Under the pieces are notes generated by a model. That model searched no databases and was not told the origin of the DNA. It saw nothing but the letters and a program-made list of their open reading frames with translations. The translations under genes were made by a program, and so were the position numbers. Shown here piece by piece: positions 1 through 64,000 of a stretch of DNA of 64,000 bases (position 1 is its first letter; the number at the start of each line of letters is the position of its first letter). This DNA is from Guillardia theta CCMP2712. Its lineage: Eukaryota > Protista > Cryptophyta. The stretch is from contig NW_005434657.1 of assembly GCF_000315625.1 (NCBI RefSeq), forward strand, positions 83,539-147,538, in the 5' to 3' direction.

Positions 1-1
1 G

Positions 2-3000
2 GCCGATACGTTTCAACGTTCCCTCGCCGAAGTTCTGCACATCAACCCCGAAGACATCAAGTTGTCCCTCTCAGACATCACAAAGAGAGCTAGTGATGCT
101 ACAGCCTCGTCCGATTCAAGGACAGAACCAACAAAAGGGACTGTCCAGGGCGGGAAGGAGTCATCGGGGACAGGAGAGGGCGGGAAGGAGTCATCGGGGA
201 CAGGAAAAGGCGGGGAGGATGATGATGAAAGCTCTCAGTCGGGTAACTCAACGTGTGATGGTTGTGAAGGATGGAGCATGGATGAGACCATGGAAATGTT
301 TGAAGACGCTCAGAGGAGAATCAAACGACTGAAGTCTGTGATGAACCTGCGACCGGAGCTAAACAAAGTCCGTCTGCTCACCATTTCGAAACTCTCAAAG
401 AGGGTGAAGGAGAACGCAGTCTTTGAGTTGGAATTCCTGAAGCAAAGCGTTCGCTTGTTGGAGACGAGATACGAAGACGCAGTTGCCAACGTCACGGGGA
501 TGATCCATCCGCTGATGCCCAACGCCATGAGGCTGAGAGACGAGCTGGTGCATGCGAGGTTTGCCACTGACATGCAGATCATAGCCCTTGACAAGACGAT
601 GAATGCGACGACGTCGGCCCTCGGAAGGTTCCTGTGGCTCAAGAGAGTCCTTGAGGAACACTTGCAGCTGATTGAAGACGCGAAGCTCAGGTGGCAAAAC
701 TGGTACGTGAAGCTCCAGGTGGACGCGAACTCGTCGCTGGACTTCAATGTGTCGAAGGAGCGGGAGGTGGAAGCAGACCGAGAGGTATCAGACTTCGAAG
801 AGCTCTTCTCCTTGTTCTACAACGCGGAGTCACAAAGTCTCGAGAACCTCCAGGGGTTCGAGAGGAGGACCAGGGAGCATCTGGCGAGCATCGAGCGGGT
901 CATGGCAGACGTCCTCTACGACATCAACATCTCGTCAATCAAGGAGCTCCAGGAACTTCATGACGCGAGGCAGGACGAGACGGGCCTGACCTCGAGGCTC
1001 TACGACGTGAGTCTGGGGGAGGTGCCGCTGCTGGTGGAGCAGCTCCAGCTGCTCAACGTCTCCATCGATAAGTTCCGGCAAGACTTCATGGCTGACGCGG
1101 TCGATGCGTCTAGAAGCTTCCAGAAGCGCTGGGGTGACACCTTGGCAGCCTGCAAGCAGGCTCTCCTAGACAGGATCAATGCCAAGGATGACAGTTTCCT
1201 TGCTCGACAGAAGCGCTTGCTGGACGAGGTCAATGAGTCAAGCTGGAACTCAGTCCAGCTGGAGTTCTCAGGTGCCGCCGACAGGCTTCAAGAGGAGGAA
1301 ATGAGCATGGCAGAGATCGCCAACGTGAGCGCGAGGCAGTGGAAGGAGAACGAGGAGGTGCTGGAGCAGCTGGAGCAGACGCTGCAAGCGATGGAGGCTT
1401 CCCTGCAGGATGAAATGCAGAGCGAGGACGAGGGAGTGAGAAACCTGCGGAGATACGGCAAGGAGAGCATCGAGAGCGTGCGAGGCGAGCTGAGAGACCA
1501 GCTGGGAAACTTTGCAGGACAGGAGGCAGATGAAATGAAGACTTTGAAGGCGAGCCTGAAGAGGGATCTGGAGATGCTTGTGGAGCATGGGATGCAAGGA
1601 AATCTGAGCAGACTCGTGCAGGTCTGGAAAGAAAAAGGAAGGAAGATGGGGGAGGGAATGAACGAGATGTTGGAGGGTGAGCGAAGCCGCTTGCGAAACT
1701 TCCACGAAAGTCTTCGTGAGCTGAGAGATTCCTTCAACCACTCCTGGTCGAAACTTTCACGAGGCCTGCGAGACCTGAAGAACATCTCCGCCTCCAAGAC
1801 CTCGTACCTCTACCAACTGTTGAAGTCCCAGGACGAGCAGACTAACTCTTCCCTCCGCTCCTTCGCTGCCTTCTCCCTGTTGGGGAGGAAGCTAGAGCAG
1901 CAGCTGTTGGGAAATTTCTCCGACCTCATCCTTCGAAAGAGCCGTCAGATGATCTCCAGCTGGACGCGCGAGGAGCAGCAGGAGCTGCTGGAGAGTCTGA
2001 CAGACCTGAGCAACAGGGTGGAGAGCCAGAGGCTGCTGGGGATAGAGAAACTGATGGACTTTCAATCGAGACTAGAGCAGGCGAAGTCAGACAGCTGGAG
2101 TACTTTCAAGCTCTGGAATATCTCGGCTGAAGGGCTGAGGGGAGCAGTTGAGAACACAACACGTGCGATCTGGGTTGCGTCCCTTCCGAGCTGACGTCTG
2201 CTGGCAGTGCGAGATGTGATCGCCCAGCTGCACGTGAAGAACTTCTCAGCTGAGGATTGGATGCGAATGGACGGCCTCTTCTTCAACTTCAGCCAAGTAA
2301 GTCTTGAGTTGCCTCCCACCCTTCTCTCAGTTGACCTCTCCAGAACCTCCTGGCGACGATCAACGATGACAAGCTGAGAATTTCTCAACACGGCGAGAGC
2401 ACCTTGAAGTCAGTGCTCGTGCTTTCAGCTGCCCTCGTTTCCTCTTGACCTTCTCCCTCTCCTCCTGCAGGTCCCTCCTAGACTCCATCCGCTCGTCCCT
2501 CAACAGCGACTCGTCAGCTTTTCACGCTTGGAGGTCAACCGGAATACAGCTGATGTTGAGCTGACGACAAGCAGATCGCAGCAAGAAAATCGGTCGGACG
2601 ACTTTGATAGCCGTTATGTCAGATATCGACAGGTGCTATTTTGACGCTGCGCAACGAGCGTGACAAGTTTGACTATCAGGAGCTCAGCTCGATGATGGAG
2701 AAGCTGAGGAACTTGTCCAGCAGTCTGCAGGCCTCGAGAGGTCTCGTTGCCTTCCCTCTTGCAAGCCCTGACCTCTCCCAGCAGATCGCACTCTCCCTCC
2801 CCGTCCCCCTCCGCCACCTCCTCCCCCTCCTTCCCCTCCTTCCCCTCCTCCTTTGCCTTCTCCACCCCCTTCTATATTTCCTCCCTCTCCCTCTCCATCT
2901 CCCTCTCCCTCTCCCTCTCCCCATCCCCCTCCCCCTTCCCCTCAAGGCCCTCTCGGTGGCTCCTCCGATACCCATCGCGGCCCATCTCCTCCTCCTGACA

Positions 3001-4522
3001 GGTCCAACGGCACTGATTACAGTGAGCCCTCCCCCCTCCCCCAGCTGTTGCTGAGCTTGTTGCCAGTCTATGAGCTCGACCAGGAAGTTGACCTGGGGCA
3101 GGAAGATGAACTTTCCTCAGCTAACGGGAGATACAGAGTGAGGCTCCTCCTCCCTTCCCCTACCCTCCCCTCCTCCTCTTCTCTCCTCTCCTCTCCTCTC
3201 CTCTCCTCTCCTCTACTCCCCTCTCTTCTCCTCCCCTCCTTCCCTCTCCTCCCCTCTCCCCTCCTCTCCTCCCTTAGCCTCTCCTCTCCTCCTCCCCTCT
3301 CTTTCAGGCCTCTTGACTGGCTTTAGCTCAACATTACGCACGGCAAGTTGTGGCTCTTCGATGACTACGGGAAGATGAAGATCGAGAAAATTTTGCCTTC
3401 GTCGTCGTCGTCCTCCTCCTCCTGCTACGAAAAGCAGCGCTGGGAGAGGAATGCTATGGCTGGGCCCGCCTGTAGGGAGCAAGTGTGGGGAGATATTCAC
3501 TTAAAAAAAATATGAGTAGAGAGGTNNNNNNNNNNNNNNNNNNNNNNNNNNNNNNNNNNNNNNNNNNNNNNNNNNNNNNNNNNNNNNNNNNNNNNNNNNN
3601 NNNNNNNNNNNNNNNNNNNNNNNNNCCACGGGCAAAGGTTGGTGTGGCTTCTTTTCGAGTTGACTTACGGGGAAAGATTGAAGGATCGAGGAAAAAATTT
3701 TTTGCCTTTCGTTGGTTAGTTCCTCCTCCCCTTCCTCCTCCTCCTCCTCCCTCCTCCTCCCTTCCTCGTCCTCCTCCTCCTCCTCCTCCTCCTCCTCCTC
3801 GTTTTCTTCTACGGGGTCCCGCTGGTTGTGTCCCTGTCATGCTCGCGTGACGAGCGGAGGTCAGCTGGTCTTGATTGACAAGCTTGGGGGGATGGTGACT
3901 GCGACGCCTGCGAGGTCGGGGACGAGAGCTCCCTACAGGTTACCAGCTGACTTGCTCGCGTTCAGCTGACGCCTTGCTGCCGCAGACTTGTGCTTAGCGA
4001 TGAAGGCGAGCTGATGGTGCTGGACGGAGAGGATCGTGAAGTTTGGTCGAACGAGGAGCATGGGCGACAGGAGGGAGCAGAAGAAAGCAGAGAAGAAGAG
4101 AAGAAGAACGACCAGGAGAAGAAGGAAGAGGCAGAGAAAGACAAAGAGGACAAGGACAAGGACAAAGTCAAGAAAGAAGGGAAAGAGCAAGAGGAGCAAG
4201 CGAAGGAACTTGAAATGCCAGCTGATGTCGGGCTGCTGAACAGGTGGGAGGAAAGAGGTGGATGGAACAGAAGCTGACTCGTGTCAAGTTTCTGCGCTTC
4301 CTGGAGGGACTCGCAGGGGCAGCAGAGCGACGAGCTGGCGGTCATGGCCAAGTGCATGCAGCAGGACTGCGTGCAGTCGCTCAAGCAGGTAAGCAAACCT
4401 GTTCTCCTCCTCCTCTCCACTACCACCACCACCACCACCACTACCACTTCCACCATCATCATCCTCATCCTCATCCTCATCCTCATCATCATCGTCACCA
4501 CCACCACCACCAGCAGCAGCAG

Positions 4523-4554
<32 letters not shown>

Positions 4555-4585
4555 TTGTCATCATCGCCATCAATATTAATCCTTG

Positions 4586-4679
<94 letters not shown>

Positions 4680-4709
4680 TGTCATCATCGCCATCAATAT
4701 TAATCCTTG

Positions 4710-4740
<31 letters not shown>

Positions 4741-5170
4741 TGTCATTGTCATCATCATTGTCATTGTCATCTCCATCCTCGTCATCCTCTCTCCCCCCCC
4801 CCTCTCTGACGGGGCTCAGGTCGGCTGCCGGTGGAGGGACACGAAGGGTCTCTGCTACGTGGACAGCGGCCAGCAGTGGTGCCAGCTGCACCCCAACAGC
4901 CCAGGCTGCCTTGGTGGCACGGTGATGCATGCGCTGTGCTTGTCCTTATATCCGAGGTCGAGTAACGAGCTGGAGCAGAGCTGGGGGCCCGTGCAGCACA
5001 GGAGGAGGAGCGACGACCAGCAGGTAGGCATGCAGACTAGCTCGCGTCCTCCTGACTTGCTCGCGTCCTCCTGACTGCCTCGCGCGCAGCGTCTTAGCTG
5101 CTCGTGTATGCGGCGCTGCTCATACCAGAGCAGCAACAAGAAGTTTCGCTGCGCGCAAGATTTCACGAAG
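2..5170 (+). CDS. Large multi-exon putative extracellular glycoprotein: long coiled-coil, then a bulb-type (B) lectin-like domain, a charged linker and a Cys-rich tail (5' partial; 3' end runs into gap)
   Basis: The frame is open from base 2 through ORF 62..2194 (heptad-rich, about 16 N-x-S/T sequons). Spliced exons give LGQEDELSSANGRYR / LNITHGKLWLFD / ARVTSGGQLVLID / LVLSDEGELMVLDGEDREVWSN (B-lectin-like beta-prism repeats), then CASW..KCMQQDC / GCRWRDTKGLCY..WCQLHPNSPGC / CSCMRRC. Interrupted by the gap at 3526-3625. Confidence 0.6.
4425..4770. repeat. (CAC)n/(CAT)n microsatellite block inside an intron, with an internal duplicated spacer
   Basis: Long CAT runs; the spacer 'tgtcatcatcgccatcaatattaatccttgt' occurs twice (~4555-4586, ~4680-4710). 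Confidence 0.95.
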
Positions 5171-5749
5171 GTGTGAGAACTTGGAAGGGAAGAGAAGAAG
5201 CGAGGGAGAAAGACGAGAAAAAAGAAAGAGATGCAATGGGGAGACGATCGAGGGAGAGAACAGAGAGGAAAGGAGAGGAGAGGAGAGGGAGGAGAGGCGA
5301 GGCGAGGCGAGGGGGAGGGAGGGAGGAGGAGGAGGAGGAGGAGGAGGAGGAGGAGGAGGAGGAGGAGGAGGAGGAGGAGTAGCGNNNNNNNNNNNNNNNN
5401 NNNNNNNNNNNNNNNNNNNNNNNNNNNNNNNNNNNNNNNNNNNNNNNNNNNNNNNNNNNNNNNNNNNNNNNNNNNNNNNNNNNNNNNNNNNNNNNNNNNN
5501 NNNNNNNNNNNNNNNNNNNNNNNNNNNNNNNNNNNNNNNNNNNNNNNNNNNNNNNNNNNNNNNNNNNNNNNNNNNNNNNNNNNNNNNNNNNNNNNNNNNN
5601 NNNNNNNNNNNNNNNNNNNNNNNNNNNNNNNNNNNNNNNNNNNNNNNNNNNNNNNNNNNNNNNNNNNNNNNNNNNNNNNNNNNNNNNNNNNNNNNNNGGG
5701 GAGAGAGAGAGAGGGAGGATGGAAGTGAGGAGGACGTCGGAGTCCTCAC

Positions 5750-7216
5750 AGGCTTCTGGCCAACAATCCATTGGAAGATGTCAATAATCTCACACTGCAA
5801 CACAATCAGATCGAACAAGAAACACACCTGACACTGATCTCAACTTATTGCCTCCTCTCCCTAACTCCTCCATTCTCTTCTCCCTCTGTTCTCCCTTCTC
5901 TTCTCCCTACCTGTTCTCCCTTCTCTTCTCCCTACCTGTTCTCCTTCTCTTCTCCCTACCTCCTCCTTGTACCTCCTCTCCCTTGCATCCTCTCCCTGTC
6001 TCCTCTCCCTTCTCTTGTCTCCCTTCTCTCCTCTGCTCTACCTGCACGATCTTGCAGTATTCTTTGATCTCTGCATCAGTGAGCTTCTCGACGTTCGCTT
6101 CAGCCCATCGTCCCTGTACGAAAGATGAGAACACGTGTAAGAGATGAGGAGGAGAGTAGTAAGAAATAGAGTAGTAAGAGACGAGGAGGAGAGTAGTAAG
6201 ACATGAGGAGGAGAGTAGTAAGAAATAGAGTAGTAAGAGACGAGGAGGAGAGTAGTAAGACATGAGGAGGAGAGTAGTAAGAGACGAGGAGATAGAGAGG
6301 AGCGGAAACAAGTGACGGAAGGGGAGGAGGCACTGAGGTCAGCCTACCATGATGAGGTCTGTCTCCAGCCATCCCGTCTGTCTCGACCTGCACGTGCGAG
6401 CAGTCAAGTCGCTCGCCATGGCCGGCAGCGGCTGCACCTGTAGATCAATGCGCGCTTGAGGTTCTCGAGTTTGTGGGGGTCAACGTCGCCTGAGCAATCA
6501 GTGACTGAGAGGAAGAGAGCTAGGAGGACGAGAACGAGGAGAGGGGAGGATGCACAGGGGAAACGAAGAAGGAGTTGGGAGGTTGGGGAGGAGGAGGACG
6601 AGGACGAGGGGAAGGAGGACGAGGATGAGGAGGATAAGGACAAGTGGAGGAGCAGGGGAAGAGGTGGAGGAAGGGGCGAGGATCACCAGCTGAAGTGAGG
6701 AACTTTCGCGGATCAAATGTGTCCAACGAGTTTGTGACCTAGAAAGATGTGAGGAGAAGAAGGGAAGGGCTGGAGCACAGACGCTCGTGAAATCCACTCC
6801 CCCAGCAGCTGCTGAGAAGGGACGGCGAATGGCAGCGAATGATGTGGGGGAGCTGCGAACTAGCTTCAAGCATGATGAGGACCTGAAAACAAATCCTTGA
6901 CTTTCGCATAGAGAACCGATCCTCCCCTCTATCATCATAGCTCCTTATACTCCTCTCTGTTTGTCGTTCCCTCTCGTTGTCCCCATCAAATACCCTCGCT
7001 CCTCTCTTCTATCCTCTCCTCTCTCCTCTCTCCCATGTCCTCCCCTCCCCTCTCCAAACTCTCTTTCCTTCCCCTCTCATCCCCACTCTCCTCCCCCATC
7101 CCTACTCTCTTCTCTCCTCGCTCCCCCATCCCTACTCTCTTCTCTCCCCCCTCCCTCCTCCCTCCTCTCCTCTCGCTTCACCTCTTGGCTGCTTGCACAA
7201 CAAACCGAGACGCCAT
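5750..7216 (-). CDS. SDHAF2: Succinate dehydrogenase assembly factor 2 (Sdh5 flavinylation factor), mitochondrial; last exon lost in gap 5385-5697
   Basis: Spliced translation MASRFVVQAAKRSSSCLKLVRSSPTSFAAIRRPFS (mitochondrial presequence-like) ... KLENLKRALIYR|SRQTGWLETDLIM|GRWAEANVEKLTDAEIKEYCKIVQ|CEIIDIFQWIVGQKP matches the Sdh5 YRSxxRGxLExDL signature and downstream helices. Confidence 0.88.
6143..6292. repeat. Intronic minisatellite (GAGGAGGAGAGTAGTAAGA-type units) in SDHAF2
   Basis: Repeated 'gaggaggagagtagtaaga' / 'aatagagtagtaagagac' units. Confidence 0.9.
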
Positions 7217-7313
7217 GGCGACGTGTTCTTCACCGTTCGCTGCCAGTAGGGGTTGTTTATATGTGGCAAATGGGGGTTATTGAGGTTGGGGTGGTAGAGG
7301 TAGAGGTGAAGGA

Positions 7314-8915
7314 ATGGTGAAGTTTGTTCCGACAGTGGTAGTGATGGCGGTGATGATGGCGAGTGCGACAAGACAGGAGGAAGGAGGAGGAGGAGGAGGA
7401 GGAGGAGACAGATTGGCGACGAAGCCATGCTTCTTGACATTGATCAGCCCTCGGGATGGAGGAAGATACTTTCAAGGTGCGGACTGTAACACGGGAAGGA
7501 AAGGTGACGGGATGTAGGCGAGGACATCGAAGTTCATGTGGGAAGAAGCAACGGAGAAGCGAGTAAGATGTGATGTAATGCGAAGAGAGGAGGGGAGAGG
7601 AGAGGAGGAGGAGGGGTAGAGGAGGGGAGTGCAGAGGAGAGGACGGCAGGCGGAGGCGAGGGGTAGATGGGATAGTNNNNNNNNNNNNNNNNNNNNNNNN
7701 NNNNNNNNNNNNNNNNNNNNNNNNNNNNNNNNNNNNNNNNNNNNNNNNNNNNNNNNNNNNNNNNNNNNNNNNNNNNNNNNNNNNNNNNNNNNNNNNNNNN
7801 NNNNNNNNNNNNNNNNNNNNNNNNNNNNNNNNNNNNNNNNNNNNNNNNNNNNNNNNNNNNNNNNNNNNNNNNNNNNNNNNNNNNNNNNNNNNNNNNNNNN
7901 NNNNNNNNNNNNNNNNNNNNNNNNNNNNNNNNNNNNNNNNNNNNNNNNNNNNNNNNNNNNNNNNCAATCAAGTGGGTGATATAATGTAATGTGATGCGTG
8001 TGCTAGTTCTTGACAACTTTGAGGCAGCTGGACGAGTGATGATGATCCTCGATGACAACCTGATCAATGAACCTGTCTGTCTCCTCCTTCACCATCCTTG
8101 TTTCCCCGCTTCTCCATCCTCACTGCATCACCTCCTCCCTCCAACTCCCCCCCCCCTCTCCCCTCCCTCCTCCCTCCTCCCTCCTCCCTCTTTCCTTCTC
8201 CTGCCCTTCACACCTGGACCAACTGAGTCTGTAGGAGCTGCGGCTCAGGGACGGGCATGTCGGGACGTTGAGGGGAATGGAAGGAGGAATTCACCAACTT
8301 ACGGTGAAACTTATCGATGACCAGAGCGAAGAAATCTGCAAATATGTGAGAGGGAGGGGGCGAGCGAGCGAGCGAGAGAGAGAGAGAGGAGAGGAGAGGG
8401 AGGAAGGGAGGAAACGATGGAGAGTGATTGAGGAGTTTTCAGACCTCTACGTTCGTGGTGGGGCACTGGCTTCCTGAGATTTCAATCACTTCGCCTGTCA
8501 ACGGGAGTTTTGTGAGTGAGCAACAGCTGAGCGTGTTCTTCTTTGTGGAGAGATTCAAGTCAGTATCGCACGTGCTCTTCTGATAAGACTCTCACACTCT
8601 TTGTTAGTAACATCTCACAGTCTTCTGTTACTGTTCGCCTTGACGGGCTCGACGTCTTCTCCCTCCCCGGCTCGTCTCACCATTTCGTCCTTGACCAAGT
8701 CAGACCTCCTGACCTGAACCCTCTCACGTTGACTCCTCCTCCAGCTTAAGCCCGGTGCTCACATCCTCGAGGTCTCAACTCCCGCTCCTGTCTTTCTCCT
8801 CCTCCTCCTCCTCCTCCTCCTCCTCCTTCTCCTCCTGTCTCCACTTCCTACCTCCTGCCCCCTCTTCCTACTACCTCCTGCTCCTGCTCCTGCTCCGGCT
8901 CCGGCTCCGGCTCCG

Positions 8916-8957
<42 letters not shown>

Positions 8958-9419
8958 CCCTCCTCCTCCCGCTCTCTTTCCTGGCCATTCCTCTCATGCT
9001 CCTTGTGCTTTACTGCTTTCTCTCTCTTACGCATCCTACCGTTTACAGCTCGTTCTCCTCCTCCCCTCAGGCACCTCCAAGGTCCGCAAGAATCCCCTCC
9101 GCCGCCGCCTGACCCTACGACCAGCGAACGCTCTCCTCCTCTCGCTGCCACTTCACCGTCCACCAGCCTGAGGTGCAGCTGCTGGAGCCTGTCTACCTTC
9201 AGGACCTGGAGGAAGAGGAAGAAAGGATCGCGAAGAGAAGGCAAGAAGTTCTTCTTGTCTGCCTTGATGGTCACATTCATCTCCTTGTAGATTCGTCATG
9301 AAGGTTGTTCATGCACTTGAAGGATTTGGGTGTAAAACGTTGGACGAAGGATCGTTGAATTCAGCATTCACTGTCGATGCTATTGTCGTTGTCACTTTTT
9401 CTGTACTTTTTGTTGTTGT

Positions 9420-9472
<53 letters not shown>

Positions 9473-10343
9473 GGAGATAAACATGCTGATGATGCCCTGC
9501 TAATTTATGTTTAGCTCATGGTCCTCAACCTACCTTCAAACGCACGAGCGATGTTGAGGGTTGAGGTACAACTCATCTTTCCTCTCTTCTGTCTCTCTCC
9601 TCCTCCTCCTCCTCCTCCTCCTCCTCCTCCTCCTTCATCGCTTCACCTCCGTCTCTTCTCCCCTGCGTTCTTATCCTCCAGCAGATGTCAAATGGGCTGA
9701 GCGCTACTCGCAAGGTCTTGGGAAGGGGGAGGCGAGGGGGAGGGATTGACTGGCAGCAGGTGACACAGTCGGACGCGCTTGTGCTGTCATGGGAAGGAGA
9801 ACGGCAGACCGAGGAGAGGAACCTGCAAGAGATTTCTTTGAGGATGAGGTGAAGGAGAGAGTAAGTGGGGAAGCGATCTCAGATTCCGCACAGTCTGGTC
9901 TTGGAGGACGAGGACGAGGACGGGGACTATGGAGGTGGAGATGAGGGATACACTGATATGGTTCCTCGTGTGCAAAACTTGATCTTCGTTGACATCTTGA
10001 CAGATGTCAAAACTTGTCTTCACAAACAGGACTGTCGCAAAGGTGGTCAGAGTGCCGGCGAGGAAACAGTTGGTCTACCTTCTCGTCGCTCGTTTGCTGA
10101 TTGTTCTTGCTTCTCCTAGTCGTGTCAGCCCCACATGCTCCAACATCTTCCTCGACATCGGCACAAACGACGGGTCAAGCATACGGCGATTCTTGCGTCC
10201 TGAGGTGTGACTGGACTGAGAGAATGAGGAAGAAACACAGACAGGAGGAGGAGGAAGAGTAGGAGGAGGAGGAAGAGGAATGATAGAGAGCTGGATAGCG
10301 GAGAATGTGGAAGGGAGGAGATGGAGCAGTCGGCAAAGTACCG
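7314..10343 (+). CDS. Multi-exon secreted/membrane protein with Ig-like beta-sandwich segments and the start of an FkbM-like SAM methyltransferase domain (3' end in gap)
   Basis: Signal-peptide-like MVKFVPTVVVMAVMMASA; exons FLTLISPRDG, GIHQLTVKLID, EISITSPVNGS, LKPGAHILEV (Ig-like); CSNIFLDIGTNDGSSIRRF resembles the FkbM-family motif I. Two gaps interrupt the gene. Confidence 0.45.
9420..9469. repeat. (GAT)n microsatellite, intronic
   Basis: Direct reading. Confidence 0.95.
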
Positions 10344-10524
10344 NNNNNNNNNNNNNNNNNNNNNNNNNNNNNNNNNNNNNNNNNNNNNNNNNNNNNNNNN
10401 NNNNNNNNNNNNNNNNNNNNNNNNNNNNNNNNNNNNNNNNNNNTCCCCTCCCTCCCTCCCTCCCTCCCTCCCTCCCTCCCTCCCTCCCTCCCTCCCGTCT
10501 TCCCTCCCCTTTCTCAAGTTCCAG

Positions 10525-12084
10525 CAGACTCCTGGGCAGCACCTGGAGGAGCTTTCGATCGTCTTGCTCAGCTCATCGAACGCGCAGTGGAAGTTAGCTC
10601 TTCCCCAGCTGTCGTCGTGTCCATGTCCATGGGGGGACCTTTCTTTGCGCTCTTCTGCTCACAGCACGTCTCAGAGGTCTTGACTGCTCTCCTCCCCTCC
10701 ACTCCTCCCTGCCCGCACTTCCTTGTCCTCTATCATCTCCTTCATACATGGCTACTCCACCCCACACTTCTCTCTTCCTCCTTCCCTCCCTTCTCTCTTT
10801 CTCCTTCCTCAGGTGGCCCCTCCATCGCTGCTTCATCTCATTTCCCAGCAGGCTTGGAAACTTCGGCACATTCAAACGTTCGTGTCAGTCTCTGGGGTGC
10901 GGCAGGACCTTTCTTACTTCCTCCCTCCTCACCTTCTCCGCAGGTTTACGGCGGCTCCTCGTCCCCGCTGCTCACTCTCTTCTCCGGCAAGTGGGGCTCG
11001 CTGATCCCGAGCATCCTTCAGCCCTTCAGCCTCAAGACGGTCGGGAGGGGGAGGGCATTTTGATCTCTCCTCTCACTTCACCTCTCCTCTCTCCTCTCTT
11101 CCCTCAGGCCCGAACGTTTGCAAGTCTCCCTTGGCTGCTTCCTTCCGACCGAGTCTTCAGCAGCGATCGGGTTAGATTTCGTTGAAACCACCTCAAGAGC
11201 TCACCAACACCTTCTCTTCCTCCCCCTCACCCCTCCCTTCTCACCCTCGTCCTCATCCCCTCATCCTCATCCCCCTCGCCGTCCTCCCGCAGGTTTGGAT
11301 ACGCACCAAGTCAAGAAACTTCACCGCATCTGAGCTTCCCGAGGCTCTCGAGCTAGCAGGAGCGTACTTCTCCGCAAACCGAACGGTCGAGTGAGCATGG
11401 GTAAGAAGCGACTTGACATCCTTCAACAGCGAGCATTCGCATCCCTCGCAGGTCAAGCGCTCGCGCCAAACGTGAGTAGAGGAGAGGAGGAGGAGGAGGA
11501 GGAGAAGCAGCAGCAGCAGCAGCAGCAGTAGGAGGCTGAACAGTCGAGCAGGTGACGACTTTCTGCTTTTTTGGAGCAAAACTTCCGACAATCGAAGCGC
11601 TTGAATGGAACGAGGAGGAGCTGAGAAGCCCTCCTGACTCCGCCAGCATGGGCATGGGGGATGGGACGGTGGGCAAGAGGACGAGGCCGGATGGTGACTG
11701 AGCAAGAGGCAGGTACTGGCTGAAAGCCTCTCAGCTTGCATGGAGTGGGCGAAAGTTCAACGAATGCCAGTGAAGAACGTGACTTGGTGAAGACTATCTT
11801 GTACCTCTATCCTCTATCTCCCTCCCTTCCTCCCTCCCTCCCTCCCTCCCTCCCTCCCTCCTTGCCCCAACATTCCAACACCTCCTCCGTCCATCTCTTG
11901 CTTCTCTCCCTCCCTTCCCGCATACCTTTTTATCCCCCTCATCCCTTTTTCACTCTCATTTGTCTGCACCTTTGTCTTCTTCCTGCTCTTGATTCTGACT
12001 TCTATCAGGGACTACGTGGCTCACACAGATATGCTCAAGTGGCCGCCAGTCTTCAAGAAATTCTTTGAGATACTCGTGGGGTGA
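10525..12084 (+). CDS. Lecithin:cholesterol acyltransferase / group XV phospholipase A2 family alpha/beta hydrolase (5' part missing in gap)
   Basis: Nucleophile elbow VVVSMSMGG; WKLRHIQTFVSVSG|VYGGS; FASLPWLLPS; APNVTTFCFFG; catalytic Asp GDGTV; catalytic His AHTDML; stop TGA at 12082-12084. Confidence 0.85.
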
Positions 12085-12140
12085 AACAAACACAATCTCC
12101 TCGCTCGAGGAAGCCACTCACAAACTTATCCCTCCCGGCT

Positions 12141-15100
12141 TCAAGTCGCCTCGCTCTTTCCTGGGAGGAAGTCGGAGTCCTTAGGAAGCTGCTTGCCCTC
12201 GTTGAACTCGGCGACGACCCACACGCTGGCCCCATCCTGAAAGCACGTCCTGTACTTGATGGAAGAACGGGAGTCCTTGGAGAGCAGCTTGTTGAGGCGC
12301 TGCTTGAGAACTGGTACGGGGACACCTGACTTCTCGATCTTCTTGAGGTTCAGCTTCTTCACCATGTACAAGACTCCGTCATTCTTGTGCTTCATAGAGA
12401 AAGTCTTGCCCAAGGAAGTTTCCTCAAGGACCGCGGACGAGCTGCTTTCCGGTCAAAAACATCGCGTGCATACAAGGTGGTTACCTGTCCTCGGGGTCGG
12501 GATGATACTCTAGTGAATCAAGAGAAGCAGACAGCTGATGTGGTTTCAACCACTCGGCAGTCTTGTCCATGAGGTGCAAAGCAGCTTCTGACTTGCGCTT
12601 CTTGGCGGCTGCGAGGTCTACAGACGTCATGTCATGCCACAAGAAGGCAAGCTGCTTGCTCTTGTTCGAGCCAGCGCTAGATCGGATGGAGATTTGCAAT
12701 TGGCAATTCACAGCATTGCGTTCCTCGGCAGACAGCTTGAGGGCGGTGGAAGTTCTCAGGAGAGAAGTCTGGATCTCTTTCGCAACAAGGCCTGAGTTGT
12801 CCTCATCCCCCAAAGCAAGAGCAGATTTCATGGAAGCTTGCACAGAGGCAAAGACGTCAGACTTCATCAATTGAGCGATATCCTTGCCCTCGATGTCCTT
12901 CTTTTGACAGTCAAGCAACTTTGTCAATGCCTCGTTGCAAGAGATCACAGTGCCATCTTGGACAATTGCCATCGGGCCATCTACAGCCTCGAGAACAACA
13001 CCGTCGTCTTTCCTTCCCGAACCAACAACAGCATTGACAACGGAAGCAAAAGCCTTGGCAGCGCGAAGGTCACTGCTATTCCAGGCCACGCACGTGGCCT
13101 CGACCTTCTCGGCAAATGGAGTGTAGTCGTGTCTTGGATGCATAGTACCCATTGGCTCATTCCAAATAGCCTTGACTTTGGGGTTGCCAGCCCAACTGAC
13201 CGTGTGCAAGTTCTCAGGGCGGAAGAGAAGGATCATGCTGCTTTCCAGAATTGGGATGCAAATGCAGCCAGCTGCCTTTCGAAGTGAGTTGCTGTCTAGA
13301 TCAGGAATAATGTCCCGTAGCGAGTTAAAGGCCTGTAAGATATTAATTGGCACGTTCGAGTCTCCATATGAGAGTAATACCTGCACTTGTCTTTCTGAGG
13401 ACTGTGCAAATCGCTTCTTCAAAGCCTCAACGATCTTGAAGATTGAATCCTGTGAAGGGAGATCTCCGATGGTCATGAGCTCATTCTGATGATAAATCGC
13501 AGAGCCTAGCCTTGACGTCAAATTGAACCCAACTTCAAAGAATGTACCTTGAAGATCCTCTACAATGTCAGAAACATTTGGGATACCTTCAACCAGTCCT
13601 GCAAGCTTTCCATCGCACATCTTCTTGAAAAGTTGATCGAAAATACTGAAGATTCTTTGGTATTCCATGTGAGATTTCTTCTCATGAACCTTGAGGAGCT
13701 CCAATGTGTAGGCATCGGTCAAGGCAGAGACGGCAACTCTCATCTGAATTGAAGGATGCTTAGCTTGCAAGCTGTGCCCTACCAGCATAGCGTGGAAAGT
13801 GTCCTTTAGGACGATTGGATACGTAATGGAGCTACGCATTCCCCACGCCTATGTATGAGTTAGGCAGTTCCTGAATCGATGGTTCACTGACCCCAAGCTG
13901 CTCCAAATAGCAGCGATGTGATGCTCGGAGAAGGGAAGCACCAAGATTGATATGTTCTCGCTCCAAGTTTGGATCGTTCTGAAGCAATGGCTACTCAGAT
14001 ATGGAAACGGTTTTCTTCATCGGAACATCAGAACAAGACACACGGACTTACGGAAATGATTTTGGCCGGATTCGCTCCTGCGTCATTCACGGTGCTGAAT
14101 CGGATTTTCAAGAACCGCATTCGAACACTTGGGCTCAGGATTTCCTAAACCGCATTTTTAGATCCAGCTCACAAGCACCCAAGAAGTACTTCAGGCCACC
14201 GAAGTCCTTGCCATGAATCTTTGACCACCTTGACCTGTAAAACAATTAATACAATAAAGAAGGTTTCAAGCATTCATTACCCTCCTTTCAGCCTCGACCA
14301 TGGAAGTGCCATCTTCGTAGAAATTGCCCACAAACATGCGATCATAACCCATGATTTTGAAGGCATCCCAGCACAACTGGAAACATACATCCTGATCACA
14401 AACGAGTAGGCAAGAATGATTGATAGATCATACTTGTTGACTCAATTCCAATGGAGTGTGACAGAGGTCTAGGTTCTTGATCGCCACACGAACTTTTGCG
14501 TTGGTCTCAACAAAATCATCACAAGGGTCCAATTCCTCCTGAAAAAATTGAACAAAGAGTCACGCAAAATCTGCAAGGATTTCTTTGCAAAACTTACGAT
14601 GTCTGCAACAAAACCGAACGAGCTTTTGGACAAAACCATATTGACCATCATGCATTGTCCGGGATTAGCTGAAATTGCATATATTATGATTCAAAGAAAG
14701 TTTCAACTTTCTCACCAGAATGCGCGACGGAAAGGGTCACAGGATTTACCAATTGCCCAATTCCATTCAACGAATTGACGGAACTCTCGATACGATGTTT
14801 TTCTTCAAACAAATCCAGAAACGATTTTCCCCTAAAGCACCAATGAGACAAGAAAACGCTCTTTCAAAACCTCTATACAAGAGATCCTGCGCCTTCGCCG
14901 GGAAAAGAATTTCTGCATTTTCACTGCAGGCCTTGATCTTCAGAGAGCCATCGTCATGAAGCAAGAAAAAGACTCCATGAGGCTGAACTGCTCCTGCATA
15001 ATCAAGAACCCTACAGAACAGGAAAAGATCTTCATCAAAGAATATTACAATTCAGTCTGTCCTCCACCTGCAATATTCGTGGATTTGCATGGTAGAAGGG

Positions 15101-15293
15101 ATTCGGCTGTCATCTGCATGGATTCCTGCTAAGATTGTGAGCGAGAAGTCTGGCAAGGCTTTCTTGAATGACCTCCATACTCCTTGGAGATCCCCTTAGC
15201 AAAAGGTTCGCTGGATACAAGTCAGAGATCATGTCCAGCATTGAATACACCTGCTCACCTCACACGAACGTCAGGCTGAAGAGAAGCAGCCAT
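12141..15293 (-). CDS. Phytochrome-eukaryotic kinase hybrid (cryptophyte PEK-like): nPAS-GAF-PHY-PAS-truncated Ser/Thr kinase N-lobe; 13 exons
   Basis: Spliced translation: GAVQPHG..KIKACSENA..LLGKSFLDLF (nPAS); GYDRMFVGNFYEDG..SWQGLRWPE..LLRASHRCY..MLVGHS (GAF, Cys codon 13910-13912); LFRPENLHTVSWAGNP..MHPRHDY..AWNSSDL (PHY tongue); GTVISCNEALTKLL..IEGKDI (PAS); LGKTFSMKHKNDGVLYMVKKL..IKYRTCFQDGASVWVVAEF (kinase N-lobe and hinge), then stop. Confidence 0.92.
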
Positions 15294-15714
15294 GGTACTC
15301 GTGAGATTCTGGAGAGAGTTCATCTGAAGTGCACGAGTAAGCTTTCGATGATTCCCCGATGAGGAAGAGTCATCAGGACGAGAGGGGATCATGGGAATGA
15401 GGAAGCATGCATGATGAAACAAGGAAAGCAAGGCTGGTTGACGCCTAGCGTCCTAATAATGGGTGAAATGCTGGGTCAGGAGCAGCTAAAACGTGCTACT
15501 GGAACAAAGCCTCCAAACTTGCAGGAGCAACATAGAATGGAGTTGACATGAGATCATTGCAGGTTCAGACAAGACATGCTGATGCGGAAAGGAGAAGAAG
15601 ATGCATTGACGGCACTGGAGGCGTCAGAGCTGCAGGAAGACAGAAGGGGGGAGGATGCGACGAGTTGCGGGTTGGACATGCCGGGGGTCGCAGGAGGGTC
15701 GGAACTAGCACAGG

Positions 15715-16412
15715 AGGTAGGGTCATTACAACCAGGGGTACTGATCGAAAGGTGGGGTACAAAAGTGAATCGAGCAGATCGCAGTCTGAAGTCAGAGGTG
15801 AAAGGGGTGATAAATACAGTTAAAAGTACCGGTAATACATGAAGTAAGAAAAGGTCAGTTGTTGAAGTTGGGTGGGTGATGTTTCAAGAGGGGGTAGTGG
15901 TCATGCAAGGGGGGTTGAGGGTACCGAGGAGCAAGGCGTAACCATCTACTACCCCACCTCTACATATTCGATTCATTCAGAGGGTGGGGTACATTTACTT
16001 GGAGTGATGCCTGAGGCGAGCTTGAATCAATTTTTTTCTTTTGTTTTTGTTTTCTTTTGTTTTTGTTTTCTTTTGTTTTTTGTTTCTTTTACAGATGTTG
16101 TCCGTCGGGTTTTGGCCGAAATAATACACTCCCCCGTGAAACACCCCCACCCCCCTGTCGTCGCCCCACCCCCACCACATATCCATACTGTGATAGTAAA
16201 CTACCCCATCTTTAGAGGTAGTAAAGTCGATGACCACCACCCCCTGACTGACGACCCCTTATCCCCTCAAGCGGTGTGGGAGACAGTTGATCGGAGGAAA
16301 AAAGAAAAAGTTAACAGTGACGAGAAGGGTGGGTCATATTTTGAAATACCACCGGTGATTTACTCGTACTTTGGAGGGGTGAAGCGCTCATAAGGCCTCA
16401 CCCCTACCCCCT
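15715..16412. promoter_or_regulatory. Divergent intergenic region with dense GGGGT/ACCCC motif clusters (putative bidirectional promoter, G-quadruplex-prone)
   Basis: Lies between the phytochrome ATG (15293, -) and the EF-hand gene ATG (16486, +); many G4-5T tracts on both strands. Confidence 0.45.
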
Positions 16413-16485
16413 TGAAACAGACCATGACCATCCCGCCCTCCATATACGTGCCGCATCGTCCTTGTAAGTGCTGTACAACGGCGCA

Positions 16486-17969
16486 ATGGCACAGCTCCGT
16501 TGTCCTTTCGCACCCTCCTCCTCCTCCTCCTCCTCCTCTCTCCTCGTTCTTCTGGCCTGTGCCCTCCCTGCTGTCTCAGCTTTCCATGCTCCATGCCCCT
16601 TGGGCCTCAGGCCGAATGTTGTGTCTTCGTTCAAAAACGTCATGAGGAGTCATCGGCGAGACGCCTGTCATGCCTTGAGAGCCTCTTCCAAGCCCCTCCT
16701 GAGTGATCAGCAGAAGCAGCACACAGCAGAGAGATTGGGAGGCATGTCGAGGTGCTTGAGCTTCGGCATGCTGGAGGCATGGGGGTGCTGACGTTTGTGC
16801 AGGGGGGAGGTACAGCACATCTTCGAGGATGTCGATCGGGACGGCAACGGCATGATCACGATGGACGAGCTCGACTTCCTCGTCCCCTACTTCAGCGACT
16901 CTCATGAATGGACCCCGACCTACAAGAAAACTCTCTTCAATGACATCGACAAATCACAGAACGGAAGCATCGATAGCGAAGAGGTAGGCCTCCTCCTCCC
17001 TCCTCCCTCCTCTTTCTCCATTGTCTTTCATCGCCTCTCGATGCTGATGGTTCTTCTCAGTTCTATGACTGGATGGTGTTCAATGCGGAAGCGGAAGGAG
17101 GAGAGGGGCTGGGCTCTAAGGTGCTCAAGAAGAGAGCCGAGCGGCTGGTGATCGGCGACGGTGTCATTCCCCCCCACCTGCTCACCCTGCTCGATGACTT
17201 CGGCACTGGGGGGATCGTACAGAAGGTAACTCATCCCCTCCACTCGGCGTTCGGCCGTTCTCTGCGCGAGCACTTCATCTCTTGCTACGTGCTCTTGGAG
17301 CAGTGGGGCAACCCCAAGGAGGTGGTGGAGGCCGGGCTGTTCCATGCCCTGTACCAGCGCGGAGATGGCATGCGAGCGGTGAACGCGGACGAGACTCGCC
17401 CGATGCTGCAGGAGAAGTTGGGGAAAGACGTCGAGGAGCTCATCTACTTGTTCCCCTCCGCTCACAAGTCGGCCTATGAGCCCGACGGGCTGCTGCACGC
17501 TCCTCTCGGGGAAGTCGTGACGGTCAAGAACGTGCTGACCGGAGGCGTCGTGAGCTTCGACGAGGTGAAGAGGAAGAAGCTCGTCGAGCTCGAGGTGGTC
17601 AACTCGCACGATCAGAACGTGCTGGAGAACGTTGACCCGGTTCACAACCTCTGGTCCTTCTACCAGCATGCCACAGTCATGCCGTTACTCTCTGCTCCTG
17701 CCCAGCAGACGATCAAGGAGTTCTTGAAGCGCTCCTACGGGGCCTCTTGCGCGAACATCGTCAAGTGGCATGAGGGCAGGTTCAAGGAGACTGGGAAGCC
17801 GATCCCCGACAACTGGGAGAGGCATCTCGACATGTTCCGACCTGGAGGACGCTACCTCCTTGTTGAGGAGGAGCTGCATCATGCGGACAAGAATGGAGAC
17901 GGCGAGATCGACTGGAAGGAATTCACCGAGTTCCTCTCCTCCAAGTTCAGGACGTGCCATGGCAAATGA
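16486..17969 (+). CDS. Plastid-targeted EF-hand protein with a central DUF6817-like (HD-fold-related) domain; 3 exons
   Basis: Bipartite presequence LLVLLACALPAVSA-FHAP plus a Ser/Arg-rich transit peptide; canonical EF loops DRDGNGMITMDE, DKSQNGSIDSEE and C-terminal DKNGDGEIDWKE; HSAFGRSLREHF..LLEQWG..AGLFHALY..LGKDVEELIYLF matches the DUF6817 pattern as I recall it. Confidence 0.8.
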
Positions 17970-18048
17970 AGTTTACAAGCTACTGCACGCAGGAGCTCGG
18001 AGCGATAATAAACTACTCTACACTCAACCCTTTTTAGCTGCAGCCCGC

Positions 18049-21000
18049 TCACGCTGGAAGCATGCTGCATGGCATTAGGCAGAGCTCCTGCCCCTCCGGC
18101 ATGTGGTCCTCCGCCCCCAGCTGCGCGATGTCCCAGTTCAAGGACAGGATCGTCTTCACCGTCGTCCTGAAGCGACTTGCCACGTCACTGAGCATCTCGT
18201 GCCTCTTAGTCTGGTAAGTGACGCCTACGAAGAACAGGCCGTCGGTCTTGGAGCTCACGATCGCGTCCGGGTTGCGGATCAGCGTGCTGTTGACCCCGTT
18301 GACGTTGCCGTTGAGCGCCCAGATCCTCAGCCAGTTCATGTCTGACGCGAAACTCCGCATGACCTGGGACGAGGATGAGACGAAGACAGGAGGGAACAAC
18401 ACAAGGGAGGAGGAGGTGGTGGAGAGCGGAGGGGAAGGGGAAGAGGAAGGGACGAGAGGAGGGCGGGGGCTGCTGAGGAACTACCTTGATGAGCGTGTCC
18501 TGAGCTTCGAAGCAGTAGCGACATCTCACAATGGTCAGCGTCATGCAGCTGGTCGCCTGGTTGCAGAGCCCTCCCATGCAGTCGGCATCCGACCCGCATG
18601 CAGCGCCCGGCTGAGCTCCACCGCTGCAGGACCGGCCGAGGGAGCGGATGCTGAAGACATCTCGCGCTTGGATGCAGACCTTGAACGACATCCCCTCGAT
18701 ACCCCTGCACTACTGTCAGCACTTCCCCAGCAGCTACAGCAGTCCTTGCCTCTGCGGGATCCACACGAGGTGGCTGGAGGTAGTGCACTGACTTGTACCC
18801 ATGATGCAGCCGGCTGTCGGGGGAGCAGAGGACGTCAAGACGGCTCCGTCCGGCAGCCCGTCGGTCTCGATGACGAGGGGATAGTTGCCAGTGTAGGCGC
18901 CGGGGACACGCGTGCTAGCTGAAGTGTCAAGCCGGACGAGAAGGTAGTGGTCTGACCTTTCTGTGGTGTCGTCCACCTGGAGCAGCAGCTGGGTCCTGCA
19001 GCCGACAAACGCGTCGATTCGTGTGAAGAGGTTGGAAGTCTCCGGGCGCCAAGTGAGCTGGGGGAGAACGACCTGAGAAAAGCGCGTGAGGGGGAGGGCG
19101 GGAGGGAAGGGGGCGCAGTCAAGACCTCGAAGACGACGCAGTGAACTTCAGAGTACCAGCCATAGACCGTCGCGTCTCTGATCCCCCGGTTCGCACACCT
19201 GACTCGATTGTCATCCGACGGTTCGCACGTTCCTCTCACTCACCCCGTGCTGTCGTCCCTCGCCGTCATGCACACTCGATACGCTTTGCCCGCATCCTCC
19301 GGCAGCGCCTTGTACTCCACCTGCCGCCTGGCCCGCGAGCAGGAGGAGGCCGTGTCGTTCTGCAGGGCAGAAGTCCACTTCTGCTTGGGGTACACAGTCG
19401 GGTCGATGACGTCAGCAGCTCGGCACATGGACGAGTCTTGGAGGCGTGGGATGCAGGTGGAGCGAGAGATGCGCATGTTCTTGATTGACCCGGGGTTCTC
19501 AAGGAGGAAAATCTTGATGCGGTCCCAGGGCTCCGGGTCCTGCGCGACGAAGGTGACGGACTTGCTCTCGTTGGCTGCTATCCTGATCCTCTTGTACGCT
19601 GCCTCCACGTACTCCCCGTTGATGGACGTCGGAGCGAAGGAACTCTTGGTCATGTCAAGCCACGCCTGGTTGAAGGGAGACTCCATCCCTCCTGCGTCGG
19701 TCACGAACACCGGTGGTGCCTGAAGTCGGATCTTCCAGCAGACCTGCTGGGAGACCTGGTCGCCGTTGTCGTGCAGCCTCTGCCAGGGGTACCTGTCGTC
19801 CCCGTTGGGGTCTGTGCTGCCGACCCATCGCCCGTACCTCCACCTGCTGTCATCGTAGGCTGCTGCACACACCACCTGGTCCACGTTGGACCGGATCTCT
19901 CGGCAGCTCTGCCCGCAGCTCTGCAGGAAGCTCGAGAGCCCGTTGCTCTTGACGAGGTCCAACGTGTACGAGACGGCGAGGTACGGCTTCTGCACCAGCT
20001 TGATGCTGGACACGTACGACGAGTAGAGCGTCTTGATCTTGTTGCAGGTGGGATCAGTGCAGGAGCTCTGCTGGACGGGAGCAATGGTCGTCTGCGCGGC
20101 ATTGTCTCCGACCCGCGCAGCTCCGTAGCCTTGGAAGCTCCCGCAATTACCCGGAAGCGACTGAATCGGAGCAGAGGAGAAGAAATTGGCGTTCCACCGC
20201 CCGCCGTTCTCGATGTAGTTGCTGATGCCATCTGAGCACTCGTCAGTCCCTTCACCTCTCAGACTCCTCAGCATCTCCGCGCTTGCCTGGAAGCTCACGG
20301 TCGATGTCCGGGTCCACCACGTGAATCCTAACGTCATCGCCATCAGGGTCAGAGGCTGAGATGTTCAGCAGGATGGGAGCGCCAGAGCACGCGAACACGT
20401 CCATGCGCTGACACACGTCAGCACTCGCTCAACCTCCTCCCTCCCGCCTTACCTGCGGCACAAGCAACCCGTTGTCGTCGTAGGAGGGAGCAGCTTGCAT
20501 GGAGGAGAGTGTGGAGTCGAAAACTGGAGGGTTTCCTTGGAACTTGAACTTGACGCAGTAAGGAAGCGAGCGGCAGGAGCACCTCTCTCTCTGCGACTGG
20601 CACGCGGCCTACCCTCATCTCAGTCGCTTCTTGTCAAACTTCCGCTCCTCTCACCGCATCGTGCACGTCGTAGGCGACGAAGCAGCGCGTGATAATCTTT
20701 CCTTGCACCTGAGACGATCTTAGCGGATGACACCCTCGCACTTCGGAATACCGAGGGAAGGTATCCGTCCGTCAAGAGCCTCTCAGTCGTGTCAAGCGTG
20801 TAGGTGCACTGCAACGATCCTGTTCCCACGCACGTCCACGTCTTGTCTCCGTTGCCCAGCGCCGACTCGATGCGGATGGTGTCCGTGGAGAGGCGGGTCC
20901 GGTCTTCCGTGCCGTCCGCGGCGATGGGGAAGTCAAGGGCGAAGAGGTCCATGCGGCAGGTGGTGGCGTAGGTACAGATGACTTCATGCACGAGATTCTT

Positions 21001-23389
21001 GGTCGCCCTGTTGATGTCCCTGACCAGCGATAAGTCACGACAGCACGAGGGCGAGGAGTCAGACGCACAGAGACGTGTAGAACTCTGGAGGCTGGTTGAG
21101 ACTTCCGGCGAAACAAGAAAATGTGGAGAAGATCTGTGAGCGATCAGCCATGGTACTCAACGATACTTGTCAAGGGACCTGCTGGGAGGATCCCGAGGCT
21201 TGAAAGGCCTTCTTGAAGGTGCTAGATGAATCCCTAGGACGCCTTTTCAGACCTCCTTCACAACACAATTTGCACATACAGGAAGGCAGGAACTTTGTAG
21301 TAATGATCTTCCAAGATGTCCCTGCCGCTGGCATCCAGGGGGTTGTCGATGTCAATGAAGGGGAAATCAACTGTTACAAGTTATCAGGTCAACCAGTTCA
21401 AGCAACCTTTGACAGACCTGCTGCAAGGGCATGTTGAGTGAAAAAGGACTGACGGGTGCTCGAGACGTTGTAGTATACGTACTCGACGTGGTTCTCTGCA
21501 GTCAGTGTTACTCATCCGACGGATCAAAGGGAGGAGGATGAAGGATGTCGTACCCGTGATGCCCTGTACCGGGACCCAATCAAAGTCGAACTTCAAGAAG
21601 CGTCCGGCCTGGTTGTATCCGTTGCGATCGAAGTCGAACATTTGTCGACAGGTGGACCATGTAGTGTTACACCATCCCTGATCCAATGTCATAACACATT
21701 CAAGTAATCGCTAGGAATCGCTCGTTGCCTGGATCGATTCTCCTCTGGTATTCTTGTACACACACTGGTCAATCAGTCAGTACACTGCAAAGTGTGTTGT
21801 TGAAGTCCTCCGACCTCAGAGTCTGACGAGCAGATCTTTCCCAAGGTCGGATACTGCATAGCCATGAGTTGGATCAACGGAACCCAATGAGCTCAACCTT
21901 GATGCCCTGCTCTCTCGGCAGAGTGCTTGGCTGCGTATAGCTCTGAGCATGGGTACAAATCTTGCTCGGCCAGTCGTAACTGCAAGACGGACAGGCCCTC
22001 GTGGTGTCGTTGGTACTTCCCAGCCAGCACTGGCAAGCCTCAAGTCAGTTTGACAATCCGAGGAAGGGCAGCAACCTTCAAGGCCTTGTCAGACGTCACA
22101 GAAGACGAGAAGCCTGCGGATTTCACAAGTCAATTCGACCAGGAACACGGGGTTTGTCCTTCATTGCATTATGAGCACCTGGACTGTAATAGGTCGTCAT
22201 GTGCCCATCAAAATCATAGATAGGAACAATGAAAGGAGGCTGTGGGATCGGATCAGATCGAAGAACGACGAAGCAGACCCTCAGACCTGTGATGCATTGA
22301 AGTTTTGGTTGCTGCTTGTCTTGTAGGTCTTGGACTTGTAGAGAGTCTTCGGGGTGATGGGGACCTCGATCATATAAGGAAGCCCAGAGACAGGGGCGAA
22401 GTAGTTGTTCACTGGGTTGATCGCACAACGCCATGAGTTTGATGTAGCAGTGCTTCGGCTGCATAGCGGGATGTAAGTTTCAAGTGCCGGGGAAAGCTTC
22501 TCCAGGTGTGCAAGGCCAGGGAACTTAGCCGAGAGCAGCGAGGGCAGCCAATACTTGTCATTTGAAGACGCGAAGCTGTAACTCAACTTGCCACCAGCTG
22601 CATCTCGGAAAAATCGAGTGGTGTGACTGCAGAGGTCAACTTGCCCGGTTGAAATCGAAAAGAAAACGCATCGCGGCAACAGAATGCCTTGGGTCACATC
22701 GATGGGGTTGCCATCAACAGTCATGAGGTAGGCGACCAACCCGACCACGTTGTCGTTGACTACGATCTGATGGCTCTTGACCCCGAACACAACGCTGCGG
22801 TAGTTCAGCTTCCTGCTCGTTTGAGTGGGATCATCAGAGTTCTGGACGGTGATGACTTGGAAATCATTCTCGATGCCGATCTTTGGAACAGTGCTACAAG
22901 AAAACAAACAACTTCAGTAGGAGCGAGTAGAAACATAAAACACAAGGTTTCATACCCAGTATCAATCCCGGAGTTTTGGAAATCGGTGCAAAGCACATTG
23001 TTGGTGTAAGTGCAAGTCCTTAGAGTTGCGTTGGCTGACCTCCCCCATAGATAGGGACACCTCTGATCGCCAGCGCCATACACGTTCCCGAGAGAGAGCT
23101 GACCCTGGTCGTCTGACACGATCGTCCTCACACAAAGAATTCCATGGACACTTGCTACTCCAGCGCCGTAGGCGTTGCAGACAACGTTCGTCCCTGCTGT
23201 ATAAGTGCAAAGTGGGTCGGTCTCAAAGGTCGAATAGAGCGCGAAGTTGACGAGCCTGGTACCGTCTGCGAATTTCTTGTCTATGTTCCACTGTAAACTC
23301 CCACCCAGAAGCGGCTTCATTTTCTGAGCTCGCAAGATGGGGACAAGGGACAGCAACACAAGGTAGCCTGCAAACAGCCGCACCTTCAT
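18049..23389 (-). CDS. Very large secreted Cys-rich protein with C-terminal tandem LysM domains
   Basis: Signal peptide MKVRLFAGYLVLLSLVPILRA; multiple exons; small Cys knot CSGGAQPGAACGSDADCMGGLC; LysM-like YCFEAQDTLIKV..NWLRIWALN..NPDAI and YQTKRHEMLSDVASRFRTTVKTILSLN..GQELCL. Confidence 0.75.
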
Positions 23390-23527
23390 GACTGTGTTCA
23401 GACTGAATCACTGAGCCATCATTCTGAGGGGCAGGCAACTGAGGGGAAAGAGAACGGAGTAGGAAGAGGAGGGGGATCGGAGAGAGGGAGGAGAGGAGAG
23501 CACGAAGACGAGGACGAGGGCGAGAAA

Positions 23528-23563
<36 letters not shown>

Positions 23564-23629
23564 TTGGCAGATCAGCGACAGATCTGAGAGTGACTCTCCG
23601 CCATGACGGCCAATGACCTCAAAAGCCAA

Positions 23630-23885
23630 GTGAGGGTGGGGAGGGTGTACTACCCAAATGGGGGTAGGAGGGGTAGGGTGATCAATTTTGCGAATCAAGG
23701 GGTGAGCATGCAGGGGAATACCGGGGTTCTATTAGTATAAAACAATGATGACTTGGGGGTAGGGTGATTTGGTTTCTTGGAAGATTTTGTGGGGTGGTTG
23801 ACTCTCAGGTAGGGTAAAGGGTGTGGTAGGTGGAGAATGGGTGGGGTGGTGGGAGAGGGGTGGTCAGTTATCAGGGCAGTGGTCA
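23630..23885. promoter_or_regulatory. G-rich motif cluster in divergent intergenic region
   Basis: CAAATGGGGGT at 23655; GGGGTAGGGTGAT at 23670 and 23756; many GGG tracts. Confidence 0.45.
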
Positions 23886-24035
23886 AATTCTTTTTTCGCT
23901 TTTCATGGGTGCAGCATCTGGACTGCTGAAGCGAGGAGGAGGAGGAGGAGGAGGAGGAGGAGGAGGAGGAGGAGGCAAGAGAGGAGAAGAAGAGGTGCGT
24001 ACTATCACTTGTCCCTCTGATTGACAGGATACCTC

Positions 24036-27000
24036 ATGATGGTTTTGTCTGTTAGCTGCTGTCAGGTCTGCGAGATGAAACTTTCAATGGCACAACCGAA
24101 TCCTTGAGCACCTGTGAAGAGAGTACGTGTCCTGCTGTCCCTGTCTTGTCCCTTACAAGTGGATCAGTCGACCAGGACGATCAATCATCTTGCACAACTT
24201 CGTCGTGGGACTCGTTGGATGAAGTACCCTTCGAGGTATGAAAGATCGCAAACATTACGATTATGATTGAGGCCTGCCGGTTTCCAGATTTCTCTTGAGA
24301 TTGTTGAAGATGTTTTCATTCTAGCGTGTAAAGATATCGCAAAGCTTCACTGGAGTCATGACGGTTGGCTCCCTCTATCGTCTTTTCCGCAGCTGATCAA
24401 AGCGAGTGCAGAATACCTGAATGTGAACCTTCACGAGGCTGAGCTTTCGTTCCAAAGAGAAGAAAAGGTCCATGGCCATGACCTGTAGAAGAGGATGAGT
24501 TACAAGTATCGTCATGTAGGAGGCCTTTGAAGCTGAGCAAAGGGCCATGAAGGAGAAGATGGAGTATGAAGCGTCACTGCTACAGGTGCGCCAGTTTACA
24601 ATGACAAGGCCTATGGTGATATTGACGGTCGTATATCAGATGCAAAAAGAGAGGGATGAGATGGTTGTTGCTGGTGAGAGAATGTCCGGACATTTTTGTG
24701 CTCTGTGAAAGATTTTGAGAACAGAGCGAGAGGCGCTGAAGGAGATAGAAGAAGCTGAAGAAGCTGAAAGAATGGCAGAAAAAGGTAGGACGTCCCGAAG
24801 ATCCGTGTCCTGACGTCAACAACCTAGAGCTGAGAGAGGCGGAAGAGGCGGCAGTTGACTATCAGAAGGTGCGAGTGCACTTTCAAAGCTCGTCGATCAT
24901 GAAGTGATCATGAAGTGCCGTAGGAGCTGCAAGAGGCCAAGGACGCAGAAGAATTCTTACGGGTGAAGAAGAAAGAGAAGCAAAATCTCAAACGCTCCCT
25001 TGCAAGTCTGCAAAGGTCAGTCCAGGAATGGCTGACGGTGACAGCGATCAATGAGCATTGCTGAAATACAGATTGGCCAACGAAGCAGAAGTAGCTGCCA
25101 ACGAAGCTGAAGTCAGAGTATGCTTTCTTCACGTCTCGCCTCCCATGATAACAGTCCCGTTAGTCTGCAGCTGACGACAACAATGATAGCCTGAAGAAAG
25201 AATCCGATCGACTCCGGTGTGCGAGCTCATGTAGACTAAATCTTTGAGATGGCATGACACGTCACGTAAAGCATTCAGGCAATCATCGCAAGAAATCGAG
25301 AGACGCTGGCTCTCGAGGCCTTGCAGGAAGCGGAGAAAGAAGTGCAGGCAGCTGAGCTGATAGCAATCAAAGAGAGGCTGGAGGTAGAAGTTTCTAAGCA
25401 CACCCTTGAGGCTCATCTGCTGCCAGGCTGACGAGGCTCAAAGACGAGCTGAGAAAGAGCTGAGAGAGGCAGAGGAAGCAAAGCTGCGGGCGATCAAGGT
25501 GAGAGCATCTCTTAGGTTCATCGGGTCAAAATCACCAACAGGAACGACAAGAGGCCGATGAGGCTCGCGCTCGATACGAAAAAGAGCGACGGGGTGCCAA
25601 ACTCAAGCTCAATCCCAGCTGATTCTAATGCGTTGACAGAGTACGAGGAGGCTTACACCAACATGCTGAGAGAGCAGCAGGAGTTCGAAGAAGCGAAGGT
25701 GAATGAGGTTCATCTCGACCGATCTGATGGCTTCGAGCAGATCAAGGCAGAGAAGGAGCGGAGAGAAGCGGAGGCGGCGAAGTAGCAGCGAACTTCCGAT
25801 GACTCGCCCGTCCCATCTCACTTGACTTGCAGGAGACAGATGGAAACAGCCATGGTGCTGATGACCTCCCAGCAGTGCGTGTCGGTGACTTGGCGTCCTG
25901 ATGCTCCTTGAAGACCGCTGAAAGCTTATCCAGAAATCACTTGAGGCTCAGAGGCTAGTTTCGAGGGGGCTGAAGGTGAGATTCTGATCTCCTTGCCCTC
26001 CTCCTCATCCCTTCTAGATCATCCCCGACGACTACAAAACCCTCGAGGTACTCCCACCAACGACCATCCCTCCTAACGCGGCGCAAGGACGCGATTCTGA
26101 GCTTCCAGACCGGAGGAGGAGGGGGTGGGACGCTGGAGGTTTTTGTCCGGAGAGGTCAACCCGAGGCTTTCCTCCCCATCCTGTCTCTGACGACCACAAG
26201 GTCTTCATCGAGTGGCGAGAGACTCCGACGCGGAGGAAGTGGAGGTCAAGGATGGCGGCGAGTGAGGACTGGGCTGACCCTCATTCAGCTCAATCTGGCG
26301 GTGCGGATCTTCGGGGAGGATGGGGCCGGCCTAGAGGGCTCCCTGATCCTGTCAGGAAGGTAGGAACTGAGGCGGACAAGGTTATGACGACTTGGGCAGG
26401 TGAGGGATCGGGGACGATAGAGAACGTGCGGGTGGGAAGTTCAAACTGCTCGACTATCTTCGTTGGGGGAGGGGAGTGGGGAATCAGCAGGTGCAGCCTT
26501 GTGAGTGACAGAGCCTTGAGCTCAGTAGTCTCCTGTGCCGGCTCGTCAAGGCTGCAAGTAAGGGTCCGATGGAGGTGGCGAACGTATTCTGAGAGCATGT
26601 CAAGGTGGTGCACACGACGATCAGCGGTCTGAACGAGGACAGACAAGCTCGCACGGGGGTCCTGACGCACGACAACTCGGAGGCAAGACTGAGCGACTGT
26701 GTCGTGTGCTTCTGCTCCTCGAGGTGAGAAGGGCCTCGTTTTGTTCGCTCGCTCATGTCTTGCTGCAGCGCTCTCTCGCTGTCTGATGCATCCGCAATGC
26801 GGCTCGAGGTGACGTGGCATGTGTTTGGCCCGATGTTGATCGACTTCCCTCGCAGCGCTGTAGAGTCCACGATAGCAAAAGTCTGATCGACCGCGATCGG
26901 CGAGGAAGAAATCAAACCTGCGAGCTCGAGCTGAGAAACTGCCACGTGGACTGCGAGAAGGTGAGGGTGTGAGTTTGCAAACACTCGGGGCCTCATGACG

Positions 27001-27159
27001 GCAAAGGTCTGGAAGGAAGGAAGTTGCCGGGAGCAGGTCTTAGTGAACGATCACGGTCTAGACATTCTTGACGAGTGTCTTCGGGCATTGACATACTGGC
27101 GCTACAGGGAATCGATATGTCTTCTTCACATCTTCGCGAGAGGGGAACCTCTTGCCTGA
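24036..27159 (+). CDS. Multi-exon protein: charged coiled-coil region, then a right-handed parallel beta-helix (pectin-lyase-like) domain
   Basis: E/K/R-rich exons at 24500-25900; IIPDDYKTLE|DAI, GSGTIENVRV, TIFVGGGEWGISRCSL, ARLSDCVV, ELELRNCHV are typical beta-helix repeats; start uncertain. Confidence 0.5.
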
Positions 27160-27199
27160 CGGCTGCCTCACGAGCCTTGAGTAAGCAGCACGAGCAAGA

Positions 27200-28630
27200 T
27201 CAGATTTCCGGCACATCCAGTTCCCCCAGCAGCTCCTCAACCTGAAGAATCTTCAGCTTGAGGGTTGAGAAGGGAACTCTTTACATCTGGGAGAAGGTTA
27301 CGATGTTTCGCCTGCTTGTAGGCATACCAGTCGCCATGTCCGCTGTCCCTGCATGGCTTCAGGCTCCGGATATCGTCTCTTGTAAGAAGGCCGACCTTCT
27401 CTGCGGAACCTCCCAAGCAGCATGCAGCTCGTCAGCTGCGCTGCTCCCTGCGTGTGTTGTGGGCTGCTGTTCGTTTTGTTCCTCATCAAGAAGTTGAGGA
27501 GAAGGAGATGCAAGATGAGGAAAAGGAGGCTGACTAGGAGGGAAAGAGCAGCATGAGGATCCACGAGTCACCGAGCTGTGGCTGATCTTTTCAAAGGAGC
27601 AGCCGTCATGGTCGATCACGATCGGCGCCGCGCGGGGGGGCAGGTCGTCTACGGAGATCTAGCAAGAGATGAGATGCAGCATGACGAGAGTGGCAGACCT
27701 CTTCGCTCTCCAACGAGCTGGATTCGTGAAGGGCCGACGACCCCAGCAGAGGGAGGCAGGTACTCACTGCATACTCACAGAGCTCGAGATAGTGGCGGCT
27801 CGTCTCGATGCTGCTGATGTCATTGCAAGAAGAGAGCCAGGTCAAGTCACCTCAAAGGCGTTTGGGTCTGGACAGATGATCGGAAGGCTTCAGAAACGCG
27901 CAACAAAAGCTTGCAGAGCTTCCGCAAGAGAGCCTCTGCCGTTTGACATTCAACATCCGTGGAGAATGAGCGAAGATTGGCTTCACCTTCACGTCCTTCC
28001 GCAGAAGTTCGTGACGATTTTGAAAGCTGCTGCCACCTGGCTTGCATGTCTGCTCTGGAAGAACAATCAGGAAGCAGCGGCGATATCATGTGACGTCACA
28101 TGATGCGATGTGCCCCGTCGGCACATTCTGCTGCCTCTCTCGGGCTCAAGGTGAAGTCCAGCCTCTTGTCTCTGCTCATCACCGAGTGGAACTCTCCGAT
28201 CATTGACTGATCGCTGGCGAGGTCGTAACAGAGGAAGGACGGCAACGACTCGCTTTGCGAGGGTTGAAACTCGCTCCTAGAGTCATCGAGATGCTGGAAC
28301 TTGACTTTCCCTATGCCGAGATTGATGTCTTCGTCTGAAAATGTCAAGTTGAACAACCCATGGATCGCAGCATTCCAACTGGATCTTGTCAGGAGGACCT
28401 CCCAACTCGATCCCTTGCAACCCACCGGATCTCGGCGCACGCAGGAGCCAAGACAGCAGCAGGGGCCTTCATAGAAGCCATCCACTCATCCGCATGCTGC
28501 CGCAAGTGTGTCACTAGGCGGAAGACCTGAGGCAGGGGCGAAGAACCTCCAACTGCACGTTCGATCTCTGGGCACGTGCTGATCCTAAGGACGCAAAGGC
28601 TCTTGACAACAACGCCCGATTCCTTCCAAC
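27200..28630 (-). CDS. Hypothetical multi-exon protein
   Basis: Coding-like ORFs 28096..28485 and 27847..28089 with flanking splice signals; no family recognised. Confidence 0.3.
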
Positions 28631-28794
28631 ACGCCTCAGGCCATGTCAGATGCAAAATCCCTTGACCTCCGCACACTCCGCATGCTGTCTTCTTCTCTGC
28701 TGCTCGTTCCACGATCTCTGGGCAGGGAGGAATCCAGGAAGATCGAAGGAGGAGAAACTGATTGAGAAGCAGACATGGGGTACAAGATTGATGA

Positions 28795-29110
28795 CATGTT
28801 GCACTGCCGATGAAGGAAGGTACTTGCTGTTCACACTGCCGATGAAGGAAGGTACTTGCTGTCAAAAGACAAGTTCACCTCAAAGGTAATTGTGAAAGCA
28901 ATAAAAAACGATCTAAATATGTCGAGGGACCAAACAAGAATATGTCATTATTTCCTTCTTTCTTTCGTCCTAATATCAAGCATTCTCTACCTTCCTTCAT
29001 CATGATATCAAGATATCTATCTTCCTTCATCATGACATCAAGATATCTATCTTCCTTCATCATAATATCAAGCAATCTCTACCTTCCTTCATCATAACAT
29101 CAAGCTATCT
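28795..29110. repeat. Two short tandem arrays (32-bp x2; ~33-bp x4)
   Basis: 'cactgccgatgaaggaaggtacttgctgt' twice; 'atcaagatatctatcttccttcatcat' about 4 degenerate copies. Confidence 0.9.
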
Positions 29111-29279
29111 CTCTGCTATCTCTGCCCTGTGCATCGATGAAAGTTTGTGGGAACCCTTTCTGCTTGCTTTGACCACTCGTTTTCGTTGGCCGTATTTTCT
29201 ATCTACCTGATGCTGCCCTCCTCAATCATTACGACGTCTTTCTGAGGCAAGCGCGTTTGATCTCTTGTTCTCACCGGCA

Positions 29280-29690
29280 ACGCACTGAGTCACGTGGCAC
29301 TGCCACGGTCACGAGTCCAGGAGCCTGGTCGGACGGTCCGCCGGCCGCGGGCCCCCGGTCGGTTGAACTGAGTTGAACCTCAGCCGCTTGATCGGATCCT
29401 GGATCGGATCCAACCTAACCAAACTCGGACGGCCTTATGAAGCCTTGAAGCCTTGCTGGCACTGAGGAGTGACTCTGCACTGATTGCACTTCTCACTGCC
29501 AACGGGGTGCACACTGAGGGCTCCGGCCCCCCCGGCCCGCCGGGCTTTGCGGCGGCGTGACCGTACTACCGTACGGCGGTGCGGCCCCGGCACGGCCCGA
29601 CTACGGCGGTCACCCGGCCGGGCCCGGGCCTGGACTCCTTGCCCGGGTCAGGGCGGGCTGACTCGGGGCGCTAATCTTTGCTTGGGGGGT
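29280..29690. repeat. GC-rich, palindrome-rich non-coding element (possible dispersed repeat or non-autonomous element)
   Basis: CCGG/GGCC-dense; inverted GTGACCG (29557)/CGGTCAC (29607); short doubled words GTTGAAC, GATCGGATCC, GAAGCCTT, TACGGCGGT. Confidence 0.45.
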
Positions 29691-29895
29691 GTTCACTGGT
29701 AGTGAGAGGGTGGGGTGGAGTGATGGGGTGGGTGGTACCATAGTGGCTGGGGTAAACTAAAAGATAGTCGGAGCGGCTCTCAGGGACGGGCACTACTACA
29801 GCAGGGGTGGTACAAAGCGGCAGATGAGACACAAATGGGGGTAGGGTGATATGGGAGGGGTGATTGCAAGGGATGGTCGGAGAAGGGGGTGTGGA
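29680..29895. promoter_or_regulatory. G-rich motif cluster
   Basis: CAAATGGGGGTAGGGTGAT at 29832-29850; several GGGGTG tracts. Confidence 0.4.
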
Positions 29896-29907
29896 GTGAC
29901 GTCGGAT

Positions 29908-30130
29908 GAGAGTATTTTGTTTTGAAGATGCTACAGCGGCTCACGACGAGAGTATTTTGTTTTGAAGATGCTACAGCGGCTCACGACGAGAGTTGATGAT
30001 AGATATGAGATGATAGATATGAGATGATAGATATGAGATGATTAGATATGAGATGATAGATATGAGATGATAGATATGAGATGATAGATATGTATGATAG
30101 ATATGAGATGATAGAGATTAATGATGATAT
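29908..30130. repeat. 40-bp direct duplication followed by an (ATGATAGATATGAG)n minisatellite
   Basis: 'gagagtattttgttttgaagatgctacagcggctcacgac' x2, then 14-bp units. Confidence 0.9.
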
Positions 30131-30413
30131 GCATGCGATGATAGGCGATAGAGATGGTCGTCGTAGAAAAAGAGATGAAAGGCTGAGATAGAGGTAATAG
30201 AGACAGTGAAGTGATGATCGACGGCATGAATGAATGATGAATGAGAGAGTTAGACAATGATGGTAGAGATTATGAGACACGTACAGAAATGTCAGGCCTG
30301 AATCGGAGAAGATGAACATGAAGATTCAGATGATAGATATGCCAATGAAGATAGGCTAGAAGGTGATGATGGTCAGATTTCATCACCTGTGGAGGGGACG
30401 ATGAGAGTGATGC

Positions 30414-32469
30414 ATGACGATAGCTACGGCGATGAAGTTGTATGGCGATATGATGTTCTTTGCGAGTGAACCTGATAATTTGCAGGAGAAGATGGAGAGT
30501 ATGCTGGATCGATCAGATCTACGATCTCCAGGAGAGGCTGGATTGGACGAAGAGACGAAGATGGAGAGGATGGTTCAAAACAAAGTAGATGCCATAGAAA
30601 ATGTGCTTGAAACTCTTCGATTACGAGTCTTCTGACAGCGAGTTGCAGATTGTGGTTGCTGGCAGTGAGCGTAAATATCTAGTATGCATATTCACGCTTG
30701 GTTGCGATCCGAACAGCAACGTTCTTTCTGACAGATCTCTCAAATTCATGCGCGATTGCGGTTCGTCATGCTCATGCAGCCACTATGATGAGCTCGACTG
30801 AGTCCTCGTGCAGGAAGTGACGCTAAGACCATCGAAGAAGCGAGATGCTGCCCTTCCTTCCGAACGTCTCTGCTTAAACGTTTTGCTGAATGCAACAAGA
30901 AGGCAAAATACGACATTTCATCTGACATGGATGGTGATGGATTGTTTACAGGTATTTGAAGAATGGAAGAAGCACAAAACAAAGAGTCAACCACTGCAAC
31001 TCAGGAGGTTTATGATCCTATCGCGTCCTGTATTCTTCTACTGCTGCTCTGTTCAAGATGCTGAAATTTTGCAGTTTGACCAATCAGATGGAACTTTAGA
31101 TCAGTACGGAAACGTGCAAAGACAAGTTGTGATCAACACTTACAATGACGTGTGGGATGCCTTCTTCTTTCGTTGCCTCTGACAGCATTTCAGATTTTGG
31201 AGAGTATGTATGATGCTGTAGATAATCCAACCCAACAGGTGAGAAGCGGCGTTTGCTCTGAGGCGAGGTTGACTCTCCTCCAGGAGGCGCCACAAGGAAG
31301 CAATCAAGCGGGAACGGAGGAGGAGGGTGCTGGATACGTTGATAACCGTGATCACCGTCAACAATTCAGTGCCGATGCGCTCTCGCAGGATGACACGAAG
31401 CCGGAAGGGGACGAGGAGCTCCCTTTTGGCCCTTTTGTGAATGCCCATCAGAACGTGAATGTGAATGATTTAGTCAACAATGGAATGTTAGGAGCAGGAA
31501 AGCAGAAGAAAGGTGCAAGGAGCGTTGGCGCGGTACTGTCTGACAGTGAGTTTCAGATCTTCTTGTACGCTCGCGTGAACCTGCTCCTGCTCTACACAAA
31601 CGAATGATATCTTCCTTCAAGGCCTGCTTCCCGTGAAGGCAAACTCGTTGAATCTTGCTTCATTGATTGTCTCTCAGATGTTTTGGACCGCATTCCCAGA
31701 TGTTAGATGATGATATTTTGAATCCTGGTAAGTCAAACTATTCGCTTTCTTTGATTTCAGGTGACGTTGCGATCGGCAAGGCCATACTGTTGCAAAAATG
31801 CGGAAGCAACCTGGAAGAGCAGGGGAAAACAAGCAGCAGGTGAATGGTGACTGATGGGCTTCACAGCACTGCTGAGCGATGACTAGCAGCATGAAGCCAA
31901 GACACCTGAGCGAGAGATGTCAAACGCTGCAGCAGACTTGAACATCTCACCAGGATTCGACGGGAACTCATACCGCCACCTTCTTGACTCGTCGATCTCC
32001 AGCCCGTACCAGCAGATCAATTCTCAAGCGGTGCGACGTGAGCAAGAGCTTGTGAGCATGGCTGACTACTGTTGTCATCAGATGTTGATGTATCAAGCCA
32101 AGAGCCCGCCTCGTCTAGAAGCCAAGGTTGAAGATCTAACAAGGTACTGCCGGAACTTTGATGTTGACCTGTGACATGATGGCTTGCAGTGAAGGCATAG
32201 AGCATGAAAGCAAACATGTAAACACAAGCGCTTTCTTCAATTCAGTTGTCCCCTCAAGAAATCAAGGCGTAGATGAAGTACAAGGGACTTCACCAAGTGT
32301 CAACTTGTTGAGTTGTTCACAGATACAAAACAAAGCACAAGATGAAATGGATCAGGTTGCGAATCAATGGAGCAAGGTCATGATCCTTTCAAGGAATTCG
32401 AATGCTTACAAAGGGTTGCAGATTGCAACGGCTGATAACCGATCAGTGGCGATAGGCGTACAATGTTAG
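30414..32469 (+). pseudogene. Fragmented multi-exon coding-like region, possibly degraded
   Basis: Exon-like segments with splice signals (EKMESMLDRSD.., EAPQGSNQAGTEEE..), but apparent in-frame stops near 31605 and 31707; no family recognised. Confidence 0.25.
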
Positions 32470-32559
32470 GGTTCACAAAAAGTTAATCTTCTCAGGCATT
32501 CCATTTCATCAGAATTTTTCACAAAATTCTTGTACTGTAAACGTTCATGTTGTCGATTC

Positions 32560-35500
32560 TCAAAGTCTTTTCTGCAACTCACGTAACTTGGAATAGACTT
32601 GTAGCAGTCGTCGTAGTATCGGTCTTGCTGGACTGCTTTGACTGCAGTAGCTGTAGCAGGTCTTGTCGCAAGAGGAGTAGATGTATCCCTGTTGCGGTGC
32701 CCCCGTTGACAGCGCGTCTGATATGCAAAAGTTCCTGCAGCACTTGAAGCAATCGGAGCTAGCTCCTGTCGCCCTCTCATTGTTGCAGCTGTAAAACGAC
32801 TGCGCAGCATCGTTACAACAGCTCAAGGGCCCCGCAAGGCCTCCATGCTCACCGGCACGTTGGTGTACAGCAAGGAAGCAGACAGCGAGATTCGGTTCCG
32901 CTGGTTCGACACTTGTACTGTCAGGGTCGCCTTCACGCTTCGCTCCTGCGTGTTGACATTCTGCCTCACAAGGGGCATGGGAGGCACTTGGCAGAGGAGT
33001 TTGCTGTCCGATACCCACGTGACAGACTGGCAGGGCAGCTGTAAATGCCGTCAGCCGTCGTTCCCTCAAGCTTCACTGACCTGCTTGCGTGTGGAGACGA
33101 GAACCTGACTGGGAGCTTGCCAAGTGAACTTGTATCGACTCGCCAACACCTTCTGGTACTGCTGTTGAGGTCCGAAGTTCCTCCCCAGGATGGTGACGGT
33201 GGTCATGCCGTGATAGTCGACGCTGTTTGGCGAGACTGACAAGATGGCAGGGGCATTGTATCCATACGAGTGACTTTGTACAGTCGCGACTCCGTGCCAG
33301 TAGACCGTCAGGTCTTGGAAGGAACCGACGCCCGGTGGAGCGATGCAGACAATCGCTGGGATGGGGTTGGGAGGAACCCAGTCAGCGCAGAGGGTGTCAG
33401 CATTGTTGGTACCACTGACAGCCTTGAACACGATGCTGCATGCTGTGGCAAACGTCTCCGGGGAGGAGGGAGACTGTCGGACGGAGACAGCAAGGTACTG
33501 AGAGTTGATGACTGTGTCTTGATCTGTAGGAGTTGAGTCGATGTTGGACAGGTTGGCAGCTCCGAGGATGCCTGACGGGCCTTGTCTGTCGACGTCAGAG
33601 GGCAGCATGTAGTATCCCTGGATCGTGATCACGTTTCCTCCTGACGTCTGTCCCTTTGCTGGGCCCACGGGGATGGGCAGCGACTTATAAGCCGTTATGA
33701 TCTGCGTCGAACGGTCTCAGCCTTGACCTCTGGCTCCTCCCCCACCTTGATGTTCGAGTCCGTCGACGCACAGGTGCCGGTCTTGAGCTGGGCATTCAGA
33801 GGACAGTAGGGGCCTAGAGCGAGGTCAGCTGGTCGTCTCGCCTCCAAGCCATACGTGACATACCGACTGAGGTGTTGCAGAGAAAGGAGAGGTACTGGGG
33901 AACTTCACAGCCGCACTGCTTGGAGACTGCAGCGGTCCTGTAAACGCTTCCAGCTGTTGACAATGTTCAGGTCGTCTCTACCCCGACAACTCCAGCTGTT
34001 CTTTACCGTCTCGGTTCACCCGATACTGCGTGAGACCATACTTGCCCGAAAGATAATTGCCAACTCGATCCATTTCCTGCAGCGAGAGAGACTCGTTGTA
34101 GATCAGTAGCTCCGCAAGGTCGATCGTTCCGAACCCTGCAGCTCCTCGTCATGTTGTCACTCTCACGTCACCATTCAACACCAGCAGACGCCCTGTTTGC
34201 TTGATCCAACACTCCAAGTCGAAGTTGTTGAATTGCCGGGGGGGTGGCGTTGACGACACTGAGGGGAGGGGTGGGAGAGGCTGGAGAAACGAAGTGAGGG
34301 GACGTCGCTTGTTAAGTGAGATGTACCAACAAACCCATCGATGAAACCTTCTGCCAGGCTGCCGTTCACTCGCAGAGACACGATATGCCAGTTGTTGGAG
34401 CTCTGATAAGATCGGGCACCTGATGGCCCCCATAGATCTAGACATGCTGTTGGGATGCTGCGGTCCCATTCATCTCCTGCATCCAATCCTGCAGTTCATT
34501 CACCTCGAAAAGCTGCAGCCTCCCTGAGCCGAGCAGACAGCAGCGCAACTGTTATCGTCGAGCTTCTCTCCGTACTCCAACTGTGATATTCAAACATCAA
34601 ATCCTGTATTTTGATACTGTGCATGGCTTTGCGTACGTTGAGGGTTGAGAAGGATGTGATTCGCCCCTGCTCGCATTGAGGACAACTAGTCCCCGAGCAT
34701 CCCAACCCTTGCAGGCCTGAGTTGTTGACGCAGCTCGTGCAGGAGGAGAAGAGCGACAGACTAGCCAAGGAGTTGCTCGCGGAGCTCTGTGCGATCGTGT
34801 CAGGAGAGAAGAATGCAAGCAAGCAAGCGTCACTTCGGCTAGGTTGAGAATGCCCATCACTCCTGTATCGCCCACGTTTTGATGTGTGCGAACAACAAGG
34901 AAGATGGTGTATCTGAGAGACACAGGCATGACTGAGGAAGCAGCCGAAGTTCAAACCTGTTCTGTTGGAAGGGGTTCGTCTCGAAACCTGTCCCTATCAC
35001 TCAATTGCTGCTTGACTCTCTATGATCGCAAACCTGCTTGCCCGTTGGTTTCCATCTGCAGAAATTGACCTGAGGAAACGCCTCAGCCATACAAGCGGCG
35101 ACTCGAGGCTTTACCTTGCGTGCCCTCAGTGTTATTTCGAGAGAATCGAACTACCCCCCATCCATTCAAGACGTTGGCCTGATACGTCGGTTGCCTAGTC
35201 GTCGAGCTTCGTTAGTCGTCCCACGTGCTGAGGTAGAATGGTATGCTCTACCACATTGACACGTTCTGAACCAGTTTCTCGTTGGCTTCATTGGCTGTGA
35301 AGTTTGACTGAGATGTCTCCCTTTCAAAGATTTCGGAATGTCACTCGCCTCCCACGAGAATCTTCTGCTGGGAGCAGGACGAGGTTGAGGGCATTCCGTT
35401 GTAGCAGATGTTCGCGACGTTCTGCCTGCACGAGGACGAGGCTGAGACTCAAGCGAGAAGGATCGGATCAGTCACACCATTCGCTGACGGAGCTTCCGCT

Positions 35501-36520
35501 GGCAACCTTGTCTCGCAGGAAGACATCAGGCGTGTACCAGAACCTTGAAGCCGTTAGGGCGGTCACTAGCGGAGGGGCCCACCTCAGGTTAGGATGATAG
35601 GCGTTGGGCTGCTTGTATCTGCTGCCCCGTCAGAGCCGGCGGAAGTGACGGGAACTCGCCTGGTCGTCAACGTAGTCGGTAGCTTGACACCTCCCACGCT
35701 ACTGCCAGGAGGAAAGTAGGACGAGCTGCGGACAAGAGTGAGGCTCCCCTAGCAACACAAGTGAAGAGAAAGTGAGGAGAAGAGCGAGTGAGGAGAAGAA
35801 TTTGATCAAACGGTTCTAAACGTGTCCACATACCTGCCTGTAATGACAGAGAGGGAAACATCCGACCATTGTGTTGATGTGGAGTGTATCATGGACACGA
35901 GTATCATGATCCTCCAGGTCATGCTTGGCTCCACGTTTCTCTCTTGCTTCCTTCCCATCACAGGCACCTGTGTCTGTGCCCACCTTGTCGTCCTGGTCTA
36001 CCTTCTCCTCTCACCTCCCCGCTTCTCACCTTCCCTCCCTCTGTATGGCTACCTCGCTAATTGTTTTTGACTCGTCTGCCTACATATTTCTACCTGCAGC
36101 TGTTTCCTCCTCTCCTCTCCCCTCCTCTCCTCTCCTCTCCTCTCTCCTCCTCTCCTCTCCTCTCCTCTTCTCCTCCCCTTGCATCCTCCTTTCATCCCCT
36201 TGCATCCTCCTCTACCCTCTCCTGCGTTCTTCCCCCATCTAGTCCGCTTTTTGTAGGGCCAGTAAACTGCAACCTTATCCTGAGAAACTATTCCTGTCCC
36301 GTCTTAAGTCACATGCTGATAAGTTTCGCCGGACACACTCGACATTTCAGATCTGAGGTGGGCATATAAATTTATTTTCGCCGGATTAATGGGGAACGTC
36401 ACGGCGTTGCTCGTCTGGCTGATGCCATAACAGGAAGGTATCCAGCAGAAGCAGAGAAGTCCACCGGCTGCAAGGACGTCAGACGACAAACATGGCGGCG
36501 AGTCGTCAAGGCAACTCACT
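32560..36520 (-). CDS. Large secreted/surface protein with a LamG (concanavalin-A-like) domain, two IPT/TIG domains and a Cys-rich C-terminus
   Basis: QPTYQANVLNGWGVVRFS, YTIFLVVR, WHIVSLRVNGSLAEGFIDG (LamG-like); GPAKGQTSGGNVITIQG..IVCIAPPGVG and APAILSVSPNSV..TVTILGRNFG..VTWVSDSKLLCQVP (IPT/TIG); CFKCCRNFC..CDKTCYSYC; start uncertain. Confidence 0.65.
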
Positions 36521-36569
36521 GCTTGATGGACTGCAGGCACTTGTGCAGGAAGTGTTTCTTGTCTATCAG

Positions 36570-38438
36570 GAACTTCCAACCTCAAGCAAACTTTTATGAA
36601 GCCTGGCAGACCATGACTTCATATGATACCTTTGACTATCTTTGGAATGACAACTCCCCATGCATGTGCCTCCCCCAAAGGCCTTTCTCTTGCTCCTAGG
36701 GGTAACGTCATGTCAACGATGAAGCATTCAAGTACTACTCTTCCTCTTGATATTGTCAAGAATTGTATTCCTTGTTTGATTTTCACCCTCTTAGAGACAT
36801 ACCTGCAAAAACAAGATTAAGCATCATTGAAAGGCCGTTTGAATATTTCCTGACATTTTCCACTCATTGAAGCTCTCGAGAACTCCTTTTGGCATCCAGA
36901 CATTCAATATCTGAGATTGTGGATGTAATTACTCATTGTCAGAAAGTTTCTTAATTTAGGTTCACCTGAAGAGAATGATAGTGGGAACTGAAGAATGCAT
37001 ATGTCAATCATTGCCGTCTTAGGATTTGAACGCAGAATCAGTGTGAGGCTTGCTATACTTGCCTGCCACTGAAGTCTCGTTGAAGAGCAATAAATTCCTA
37101 TCAAAGTACATCGATCAGTTGGACAATTATACCACAGTCTCTGTCACATTGATGCGCTTTAATTCCTGTCGAATATGAAGCTGTATAGAACACGTAAGTA
37201 TTGTACACCAGTGATTTGAAATCGATCTGATACTTGTCTTCCCCTAACAACCATCAATTGTTGTTTCATGTTCAGCGACTACCATAGCAATCGCATATCA
37301 GAGTCAGTAAGTTGTTTCTTATCTTCAGATTGAAGAACCCGAATTATTGTATCACTTGCTTCACTTAAAATCTTCATCCGACGTATATCTACGATGAAGT
37401 GGATTGAAAACATGAAATCGTTGCTTGCAGAAGTTCTCACCTAAATCAACACTTGCGTCTTCTGTATCAGGCATTGTTGATCTTTTGATCTTTGACAACA
37501 ATCAAGAGCTCGGGATGTTGCGCATTACAAACCTCGGAGCCAAAGCGCTTCTTATCTTCATCCCACTCTCCGTAAAATCTGTCTAAGTCTTCTATCTGGT
37601 CAACAAACATCTCGTGAGATGATTTAAGAGTTTGATTGCAGGGATGAGCAGTTAAACACCATTTCTGCAACGGCGCCGAGATTCTTGACGAGAAGGTGCT
37701 TCTTGTAATTCAGCCACCTGATGAGATCTCAGCCTCAAAGAGGACAACTCATCTTGAGATTCAACAGTATGTCGACTTCATCCGCGCTCCCCGCCGAATG
37801 GGAGTGAAACCCTTGCTCTTCCTTCCAGAGCTGATATCAGCGAAACAAACACTTGCGGTTGCCTTAGAGTGTTTCTACTTCATGCGCACTCGAAGGTTCC
37901 TTGCTGTGGATAATTCTGGCTACTTGAACATCCCGTTCTCTGTTTTCCTATCAAGATATGTTCACACGTTGTGTATAGGTTACATCCGAGATCTTGACCA
38001 TTTCTCTTCGGCTGCTATCTCTTATCATCCTTCGTTTTCTCAGTTTGTCTTCTCTCTAAAAGTAATGTCAGATTGGTAGTTGGTGTCCTGCCAGCTCGAG
38101 CAAGATACCAGACGGTTTCCCGCATCTTCATTTCTCCTCCTAATCAGCTGCGTTACATGATGTTGCTTTGCATCTCCTGTAACCCGCAAAGATCAGGCTA
38201 GTGAAGACATGAGAAGAAGCACCAGGACCGTCGCTCCACATCCTATCCACGATTTCTTGTAGACTGTCCTCCAACCTTGAGTCATCGTCTAGCGCTGTAC
38301 AGACGTCTTGAGACAAAGGACATGGTCGAGGTGATGAGAAGTACCATCAGTCAAGGCTGAGATCTTGTCTTCGATGTATTCTTCTACCCCCCCCTTCCTT
38401 CCCACATCACTCCTGCTTATGCCACTCCGCTTCTGCAT
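36570..38438 (-). CDS. Hypothetical multi-exon protein
   Basis: ATG at 38438 (MQKRSGISRSDVG..), then a series of short GT-AG-bounded exons (DVCTALDDDSRLEDSLQEIVDRMW, DIRRMKILSEASDTIIRVLQ); no family recognised. Confidence 0.45.
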
Positions 38439-38565
38439 CCCGGACCGTTGACCGAGCCGGGGGGGGGGAGTCGAGTCAGAGTCAAGACATCAGGGTTACG
38501 GTTATGGACTTCTGGAATTTAACGGATTAATAACGAGCTGTAACGATCAACGGCTTGTCTGCATC

Positions 38566-40347
38566 ATGGCTGGGGCGAGGGGCGACGTTATGGTACAGGG
38601 GGAGGCTGAGAGGCTGGTGGAGGAGATTCGAGTGTTCGGAATCGAAGAGATCGGGCTGAAAGCGTGGACGAAGCAGCACCAGGTCATCGAGAAGCTGAAC
38701 ATGCAGGCCCAGATCAGCGTCATGAACCAATCCGATGAGTATGTTGTAGAGGCCCTGATAGACCACGAGAAGATTTCAACATTGATCCACTGCCTGATTG
38801 TATGTGAGGTATGGAAGGACACAGTGCTGGTAAAGGTACAGCAAGACTTAGCAAGCTCTCATTACGTCAAGCTCTACCTCATCATGTACCATGAAGCTGT
38901 CATCCTCGGTTTACTCGAGAAAGCCTTCTACCATTCGTCGGCCGTGAGCATGGCGGGAGATAGTCTCATCGAGCTCTCAGATTACTGCTATAGGAAGACT
39001 GTTTATCTTAACAGCTTTCACTCTGATACTGAAGAAGAATCACCCAAGAGAGATCAAATTCTCAATATGAAAGACATTGAAAGATTGGAGGAACAAAAGA
39101 AGAAAATTGACTTCTCATGTGCTATCAGTGCTCTGACAGTGTTGCGGTTCATTGTCGAAAATGCCGAAACTGTTCCCATATCTGTTTTGAGCAGATTGCT
39201 CACCGAACAGGTAGAGATCACTTGGTTTGAAACCCCTTCGCTGATGCCTTTTTGCAAGGACATTATGCAAACGTTGATACCCTTATTAGATGATGCACCG
39301 TGGACTCGGAAGAAGGACAAAGTGATAGAGAAATACGAGGATGGAAAATGGATAGAGGTTTCTCAGGATGATTTACACCGAATTTCAAAAACAGAGGCAC
39401 AGGTTTGAGATTGAACAATTTCTCAACAACAGTGATTTGTGTCCAGGTTTGGTTGACTCTGAACTGCCTTCTCCTACATCCTGAATGCCGAAGAAAATAT
39501 GAATGGACTGAGAACAGAAAGTCCCTCGTCATGAAATTGAGCAAATACTTCAACGAGCTCCTTATTGATCAAGTAACTAATGCATTTTTGTTGTCTACGG
39601 TTGATTTGCCTGTAGCTCCCCATTCTGTCTGAGATGAGAAGGTTGGTTGAAACTCTTGCATTCAGTGCACCCAATTCAGGGACAGAACCGCGATCTGTCG
39701 TGATAGAACAGATTCCTGAACTCCGAGATAAGATTATGCGGGTGAATCGCTCGATTACCTGTAGCGATTGTATGACTGGTTGTGGCCAGAGCGATTTCAA
39801 GGCGATCGCTGCGATGTTTAAGTCCAAAATGCAGAACGAAAGCCCGGAAGATCAGAAGGTGATTCTCCTTTTGAATCTTGAACGAGTTGAAGGGAACCAC
39901 TGACAGGCGGAGATGAGTGAGCTAGCCGCAATGTATGACATGCTGAATGTCGAAGATTTCATGGAGGTAGGACCAACATGCTTCTTTGCATGCAATCGTG
40001 ACCCAGTACTGTTCAGGACCCGAAATGTGCTGTCTGTGGAGCGCCTGCGGAGAAACGTTGCTCGAAGTGCAAGATGGAATGGTACTTGAGAAATCGGATT
40101 ATGATGAAGTGGTCTGACAGTGGTCAAGGTATTGTGGAAGGAAATGTCAAGTAGCAGCATGGAAGAAGCACAAGCCCTTTTGCGAAATGATCTCAGGTAT
40201 TTCCTTGGTTTCAAATGTTTGTACATTGAATTCTAGAACTCTACAGGACTAGCTGATGAACGCAAAGGGAGCGAGGGGGCTCCATGTACTAGCAACGAGG
40301 ATTCTGCTCAAAAGAACAGCTATCATCAAATAGAAATTCTAGACTGA
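38566..40347 (+). CDS. ZMYND10: Zinc finger MYND domain-containing protein 10 (axonemal dynein assembly factor)
   Basis: EIGLKAWTKQHQVIEKLNMQA, EYVVEALIDHEKISTLIHCLIVCEVWK, LIELSDYCYRK, PWTRK..KYEDGKW, KTEAQVWL, LIDQ; MYND finger [39 protein letters not shown]. Confidence 0.95.
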
Positions 40348-40431
40348 GTACAAGTTTGTCTTCAACACGTACTTCCATAACACACTTTTATGCCTTGACT
40401 CGGCTGAATCTTTGACTCTAATTCATGGCCT

Positions 40432-41289
40432 TCAAACCGATGTATCTTCATACTCCGTGAGGAGAAAGCAGTTCGCGTTCTTTTCCATGTATCGCAAGAA
40501 CTCGACGAGCCGTGGGTGCAAATTCTTTGCCGTAACCTCAGAGACATTTGCTTTCGCGAGAATTGAAGGCAACTTGACAATGAGACGCAGCAAGTGTTCT
40601 CCTCCATAGATCTCGCTTGCTGGAGTCTTGCCCTTACTCCTCCTGATCTTTTCGTACTGGTTTCTTTCCTGTTGATAAAGTAGCATCATGCTGAGAGCCT
40701 TGTCAAAATATTCCCGCAACCCATCAGTCATTTCTTTCAATATTTCCGCCTCCACTGAAGTGGGAGGCTTATTGTTTGTTTTCACGAACGAGACAAGAAT
40801 TTCCTTGACTGAAGGACTACGAGGCAAAGGCACTAACTTTTCGCTGTGCACCTGCTCAGCTTCCTTCATCAGATGCACTTGAAGCGTATGGGGAATGATC
40901 AAGGTAATCACTGGTTTGGTTGATTCAACAGTGTGGATAAAGTCATCCCCTGGTTGGGAGCTTTTGCCGTTGCTGCTTGCAAGACTTTCCTTTAACCTTG
41001 CAGACAGCTCATTTTGCACCTTGCGACTCTCTTCATTATCAGGGTAGAGCATTGCTTCTTTGACCCATTCATCCCACCTCGCTTTCCAGCCTTGATAATG
41101 TACGTAGTATTCCCAGTTCAGCCCCACCTTACGCATTTTCAAGATCTTCGCTGCATACAATTGTCCCCTGTTCAACGCCAGCAAGAGTTGATTCAAGGCA
41201 TACTTGCAATCCCCTACCACGAGATCATCTTTACTCGGAGGGGGAGCGGCAGCTGCTACTTCGCGTTTCTGCTTTTTGGATGGCGGCAT
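40432..41289 (-). CDS. MRG15: MRG15/Eaf3 family chromatin protein (chromo-barrel plus MRG domain)
   Basis: LYAAKILK..YYVHYQGWKARWDEWV chromodomain; LVPLPRSPSV..GLREYFDKALSMMLLYQQER..ASEIYGGEHLLRLIVKLP MRG domain; single 858-bp ORF. Confidence 0.93.
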   Translation of the reverse strand: MPPSKKQKREVAAAAPPPSKDDLVVGDCKYALNQLLLALNRGQLYAAKILKMRKVGLNWEYYVHYQGWKARWDEWVKEAMLYPDNEESRKVQNELSARLKESLASSNGKSSQPGDDFIHTVESTKPVITLIIPHTLQVHLMKEAEQVHSEKLVPLPRSPSVKEILVSFVKTNNKPPTSVEAEILKEMTDGLREYFDKALSMMLLYQQERNQYEKIRRSKGKTPASEIYGGEHLLRLIVKLPSILAKANVSEVTAKNLHPRLVEFLRYMEKNANCFLLTEYEDTSV

Positions 41290-41354
41290 TAAAAATACCT
41301 TAAAAGAACGAGTCAGATGAGATTAGATAAAATTTTTGTAGAGAAAACATATCA

Positions 41355-41650
41355 GGATCAGGAGCAAGGAGCAGGAAAAGCGGGGCGAGCAGGAGCAGGA
41401 TCAGGAGCCAGGAGCAGCAGGGATAGGCGTGCAGAGCGAGGAGGAAGGGGAGGAGGAGGAGGAGGAGGAGGAGGAGGAGGAGGAGGAGGAGGAGGAGGAG
41501 GATCGGGAGGAGCGGGAGGAGCGGGAGGAGCAGGAGGAGGAAGGAGGAGGAGGAGGAGGAGGAGGAGGAAGGGGATCGGGAGGAGCGGGAGGAGCAGGAG
41601 GAGGAATGAGGAGGATGAAGGAGGAGCAGGAGCACGGATCAGGAGCAAGG
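41355..41650. repeat. (GGA)n/(GGAGCA)n low-complexity tract, continuing at 41902-42110 beyond the gap
   Basis: Direct reading. Confidence 0.9.
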
Positions 41651-41658
41651 GAGCAGTT

Positions 41659-43320
41659 ATGTGGATAAGTACGGAACAATGGAAAAATGATTCAGAGTAT
41701 CACCGCCTGCTCGCGATCATCCTGAAGACTCTAGTACAGTTCGAGGATGTCAACCAGAAGTTCATATGGATCCGCGTAGCAGACCTCCTGCTCTTCTGCT
41801 TNNNNNNNNNNNNNNNNNNNNNNNNNNNNNNNNNNNNNNNNNNNNNNNNNNNNNNNNNNNNNNNNNNNNNNNNNNNNNNNNNNNNNNNNNNNNNNNNNNN
41901 NGGAGCAGGAGCAGGAGCAAGGAGCAAGGAGCAAGGAGCAAGGAGCAAGGAGCAAGGAGCAAGAGGAGAAGGAGCAGGAGGATGAGCAGCAGGAGGAGGA
42001 CGAGCGGGAGGAGGAGGAGGAGGAGGAGGAGGAGGAGGAGGAGGATGAGCAGCAAGGAGCGGGGGAGCAGCTCCTCCTGCTCCTTCTGCTCCTGCTGCTG
42101 CTGCTTCTCTCCCGCCAAAACTGAAAAGAGGAAGCAAACCCGAGGAAACGATCGCAGGATCATATCCTGCGCAATTGTCCGGTGAGCTAACTACTTGGGT
42201 CCGCCTCAGTGAACTAGGTTCTAGATCACTAGGTGGAAATAGAGGACAGAAACCTTACTTTGATTTTCACACATATACACTGAATCGCTGCCATTGAAAA
42301 TATAGTGTCGCCATGCGGAGAGCGATGTTACTATGCATCGCTTTCGTATGCACGAGCCTGGAAGAGGAGCGGATACTTTCGCTTCATCCTCCTCCAGACC
42401 AGCTGTGCTGTCTCCTTCCGAGTACATGTCTAGTATGTCTCCACCCTCAAACTGGATCTCTCCAGTCCTGTCCGTCTAGACATCAGCAGCAAACGGATCG
42501 AACTGAACTTCATTACCAACCTCCCTTCGTCCTCTCTACTGCTCCGATGCGACTTACTGGAGGATTCTTGTCTCCTCCACGCACCTTCATTGACGACGCA
42601 AAGGTCAGACTCGCTCTAGCTCGATTCATTCTCCTCGCAAACCTGATGCGACCCATCCTCCTCCCATTTTGCTGCTGGCACTCGCTCTTGCTGGCTTGCT
42701 GACTCTCTGCCTCCTAGGCGATGGGGCTCGAACACATCGATGAAGGGTGAGTCGAGGTTCAACCTGATGGCAGCTTCGTTCACCACTACTGTTGATCCTA
42801 CCAGACCGATGTATTATGACGAATCAGAACAAGTTCGTGAGGAAGGAGGTGAGGAGCTCTTGGTGCGGTTCGCTCAGGCTGACCTTCCTTCTTCAAGATC
42901 TTCGAAACAAAGTTCGGTCATCACGATACCTTGACTCCGATACTTTAGAATGGGTTCTCGCATGCGAAGAGAAACTATGCTTCCAGTCTGACATGTCATC
43001 CAAGGTACACGTGGACGAAACTCGTCAAAATCGGAAGCCATCGGGGGAGCACGTTGTCAAGTATGAGCAGAGACCGTTGGACGCATCTCAGGTAGTCCTT
43101 TGGGTTCTCTTGCGTCTGGTTGGTCAAGGGCTGAAGTGATGTCTTCTAGAACAATATGAAGCAGTGCCGTACTGTGAATCCTCAGATGGATCGTTTCGTG
43201 CCGCCAGCACTGGAACCCTTCAGAGCATATGTCATCAAGTAAGTTCGCATGCATCTCCTTGCAACCAATGAGATCTTGGAGTAGAAGGCCATCCATCCAG
43301 AAGTCCCCGAGTGAGAAGAA
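41659..43320 (+). CDS. Hypothetical multi-exon protein
   Basis: Consistent + strand GTGAG donors and CTGAC branch points between 42180 and 43150; exons such as FLSPPRTFIDDAK, DLRNKVRSSRYLDSDTLEW, PQMDRFVPPALEPFRAY; extent uncertain. Confidence 0.35.
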
Positions 43321-43697
43321 GGAATCTTGCGTCCCTAGAGGGCCGATCTTAAGGTCCAACAACCGAGGAGAGATGAATTGCTCAGGTTCTTGGCAGTTTG
43401 GAGAAAGAGCTGATTGAAAGCTGGCGCAATACAAACGAGTACTTGATCCCTCACTTCGCCAAGCTCGAGTTGGTGGGTGGTCTGGGTTTCAAAACACACT
43501 CTTGTTTATTTTCGTCACAGGCCAAAGGGGTCAACCAAACTATGTTGAAAGAAAACGAACGGTGATTTCAAATTCTTACCCAGGGAGGTTGATACGGTGG
43601 TAGGTTTTTGACTGAAGGAAATGTAACTGGAACGATTTTTTCGAATTTGCCGGTTGAGAGACTTCAAATTGGATTGCACCCCTGAATTTTCGTTAGG

Positions 43698-45256
43698 ATG
43701 AGTCGAACATTTCATCGCTTCTTGGAGAGCCTCTCGAAGAGAAGAGAGATCTTGTTGGTACGGGCAACTTCTTCATCTGAGTCTGATTCTGATATGCCTA
43801 TCTCAAGTCCAAAAGAATGAAACTCCTGAGGTGATCAGGATGGGAGCAGCAACGAGGATGCTCCGACGTATCGCAAACCGCAATGCTCGGAAAGCCAAGA
43901 ACGCAGAGGTTGCAACAGCGATGTTGAGCTCGATGCTGACCCGAGAGTCAGGGCATGAATAAGGAGGAGAGCGAATACAGCATCACTAAGAAGTACGGAG
44001 GAGCCTTATCGCAGAACACTTTCAATCCATGCACCAGACCGGACCATGAGAACAGACCTTGGCTGGTAGGAGTCTTTGTTGCAGCACTCCTTTCTGAGCA
44101 CTCATTGTATCGAATAGTCGAGATACAATCAGGACGAAGCAAGTCCATATCAAGCAGAAGAAGCCGGACCCAACGAGACCGAAGAGGAATGCAGGTGATA
44201 TTGATTCGTTTCTGCTTGCCTGCTGCAGTCAAGAGATTTCAGGGCGAGACGAGCTGCGACAGTTGTTTCTATCATTGGCTGTGGAAAGATGGGGAGTAGA
44301 CTTGCCGGTAAGCAACAAGATCGTCGTGTGATCGAAGCTGAATGGTCTCCACAGAGTTGTGGGCAAGGGGAGGATATAAGGTCCTCGTTGGCTCCAGAGA
44401 TCAGCTTCGAGGTGAAGAGACCGCACGACGTCTGACAGAAAGGTCTGAGGTCTTGCGGGGTCTTTATTCAATTCTAAGTCATTGGAATAGCATTTCCAAT
44501 CAAGTCACTTCGTCCATCGAAGGAGGGACGATGGAGTGGGCGGCGGATCAAGGGGATATTATCGTTCTGGCCACTCCCTTCACTGCGACCATTCAGGTTG
44601 ATTCTTGGTGCATAGTCTACAGACAAGGTTTGATGGTGTCGTTGAAGGTTCTGAGCGTAATTCAAGAATTCATTCATGGACAACATAAGATTATTCTCGA
44701 TATTACGAATCCCATCTACGATCACAATGTGAACTCCAGCAAATTTGAGCAATTAACGTTCTGACTTGTTTTGAAGGCTATCGAAAGTGTAGCAGCACTT
44801 GACTTGCATATGGCATTCTTAGATGACCCCACGGCTAGTTGGGCCGTCGGGTGTGCGAACAGGAGCATCGAGCGGCATGGCCATTGACATGTTCGCAGTT
44901 ACAAATCTGTCTTTGTGAATCGATTGAACTTCGGCTCTCGGCACTCACAGGAATCTGCAAGATCGAAGTCATTCGGGTGCGGGTGACGGTTGTTGCAGAC
45001 TATCGACATCTGTGGAGATCGCAAAGCTCGGATGGCCGTCGCTGACCTGGTGAAGGAGAATCTGTTCCCTCATCTCCCAGTCAAAGGTTGAGCAGGTGAG
45101 GTGCCATGGGTGGACTCCGAGGATACGGGGAGAGGTCAGCATGGCACGAGTGAGTTTGTTGTGCGCACGTGCTTGCTGAGGTTGAGCCTCCTGCCCCAGG
45201 CACTTGAGCCAGGGAGACGAGTGGCGTATATCAAACAGATGTTTGGAGATTCATGA
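43698..45256 (+). CDS. NADP oxidoreductase of the F420-dependent (FNO/NpdG, STEAP N-terminal-like) Rossmann family with an N-terminal extension
   Basis: VVSIIGCGKMG..WARGGYKVLVGSRD..AADQGDIIVLATPF..KIILDITNP..IDICGDRKARMAVADLV..DTGEVSMARALEP; N-terminus MSRTFHRFLESLSKRR is presequence-like. Confidence 0.78.
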
Positions 45257-45292
45257 ATGAGAGCGAAGAGGATGTCATGCTCAGGTATTTAA

Positions 45293-46093
45293 TCAAGGTT
45301 TTTTCTTCTTCAAGTAACCCTTTTGGTTGGCAATATAGCACACGTGCAACCGTTCGATCATCGACGGGTCTACACCATCAAAATGTGATACCAGGCTTTC
45401 CTTCTCGTCCATCTCCATGCCATCCGCATTGATTTCATCTCCTGGAAACGAAGTCACGCCCGAGCTCTCTTCACGAGTATCGTTATTACCATTCTTTCTT
45501 TCCATGATTTCAAGATGCTTCACTAATTCTTGAAATCTGCAAACAAGAATCACTAAATTTCGCGATATGACATCCAAGACTATTACACTTCAGATTCATC
45601 TCCGGTCAGAATTATTTCCATGAACTGTAGCAATCTCCACATCAACTGCAGATGCATCACGATACAACAGCAGACCTGCCCTAGATGCGATGTTTGAGAT
45701 CTGCCTCTTTCTGACGCTAACAAAATGATCTTCCAACGATTTCGATTCTCCTTATTCTCTGTCGTGTCGGGATAATCCATCACTACGAACGACAGCACCT
45801 GCCTTCGCTCAGTATTGTCACGTTCCAACGGGAGACAAGAACCATGGTTGACAGGTTGTATAAAGCCTCCGGGCTGCTGCATTCTGCCACGATCTCAGCT
45901 GGTCGCTGGTCTTTGTAGTGTATGAGTTGCAATCGCACAGTTTCCTCCTATTCGATTGTTGAGTCAAGTGATGTGCGGAAACGACTTCCCCATTCCTCAC
46001 CGTTCGTGTGAGACCAAACGCTGTGCATTCCCCAAAGGTTTCAATCTGTATGACAGGACACGCATTCATCTTTGTTGTCATCACACAGCCCAC
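45293..46093 (-). CDS. Hypothetical multi-exon protein
   Basis: Chained ORFs 45818..46093, 45583..45882 and 45293..45577 joined by short introns; no family recognised. Confidence 0.4.
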
Positions 46094-46719
46094 ATAGCTG
46101 GCTTGTCACCTAGCTCTAGCCTCTAAACCTCACTTCTACCTCTCTCACCCTCCCTCCCTCCATTCCTCTCCCTCTCCCTCCCTACTTACCTGCCTATGTT
46201 GATCGCTCGCTCGCACCCTTCCCCTCGCTCGCTTGCTCGCTCGCTCTCCCTCCCTCCCTCCCTCCCTCCCTGCCTGTGTCGCTCACCGCTCGCTCACTCC
46301 CTGACTCCCTTTCGCTCTACCTCCCTCTTAACCTCTCTATCTCTTATCATCCTCCTCCTCCTCCTCCTCCTTCTCATCATCATCATCATCCTCATCCTCC
46401 TCCTCCTCATCATCTCTTACCGTGTGCTGTCCGCGCCCTTGCCATACGTTAGGCATGAACCCGCTAAGAAATGCCAGACGACTTTAGCTCAATTCAGGAA
46501 CTCTGACCCAAACATCATTAGCTGAAACAATATGTTGCCTTCTCCGACCCTTGGTCATTTCTGTCTTTTTATGACATTATAAAATTTCTTTGAGGCGGAC
46601 TTGAATTCTTAAATGCCTATCAGTGATGACCTGATGAGTAAAATTGTGTGTATTTTGGGTGAAATCGCACCGCCATGTTCGAGGTTCTATCTATGCAGGT
46701 GCGTTGATGACGGCAAGAT

Positions 46720-47350
46720 GGGAATGTTATGAGAAGAGAAGAGGGATGTTATGAGAAGAGAAGAGGGATGTTATGAGAAGAGGAATGTTATGAGAAGAGA
46801 AGAGGGATGTTATGAGAAGAGGAATGTTATGAGAAGAGAAGAGGGATGTTATGAGAAGAGGGATGTTATGAGCAGAGAAGATGGATGTTATGAGAAGAGG
46901 GATGTTATGAGAAGAGAAGAGGGATGTTATGAGAAGAGAAGAGGGATGTTATGAGAAGAGAAGAGGGATGTTATGAGAAGAGGGATGTTATGAGAAGAGA
47001 AGAGGATGTAAGAAGAGGAATGTTATGAGAAGAGAAGAGATATAAGAAAAGAAGAGGAATGTTATGAGAAGAGAAGAGGGATGTTATGAGAAGAGGGATG
47101 TTATGAGCAGAGAAGATGGATGTTATGAGAAGAGAGGAAAGATATGAGAAGAGGAGAGGAAAGATATGAGAAGAGAAGAGATGTAAGAAGAGGAATGTTA
47201 TGAGAAGAGAAGAGATATAAGAAAAGAAGAGGAATGTTATGAGAAGAGAAGAGATATAAGAAAAGAAGAGGAATGTTATGAGCAGAGAAGAGATATAAGA
47301 AAAGAAGAGGAATGTTATGAGCAGAGAAGAGGAATGAGAAGAGAAGAGTG
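46720..47350. repeat. Purine-rich minisatellite, units GGGATGTTATGAGAAGAGAAGA (22 bp) and 17-bp variants
   Basis: More than 25 degenerate copies read directly. Confidence 0.95.
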
Positions 47351-47821
47351 AAAGAAGTTTAGGGTTTAGTCAAGAAAAATCTTTGAGATGAGGAGAGAAG
47401 AGCAAGGAAGTACCATAGTTCAGCAAGGAACAGAGGAATGTTTCAAGTCGACCAGATTAGTCAGTCGGGAAGGAGATTATATGAACGTATGCTCGAGGAG
47501 GAGAAAGACGAAGAAGTTTTCGGTGATGCTACACATACACCTTTGTTTTTGAAAAACGTTTCCTTCACAGTCGAAAGTTTGCTTCGCCTTTTCATGCCAT
47601 GTTTGACTGCTCTCACAGATGCTTGTTTCTACCTATTCAAATGACAAGCTTTTGCGGTCTTCGTTTTCTTTCTCTGGTCAAGACAGTCAGGGAGCTCCTT
47701 GGTAAAGATCTGTACCCTAGTGCACACAAATAACAATACAGTCTCTTAGAGACACGACTCTGGTCATCTTCGTTTATTAGGTTGCAAGAGTACGACTCTC
47801 AAACCTAGAGCATCTTTCATT

Positions 47822-50800
47822 CTATTCCAAATCCTCCACTGTGATGTTAGCTGCATTCGGGTGTTGTGCCGTCGAGGCCGAGTTCCTCCTTGGGTGCTCC
47901 GGGTTCCAAACACGAACGAAGTCGTTGCCGATCTCGATGGCGGTAGCGGATCCAGAGCGCTTCCTGGCGATGTTGGGCTGTACTTCGCCGACTCCTGACC
48001 TCGATCGGTCGCGACGAGCGAGAGAGAAGGCGAGAGCGAAGTCGCGTTCGTTGATGCTGTTCCGTCGCTGCCGGCTGACGTCGGAGTTGAAGTACTGGAC
48101 CACTGAGAGCCGGGGAGCGACCTTCTCCCGCCGTCGTCGAACACCGCTGTAGCTCAAGCAGTAGAAGACGATGACGGCGAGGAGTACGCCTCCTAGTGCG
48201 CAGGCTGCGATCATTGCCGTGTACGACAGAGGGACTCCCGAGCTAGTGCTGGCCGAGAAGGAGGTGATCTGAGGGTTTGTAGTCGCCGACGCCTCCGGTA
48301 AGCCATGTCGTCTGAACTGCTCGTTGAGGTTCTTGAGGTTCAGGTTCCCCGCCACTGCCCTCGCGTCCGTCTGAGTAGCAGTGACGATGCTGAAGCCGAC
48401 CTGAACGTTGCTCGAGCTACGTCTCGCTGCCTGTACCTTGTTGATAATCACCGTCGATGGGTCCACCGCTGCTGTCGCAGCCACGGAAGTTCGGAATTGG
48501 ACGCGTTTGGCGTTGTCGAAGGACTGCAAGGCGATTGGAAGCGTGACCTGCATCTGGACTTGGATGTTAGGAGTCACGCCGGACGACGACGGGGAAAGCT
48601 GCGAGCTGGTCGAGTCCTGCAAGTCACTTCTAAGGGAGCGAAGCAGCGGGCAACTGGAGGGACCTGACTCTGATTCACGTAGTAGATCAATTTCTCCACC
48701 AGATGCGTTCTGTTGATGTAGATGACCTGTGGCGAGGTTACATGGTTGAGATGATCGTCAGAATCGTACTCACTTTTGGTATCTCGACTGTTCGATTCAG
48801 GAAGGCCATCTGAGGCAAGACCGTGAAGTCAGACATGAACTGAAGAAGTCGAGATAACCTTTGGGAAGACCATTTTGTCAAGAGACACGTAGTAAGAAAG
48901 GTTGGAACAGAGCGTCTGAGAGCAAGAGTAAGATGATTCCTCCATTTGCAAGGAGACAAACCTTGTATGAAATGTCTGAAGTGTCAAAATCTGAGCAATC
49001 AGCAAAGTTACAATCAATCGTTGCAGAAAAAAAAATATTGAACCTGGAAATGATTGAAAATATCTGCAAAGAGCATCGGCTATCCCGAACAAATTGACAG
49101 CAAGAAACGAATTCAAATGGGGCTGAAAACAAGTGAGAAGCGAAACAAAATAAACAAATACAGCACCTTGCAGGTTACAAACAGTCGCCCATGATTGAAA
49201 ATAATCTAAGAAAAGACAGCTTCAGTAAACAAGAAAAGAGCATTTTAGGATAAACCTCCGCCTGGCAGTCCTCCCCGTTGATATTGACCGTAACATTGGA
49301 TTGGTTCTGAAAAAAGAAGATGAAAAACCAAGCACTCTGCCTGTCCTTCCTCCCTACCTGTGGAGCTTGGCACATGATCTCCTTGCACGTCACGTACTCC
49401 TTCCCGTCCATGTACCGTATCTGCCCCGGCCCCGTCAGCCCGCCCTCCGCCCCGCCTGTCTCCTCTCCTCCTCCCCTCCTNNNNNNNNNNNNNNNNNNNN
49501 NNNNNNNNNNNNNNNNNNNNNNNNNNNNNNNNNNNNNNNNNNNNNNNNNNNNNNNNNNNNNNNNNNNNNNNNNNNNNNNNTCCCGGCCTCTCCCCCCTTG
49601 GATCCTCCCCGTGTCCTTACCTCTCCCTGGCAGTCCTCCCCGTTGATATTGAGCGTGACGTTGGTCTGGTTCTGCGTACACGCCCCCCGTCGTCAGTGTC
49701 GCCTGCCCCCGCCTCCTCCCTGCCTCCCTACCTGTGGAGCTTGGCACATGATCTCCTTGCACGTCACGTACTCCTTCCCGTCCATGTACCGTATCTGCCC
49801 CGGCCCCGTCAGCCCGCCCTCCGCCCCGCCTGTCTCCTCTCCTCCTCCCCTCCTGCCTCCCCCTTCTCCCTCGCGCTCTCCCGGCCTCTCCCCCCTTGGA
49901 TCCTCCCCGTGTCCTTACCTCCGCCTGGCAGTCCTCCCCGTTGATATTTACAGTAGTATTTGTTTGGTTCGCTGGCTGTTTTTATCTTTCAGATTCATTG
50001 TACGAATTCTCAGGTTTACCTGAGTTTGCACATTGACGTTATACTGGTATGTTTGCTGAATTTGAATCTGTTTTTTAAGTCATCGTGTCTTTCAAAATAT
50101 TTGCTTTTCTCTTTGCCTGGTTGTTGACAGTTGTCTGATTTTCGAGGTAAACAATCTTCTCTTGGTATAGAGGTATTTGATCGGAGCTATTTACATATAC
50201 GAGGACTTGAACCTAAAAGTCTTTCAATGTTTGGTCAAGGTTGCAATCTCTTCGACACGTCACCTCCTTTGGTATCTCTACAATTTTCTCGATATAGACA
50301 GGTTTCTCTATGTAGATCACTTTCTCTACCTGCAGACATTGAAGTCAATCATTGACATGTTTCCGACGTCTCAAACCGTTAAGATGCGACTGACAGGGTT
50401 TTGCGCCTGCACCTGTAATCGCTCTTTAGACGAGTTGGAAGCTCAGTGTTGTCCTACCGGAATCGCAATAAAGCATGTCCCGAACCCAGAGAGAGAGAAA
50501 GTCCCTTGAGGGCAGGGAGAACATGAACTTGAATGAGGAGTTGAGTAGGATCCATCCGGACAGACTGTACATGACGAGGAGCCTTGCACAGAGAACGTCC
50601 CAGCTTCGCAAGGGAGGCAGGACCCCATGTCGTGATAGTACCCGGCTGCACAAGTCCATTCACAGTTGCTGGAGACTGGCAAACTTTCTTGGAGATAGAC
50701 AGCGTTTGCAGGTTTGTTAGTGCAAACACTGCAGGCTTGCGGTCCACTGGAGGGTTTGAAAGAGCCAGCCGGGCATATCGTGCAATTCTTCGATCCAACA

Positions 50801-51761
50801 GGACCCGTGTAGCCGGGATCGCAATAGCACTGCGGATGTCCCGGATCCTTGTGGCAAGATACGGTCCCGCACTGATGAAGATTCAGAAATCTCAGAAGAG
50901 CAAAACACAAACAATCTCGTACTTCCTGGAGTCACAGCAGAGATAAAAGGGACAGCGGAGGATGGAAAACAGTCTTGATTAGTGAAGGAAGGCAACGAAA
51001 AGAACAATCACCATCGTGGGATTGTCCTGTAGATCAAAAGAAAGTTGTCAAGTCGTAAACCTTCACAATTTGATGCAAGCTCACGTAAAAACACTGCAGT
51101 CCGCGAGGTCGATCGCAACAAAGAATCGGTTACACCATCAACGAAGATTGAATGCATTTTACATACTGTCAGCAAATCAGTCAGTGCGATGGCAACGAAA
51201 CTCCACAAAAGGTGAATGAGAAGGAAAGTTGAGATGAGGATGACTTACATTCTGTAGTCCGAAATCAGCCAGGACAAGCAAAAAAGCGTTCATCAGATTT
51301 GACAAGTTCAACAACAAGGTCTTACATCTTGGAATCCCTCCGGCTTCGCACAGGAAATGAAAAGCAATCGCAAAACGTTCAACATGACTCAATTTCAGAG
51401 GAGAAAGATCTTCACCTTCTGCAATGGACAGACAGGTCAGTGAAGCACAGAGTTCATGAGGGTCAGCGTACCGGCTGCACCAGGGAAGATGGTAGCGGGA
51501 GCGAGATAGACATCAGTCAGACGTACGGTTAAGACTCGATGGGAACAACTTACCCCCTAGCCAAGGAACATGGATCAGTATGAACCCTCATCAGCGAGTA
51601 GAGAAACGACTTACACAGTCGAACTTGTACGAGAATCCGAATCGTGTCGGAACATCGCTGCATCCGTGGTAATCGCAGTCCGCTTGCTCGGTACAATTCA
51701 CTGCTAAAGTCAAACAAAGGCGCAAAGAGAAGAGAAGAGAGAATAAGATTGAAAATTTCAT
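47822..51761 (-). CDS. Single-pass type I membrane protein with EGF/GCC2-GCC3 (ephrin-receptor-like) Cys-rich repeats, repeated IPT-like exons and a juxtamembrane SEA-like domain
   Basis: Signal peptide MKFSILFSLLFSLRLCLTLA (ATG 51761); CYCDPGYTGP..CTICPAGSFKP..CEWTCAAGYY..CLPCEAGTFS..CPDGSYS; QVTLPIALQSFD..FRTSVAATAAVDPSTV; TM AMIAACALGGVLLAVIVFYCL followed by basic RRRR. Confidence 0.72.
49261..49967 (-). repeat. Intragenic tandem duplication of an exon-intron-exon-intron unit spanning a gap
   Basis: 'cctggcagtcctccccgttgatatt' at ~49261, ~49627 and ~49925; exon IRYMDGKEYVTCKEIMCQAPQ plus its intron is identical at ~49350-49480 and ~49725-49855. Confidence 0.9.
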
Positions 51762-52659
51762 GAGCGAACAAGAATTCTTTGTCACAGCCATCTCCTGGAA
51801 TCCTTCATCGTCGTCAAATACAGCGTCACCTGCGTGCAATTGAGGACAAAGTGGTGGGATCTTGTACCGTGAGAGATCGAGATGATTCTCCTGACTATCC
51901 AAGAATTGGATTGCAGACTGATAAACATCGTTTTCAACTTTTCGCTCTCGACGCCATCTCCCTTCTGCCTTCCAAAGCTTTGCCTCTACCTTCTCCAAAA
52001 ATCCTCTCCCCTCTCCTACCTGTCCTCCCCACTCAAATCCTCTCCTCTCCTCATCTGGTCTTTTCTCTCTTCCCATATCTTTTCTTTTTGTTCTCCCCTT
52101 CCCTCCTCCTATGACCTCTCTTGCCTCCTCCCCTCCCTCGTCCCCCCCATTCAACCTCCTTTTTCGGCTTCTCCCCTTTTCCTTTCCTCGCCTCGCCTCA
52201 CCTCTTCCCTCCTGTTTTCTCTCCCCTTTCACTCTGCAAGCTTGCTTTCCCTGATCTGCCCCCTTTTTTTCCCCTCTTTTCTCTCCTTGAACAGTTGATT
52301 TTCGTCCTTGTAAAGCACGGTCATTATTTGTTTCTCCCAGTCAAATCATGTCTTGACTGCTCTCCTTGTCGTTTCCATCCCCCATATCCTTCACATTCCT
52401 CTATGTTCATCTAGTTCTCTCCTCCTCTCTCCTCCTCTCCTCCTCTCTCCCCCTTGTCTTCCTCAACCCCCCAACTTCCTTCCCCTGTCCCGCTCATGCA
52501 GTCGTACATTCTTCATGGTTGGAGTAAACCCTTTATAATTACTAATTGAGGTTTATAATTGTTTTGAGTTGTTTTATTATTTTTGGCTGGTCATCAGTCG
52601 CAAAAACAGGCAGATATTGAGTGATTTTGCTCCTGCGGGCAATGGCCGGACAAGATTTC

Positions 52660-52775
52660 ATGGCTGGAGGAGAGGGAGAAAGTAAGACGAACGGCAATGG
52701 CTGGAGGGGCGGGAGAAAGTAAGACGAACGGCAATGGCTGGAGGAGAGGGAGAAAGTAAGACGAACGGCAATTGC
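52660..52775. repeat. 37-bp tandem repeat x3
   Basis: 'atggctggaggagagggagaaagtaagacgaacggca' three times. Confidence 0.9.
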
Positions 52776-53344
52776 TGGAGAAGTGGTAGATAGTTGAACG
52801 AGTGGAAGATTGTTAAAAAGAGATCAGGATTAGGGGAGAGCATGCTTCACTGTGATGAGAATGTTCGAAAGAGCGTTGAGGCTCCTCTATGACACATCAT
52901 TCTTTGAGAAGTGATGTCCCAATAGTAGGGGAGCGCATGTTTTTTGGATGGTATGAGAGCCATGGCGGAGGCCAAGGACATGACGTGTCGAGAAGAAGTC
53001 GAAGATACTTCTTCTGATATCATTGATATTGCAGACGAGGATGTGAAGATCGTCAACTCCTCAGATCTGACATGTACAAGAACAAGAGCTCAAGGACCAG
53101 GCAAAGGGCCAGCACTTGTTGTAGCTGCTCTCCAACAAAGCTCTCCTCGAGTATCTCGGGTTTGAGGCCCATGTTCTTCTTTTCCACCTTTGTACTGCTA
53201 TCGCTGTTGCTTGCACGATTGCATATCATCAGCACTGTAGCTTTGACGAAACATCAGTATTATTTCTTCAACGACATTGCACGACTTGTAGAGCGAATTT
53301 ATTCTTTGTGACAAATGAAAGACCATCTTATCACTGTTGTTGTT

Positions 53345-53966
53345 CTAAGCCTTCTTGAGCTTGGCCAGCTTTTGAAGGACTTCGTGCCGGACTTGGGACA
53401 CGCGATCAGCATGATCCTTTTCTTCACATTCATACTTCAGTGATTCAAACGCCATCTCAAAATGTGGGCATACCTATTTCGTCGAAGTTGATGTTCAAAT
53501 CTTCCACAATTCTCGAAATGACTGAGTTTGTCTGAGATTTCATGCTGCATCAGATCGAAGTACACTTTCCTCAAAATTTTACCTTGCCATGAATAGTGGT
53601 AGCTTTGTTGACAAACGAATCAAAATAATTTTCGGCATCCGAGAATTCGGAAGATCTTTCTACTTTGAGCTGAAAGTTGCACAGATCTTCAAGTGCTGCA
53701 AGTGCTTTCTGAGAGAGAAAAATGCTTTAGGAAATAAAAACTTGAGGCGGTAAAACAGATTGTCAAATCGCATCATGTCAGAGTAAGACAGTAAGATTTT
53801 TATCTCTTGTTCACACGGAAAGGTAGTCGTGTTGATTGGATCGCGATAAGAATTTGATGATGGTGGAGTTATCTAGAAGATCTCGACGAGTGATAATGAA
53901 CAGATGTAGGCAAGAATTCAATCATGAAGGTTTCGCACTCGCAAGTTTCTGGGGATTTCCCGCCAT
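53345..53966 (-). CDS. Small hypothetical protein (AT-rich, multi-exon)
   Basis: MAGNPQKL.. ALAALEDLCNFQLKVE..|YISRIVEDLNINFDEI|EKDHADRVSQVRHEVLQKLAKLKKA*. Confidence 0.4.
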
Positions 53967-54024
53967 GTCGGCGACTTCTTACCGATCGATCTGCCATTAT
54001 GAAAGTTTGTGGTCTGAATGAAAC

Positions 54025-54215
54025 TGCGGGGGTAGGGGTCCCAAATTGAAAGCCGAATGTCTTTGTAGACCGGTGTGCCTCTGTGTAATGAGTGGGTAGA
54101 TAGTGGGTAGGGGTACTTCAGTCAAAATGTTGTTAGGGGTGGGGGTCTGGCAAGGGCGGGAAACTGGGACCCCCCGAAAGATTCTGGAAAATGGTGGGGG
54201 TGGGGGTGGGGTGGA
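54025..54215. promoter_or_regulatory. G-rich motif cluster in divergent intergenic region
   Basis: GGGGGTAGGGGT (54028), GGGTAGGGGT, GGGGTGGGGGT, GGTGGGGGTGGGGGTGGGGTGG. Confidence 0.45.
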
Positions 54216-54226
54216 GAGCGGTTTTG

Positions 54227-55175
54227 ATGGATGATGTACATGAAATCCAGTTGGAAGTCGAGGAGGAGGAGGAGGAGGAGGAGGAGAGGAGGAGGAGGAG
54301 AGAGCGTTCTGAGGTTGGTCAAGGGAGCCTCGGAGGAACAGACGATGGATGGAGAGAAGAGGCAGGAGGGAGACCCCACGCTAAGGGGAGGAAGGTGACA
54401 TTCAGGGATGATGCTAGGGTAGCAGACGACATTGGTGCAGAGCCAACAGGTGAGGGGGCGGGGGAGGTGTTCTTGTGAATGACATGTATGCCGTAGTCCA
54501 GGGGAAGGAGAATGGCATGAGCGAATTCATCCAGCAATATTATGATGACGATGCCGTAGACATCATCGGCAGGCCTTTGAAGCAGATGTGAGCCTGTTGC
54601 TGCTGATGCGTTCGAAGATCCTCTAACAAAGAAAGCGATGTAGGATGGAGCTCAGGATCAAGGCACAGGAAGATCAAGATGCAGCTTTCCAGCAAGGTGT
54701 TGGATATCCCACGAAGGGGGGTAAAGATAAGTCTTCAGCTCCGACATTGAATTGATTAATTTTCTCAGTCGAAGTTGCGGACGACCGAGCAAGCTGCTAT
54801 CTGAAGCTCTTCATCTTGGGCTTGATCGTTAGTATCGTCGCACTAGGAACATGTGGTATCTTGTGCATCGCATCGAATGGTTGACGTCCTGCTGGTTGGA
54901 CTCCTGTGAGCTAACTGTCTTGACGATTGCAGGCGAGGGACCGACGTGCGGGTCTGGTTTGGGAGCAGGGATCGCCATGGTCGGGACTTCTTCTTGCTCC
55001 CCCACCTGACCTTGAGCCCCAGACTGTGATCGCCTTTGTCCTGGCTGGTCGTGGAGCGATATTTCTGCGGAAGTATGAGAGGATTGTCAAACGAAGCTTG
55101 AGGGGTGAGGAGGAGGATGAAAAGAAGAGGAATGCGAGTGAAATTGGCGCAGGTCCCATCTATCGCTCGACTTGA
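54227..55175 (+). CDS. Small membrane protein with an acidic N-terminus, a KVTF (RVxF-like) motif and two C-terminal TM helices
   Basis: MDDVHEIQLEVEEE..RKVTFRDD; LKLFILGLIVSIVALGTCGILCIA; LGAGIAM|TVIAFVLAG; stop at 55175. Confidence 0.55.
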
Positions 55176-55204
55176 GGAGCATGTTTGCTAGAAAACAAAA
55201 TGAT

Positions 55205-55828
55205 CTAAACATCAATGCGCGTCATCGCAGAGAAGTCTCTGCACATCGATAACGACTGAGACCCACTCGTGTACGAGACCGCAGGTCTCTGATAGAGCCC
55301 AGGCCTGTTGCAACTCAGTTCCATCGGCATCAACAGCATCCTTACCTGCGAGGAAGACGACCGAGCGAAGATCTTTGCGGCGAGTTTCGTCCTCTCCATG
55401 TACTCTTTCTTCCCCGCCGCTCTAACTTCTTCCTTGCTGAGCTGCAGCGAGCCCATCTTGGCTGGCAGGTTATTCCCGAGCTTGTCCCTCAGCTCCGCCC
55501 ATGTGAGCGCCTCGTCCTTGCTGAGACCGAGAAGGACGGCAAGAGCTCCTAGAGTTGCAGTGGCCGTCCTTGAAGGCTCCCCGCTTCTTGCAGCCATCGC
55601 AGAGCTGCCTGGTTGGCATCCGTAGCCTCCTGTAGCTGGGACTCCAGTCTCTCCTTCTGGGCTCTCCCGATCTCCTGGTGTGACGTGTCAGATTCTGTTC
55701 ACTCCTCTCGCGGTTGGAACCCACCACCAGATCCTCGTCTTCAGAGGCTCTCGAGGTCTCGGGAAACGAGGATCGCTTCGAGGGTTGCGACGAGTGAGAC
55801 CTGGCTGAATGTCACCTCCGCGCTGAAG

Positions 55829-55915
<87 letters not shown>

Positions 55916-58900
55916 ACATCGTCATCATCATCATCATCATCATCATCATCCCGCTCCTCCACGCTACCTCAAAGTTTCTAGCTCTGCCCGGAGCTGATCT
56001 CTCTCATTTTGCAGCTTTTGCAGCTCCTTCTCCGCCTCCTGCAACACCTTCTGCGAGTTTCGGATGTCGAGCATCCGCTGGGCCTGGAGGGCCTCGAACC
56101 TCTCCTCTATCTCCCGCTGCCGGCGCTTGGAGTATTCTTCTCTCTCCTCCACCTCCGTCACTTTCTTCTCCAGCTCAGAAATGTTCATAAGCGCCTGTGA
56201 GAACCAGCCAAGTCAACACCCTCCTCTCCTCCTTTTCTCTCTCCTCCTTCTCTCTCGTTCTTCTCGTCCTCTACCATCGCCTCTTCATCCTCTCCACCTC
56301 ACCATGTCCAGAGCTGTCCCCTGCGGCTCAAGCGCAACGAGCTCCAACTGAAGCTTCTCCTCCGCAGCTTTCCGATCCTCCAGCTCAGCCCGCAAACTTC
56401 TCCTCTCATCCCGCAGCCCCTCCACCTCCTCCTCAAGCTGGGAAAGCTTGTGCTGGGCCGCCGACAATTCCTCCTTTGCCTTTCTCAGCTGCGAGCAAGG
56501 TGAGAACAGATCTTCCAGAACAGGCTCAACTACCTCGCCCTTGACGCCCTCTGCTGCTTCCTCCTCGGCTCCAGCAGACTTCTGCAGCTCCTTCTCCACC
56601 GCCTTGAGAGCTTTTCGGAGCGTCTCTGACTCCTCGCGCGCGATCTTCAAGCTGCGGGTCAGCTCCGAGCTCTCTGACTTCTGCTGCTGCAGCTCCCCCC
56701 TCATGTGCGAGAGCTCCGCTTCCCTCTCCTTCACCCGCTTCCCCCAGCTCTCCTCGGCCTCCACCTTGGCCTTCAGCAGCTCCTCCTTGGCATCGTTGAG
56801 CTGCCTTGTCACTGCCAGCAGGTTCTGCTGGGACGAGTGCAACTCGAGTCTTGTGTCCATCAGCTCCTGCCTCGCCCGTGCCAGCTCCTCCTCCTCCTCC
56901 TCCTTGCAGCCCAGACCTCGTCGCTCCATCTGAGGCTCATCCTTGACAAGTTTGACAAGCTCGTCCGTATGGCTGTGACTCTTCGCCTTCAGGTTGACGT
57001 TCTCAACCTTGAGATCCTTGACTTGTCTCACGAGACTGTCGTGCAGCTTCATCCGCTCCTTCAGCTCCTCCTTCACCGACGACAGCCGCCTGTCCAGCTC
57101 CTCTGCGGCTTCGCGGCTCCTCTTCGTGTCGTACTCACACTGGCCCAATCTCTCCTCCGCATTATCCCTCTCCCTCTGCAAAGTCTTCAATCGCTCCCTG
57201 TACTTCTTCTGCACCGACAAAGTCAGGACGCAGAATAGTGTCAAGGAAACAACTGACCTCGCTCTCTCCTATCTCCTCCTCCTTCTTCTCAAGGACCTTA
57301 CACAAGTTCTCGTTCGTCTCTTTCATCTGCGCGATCTGCTTGCGCAGCTTGTCCACGTACGAGTCATGCTCCTGCTTCAGATTCTTCACGTACGACTGCT
57401 CGTTCTTCAGGAGCGTCTGCGCAGACTGCAGCTCTCGCTGAAGGAAGAGGTTCGAGCTCCTCCCTTCCTCCAGCACTTTCTTGACACCAGCAAGCTCCTC
57501 CTCGAGCTTGCCCGCCTTCTCCTTGAAGCTCTCTCTGCTCCTCTTCGCTTCTGCCTCACTTCGGCTCAACGCTGACTGACTTGCCTTCAACTGGTTGCTC
57601 CACTCCTCCTCTACCATCTTCGAACGATCGACCTGGCTTGCCAGAGCTTTCTTCGCTTCCTCCAGCGCCTCTTGACACGTTCCCAACGCCTCTCGAAGGC
57701 TGCTGATCGTCTTTCCCTTCAGCTCTGCCTCCACCTTCTCTTTCCTCTTCGCTTCTTCCAGCTCCCCTCTCAGACCTTTCTGCTTCTCCTGCAGTCTCCC
57801 GATCTCTTCCCTCAGCTCTGACGCCTCCGTCTCCGCCTTTTCTGCGCGCTTAACGAGTTTGTCCTTGCGGCACGAGTCAACTAAGGAAGGAGGAGGAGGC
57901 GACAGACAGACAGGAGGAAGAGAATGCTGAACAAGACAGGCCAAGGGAGTAAAGGTAGAGGAGAGAGCTGGGGAGGAGAAACAACGGGAAGGGAGGGGGT
58001 CTGGCAGAAGGGATCAGGGGTTGGAGAAGGCAAGGACTTACATGCTTTTCGACGGCAGTTCGAAGTTCCCTCTGTGCGTTCGACTCTGCAAACTGCGCAT
58101 CCTTTATCGTCGATTCGACGGCAGCAGAGAGACTCGCGTGCTCCTGGGCCGCTCGTGCCTTGAACGAGTCGATCTCTCGCTGGAGCTCCACCATCCTCTT
58201 CCTCAGCTCGTCGATCAGCATCGAGTCCTCCTGCTTCTTTTCTTCCATCCTCTTGATCGCTTCCACGAGGTTCTGCAGCCAGCACAAGTCAGGCAAGCGA
58301 ACATTCAGGTGTCCTTCTTAACCTCTCTTTCCTTCTGTTTGCTCTCCTCCAGCCGCGCTAGCTCGCTATGAAGCCCTTTCACTTGCGCCTCGAACTCCCT
58401 CCTAGCCCTTTCGCTCTCAATCTTCTCCTCCTCCATCTGGAGACGAGTCTCCTCTTCACGCTCCTCAAGCTTCTCCGTCGCCCTCCGAAGCTTGTCCTTC
58501 AGGGCCTCGGCCTCTGCCGCCTGCTCTCTGTTCCTCTTCAGCGCTTCTCCGAGCAAGTCCTGCATCTCCTCCTGCATCTTCCTGACCTGCACCTGAAAAG
58601 TCTCGCTGTCCTTCTCCTGCAGGTCTTGAAAGTCTCGATTCGACCTCCGCAGGTTCTCCTTCGCCTCCAGACAATCTTGGCGAAGCTGCAGGCAGGCAAG
58701 AACGATCAGAAGTGGAGGAAGGAGGAGCAAGCGAGAGGGAGAGGGAGCAGGAGTGGAGACAAGGAAAGTGGAAGTGCGAGTGCAACTGAGCAGCAGGTGA
58801 GCAGCGCTGGGGTCATCGGGCTGTCACCTGCAAGCAGACGGATTCTTGCTCTGCCAGCTTACTCGTCAGGTCTTGGATCGTAGACTTCTGCTCGTCGAGC

Positions 58901-59850
58901 AGCCGCATCGCAGAGCTGACTGTCTCAACAGGATCGAGGAGGTTGGTGTTCACCAGCTGGTCCCGAGCTGCCGACAGCACAGACTCTAACTTGCAGATCT
59001 GAAAAGGGAGCAGGCACTGATGAGAAGGAGAAAAAGAGAGGAGCAGGTTCGACAGCGGGCAGAGGGCAAACAAAGGAGTGCGAGGGAGGAGAGGTGAGGG
59101 TGGGGAAGGGGGGAGACACAGCAGCGCATGGCTGACCTTCTCTTCAGCCTTGGCTGCGCGATCCTCGGCTGCGGCCAGGAGGGACTGGAAGGAACGGGTA
59201 GCGTCCTCAGTGCTCTGGTCCGATGAGGCGAGCTTGGCACGGAGGATCCGGAGCTCCTCGGACTTGCTCGCCAGGCTCATCTTGGCGGCGTCTGCTGCCT
59301 CCTTGGCAGTGAAGACCTCATGCGCACAAGTTGCCCTGACATGCTCCAGCTGATACAGGAGCTCGTCGCTGCGATCCTGCTCGTCCTTGAGCTCTTTCCT
59401 GCACTCCAGCGCATCCTCGTGCGCCTTCTCCAGCGCCTGCAGCAGCTCGTGGATCTGAGAGGAGTAGTCGAGCGACATGTGGGAGGGCTCTGGCTTCCGC
59501 TCATTGTGCTGGGGTACCGACTGGAGCACCTGCTCCTCATTCATGGGATGGCTGCTGTGAAGGGACCGAAACGATCGCTCGGTGAGCTTGAACTTCAGTT
59601 CTCGGACCTCCGTCTCGAGCCGCTCTACTGCCCGCTGACTCTCGTTGGCGCTCCTGCGGTTCATTTCGCGAGCATGCTGTAGGTCGACCTCAGCCTGCTG
59701 GAGCTTGCTCTCAAGCTCTCGCACTCTCCCCTGCAGCTTCAGGTTCTCCTTGAGCGCCACCACCTCGATCGACCTGTCAGAATCTTCTGATCCGAAGGCT
59801 GTCGAGGGCCACGAGGTTGTTAGGGGGATCGAGCTGTAGCGCGAGGCCAT
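55205..59850 (-). CDS. Large intracellular coiled-coil protein (myosin-tail/centrosomal-like), multi-exon
   Basis: MASRYSSIPL.. followed by long E/K/R/L heptad exons (ORFs 58813..59967, 58305..58730, 57877..58296, 57162..57944, 56285..57244, 55964..56188). Confidence 0.7.
55829..55950. repeat. (TCA)n/(TCGTCA)n microsatellite, intronic
   Basis: Direct reading. Confidence 0.95.
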
Positions 59851-60045
59851 GGCCAATGAGTGTGGTCTTGGAGGGTCTGCCTGTGGGCCCGTAGACCAGT
59901 CCCTTCTTCCTTGGACCTGCAAGGAACCGACCCTTCCTCCCTGATATCTGCTGTCCGATGGGTTCATCGAGACTGACGGTCACTCCCTTGAACCACACAT
60001 CCTCCTCTAGCTCTAGCAGAGTTCTCTTGCTTGTTGCCTCAGAAA

Positions 60046-60232
<187 letters not shown>

Positions 60233-61139
60233 CTTCGCTCCCTCAAGCTGCTTCGCCACTTTGTGTTCTCATCCCGAGGATCCTCTTGGTTTACTCAAAG
60301 TTAAGTTAAAATCAGTACGAGGACAATCCTCTAGAAATAGCTGGGCCCTCATCCCACCGCTGACTCCGGACTCCGGGAGCAGTCCTGGGAGCAGTCCAGG
60401 GAGCAGTCGGTGGCAGGGAGTAAGTTACGGTATGGTGGATGGACAGGCCCTCCGAACGGAATGCAGTAGGATCTACAATCATGGAAGAAAGGGGGCAGCA
60501 AGACTCGACACCTTGAGCTGCTCTTCAGTCACGAAACTTCTTGAGAAGCCTTCATCAGCCTTCGGGGTGCTGGCAATCTTCGGAACTTGATCTCCCGGCA
60601 TGGAGTATCTCCCACCTTGTTCATTGTCAAAAACAAGGTATTCCATCTTGTCAAAATCATGGTATTCCATCATGCCATTGTCAAAAACATGGTATCAAGT
60701 GGTGGAACGTATGCCAGCCGTGCCAGTCAGATAGCGCCGAGTTAACTTCTCCTGACGGTAAAGCAAGACATTCGGACTTACTAGCCGCGGCGTGGCAAGG
60801 CGGCGGATGTAGCGTGTGGGGCCGAAGAGGGGGCTTTCCTAACCGTCTTGCTAAGGTCCTCTCATGTCTGGATGCTTGGGTTTCACATCCTAGCATACAG
60901 TCTATCTCTCATGTGCTCCTCAATACTGGTTTTTGTGTCACAGTGCATTAAACTCGGTCTTGAGCAAAAACTGTCTTGTTACACATTGAACTAAGGTCGA
61001 TGTGATATCTGCGTGACTTTGGACTAGTACCCAAGTACCATCATTGTCGGCAAAAACTTTAAAACCGTGATGCCACGGTCACTGATCCCATCATTGTCAA
61101 TAATGACAATAGAATAGCATCCCCCTCATACTCACCTGA

Positions 61140-61230
61140 GGGGGCCGTGGTCTCGAGTAGGTAGGGGGTGAAGTGAATACCGGTGTTTATTCGACATTCT
61201 CGGGTCGTAGAGGGGGTAGGGTTACCTTTC
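61140..61230. promoter_or_regulatory. G-rich motif cluster upstream of the channel gene
   Basis: GGTAGGGGGTG (~61160), GGGGGTAGGGTT (~61212). Confidence 0.35.
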
Positions 61231-61512
61231 TGGGCAGTGGAGGAGTTAGTTTGACTCACCGGAAATGGAGTTGTGATAGAGCGCGACAGAGGAAGGGGGA
61301 GGAAGGGAAGGGAAGGGAAGGGAAGGGAAGAGATCATACAAGGAAAGAGAAGATAAGGGATCGGAGAAGAGAAGAGAAAGGAGGAAGAGAACAGAGTGCG
61401 AAGGACATGGGAGCAACGAGAGAGGAGGGGAGGAGTCCGGGAAGGGGAGATGCTAGACAGAGGAAGGAGTGCTGAGGACCGGAAGGAGGGGAAGAGGATG
61501 TGAACAAATGTA

Positions 61513-61629
<117 letters not shown>

Positions 61630-61825
61630 ACGATGGAAAATAGACTCAAATTGTCAAGGAGTCCTGCTGGTCAACGAGAAGTGGAGGGCAGATGAGGGAT
61701 AGGTCACCTCACAACATACTATTTTTAACTGATAGAACAAATCGACCTCGTGGAAACGACGTGACTACCAGTCGCAACACTCGTTGACCTGCCTGCAGGC
61801 GACTCGTCCTCCCGCATTCAGGACC

Positions 61826-64000
61826 ATGGGAAGGGGAGGAGCGATCAAGAAACCAAAGATAAGGCGGTATGTGACCCTGCGGATGTTTCCGACCGGTGAT
61901 GACAAGCTCTGATAGTGATGCGAGTGGGAAATCCTTTCAAGATGCAGACGCAGCGCAAGAGTGAGATCAGTTCATATTCTCTTGTTGCATCTCCTCACCA
62001 TTTCTGCTCCTTCAAACAGGGAGCATCATGTCATGGAAATCGGGGACAAGTACTTTCAGCATGCGCTCGTCATGCGCGCTGAGAAGGATCTGCGTCCCTC
62101 GAGGTACTGCCTACGTGAAGGCACTTGACTTGAAGATTGATGATTCATCCAGCTCTTTGAAGAAAGTTTTCGGAATCGGCCCAAAGGTATTCCTCCCTCC
62201 TCCTCCCTCCTCCTCCTCCTCCTCCTCCTCCTTCTCCTCCTCCAAATTTCTCTCCTTCGCAAACACCACCATCTCATCGCTTTCCTCTCTAGGTCGGGTT
62301 GCTTCCGGGCTCGAAGATTCTGCACCCGTACTCCCCGTTCTCTCACAGCGTCTCATTCCTCTCCTCCTTGCTCCTCCTCTACACCTCCGTCTCCAGCGCA
62401 TACAACGCAGGATTCTACTGGAAGGCCGACGGATGTTTCAAAACGTGATTTACATTGGTGCCCCTTTCCTTCCCTGTGCTGAGATCGCGCGCAGGCCAAC
62501 CCTGTACATGGACGCGTTTGTGGACACGTTCTTCCTGATTGAGATTGTCCTGAACTTCTTCACGGGAATCTACGTAGCCGGGGAGTACTGTGACGACCTG
62601 TACATAGTGTCAAGGAGGTACTTCCTCCAAGGGTTCTTCTTCGACCTCCTCACGTCGATCCCGGCGTCTTACTTTGAGGTAAAACATCCTCTGCCTTCTC
62701 CTCCTCCTCTGTCGTTGTCTCCCTCCCTCCACTTGCTGCTCTCCCCCCCCTCCCCCTCCCTCCCTCCCTCCCTCCCATCCCCCTCTCTTCCATCCTCCCT
62801 CCCTCCCTCCCTCCCAAGTAAAGACTTCACCGAACAACACACTCCTTCCTGCTCTGCGCTGATCTACACGTGCAGATCGCAACAGTGTCGGGATGCAAGG
62901 GGAAGGGCAGAACAGTGATCAGGCGATGAGGCTCCTCCGTCTCCTCAAGCCGATCCGCCTCCTCAAGATGCTGCGAACCTTCCGAGCGGTCAACATGCTG
63001 CAGTCGCAGCTGCCCCGAGGAAGCGAGCTCTACTCGTGGATCTCAGGAAAACTTCGGCTGCCGAGCTTCGTATCGAGGGTGATCAAGGTCATGCTGGTGA
63101 TCGTGCTAGTCGAGCACGCCGCCGCCTCGCTCTTCTGGCTGGTGAAGGAGAACTCCAACACCTTCGAGCAAGTCCAGGCTTTCCTGATCGACAACAACGT
63201 GCACACCTGTGACGAATACTACTCGTCGAGGTGCATGACTGACAAGTACATCGTCGTGAGTAGCTACCTGCCTTCCTGTCGCAGCCCTGCGAATCTGATC
63301 TGTCTTGCAGGCGACTTACTTCGTCGTCATCACCTTCAACACGATCGGCTTCGGCGACATCTCAGCGGTCAACACGCAGGAGAGGCTCATGTGCATCCTC
63401 TTCTCCTACATCTCCGCCATGCTCTTTGGCGCCCTGCTGGCAGAAGTCCAGGAGGCGATGATGCAGGTCAATCAGCACGCGCGAGACAAGTCGTCGCTGC
63501 TCAACCGCCTGGGAGACTTCATGGAGTCTGCCAACCTCAGCCGCACCTTCCAGTTCAAGATCCTGTCCTGGGTTGACTTCGAGCATGACTCGGAGAGGGG
63601 CAGGGGGAAGGAGGAGGAGGTCCTGTCCCTCCTCTGCCCCAACCTCGCTTGCGACTTGAAGTTGTTCCTCCACTCCTCCATGTTCACCAGCATCAGCCAC
63701 TTCAACAACATCGTCGACGACAGGAGGGAACTGTTCATAGTCGCTCTGTGGGACCATCTTGCCTGCATGCTGTTCCCTGCCCTCTCCCGCATCGCTGACT
63801 TCTCCAAGTCCAGGGAGGCGTGCGGCCTCTACTTTGTCACCAAGGGATCGGCCGTCGTCCTGCACGACAGCGGGGCTGTCATCTGCTCCGTTCCCCATGG
63901 CTCCCACTACGGCGAGAATATCCTGATGGGGAAGGGGAACGGGCCCGAGGGTCTCGAGCTCTGGTCGGTTACCAACGTCGAGACTCTCTTCCTCTCCCGC
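61826..64000 (+). CDS. Voltage-gated K+ channel of the KCNH/CNG (cyclic-nucleotide-binding-domain) superfamily, 3' partial
   Basis: ILHPYSPF; DAFVDTFFLIEIVLNFFTG; YFLQGFFFDLLTSIP; S4 RLLRLLKPIRLLKMLRTFR; pore YFVVITFNTIGFGDI (TIGFGD at 63341-63358); C-linker; CNBD GLYFVTKG..GSHYGE. Confidence 0.92.

What the first reader, a model, noticed from the sequence alone, without database searches (positions are those of the whole stretch)
13120..14330. Phytochrome keeps the bilin-attachment Cys but has lost most photoconversion residues: candidate non-switching bilin sensor or natural fluorescent protein
Seen after manual splicing and by-eye alignment: the GAF Cys is present (LRASHRC, codon 13910-13912), as are the DR Arg, the LR Arg and the GH His. 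However, the following His is Tyr (CH->CY); the Cph1 Tyr263-equivalent is Gln (CHLQY->CYLEQ); PATDIP reads PEEILS (Asp->Ile, 14133-14141); the Cph1 Tyr176/phyB Tyr276-equivalent is Gly (RVMVYKF->RMFVGNF, 14326-14328); and the PHY tongue PRxSF reads PRHDY (13123-13137). Established: the DIP Asp, axial His, Tyr176 and PRxSF are needed for Pr/Pfr photochemistry, and Asp or Tyr176 mutants of phytochromes are typically locked or fluorescent. Inference: an intact ORF with a conserved fold and Cys but coordinated pocket substitutions suggests a re-purposed receptor. It could sense cryptophyte bilins (PEB/DBV-type) or plastid tetrapyrrole status, or have a non-red spectral cycle, rather than being a decaying gene.
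Basis: partly seen in the sequence, partly recalled or inferred. Interest (0 to 1): 0.85.

Follow-up and report, generated by a model that had tools for sequence, protein, structure and literature searches.

The report
Blind, kinase-less phytochrome kept by selection
The alga Guillardia theta expresses and strictly conserves a phytochrome-derived protein that keeps the pigment-attachment cysteine but has lost most residues needed for red/far-red switching and nearly all of its kinase output, so it is most likely a light-blind regulatory relative of a photoreceptor, not a dying gene.

Summary
The gene is GUITHDRAFT_104500 (minus strand, 15 exons, 849 aa from the first ATG or 826 aa from the conserved ATG). 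RNA contigs from three studies support every splice junction around the motifs.

Kept: Cys319, Arg314 and His350. Changed, in Cph1 numbering: Tyr176 to Gly, Asp207 to Ile, His260 to Tyr, Tyr263 to Gln, and PRxSF to PRHDY. I also find Tyr203 to Trp, Arg222 to Ser and Met267 to Trp.

Of 40 columns that are at least 85% conserved in 99 phytochromes, this protein breaks 17 (others: median 1, maximum 9). Fifteen of the 17 lie in the GAF domain.

It is not decaying:
- dN/dS is 0.07 against a 95%-identical environmental relative, with no amino-acid change in GAF or PHY.
- Hanusia phi has an 83%-identical ortholog with the same pocket and the same end.

The protein belongs to a long-branched offshoot of the cryptophyte phytochrome-kinase (PEK) clade. 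It ends after a kinase N-lobe stub, so it has no catalytic output. A sister lineage has lost the Cys.

Best reading (0.5): a non-photoswitching, non-catalytic pseudo-phytochrome. I lean towards it still binding a bilin. Bilin binding, fluorescence and partners are untested. It is a new variant of a known kind. Another note of this scan on this window (s1-444000) already flagged the truncated kinase.

The parts
12047..15690 (-). Transcript of the phytochrome-like gene (GUITHDRAFT_104500). It has 15 exons and 14 GT-AG introns of 42-73 nt. Exons: 15690-15259, 15210-15173, 15125-15068, 15010-14879, 14831-14716, 14668-14598, 14538-14434, 14376-14281, 14234-14190, 14144-14052, 13978-13892, 13848-13548, 13505-13381, 13332-12485, 12441-12047.
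   Evidence: Joints appear in RNA contigs of runs X1, X2 and X3 (three studies). Non-templated poly(A) is seen at about 12046-12047 in raw reads of X21. Intron ends were checked. The 5' end is a lower bound.
12141..15392 (-). Coding sequence: 849 aa from the first in-frame ATG (15392), or 826 aa from the ATG at 15323, where conservation with Hanusia phi begins and the annotation starts. Stop TGA at 12141-12143.
14503..15006 (-). N-terminal PAS (PAS_2) domain, residues 79-195, spliced.
   Evidence: Pfam PAS_2 scores 36 bits on P0151.
15070..15072 (-). Cys76 in the N-terminal extension (EYCRV.DYAG). It is shared with the sister lineage P0004 and absent from canonical PEKs.
   Evidence: Its role is unknown.
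13669..14502 (-). GAF domain, residues 196-385, spliced. Its chromophore pocket is heavily remodelled.
   Evidence: HMMER alignments to solved phytochromes. AF2 gives pLDDT 89, and Foldseek gives TM 0.74-0.78 to Pr-state sensory modules. Fifteen of 24 near-invariant GAF columns are changed.
14326..14328 (-). Gly235 at the Cph1 Tyr176 / phyB Tyr276 position.
14133..14198 (-). WPEEILS in place of YPxxDIP, split by intron 14189-14145. Trp263 replaces Tyr203, Ile267 (14139-14141) replaces Asp207, and Ser269 replaces Pro209.
14094..14096 (-). Ser282 at the Cph1 Arg222 position (a propionate anchor). An Arg lies two residues upstream (Arg280).
   Evidence: The register is fixed by Phe276 and Asp286.
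13898..13927 (-). RASHRCYLEQ. Arg314 (Arg254) is kept and Cys319 (Cys259, 13910-13912) is kept. Tyr320 replaces His260 and Gln323 replaces Tyr263.
13774..13776 (-). His350, the kept equivalent of Cph1 His290. The next His is Ser.
13009..13668 (-). PHY domain, residues 386-575, spliced. The tongue has WAG (13186-13194) kept and PRHDY (13123-13137) in place of PRxSF.
   Evidence: Pfam PHY scores 77-79 bits. Fourteen of 16 near-invariant PHY columns are kept. AF2 draws the tongue as a beta hairpin.
12514..13008 (-). Single PAS domain after PHY, residues 576-740.
   Evidence: Pfam PAS_9 and PAS hits. Foldseek matches to FixL and CLOCK PAS domains.
12144..12425 (-). Kinase N-lobe stub, residues 756-849. 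The Gly-rich loop is degenerate (EETSLG), the beta-3 Lys778 is kept, and the alpha-C Glu is lost. The chain ends at the hinge, with no C-lobe, HRD, DFG or RING.
   Evidence: Pfam Pkinase scores 15 bits over positions 11-85 of 263. AF2 gives the topology b1-b2-b3-aC-b4-b5 at pLDDT 80-88, and Foldseek matches the PKA N-lobe. The Hanusia ortholog has the same end.

Best explanation
The gene encodes a pseudo-phytochrome. It is a fast-diverged paralog of the cryptophyte phytochrome-kinase hybrids (PEK) and keeps the PAS-GAF-PHY-PAS fold. It can no longer run a Pr/Pfr photocycle, and it has no catalytic output, because its kinase is cut down to an N-lobe stub.

Shown:
- It is transcribed and correctly spliced.
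- It is conserved in Hanusia phi and in an environmental relative.
- It is under strong purifying selection, strongest in the GAF domain.

Inferred:
- The residues that hold rings A to C of a bilin are largely kept: the attachment Cys, Arg254, Ser272, Thr274 and His290 equivalents.
- The D-ring cage and the GAF-tongue coupling residues are replaced: Tyr176, Tyr203, Tyr263, Met267, the Asp207 side chain, His260 and PRxSF.
- So the protein probably still takes up a bilin but cannot convert. In this alga the bilin would most plausibly be phycoerythrobilin, which has no 15,16 double bond to isomerise.
- It would then act as a light-independent, possibly bilin-dependent, non-catalytic partner of other signalling proteins, most plausibly the canonical PEKs. 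Contact would be through the usual phytochrome dimer interface, the PAS domain and the conserved N-lobe stub.
For: Gene model and expression:
- One search gives 14 joints in contigs of three studies and poly(A) reads.
- One search gives one open frame.

Residue equivalences:
-.
- One search counts 17 of 40 near-invariant columns broken, against a median of 1 elsewhere.
- Fifteen of the 17 lie in GAF (Fisher p 0.003).

Selection:
- Exons differ by 2.8% and introns by 9.0% from the relative's contig L006, and all indels lie outside the CDS.
- dN/dS is 0.07, p about 4e-22, with 0 of 27 changes in GAF plus PHY being non-synonymous.
- The Hanusia phi ortholog is 83% identical overall and 95% in GAF, with the same pocket and the same truncated end.

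Origin:
- This gene, Hanusia and P0004 form a 100/100 clade inside a 100/100 PEK clade, with stems of 0.71 and 1.05 substitutions per site.

Output loss:
-.

Fold kept:
-.

Genomic context:
- Canonical paralogs sit in the same genome.
- Only two bilin-reductase loci are found, matching the described GtPEBA and GtPEBB (PMC6755814).

Literature on the lost residues:
- The Cph1 Tyr176-to-His variant raises fluorescence and uncouples the chromophore from the tongue.
- Asp207 pairs with Arg472 or Ser474 of PRxSF.
- The Tyr263-to-Phe variant raises fluorescence (all PMC11924222).
Against: - No biochemical data exist for this protein or for any cryptophyte phytochrome in the library searched.
- The sister lineage P0004 has Ser at the Cys position, so the Cys is not conserved across the clade.
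- Arg222 and His260 are also lost here, and the Pfam GAF model fails on this protein. Bilin binding may therefore be gone.
- The partner-binding role is pure inference. No interaction was tested.
- Cys conservation among relatives that are 83-97% identical carries little weight on its own.
Confidence: 0.5

Rival explanations
1. It is a bilin-free pseudo-receptor. The GAF pocket no longer holds any tetrapyrrole. The protein is kept for a structural or regulatory role, for example as a decoy or dominant-negative dimer partner of PEKs, or as a sensor of another small ligand or of redox. The retained Cys would be incidental or redox-active.
For: - Seventeen of 40 near-invariant columns are broken, including Asp207, His260 and Arg222.
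- The Pfam GAF model does not hit the protein.
- The sister lineage P0004 lacks the Cys.
- Two Trp residues and a Phe were introduced at pocket positions early in the clade.
- The same genome holds a second phytochrome-like gene without Cys, DIP or tongue.
- Precedents: charophyte PHYX1 lacks all known bilin Cys (PMC4525182). The Rhodopseudomonas RpBphP4 variant that lost its chromophore and senses redox is cited from my own knowledge and was not found in the library.
Against: - GAF is the most strongly conserved domain: 95% identity to Hanusia, and 0 non-synonymous against 17 synonymous changes to L006.
- The residues that contact rings A to C are kept: Cys259, Arg254, Ser272, Thr274 and His290 equivalents.
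- In model phytochromes, single substitutions at the lost positions do not abolish bilin attachment (my own knowledge).
Confidence: 0.3
2. It is a still-photoactive sensor with a non-canonical photocycle. For example, it could have a different colour range, a second-Cys chemistry, or biliverdin bound through the clade-specific N-terminal Cys76.
For: - Algal phytochromes are reported to be spectrally diverse (stated in PMC4525182).
- Cys76 in EYCRV.DYAG is shared with P0004 although the surrounding N-terminus is otherwise only about 26% identical.
- Dual-Cys phytochromes exist, and one (9jry) is the best PDB sequence match (PMC11880981).
Against: - Asp207, His260, Tyr176 and Tyr263 are all missing together. 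No characterised photoactive phytochrome known to me lacks all four.
- Cys76 sits two residues closer to the QPHG motif than the bacteriophytochrome Cys (for the register; the spacing is from my own knowledge).
- There is no output domain to transmit a light signal.
Confidence: 0.12
3. It is a decaying gene or an annotation artefact.
For: The pocket, the kinase and the Pfam GAF signal are all degraded. The public gene model is wrong in three places.
Against: - The 849-codon frame is intact across 14 correctly spliced introns.
- dN/dS is 0.07, and indels occur only outside the CDS.
- The ortholog in another genus has the same architecture.
- Expression is seen in runs of four studies.
Confidence: 0.02

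Closest known systems
Cryptophyte phytochrome eukaryotic kinase hybrids (PEK; Duanmu et al. 2014, Li et al. 2015, PMC4525182)
   Same: The sensory module nests inside the PEK clade. Both have a single PAS after PHY, followed by sequence homologous to the PEK kinase N-lobe. The gene is very likely one of the three 'G. theta PEK' entries listed without identifiers in the supplement of PMC4525182.
   Different: There is no kinase C-lobe and no RING. The chromophore pocket is remodelled, whereas canonical PEKs, including the G. theta paralog on contig C31, keep DRVM.Y, YPATD.P, H.CH.EY and PRASF.
P0004/P0152, an MMETSP and Logan transcript of an unnamed eukaryote (926 aa)
   Same: It is the sister lineage (100/100). 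It shares the derived Trp at Tyr203, Gln at Tyr263, Trp at Met267, Tyr in PRxSY, the N-terminal YC(K/R)V motif, and loss of kinase catalytic motifs.
   Different: It keeps Asp207, Arg222 and both His of CHH. It has Trp, not Gly, at Tyr176, Ser instead of the bilin Cys, and a nearly full-length pseudokinase with THGN for HRD and DLG for DFG.
Laboratory variants at this Tyr: Cph1 Tyr176-to-His and plant phyB Tyr276-to-His
   Same: The same Tyr position is substituted. In those variants photoconversion is very inefficient, fluorescence rises, and signalling becomes light-independent (PMC11924222).
   Different: Those are single engineered substitutions in otherwise intact receptors with working outputs. 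Here the residue is Gly and at least sixteen other near-invariant positions are changed in a natural, conserved protein.
Phytochrome relatives that have lost bilin cysteines (charophyte PHYX1, PMC4525182; RpBphP4 redox-sensing variant, own knowledge)
   Same: They are natural phytochrome-fold proteins retained after loss of canonical light sensing.
   Different: They lack the Cys and keep a histidine-kinase output. This protein keeps the Cys and lacks any catalytic output.
Dual-Cys bacteriophytochromes (FiDCB, 9jry; PMC11880981)
   Same: FiDCB is the best PDB sequence match. Both have a Cys in the N-terminal extension and in GAF.
   Different: DCBs are photoactive red/far-red sensors with intact Asp, His and Tyr. 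The N-terminal Cys here is in a different register.

Membership tests
Phytochrome superfamily (knotted PAS-GAF-PHY sensory module) | PAS_2, GAF and PHY domains in that order | tested here: met
   Pfam PAS_2 scores 36 bits and PHY 77 bits. GAF is shown by HMMER alignment to solved phytochromes (E 1e-18 to 1e-23) and by the AF2 model with Foldseek (TM 0.74-0.78). The Pfam GAF model itself gives no hit.
Phytochrome superfamily (knotted PAS-GAF-PHY sensory module) | Bilin-attachment Cys in GAF (Cph1 and plant type) | tested here: met
   Cys319 aligns with Cph1 Cys259. Actual attachment was not tested.
Phytochrome superfamily (knotted PAS-GAF-PHY sensory module) | Conserved photochemistry residues: Tyr176, Asp207 of DIP, His260 and Tyr263 | tested here: not met
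   They read Gly, Ile (Thr in Hanusia), Tyr and Gln.
Phytochrome superfamily (knotted PAS-GAF-PHY sensory module) | Tongue motifs W(G/A)G and PRxSF | tested here: inconclusive
   WAG, Pro and Arg are kept. Ser-Phe is replaced by Asp-Tyr.
Phytochrome superfamily (knotted PAS-GAF-PHY sensory module) | Reversible photoconversion of a bound bilin | not testable with these tools
   This needs recombinant holoprotein spectroscopy.
PEK (phytochrome eukaryotic kinase hybrid) | Sensory module monophyletic with cryptophyte PEKs | tested here: met
   The ML tree places it in a 100/100 clade.
PEK (phytochrome eukaryotic kinase hybrid) | Complete Ser/Thr kinase domain after a single PAS | tested here: not met
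   Only the N-lobe is present, and the stop falls at the hinge. HRD, DFG and APE are absent. RNA and poly(A) reads confirm the end.
PEK (phytochrome eukaryotic kinase hybrid) | C-terminal RING finger (present in many PEKs) | tested here: not met
   There is no RING hit, whereas P0171 has one.
Fluorescent, non-switching bilin proteins (phytofluor-like) | Covalent bilin adduct with high fluorescence and no photoconversion | not testable with these tools
   The only evidence is the presence of the Cys and the loss of the switching residues. No ligand modelling for bilins is available.

The most novel reading that the evidence does not exclude
This protein is a natural, permanently 'dark' bilin receptor. 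It would covalently capture a plastid-made 15,16-dihydrobilin (PEB or DBV) in a D-ring pocket rebuilt for it. It would be intrinsically fluorescent and non-switching. It would report bilin supply to cytosolic PEK signalling by pairing with the kinase-active paralogs. That would make it a dedicated sensor for retrograde bilin signalling.
Probability: 0.15. Interest if true: 0.85.

Novelty: new variant of a known kind. Interest (0 to 1): 0.6.

Why it matters
Phytochromes are defined by light-driven switching coupled to an output enzyme. This is a natural family member that has lost both hallmarks yet is expressed and held almost unchanged by selection. A phytochrome fold therefore seems to have a light-independent job here.

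If it still binds a bilin, it would be a candidate for the long-sought kind of protein that senses bilins as metabolic signals. It would also be a natural scaffold for fluorescent or non-switching bilin tags.

If it binds none, it is a clean example of a pseudo-receptor that may tune its active paralogs.

Either way it gives cryptophyte phytochrome biology, which has no biochemistry in the literature I could search, a concrete and cheap first experiment. The work also corrects the public gene model.

Tried and rejected
- **Naive ORF-based splicing.** RNA joints replaced both.
- **Alternative exons.** I looked for exons that would restore DIP or CH..Y in 13850-14400. There are none. The only DVP lies in a spliced-out intron at the wrong place.
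- **Pseudogene reading.** Rejected.
- **More clade members.**
  - A profile search with A1 gave no new member.
  - The exhaustive representative search showed just one hit below 1e-30, a fragment from a near-identical relative.
- **Primary PEK papers.** PMC3956157, PMC4226090 and PMC5483197 are not held. I could not check whether they comment on this paralog. No held paper names its accessions.
- **Folding the RNA-corrected full-length protein.** I folded P0151 sub-ranges instead. These are identical to the corrected model in GAF but carry two retained-intron inserts in PHY.
- **Pocket geometry.** No bilin ligand and no model coordinates are available, so pocket volume and Cys geometry could not be examined.
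- **Complex prediction.** Not used. The partner idea is a hypothesis, and paralogous dimers would pass for trivial reasons.
- **N-terminal Cys in Hanusia.** This cannot be read, because that EukProt model is mis-spliced there.
- **Species of P0004.** Not identified.
Full report
**Where and what**

The window is contig C17, 83539-147538, of an 87.1-Mb assembly with 669 contigs. The protein cluster look-up names the gene product as EKX49539.1 / XP_005836519.1, GUITHDRAFT_104500, a 'hypothetical protein' of Guillardia theta CCMP2712 (P0151). The gene lies on the minus strand.

**Gene model**

I laid Logan contigs of three RNA-type runs from three studies, plus raw RNA-seq reads of a fourth study, on 11900-15700.
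- The contigs show 14 joints, all CT..AC on the plus strand, which is GT-AG on the minus strand.
- Raw reads carry non-templated T runs at 12046-12047. These mark a poly(A) site at a place with no genomic A run.
- The spliced transcript has one long frame: ATG at 15392, TGA at 12141-12143, 849 aa.
- Conservation with the Hanusia ortholog starts at the second Met (15323), which is also the annotated start. The mature protein is therefore probably 826 aa.
- The public model P0151 (821 aa) omits 35 aa of the PAS domain and retains two in-frame introns.
- None of these corrections touches the motifs in the finding.

HMMER alignments to solved phytochromes and a MAFFT alignment with canonical PEKs, a plant phyB and a bacterial phytochrome give the equivalences below in Cph1 numbering. 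They are ungapped between anchor residues.
- Changed: Tyr176 to Gly235, Tyr203 to Trp263, Asp207 to Ile267, Pro209 to Ser269, Arg222 to Ser282, His260 to Tyr320, Tyr263 to Gln323, Met267 to Trp327.
- Changed in the tongue: PRxSF reads PRHDY.
- Kept: Arg254 as Arg314, Cys259 as Cys319, Ser272 and Thr274, His290 as His350, and WAG in the tongue.

Quantitatively, 40 columns are at least 85% conserved in 99 other phytochromes.
- This protein and its Hanusia ortholog each break 17 of them. The sister protein P0004 breaks 13. All the others have a median of 1 and a maximum of 9.
- Fifteen of the 17 changes fall in the 24 GAF columns and only 2 in the 16 PHY columns (Fisher p 0.003).
- The remodelling is therefore aimed at the chromophore pocket and not at the fold.
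- An AF2 model of GAF-PHY is confident (pLDDT 89, pTM 0.87). It superposes on Pr-state sensory modules at TM 0.74-0.78.
- The Pfam GAF model no longer scores the domain, although it scores P0004 and a canonical PEK.

**Not decaying**

A 3-kb environmental contig (L006, ENA) is 95.3% identical over 14851-11852.
- Exons differ by 2.8% and introns by 9.0%. Every indel lies in an intron or downstream of the gene.
- Nei-Gojobori dN/dS is 0.07 (13 non-synonymous against 49 synonymous differences, p about 4e-22).
- All 27 differences in GAF plus PHY are synonymous.

Hanusia phi has an ortholog (P0153, 83% identical).
- It has the same Gly, Trp, Ser, Cys-Tyr..Gln and PRHDY residues and the same C-terminal end.
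- The one pocket difference is Thr for Ile at the former Asp207 site.
- Identity by domain: GAF 95%, N-lobe stub 92%, PAS_2 91%, PHY 90%, second PAS 83%.

**Origin**

In an ML tree the gene, its Hanusia ortholog and P0004 form a 100/100 clade. P0004 is a 926-aa transcript found in MMETSP and in at least 24 Logan contigs.
- The clade sits inside the 100/100 cryptophyte PEK clade.
- Its stem branches are 0.71 and 1.05 substitutions per site, against 0.1-0.7 for canonical PEKs.
- The pattern is fast divergence followed by tight constraint.
- P0004 shares Trp203, Gln263 and Trp267, but it keeps Asp207 and Arg222 and has Ser instead of the bilin Cys.
- The same genome keeps canonical pockets in the paralogs on C49 and C31. 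It also has a second degenerate phytochrome-like gene on C66.
- Li et al. list 'G. theta 1, 2, PEK1, PEK2, PEK3' without identifiers (PMC4525182 supplement). This gene is very likely one of the PEKs.
- No held paper names its accessions or characterises any cryptophyte phytochrome.

**Output**

After a single PAS domain the protein continues into sequence that aligns with the PEK kinase from the Gly-rich loop to the hinge, and there it stops.
- The Gly loop reads EETSLG, the beta-3 Lys is kept, and the alpha-C Glu is lost.
- There is no C-lobe and no RING.
- AF2 folds the stub as b1-b2-b3-aC-b4-b5 at pLDDT 80-88, and Foldseek matches it to the PKA N-lobe.
- The stub has dN/dS 0.066 and is 92% identical in Hanusia, so it is functional as a structure and not as an enzyme.
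- P0004 has a longer but also catalytically dead kinase, with THGN for HRD and DLG for DFG.
- Another note of this scan on this window (s1-444000) flagged the same truncation.

**How it most likely works**

Established background:
- The Asp207 side chain pairs with Arg472 (Pr) or Ser474 (Pfr) of PRxSF.
- Tyr176 couples isomerisation to tongue refolding.
- Substituting Tyr176 with His, or Tyr263 with Phe, raises fluorescence and cripples conversion (all PMC11924222).
- From my own knowledge, His260 and Asp207 stabilise the protonated chromophore. Single substitutions at these sites generally still allow bilin attachment.

Inference:
- With all of these gone together, a Pr/Pfr cycle is very unlikely.
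- The kept residues are those around rings A to C and the propionates. The replaced residues form the D-ring cage and the link to the tongue.
- The genome shows only two bilin-reductase loci, matching the described GtPEBA and GtPEBB (PMC6755814). The ethylidene-bearing bilin on hand is therefore probably PEB, which cannot isomerise at C15.
- I therefore favour a non-switching protein that still binds bilin and acts through protein contacts, most plausibly with the active PEKs (0.5).
- Rivals are a bilin-free pseudo-receptor (0.3), an unusual photocycle that may involve the clade-specific Cys76 (0.12), and decay (0.02).
- The weight on the bilin-free rival comes from the Cys loss in P0004, the losses of Arg222 and His260, and the failed Pfam GAF match.

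**Verdict**

- 'Bilin sensor or fluorescent protein' remains an open and testable idea.
- This is a new variant of a known kind: a PEK-derived pseudo-phytochrome.
- Interest 0.6.

Noticed in passing
window 11787-12008 (+ strand) and 12009 upward: A convergent plus-strand gene has a GT-AG intron at 11787-12008, and its next exon overlaps the 3' end of the phytochrome-like gene. This is why the unstranded RNA contigs run past the minus-strand poly(A) site and join to 11756-11785.
   Followed up: partly
window 15070-15072 (Cys76); P0004 residue 56: A Cys in the N-terminal extension (E/D-Y-C-R/K-V-x-D-Y-A/P-G) is shared by this gene and its sister lineage. Canonical PEKs have Ala or Thr at that position. 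It lies two residues closer to the QPHG motif than the biliverdin-binding Cys of bacteriophytochromes.
   Followed up: partly
L003 1285-2925 (minus), G000 contig C66: This is a second degenerate phytochrome-like gene in the same genome. It has a 546-aa open frame with a PHY match but no DIP motif, no bilin Cys and no tongue. It may be the 'blind phytochrome with intact H-box' of scan note s1-437434.
   Followed up: partly
window 13506-13547, 13333-13380 and 14598-14737: The public protein model XP_005836519.1 retains two in-frame introns (14 and 16 aa). It also skips 35 aa of the PAS domain that the RNA contigs include.
   Followed up: yes
L006 (ENA metagenome contig, 3007 nt): An environmental contig carries a wild relative of this gene at 95.3% nucleotide identity. 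A close Guillardia-like organism is therefore present in that sample.
   Followed up: partly
window about 10200-10330: An assembly gap (a run of N) is flanked by low-complexity repeats coding LPPS, GGRE and poly-acidic stretches, between 9300 and 11900.
   Followed up: no
window 15393-15690: The RNA-supported 5' leader is at least 298 nt long and contains upstream ATGs, for example at 15679 and 15577. The true transcription start and any uORF use were not resolved.
   Followed up: no

What the first reader, a model, noticed from the sequence alone, without database searches (positions are those of the whole stretch)
12141..12990. Phytochrome output module is one PAS plus only the N-lobe of a eukaryotic Ser/Thr kinase
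Seen: after a single PAS domain, the last exon encodes VLEETSLGKTF (degenerate Gly loop), LYMVKKL (VAIK Lys kept), an alphaC-like helix and IKYRTCFQDGASVWVVAEF (NEK/CAMK-like beta4-5 and hinge). It then stops at 12141 with no HRD, DFG or APE, and the convergent LCAT gene ends 56 bp further on, leaving no room for a C-lobe. No histidine kinase or receiver domain is present. Established: cryptophytes are reported to have phytochrome-eukaryotic kinase hybrids (PEK). Inference: this copy cannot phosphorylate and may act as an interaction or dominant-negative module, or complement a separate C-lobe or partner kinase in trans.
Basis: partly seen in the sequence, partly recalled or inferred. Interest (0 to 1): 0.75.

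Follow-up and report, generated by a model that had tools for sequence, protein, structure and literature searches.

The report
Phytochrome ending in half a kinase
A phytochrome-family gene of the alga Guillardia theta really does end after only the small (N-terminal) lobe of a protein kinase, and the same cut-off protein is kept almost unchanged in the related alga Hanusia phi, so it is a conserved non-catalytic remnant and not an annotation error or a dying gene.

Summary
The gene is Guillardia theta CCMP2712 GUITHDRAFT_104500 (821 aa, minus strand).

- **Gene end.** After PAS2-GAF-PHY and one PAS there is a 43-nt intron (12484..12442). A last exon (12441..12144, stop at 12143..12141) encodes kinase strands b1-b5 plus helix C and nothing more.
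- **Homology.** The exon matches the N-lobe of a complete phytochrome-kinase-RING (PEK) paralog on contig C31 (E 4e-10) and NEK1 (PDB, E 9e-4). It is predicted to fold as a canonical N-lobe (TM 0.73 to Aurora A and others).
- **No C-lobe.** No C-lobe sequence lies anywhere in the 64-kb window. A convergent gene's stop codon lies 56 nt away.
- **Conservation.** The transcript-derived Hanusia phi ortholog (851 aa) ends at the same residue. Its tail has 8 differences in 99 residues, against 26 in 135 for the PAS domain. A 97%-identical environmental relative has the same stop.
- **Order of events.** The nearest outgroup protein (926 aa) carries a longer but already dead kinase (HGN, DLG, no APE). 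Decay therefore came before truncation.
- **ATP site.** It has also decayed: two glycines of the Gly loop are lost, VAIK Ala is Met, and helix-C Glu is Arg. A split kinase rebuilt in trans is therefore unlikely.
- **Function.** It most likely works by protein contacts. This is untested.

A neighbouring note of this scan on the same gene (s1-443932) reached a compatible reading.

The parts
12790..12996 (-). Core of the single PAS domain that follows PHY
   Evidence: Pfam PAS/PAS_9 on residues 282-350 of the 452-aa exon translation. The same domain is at 552-620 of P0151.
12487..12513 (-). PEK-specific linker motif LEYHPDPED just before the kinase
   Evidence: It aligns with FEYFPDKED, FSFHPNKDD and FEFMPNKED of other PEK proteins. 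Only 3 of the 42 linker residues (681-722) differ from Hanusia.
12442..12484 (-). 43-nt intron (GTAA..CAG)
   Evidence: Read from the sequence. It is needed to keep the frame, and the public model P0151 uses the same junction, PEDSSSAV. Introns of the C31 paralog have a similar size.
12144..12441 (-). Last coding exon: kinase N-lobe only (b1-b2-b3, helices B and C, b4-b5, then about 20 poorly ordered residues)
12405..12425 (-). Degenerate Gly-rich loop ETSLGK (only the third Gly kept)
   Evidence: Alignment with GEGAFGK of active PEK kinases. P0004 shares the same loss (EDKVGK).
12357..12359 (-). Retained b3 lysine (YMVK; the preceding VAIK Ala is Met)
   Evidence: Alignment. The Met is Ile in the environmental relative and Glu in P0004.
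12279..12317 (-). Helix C; the conserved Glu is replaced by Arg (LKQRLNKLL against LKREVQMLL)
   Evidence: AlphaFold helix at exon residues 42-54 and the alignment.
12207..12254 (-). Strands b4-b5 and the hinge Glu (IKYRTCFQDGASVWVVAEF)
   Evidence: Strands at exon residues 63-69 and 72-78 and the alignment.
12141..12143 (-). Stop codon TGA, at the position where helix E of a kinase would begin
   Evidence: Hanusia P0157 and P0154/P0155/P0156 have the same last residue. P0004 continues past the aligned 'EAT' into helix E.
12085..12140 (.). 56-nt spacer between the two convergent stop codons
12009..12084 (+). Last exon of the convergent gene (..DYVAHTDMLKWPPVFKKFFEILVG, stop 12082..12084); LCAT-like on weak evidence
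   Evidence: Open frame and CAG acceptor. Pfam LCAT E 0.008 on the exon at 10500-10760. The Ser/Asp/His motif order was read. Not confirmed.

Best explanation
This is a duplicated member of the cryptophyte phytochrome-kinase (PEK) family whose kinase first lost its catalytic residues and was then cut back to the N-lobe. The resulting protein (PAS2-GAF-PHY-PAS-N-lobe) cannot bind ATP productively or phosphorylate anything. Selection nevertheless keeps it in the Guillardia/Hanusia lineage.

Shown here:
- the gene structure and its stop codon;
- homology of the last exon to the PEK kinase N-lobe;
- absence of any C-lobe nearby;
- decay of the ATP-site residues;
- conservation of the tail and of its end point in a second genus;
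- a predicted N-lobe fold.

Inferred: the retained N-lobe, together with the highly conserved linker before it, works as a folded protein-contact module. The most likely partner is the kinase domain, or the dimer partner, of a full-length PEK or a related NEK-like kinase. In that case the protein would modulate or compete with active PEK signalling without signalling by phosphorylation itself.
For: - **Gene model.** My model and the public model agree.
- **Homology.** The paralog on C31 is a complete PEK with HRD, DFG, SPE and a RING. It matches the last exon only over b1-b5.
- **No C-lobe.** Nothing is found in the 64-kb window with C-lobes of four relatives. The nearest kinase hit on the contig, 39 kb away, is a complete NEK-like kinase with its own N-lobe.
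- **Hanusia ortholog.** P0157 is 83% identical overall and 92% over residues 690-821, and ends at the same residue.
- **Tail differences.** There are 8 in 99 residues, against 26 in 135 in PAS (Fisher p 0.023) and 75 in 646 in the rest of the protein (p 0.39).
- **Other sources.** An environmental relative, an MMETSP open reading frame and a Logan contig show the same C-terminus.
- **Tree.** On the photosensory part, (P0004,(G. theta, Hanusia)) has 100% SH-aLRT support and is sister to the PEK-RING clade.
- **Order of events.** P0004 has a dead but longer kinase (Pkinase profile 11-152; HGN, DLG, no APE). It shares the 3-residue insert and the Gly-loop loss with this gene.
- **Fold.** AlphaFold gives pLDDT 80.8 for the exon alone and the same strand and helix pattern in the whole protein. 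Foldseek hits are kinase N-lobes.
- **Surface change.** The helix C-b4 loop, which packs on the C-lobe in kinases (my knowledge), is hydrophobic in P0004 and the PEKs (HPGVV, SAYIV) and polar here (SRSSI).
- **Precedent.** An IRAK3 splice form lacking the pseudokinase C-lobe is reported to be signalling-active (PMC7955167).
Against: - No partner, interaction or phenotype was tested, so the contact-module role is inference.
- Guillardia and Hanusia are close relatives (branch lengths 0.03 and 0.05). Without nucleotide data, dN/dS could not be computed, so conservation is argued only relative to other parts of the same protein.
- The AlphaFold alignment contained full kinases, which biases the model toward a kinase fold.
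- The last 16-20 residues are predicted to be disordered.
- No full-length cDNA of G. theta itself was seen. The MMETSP open reading frame covers only the last exon.
Confidence: 0.6

Rival explanations
1. Vestigial stub. The N-lobe has no function of its own. It persists because it caps or stabilises the preceding PAS and linker, or because too little time has passed for it to decay. Whatever the protein does is done by its PAS2-GAF-PHY-PAS part.
For: The catalytic machinery is gone. Guillardia and Hanusia are close relatives, so limited divergence is expected anyway. The tail is not significantly more conserved than the protein as a whole (p 0.39). The last 16-20 residues are predicted to be disordered.
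Against: The tail is significantly better conserved than the PAS domain of the same protein (8/99 against 26/135). It has no indel or frame change in three independent lineages, and the stop position is identical. Over the longer distance to P0004 and to the PEK-RING proteins, the N-lobe is among the best conserved segments: 38% and 37% identity, against 19% and 13% for PAS. The polar replacements in the helix C-b4 loop look like adaptation to life without a C-lobe.
Confidence: 0.27
2. Split kinase. The N-lobe pairs in trans with a separately encoded C-lobe, or with a partner kinase's C-lobe, to rebuild an active, light-regulated kinase.
For: The b3 lysine and the hinge Glu are retained. The N-lobe is conserved and predicted to fold.
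Against: The first two Gly-loop glycines are lost, the VAIK Ala is Met (Ile or Glu in relatives), the helix-C Glu is Arg and the gatekeeper Met is Ala. These are features of a site that no longer binds ATP. The sister protein P0004 was already catalytically dead while it still had a C-lobe. Genome searches with PEK and P0004 kinase parts returned kinases with their own N-lobes, and no PEK-like orphan C-lobe. That search was not exhaustive.
Confidence: 0.04
3. Artefact. The gene model or the assembly is wrong, and further exons supply the C-lobe, for example beyond the convergent gene or in an unassembled gap.
For: The scaffold has N runs, the nearest at 10344..10443. The public model does contain at least one probable error, an in-frame intron read as coding. 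No full-length G. theta cDNA was seen.
Against: The transcript-derived Hanusia protein ends at the same residue. Two environmental contigs, a Logan contig and an MMETSP open reading frame all end with the same residues. There is no GT donor between b5 and the stop. No C-lobe similarity exists anywhere in the 64 kb. Only 56 nt separate the stop from the convergent coding exon.
Confidence: 0.04

Closest known systems
Cryptophyte PEK (phytochrome-eukaryotic kinase hybrids; Duanmu et al. 2014 as cited in Li et al. 2015, PMC4525182). Examples here: the G. theta paralog on contig C31, and P0005 and P0007.
   Same: PAS2-GAF-PHY photosensory part, a single PAS, the conserved F/L-E-Y/F-x-P-D/N-K/P-E/D linker, then an NEK/CAMK-like kinase N-lobe. 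The photosensory part sits in the same cryptophyte clade.
   Different: The kinase stops at the boundary of helices D and E. HRD, DFG, APE, the rest of the C-lobe, the RING and the long C-terminal extension are all absent. The ATP-site residues are degenerate.
P0004 / P0152 (926 aa, MMETSP Transcript_58918; a cryptophyte transcript of unnamed species)
   Same: It is the closest relative outside Guillardia/Hanusia (29% identity; clade support 100). It shares the 3-residue insert before b1 and the loss of the first two Gly-loop glycines. It has no RING.
   Different: It still has a shortened C-lobe (HGN in place of HRD, DLG in place of DFG, activation segment and APE deleted, subdomain XI kept). 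It is therefore a bilobal pseudokinase, whereas the window gene keeps the N-lobe only.
IRAK3 splice variant lacking the C-lobe of its pseudokinase domain (Rothschild et al. 2017, as described in PMC7955167)
   Same: A signalling protein in which a pseudokinase N-lobe remains without the C-lobe, and the protein is still reported to be active through interactions.
   Different: It is an animal death-domain protein and a splice or knock-out product, not a fixed gene architecture. There is no sequence relationship beyond the kinase fold.
KIND domain (a non-catalytic module derived from the kinase C-lobe; from my own knowledge, not checked here)
   Same: Half of a kinase fold kept as a non-catalytic interaction module.
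   Different: KIND is the opposite half (the C-lobe) and is an established domain family. I found no named family for an N-lobe-only module (searches gave none).

Membership tests
PEK (phytochrome-eukaryotic kinase hybrid) | N-terminal PAS-GAF-PHY photosensory module of the cryptophyte phytochrome clade | tested here: met
   Pfam PAS_2 E 1.1e-8 and PHY E 1.4e-21. GAF is not reported by Pfam, but the region aligns to the GAF of relatives. The tree places the protein as sister to the PEK-RING proteins.
PEK (phytochrome-eukaryotic kinase hybrid) | A single PAS between PHY and the kinase | tested here: met
   One PAS/PAS_9 hit at residues 552-620, with no second PAS.
PEK (phytochrome-eukaryotic kinase hybrid) | A complete C-terminal Ser/Thr kinase domain | tested here: not met
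   Pkinase scores 15.1 bits against a cut-off of 31.7 and covers only profile positions 11-85 of 263. It is not listed for the whole protein at E 0.01 or below. The protein ends at the start of helix E.
PEK (phytochrome-eukaryotic kinase hybrid) | C-terminal RING finger (present in many PEKs, not all) | tested here: not met
   No RING in P0151. RING is present in P0005 and in the C31 paralog.
Catalytically competent eukaryotic protein kinase | Gly-rich loop GxGxxG | tested here: not met
   ETSLGK aligned to GEGAFGK.
Catalytically competent eukaryotic protein kinase | b3 Lys paired with the helix-C Glu | tested here: not met
   The Lys is kept (YMVK), but the Glu position holds Arg (LKQRL against LKREV).
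Catalytically competent eukaryotic protein kinase | HRD catalytic loop, DFG and APE in a C-lobe | tested here: not met
   The protein stops before them. None is found elsewhere in the window.
Protein kinase fold (N-lobe) | Five-stranded sheet plus helix C, in the order b1-b2-b3-aC-b4-b5 | tested here: met
   This rests on prediction only. AlphaFold gives pLDDT 80.8 and the same elements in the whole-protein model. Foldseek matches Aurora A, MST2, PAK1, AMPK and NEK7 N-lobes at TMq about 0.7.
Bilobal pseudokinase | Complete two-lobe fold with inactive residues | tested here: not met
   Only the N-lobe is encoded. The sister protein P0004 does meet this feature.
Histidine-kinase-type phytochrome | HisKA/HATPase output, with or without a receiver | tested here: not met
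   No such Pfam domain in P0151. The G. theta loci on C49 and C66 do have this output.

The most novel reading that the evidence does not exclude
The N-lobe-only tail is a selected, stand-alone signalling module. It docks on the kinase domain of the full-length PEK-RING proteins, or of a related NEK-like kinase, through an N-lobe to N-lobe or helix-C interface. In this way it switches their activity allosterically or blocks it. That would make this the first natural 'half-kinase' regulator attached to a phytochrome-type sensor.
Probability: 0.25. Interest if true: 0.75.

Novelty: new variant of a known kind. Interest (0 to 1): 0.55.

Why it matters
PEK proteins are known only from sequence. 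A 2026 review states that nothing is yet known about the light sensing of cryptophyte phytochromes (PMC13150293).

This gene is a natural dissection of the PEK output. It shows a stepwise series, from active kinase plus RING, to a bilobal dead kinase, to an N-lobe only, and the last form is conserved in two genera.

For kinase biology, it is a rare case in which a kinase N-lobe appears to persist by itself as a folded, constrained domain. That gives a simple test system for what an N-lobe can do without a C-lobe.

For algal photobiology, it points to a non-phosphorylating relative that may modulate the true PEK photoreceptors.

The gene itself is already in public annotation. It is probably one of the three G. 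theta 'PEK' entries listed by Li et al. 2015, which limits the novelty to the architecture and its conservation.

Tried and rejected
**Searches that gave nothing or could not be run**
I could not fetch the ENA, Logan or MMETSP contigs, so there is no dN/dS and no view of the 3' UTR.
- The search for related loci in JGI metagenomes with the 97% relative found nothing.
- Duanmu et al. 2014, Rockwell et al. 2014 and Rockwell & Lagarias 2020 are not held. I could not check whether the truncation was already described.
- The word-index search with the P0004 kinase part found only P0004 itself.
- Literature searches for a named N-lobe-only domain found none.

**Leads followed and rejected**
- A stretch two stops downstream in the same frame (..SISKNFLKT.., about 12070..12044) resembles P0004's helix E (SIAKQLLKT). 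I reject it as chance for three reasons. It is antisense to the convergent gene's last coding exon. No GT donor lies between b5 and the stop. tblastn with three C-lobes does not report it at E 20 or below.
- Candidate 'missing C-lobes' elsewhere turned out to be complete kinases with their own N-lobes. C17 at 55.9 kb is a complete NEK-like kinase. C12 at 148 kb is a complete stand-alone kinase.

**The neighbour's label**
- I could not confirm that the neighbouring gene is LCAT beyond a weak Pfam exon hit. The genome-wide LCAT profile search, a PDB search and tblastn with the G. theta C27 LCAT homolog did not support it. This does not affect the main result.

**Handling of spliced models**
The paralog's exons were searched separately, and the spliced window protein was used only as the database entry P0151.
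Full report
**Where and what.** The window is G000:C17:83539-147538 of an 87.1-Mb, 669-contig assembly. The gene is Guillardia theta CCMP2712 GUITHDRAFT_104500 (EKX49539.1 / XP_005836519.1; P0151, 821 aa), found by exact cluster look-up. It lies on the minus strand.

The large exon ending at 12485 encodes PHY (Pfam E 4e-22) and one PAS. A 43-nt GTAA..CAG intron (12484..12442) joins it in frame to a last exon (12441..12144), which is followed by TGA at 12143..12141. The public protein has the same junction (..PEDSSSAVLEE..) and the same C-terminus (..FLPGKSEAT). Introns of 45-55 nt are normal in the paralog.

**Is the last exon a kinase N-lobe?**
- Pfam alone is marginal. Pkinase scores E 0.015 and 15.1 bits, below the 31.7 cut-off, but the match is colinear with profile positions 11-85 of 263.
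- A genome-wide six-frame search with the exon finds a paralog on contig C31 at E 4.3e-10 and 38% identity. That locus is a complete phytochrome-PAS-kinase-RING gene with LHRDLKPDN, VTDFG, SPE and a C3HC4 RING.
- NEK1 (4apc) matches at E 9.4e-4 over its residues 33-112. The paralog's kinase is closest to GCN2/PKR, CDPK1 and NEK7/NEK1.
- AlphaFold on the exon, with a 9-row alignment, gives mean pLDDT 80.8 and pTM 0.70. The order of elements is b1, b2, b3, a short helix, helix C, b4, b5.
- Foldseek against the PDB returns only kinase N-lobes (Aurora A, MST2, PAK1, AMPK, NEK7, PKA). TMq is about 0.73 and rmsd 1.1-1.6 A over 77-80 residues.
- A whole-protein model gives the same elements at residues 722-801, with pLDDT 61-83 and a disordered last 16 residues.
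- One caveat applies. The alignments contained full kinases, so the fold prediction is not independent of the homology.

**Is the C-lobe really missing?**
- Aligned with four PEK relatives, the tail runs from the PEK linker (LEYHPDPED) through b5 and the hinge to 'EAT'. This aligns with the first residues of helix E (EER, DDR, and EAT in P0004), and there the protein stops.
- tblastn of the C-lobe exons of the C31 paralog, searched exon by exon, finds nothing in the 64-kb window. The same holds for the C-lobes of P0004, P0005 and P0007. The best E is 0.5, whereas the N-lobe query hits 12434..12204 at 1.2e-12.
- No GT dinucleotide lies between b5 and the stop. Four codons after the TGA there is a TAA.
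- On the plus strand a convergent exon (about 12009..12084) ends with TGA at 12082..12084, leaving 56 nt between the stops.
Other checks did not confirm it. This does not matter for the main point.
- The only kinase hits elsewhere on the contig are far away. The nearest, 39 kb off, is a complete NEK-like kinase with its own N-lobe.

**Is the truncation conserved?**
- A word search with residues 690-821 of P0151 finds P0157 from Hanusia phi (EukProt; 851 aa; no Pkinase among its precomputed Pfam domains).
- P0157 is 83% identical overall and ends at exactly the same residue..FLPGKSQAT against ..FLPGKSEAT.
- Differences between the two species are 8 of 99 in the last exon, 3 of 42 in the linker, 26 of 135 in PAS, 30 of 204 in PHY and 9 of 200 in GAF. 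Tail against PAS gives Fisher p 0.023. Tail against the rest of the protein gives p 0.39.
- The tail is therefore as constrained as the protein as a whole and more constrained than its PAS domain.
- A 97%-identical relative on an ENA metagenome contig (P0001 and P0155) ends with the same residues. So do a second ENA contig (P0154), a Logan contig (P0156) and an MMETSP open reading frame identical to G. theta (P0153). Only two substitutions occur in the exon.
dN/dS is therefore not available.

**How did it arise?**
- The full-library search with the PHY-PAS exon finds few close relatives. P0004 (926 aa, an MMETSP transcript marked as a complete ORF) is the nearest at 29% identity, ahead of the PEK-RING protein P0005 at 23%.
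- On the photosensory part alone, (P0004,(G. theta, Hanusia)) is a clade with 100% SH-aLRT support. It is sister (86%) to the PEK-RING clade of P0005, P0007, P0026, P0002 and P0003.
- P0004 has a kinase domain covering only Pkinase profile positions 11-152. It has HGN for HRD and DLG for DFG. The activation segment with APE is deleted, and subdomain XI is kept.
- P0004 shares two derived features with the window gene: a 3-residue insert before b1, and loss of the first two glycines of GxGxxG.
- The most economical order of events is as follows. The PEK gene duplicated. One copy lost its catalytic residues and its RING. In the Guillardia/Hanusia lineage, everything from helix E onward was then lost.
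- The long stem branch (0.86) followed by very short tips (0.03 and 0.05) fits a burst of change followed by constraint.

**State of the retained N-lobe.**
- The b3 Lys and the hinge Glu are kept.
- The VAIK Ala is Met here, Ile in the ENA relative and Glu in P0004.
- The helix-C Glu is Arg, and the gatekeeper Met is Ala.
- The helix C-b4 loop is hydrophobic in P0004 and in the active PEKs (HPGVV, SAYIV) but polar here (SRSSI). In kinases this loop packs on the C-lobe (my knowledge), so I read the change as adaptation of a newly exposed surface. This is inference.

**Most likely working.**
- Shown: the protein cannot be a kinase, a histidine kinase or a response regulator.
- In my alignment it also lacks the Asp of the DIP motif (WPEEILSP) and the His next to the retained chromophore Cys (HRCY) (positions read). 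This agrees with the scan's neighbouring note on the same gene (s1-443932).
- Inferred: the whole protein is a derived, non-enzymatic relative of the PEK photoreceptors. Its conserved linker and N-lobe serve as a contact surface. The simplest idea is that it pairs with full-length PEK-RING proteins or related kinases and modulates or competes with them. The scan noted two PEK-RING genes elsewhere in this genome, and Li et al. 2015 list three G. theta PEKs.
- Precedents exist for half-kinase or pseudokinase regulators. One is the IRAK3 form lacking its C-lobe. Another, from my knowledge, is the C-lobe-derived KIND module.
- I give this reading 0.6. A functionless but tolerated stub gets 0.27. 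A split kinase and an artefact get about 0.04 each.

**Novelty.** PEKs are published (PMC4525182), and this gene is in public annotation. I found no description of an N-lobe-only PEK or of its conservation, but the key PEK papers were not readable here. I class it as a new variant of a known kind.

Noticed in passing
window 13333..13380 (minus strand): A 48-nt in-frame GT..AG stretch (VLLSYGDSNVPINILQ in the public model) is absent from the transcript-derived Hanusia protein. It carries 4 of the 11 true amino-acid differences to the 97% relative P0001. It has pLDDT below 50 in the whole-protein model. It is probably an intron that the public gene model reads as coding.
   Followed up: partly
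P0004 / P0152 (MMETSP Transcript_58918 and Transcript_30720): A cryptophyte PEK relative has a bilobal but dead kinase (HGN for HRD, DLG for DFG, activation segment and APE deleted) and no RING. It is an intermediate between the active PEKs and the N-lobe-only form. Its species was not identified.
   Followed up: partly
window about 13950..14330 (GAF exons); P0151 residues 206-211 and 259-262: The DIP motif is EIL (the Asp is lost), and the His after the chromophore Cys is Tyr (HRCY). Yet GAF is the best conserved domain between G. theta and Hanusia (95.5%). This agrees with the scan's note s1-443932.
   Followed up: partly
P0151 residues 546-680 (window about 13014..12610): The PAS domain is the fastest-evolving part of the protein. 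It has 26 of 135 differences to Hanusia. All 7 substitutions to the 97% relative that lie outside the intron-like stretch fall inside it, not counting the terminal S722R read-through artefact.
   Followed up: no
L016 7664..9265 (G000:C12, about 147.7-149.3 kb): A stand-alone 534-aa open frame holds a complete kinase that is the closest genomic relative of the PEK kinase (50% identity over hinge to b7). It is followed by a Cys/His-rich C-terminal region of unknown type. It is a candidate partner or donor of the PEK kinase.
   Followed up: no
window 10344..10443, 10446..10470 and 11832..11856: A 100-N assembly gap lies inside the convergent plus-strand gene. Identical (CCCT)n low-complexity runs sit in its introns. 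The gene's LCAT assignment is only weakly supported.
   Followed up: partly
P0151 residues 31-60 and 361-390 against P0157: Local drops to 50-60% identity, with indels between the G. theta model and the Hanusia protein, suggest further mis-modelled exon boundaries at the N-terminus and in the PHY region of one or both models.
   Followed up: no
L022 (G000:C66:396500-406499) and L012 (G000:C49): Two further G. theta phytochrome loci have PAS-PAS-HisKA-type outputs. The C66 copy is very divergent (branch length 1.8).
   Followed up: no
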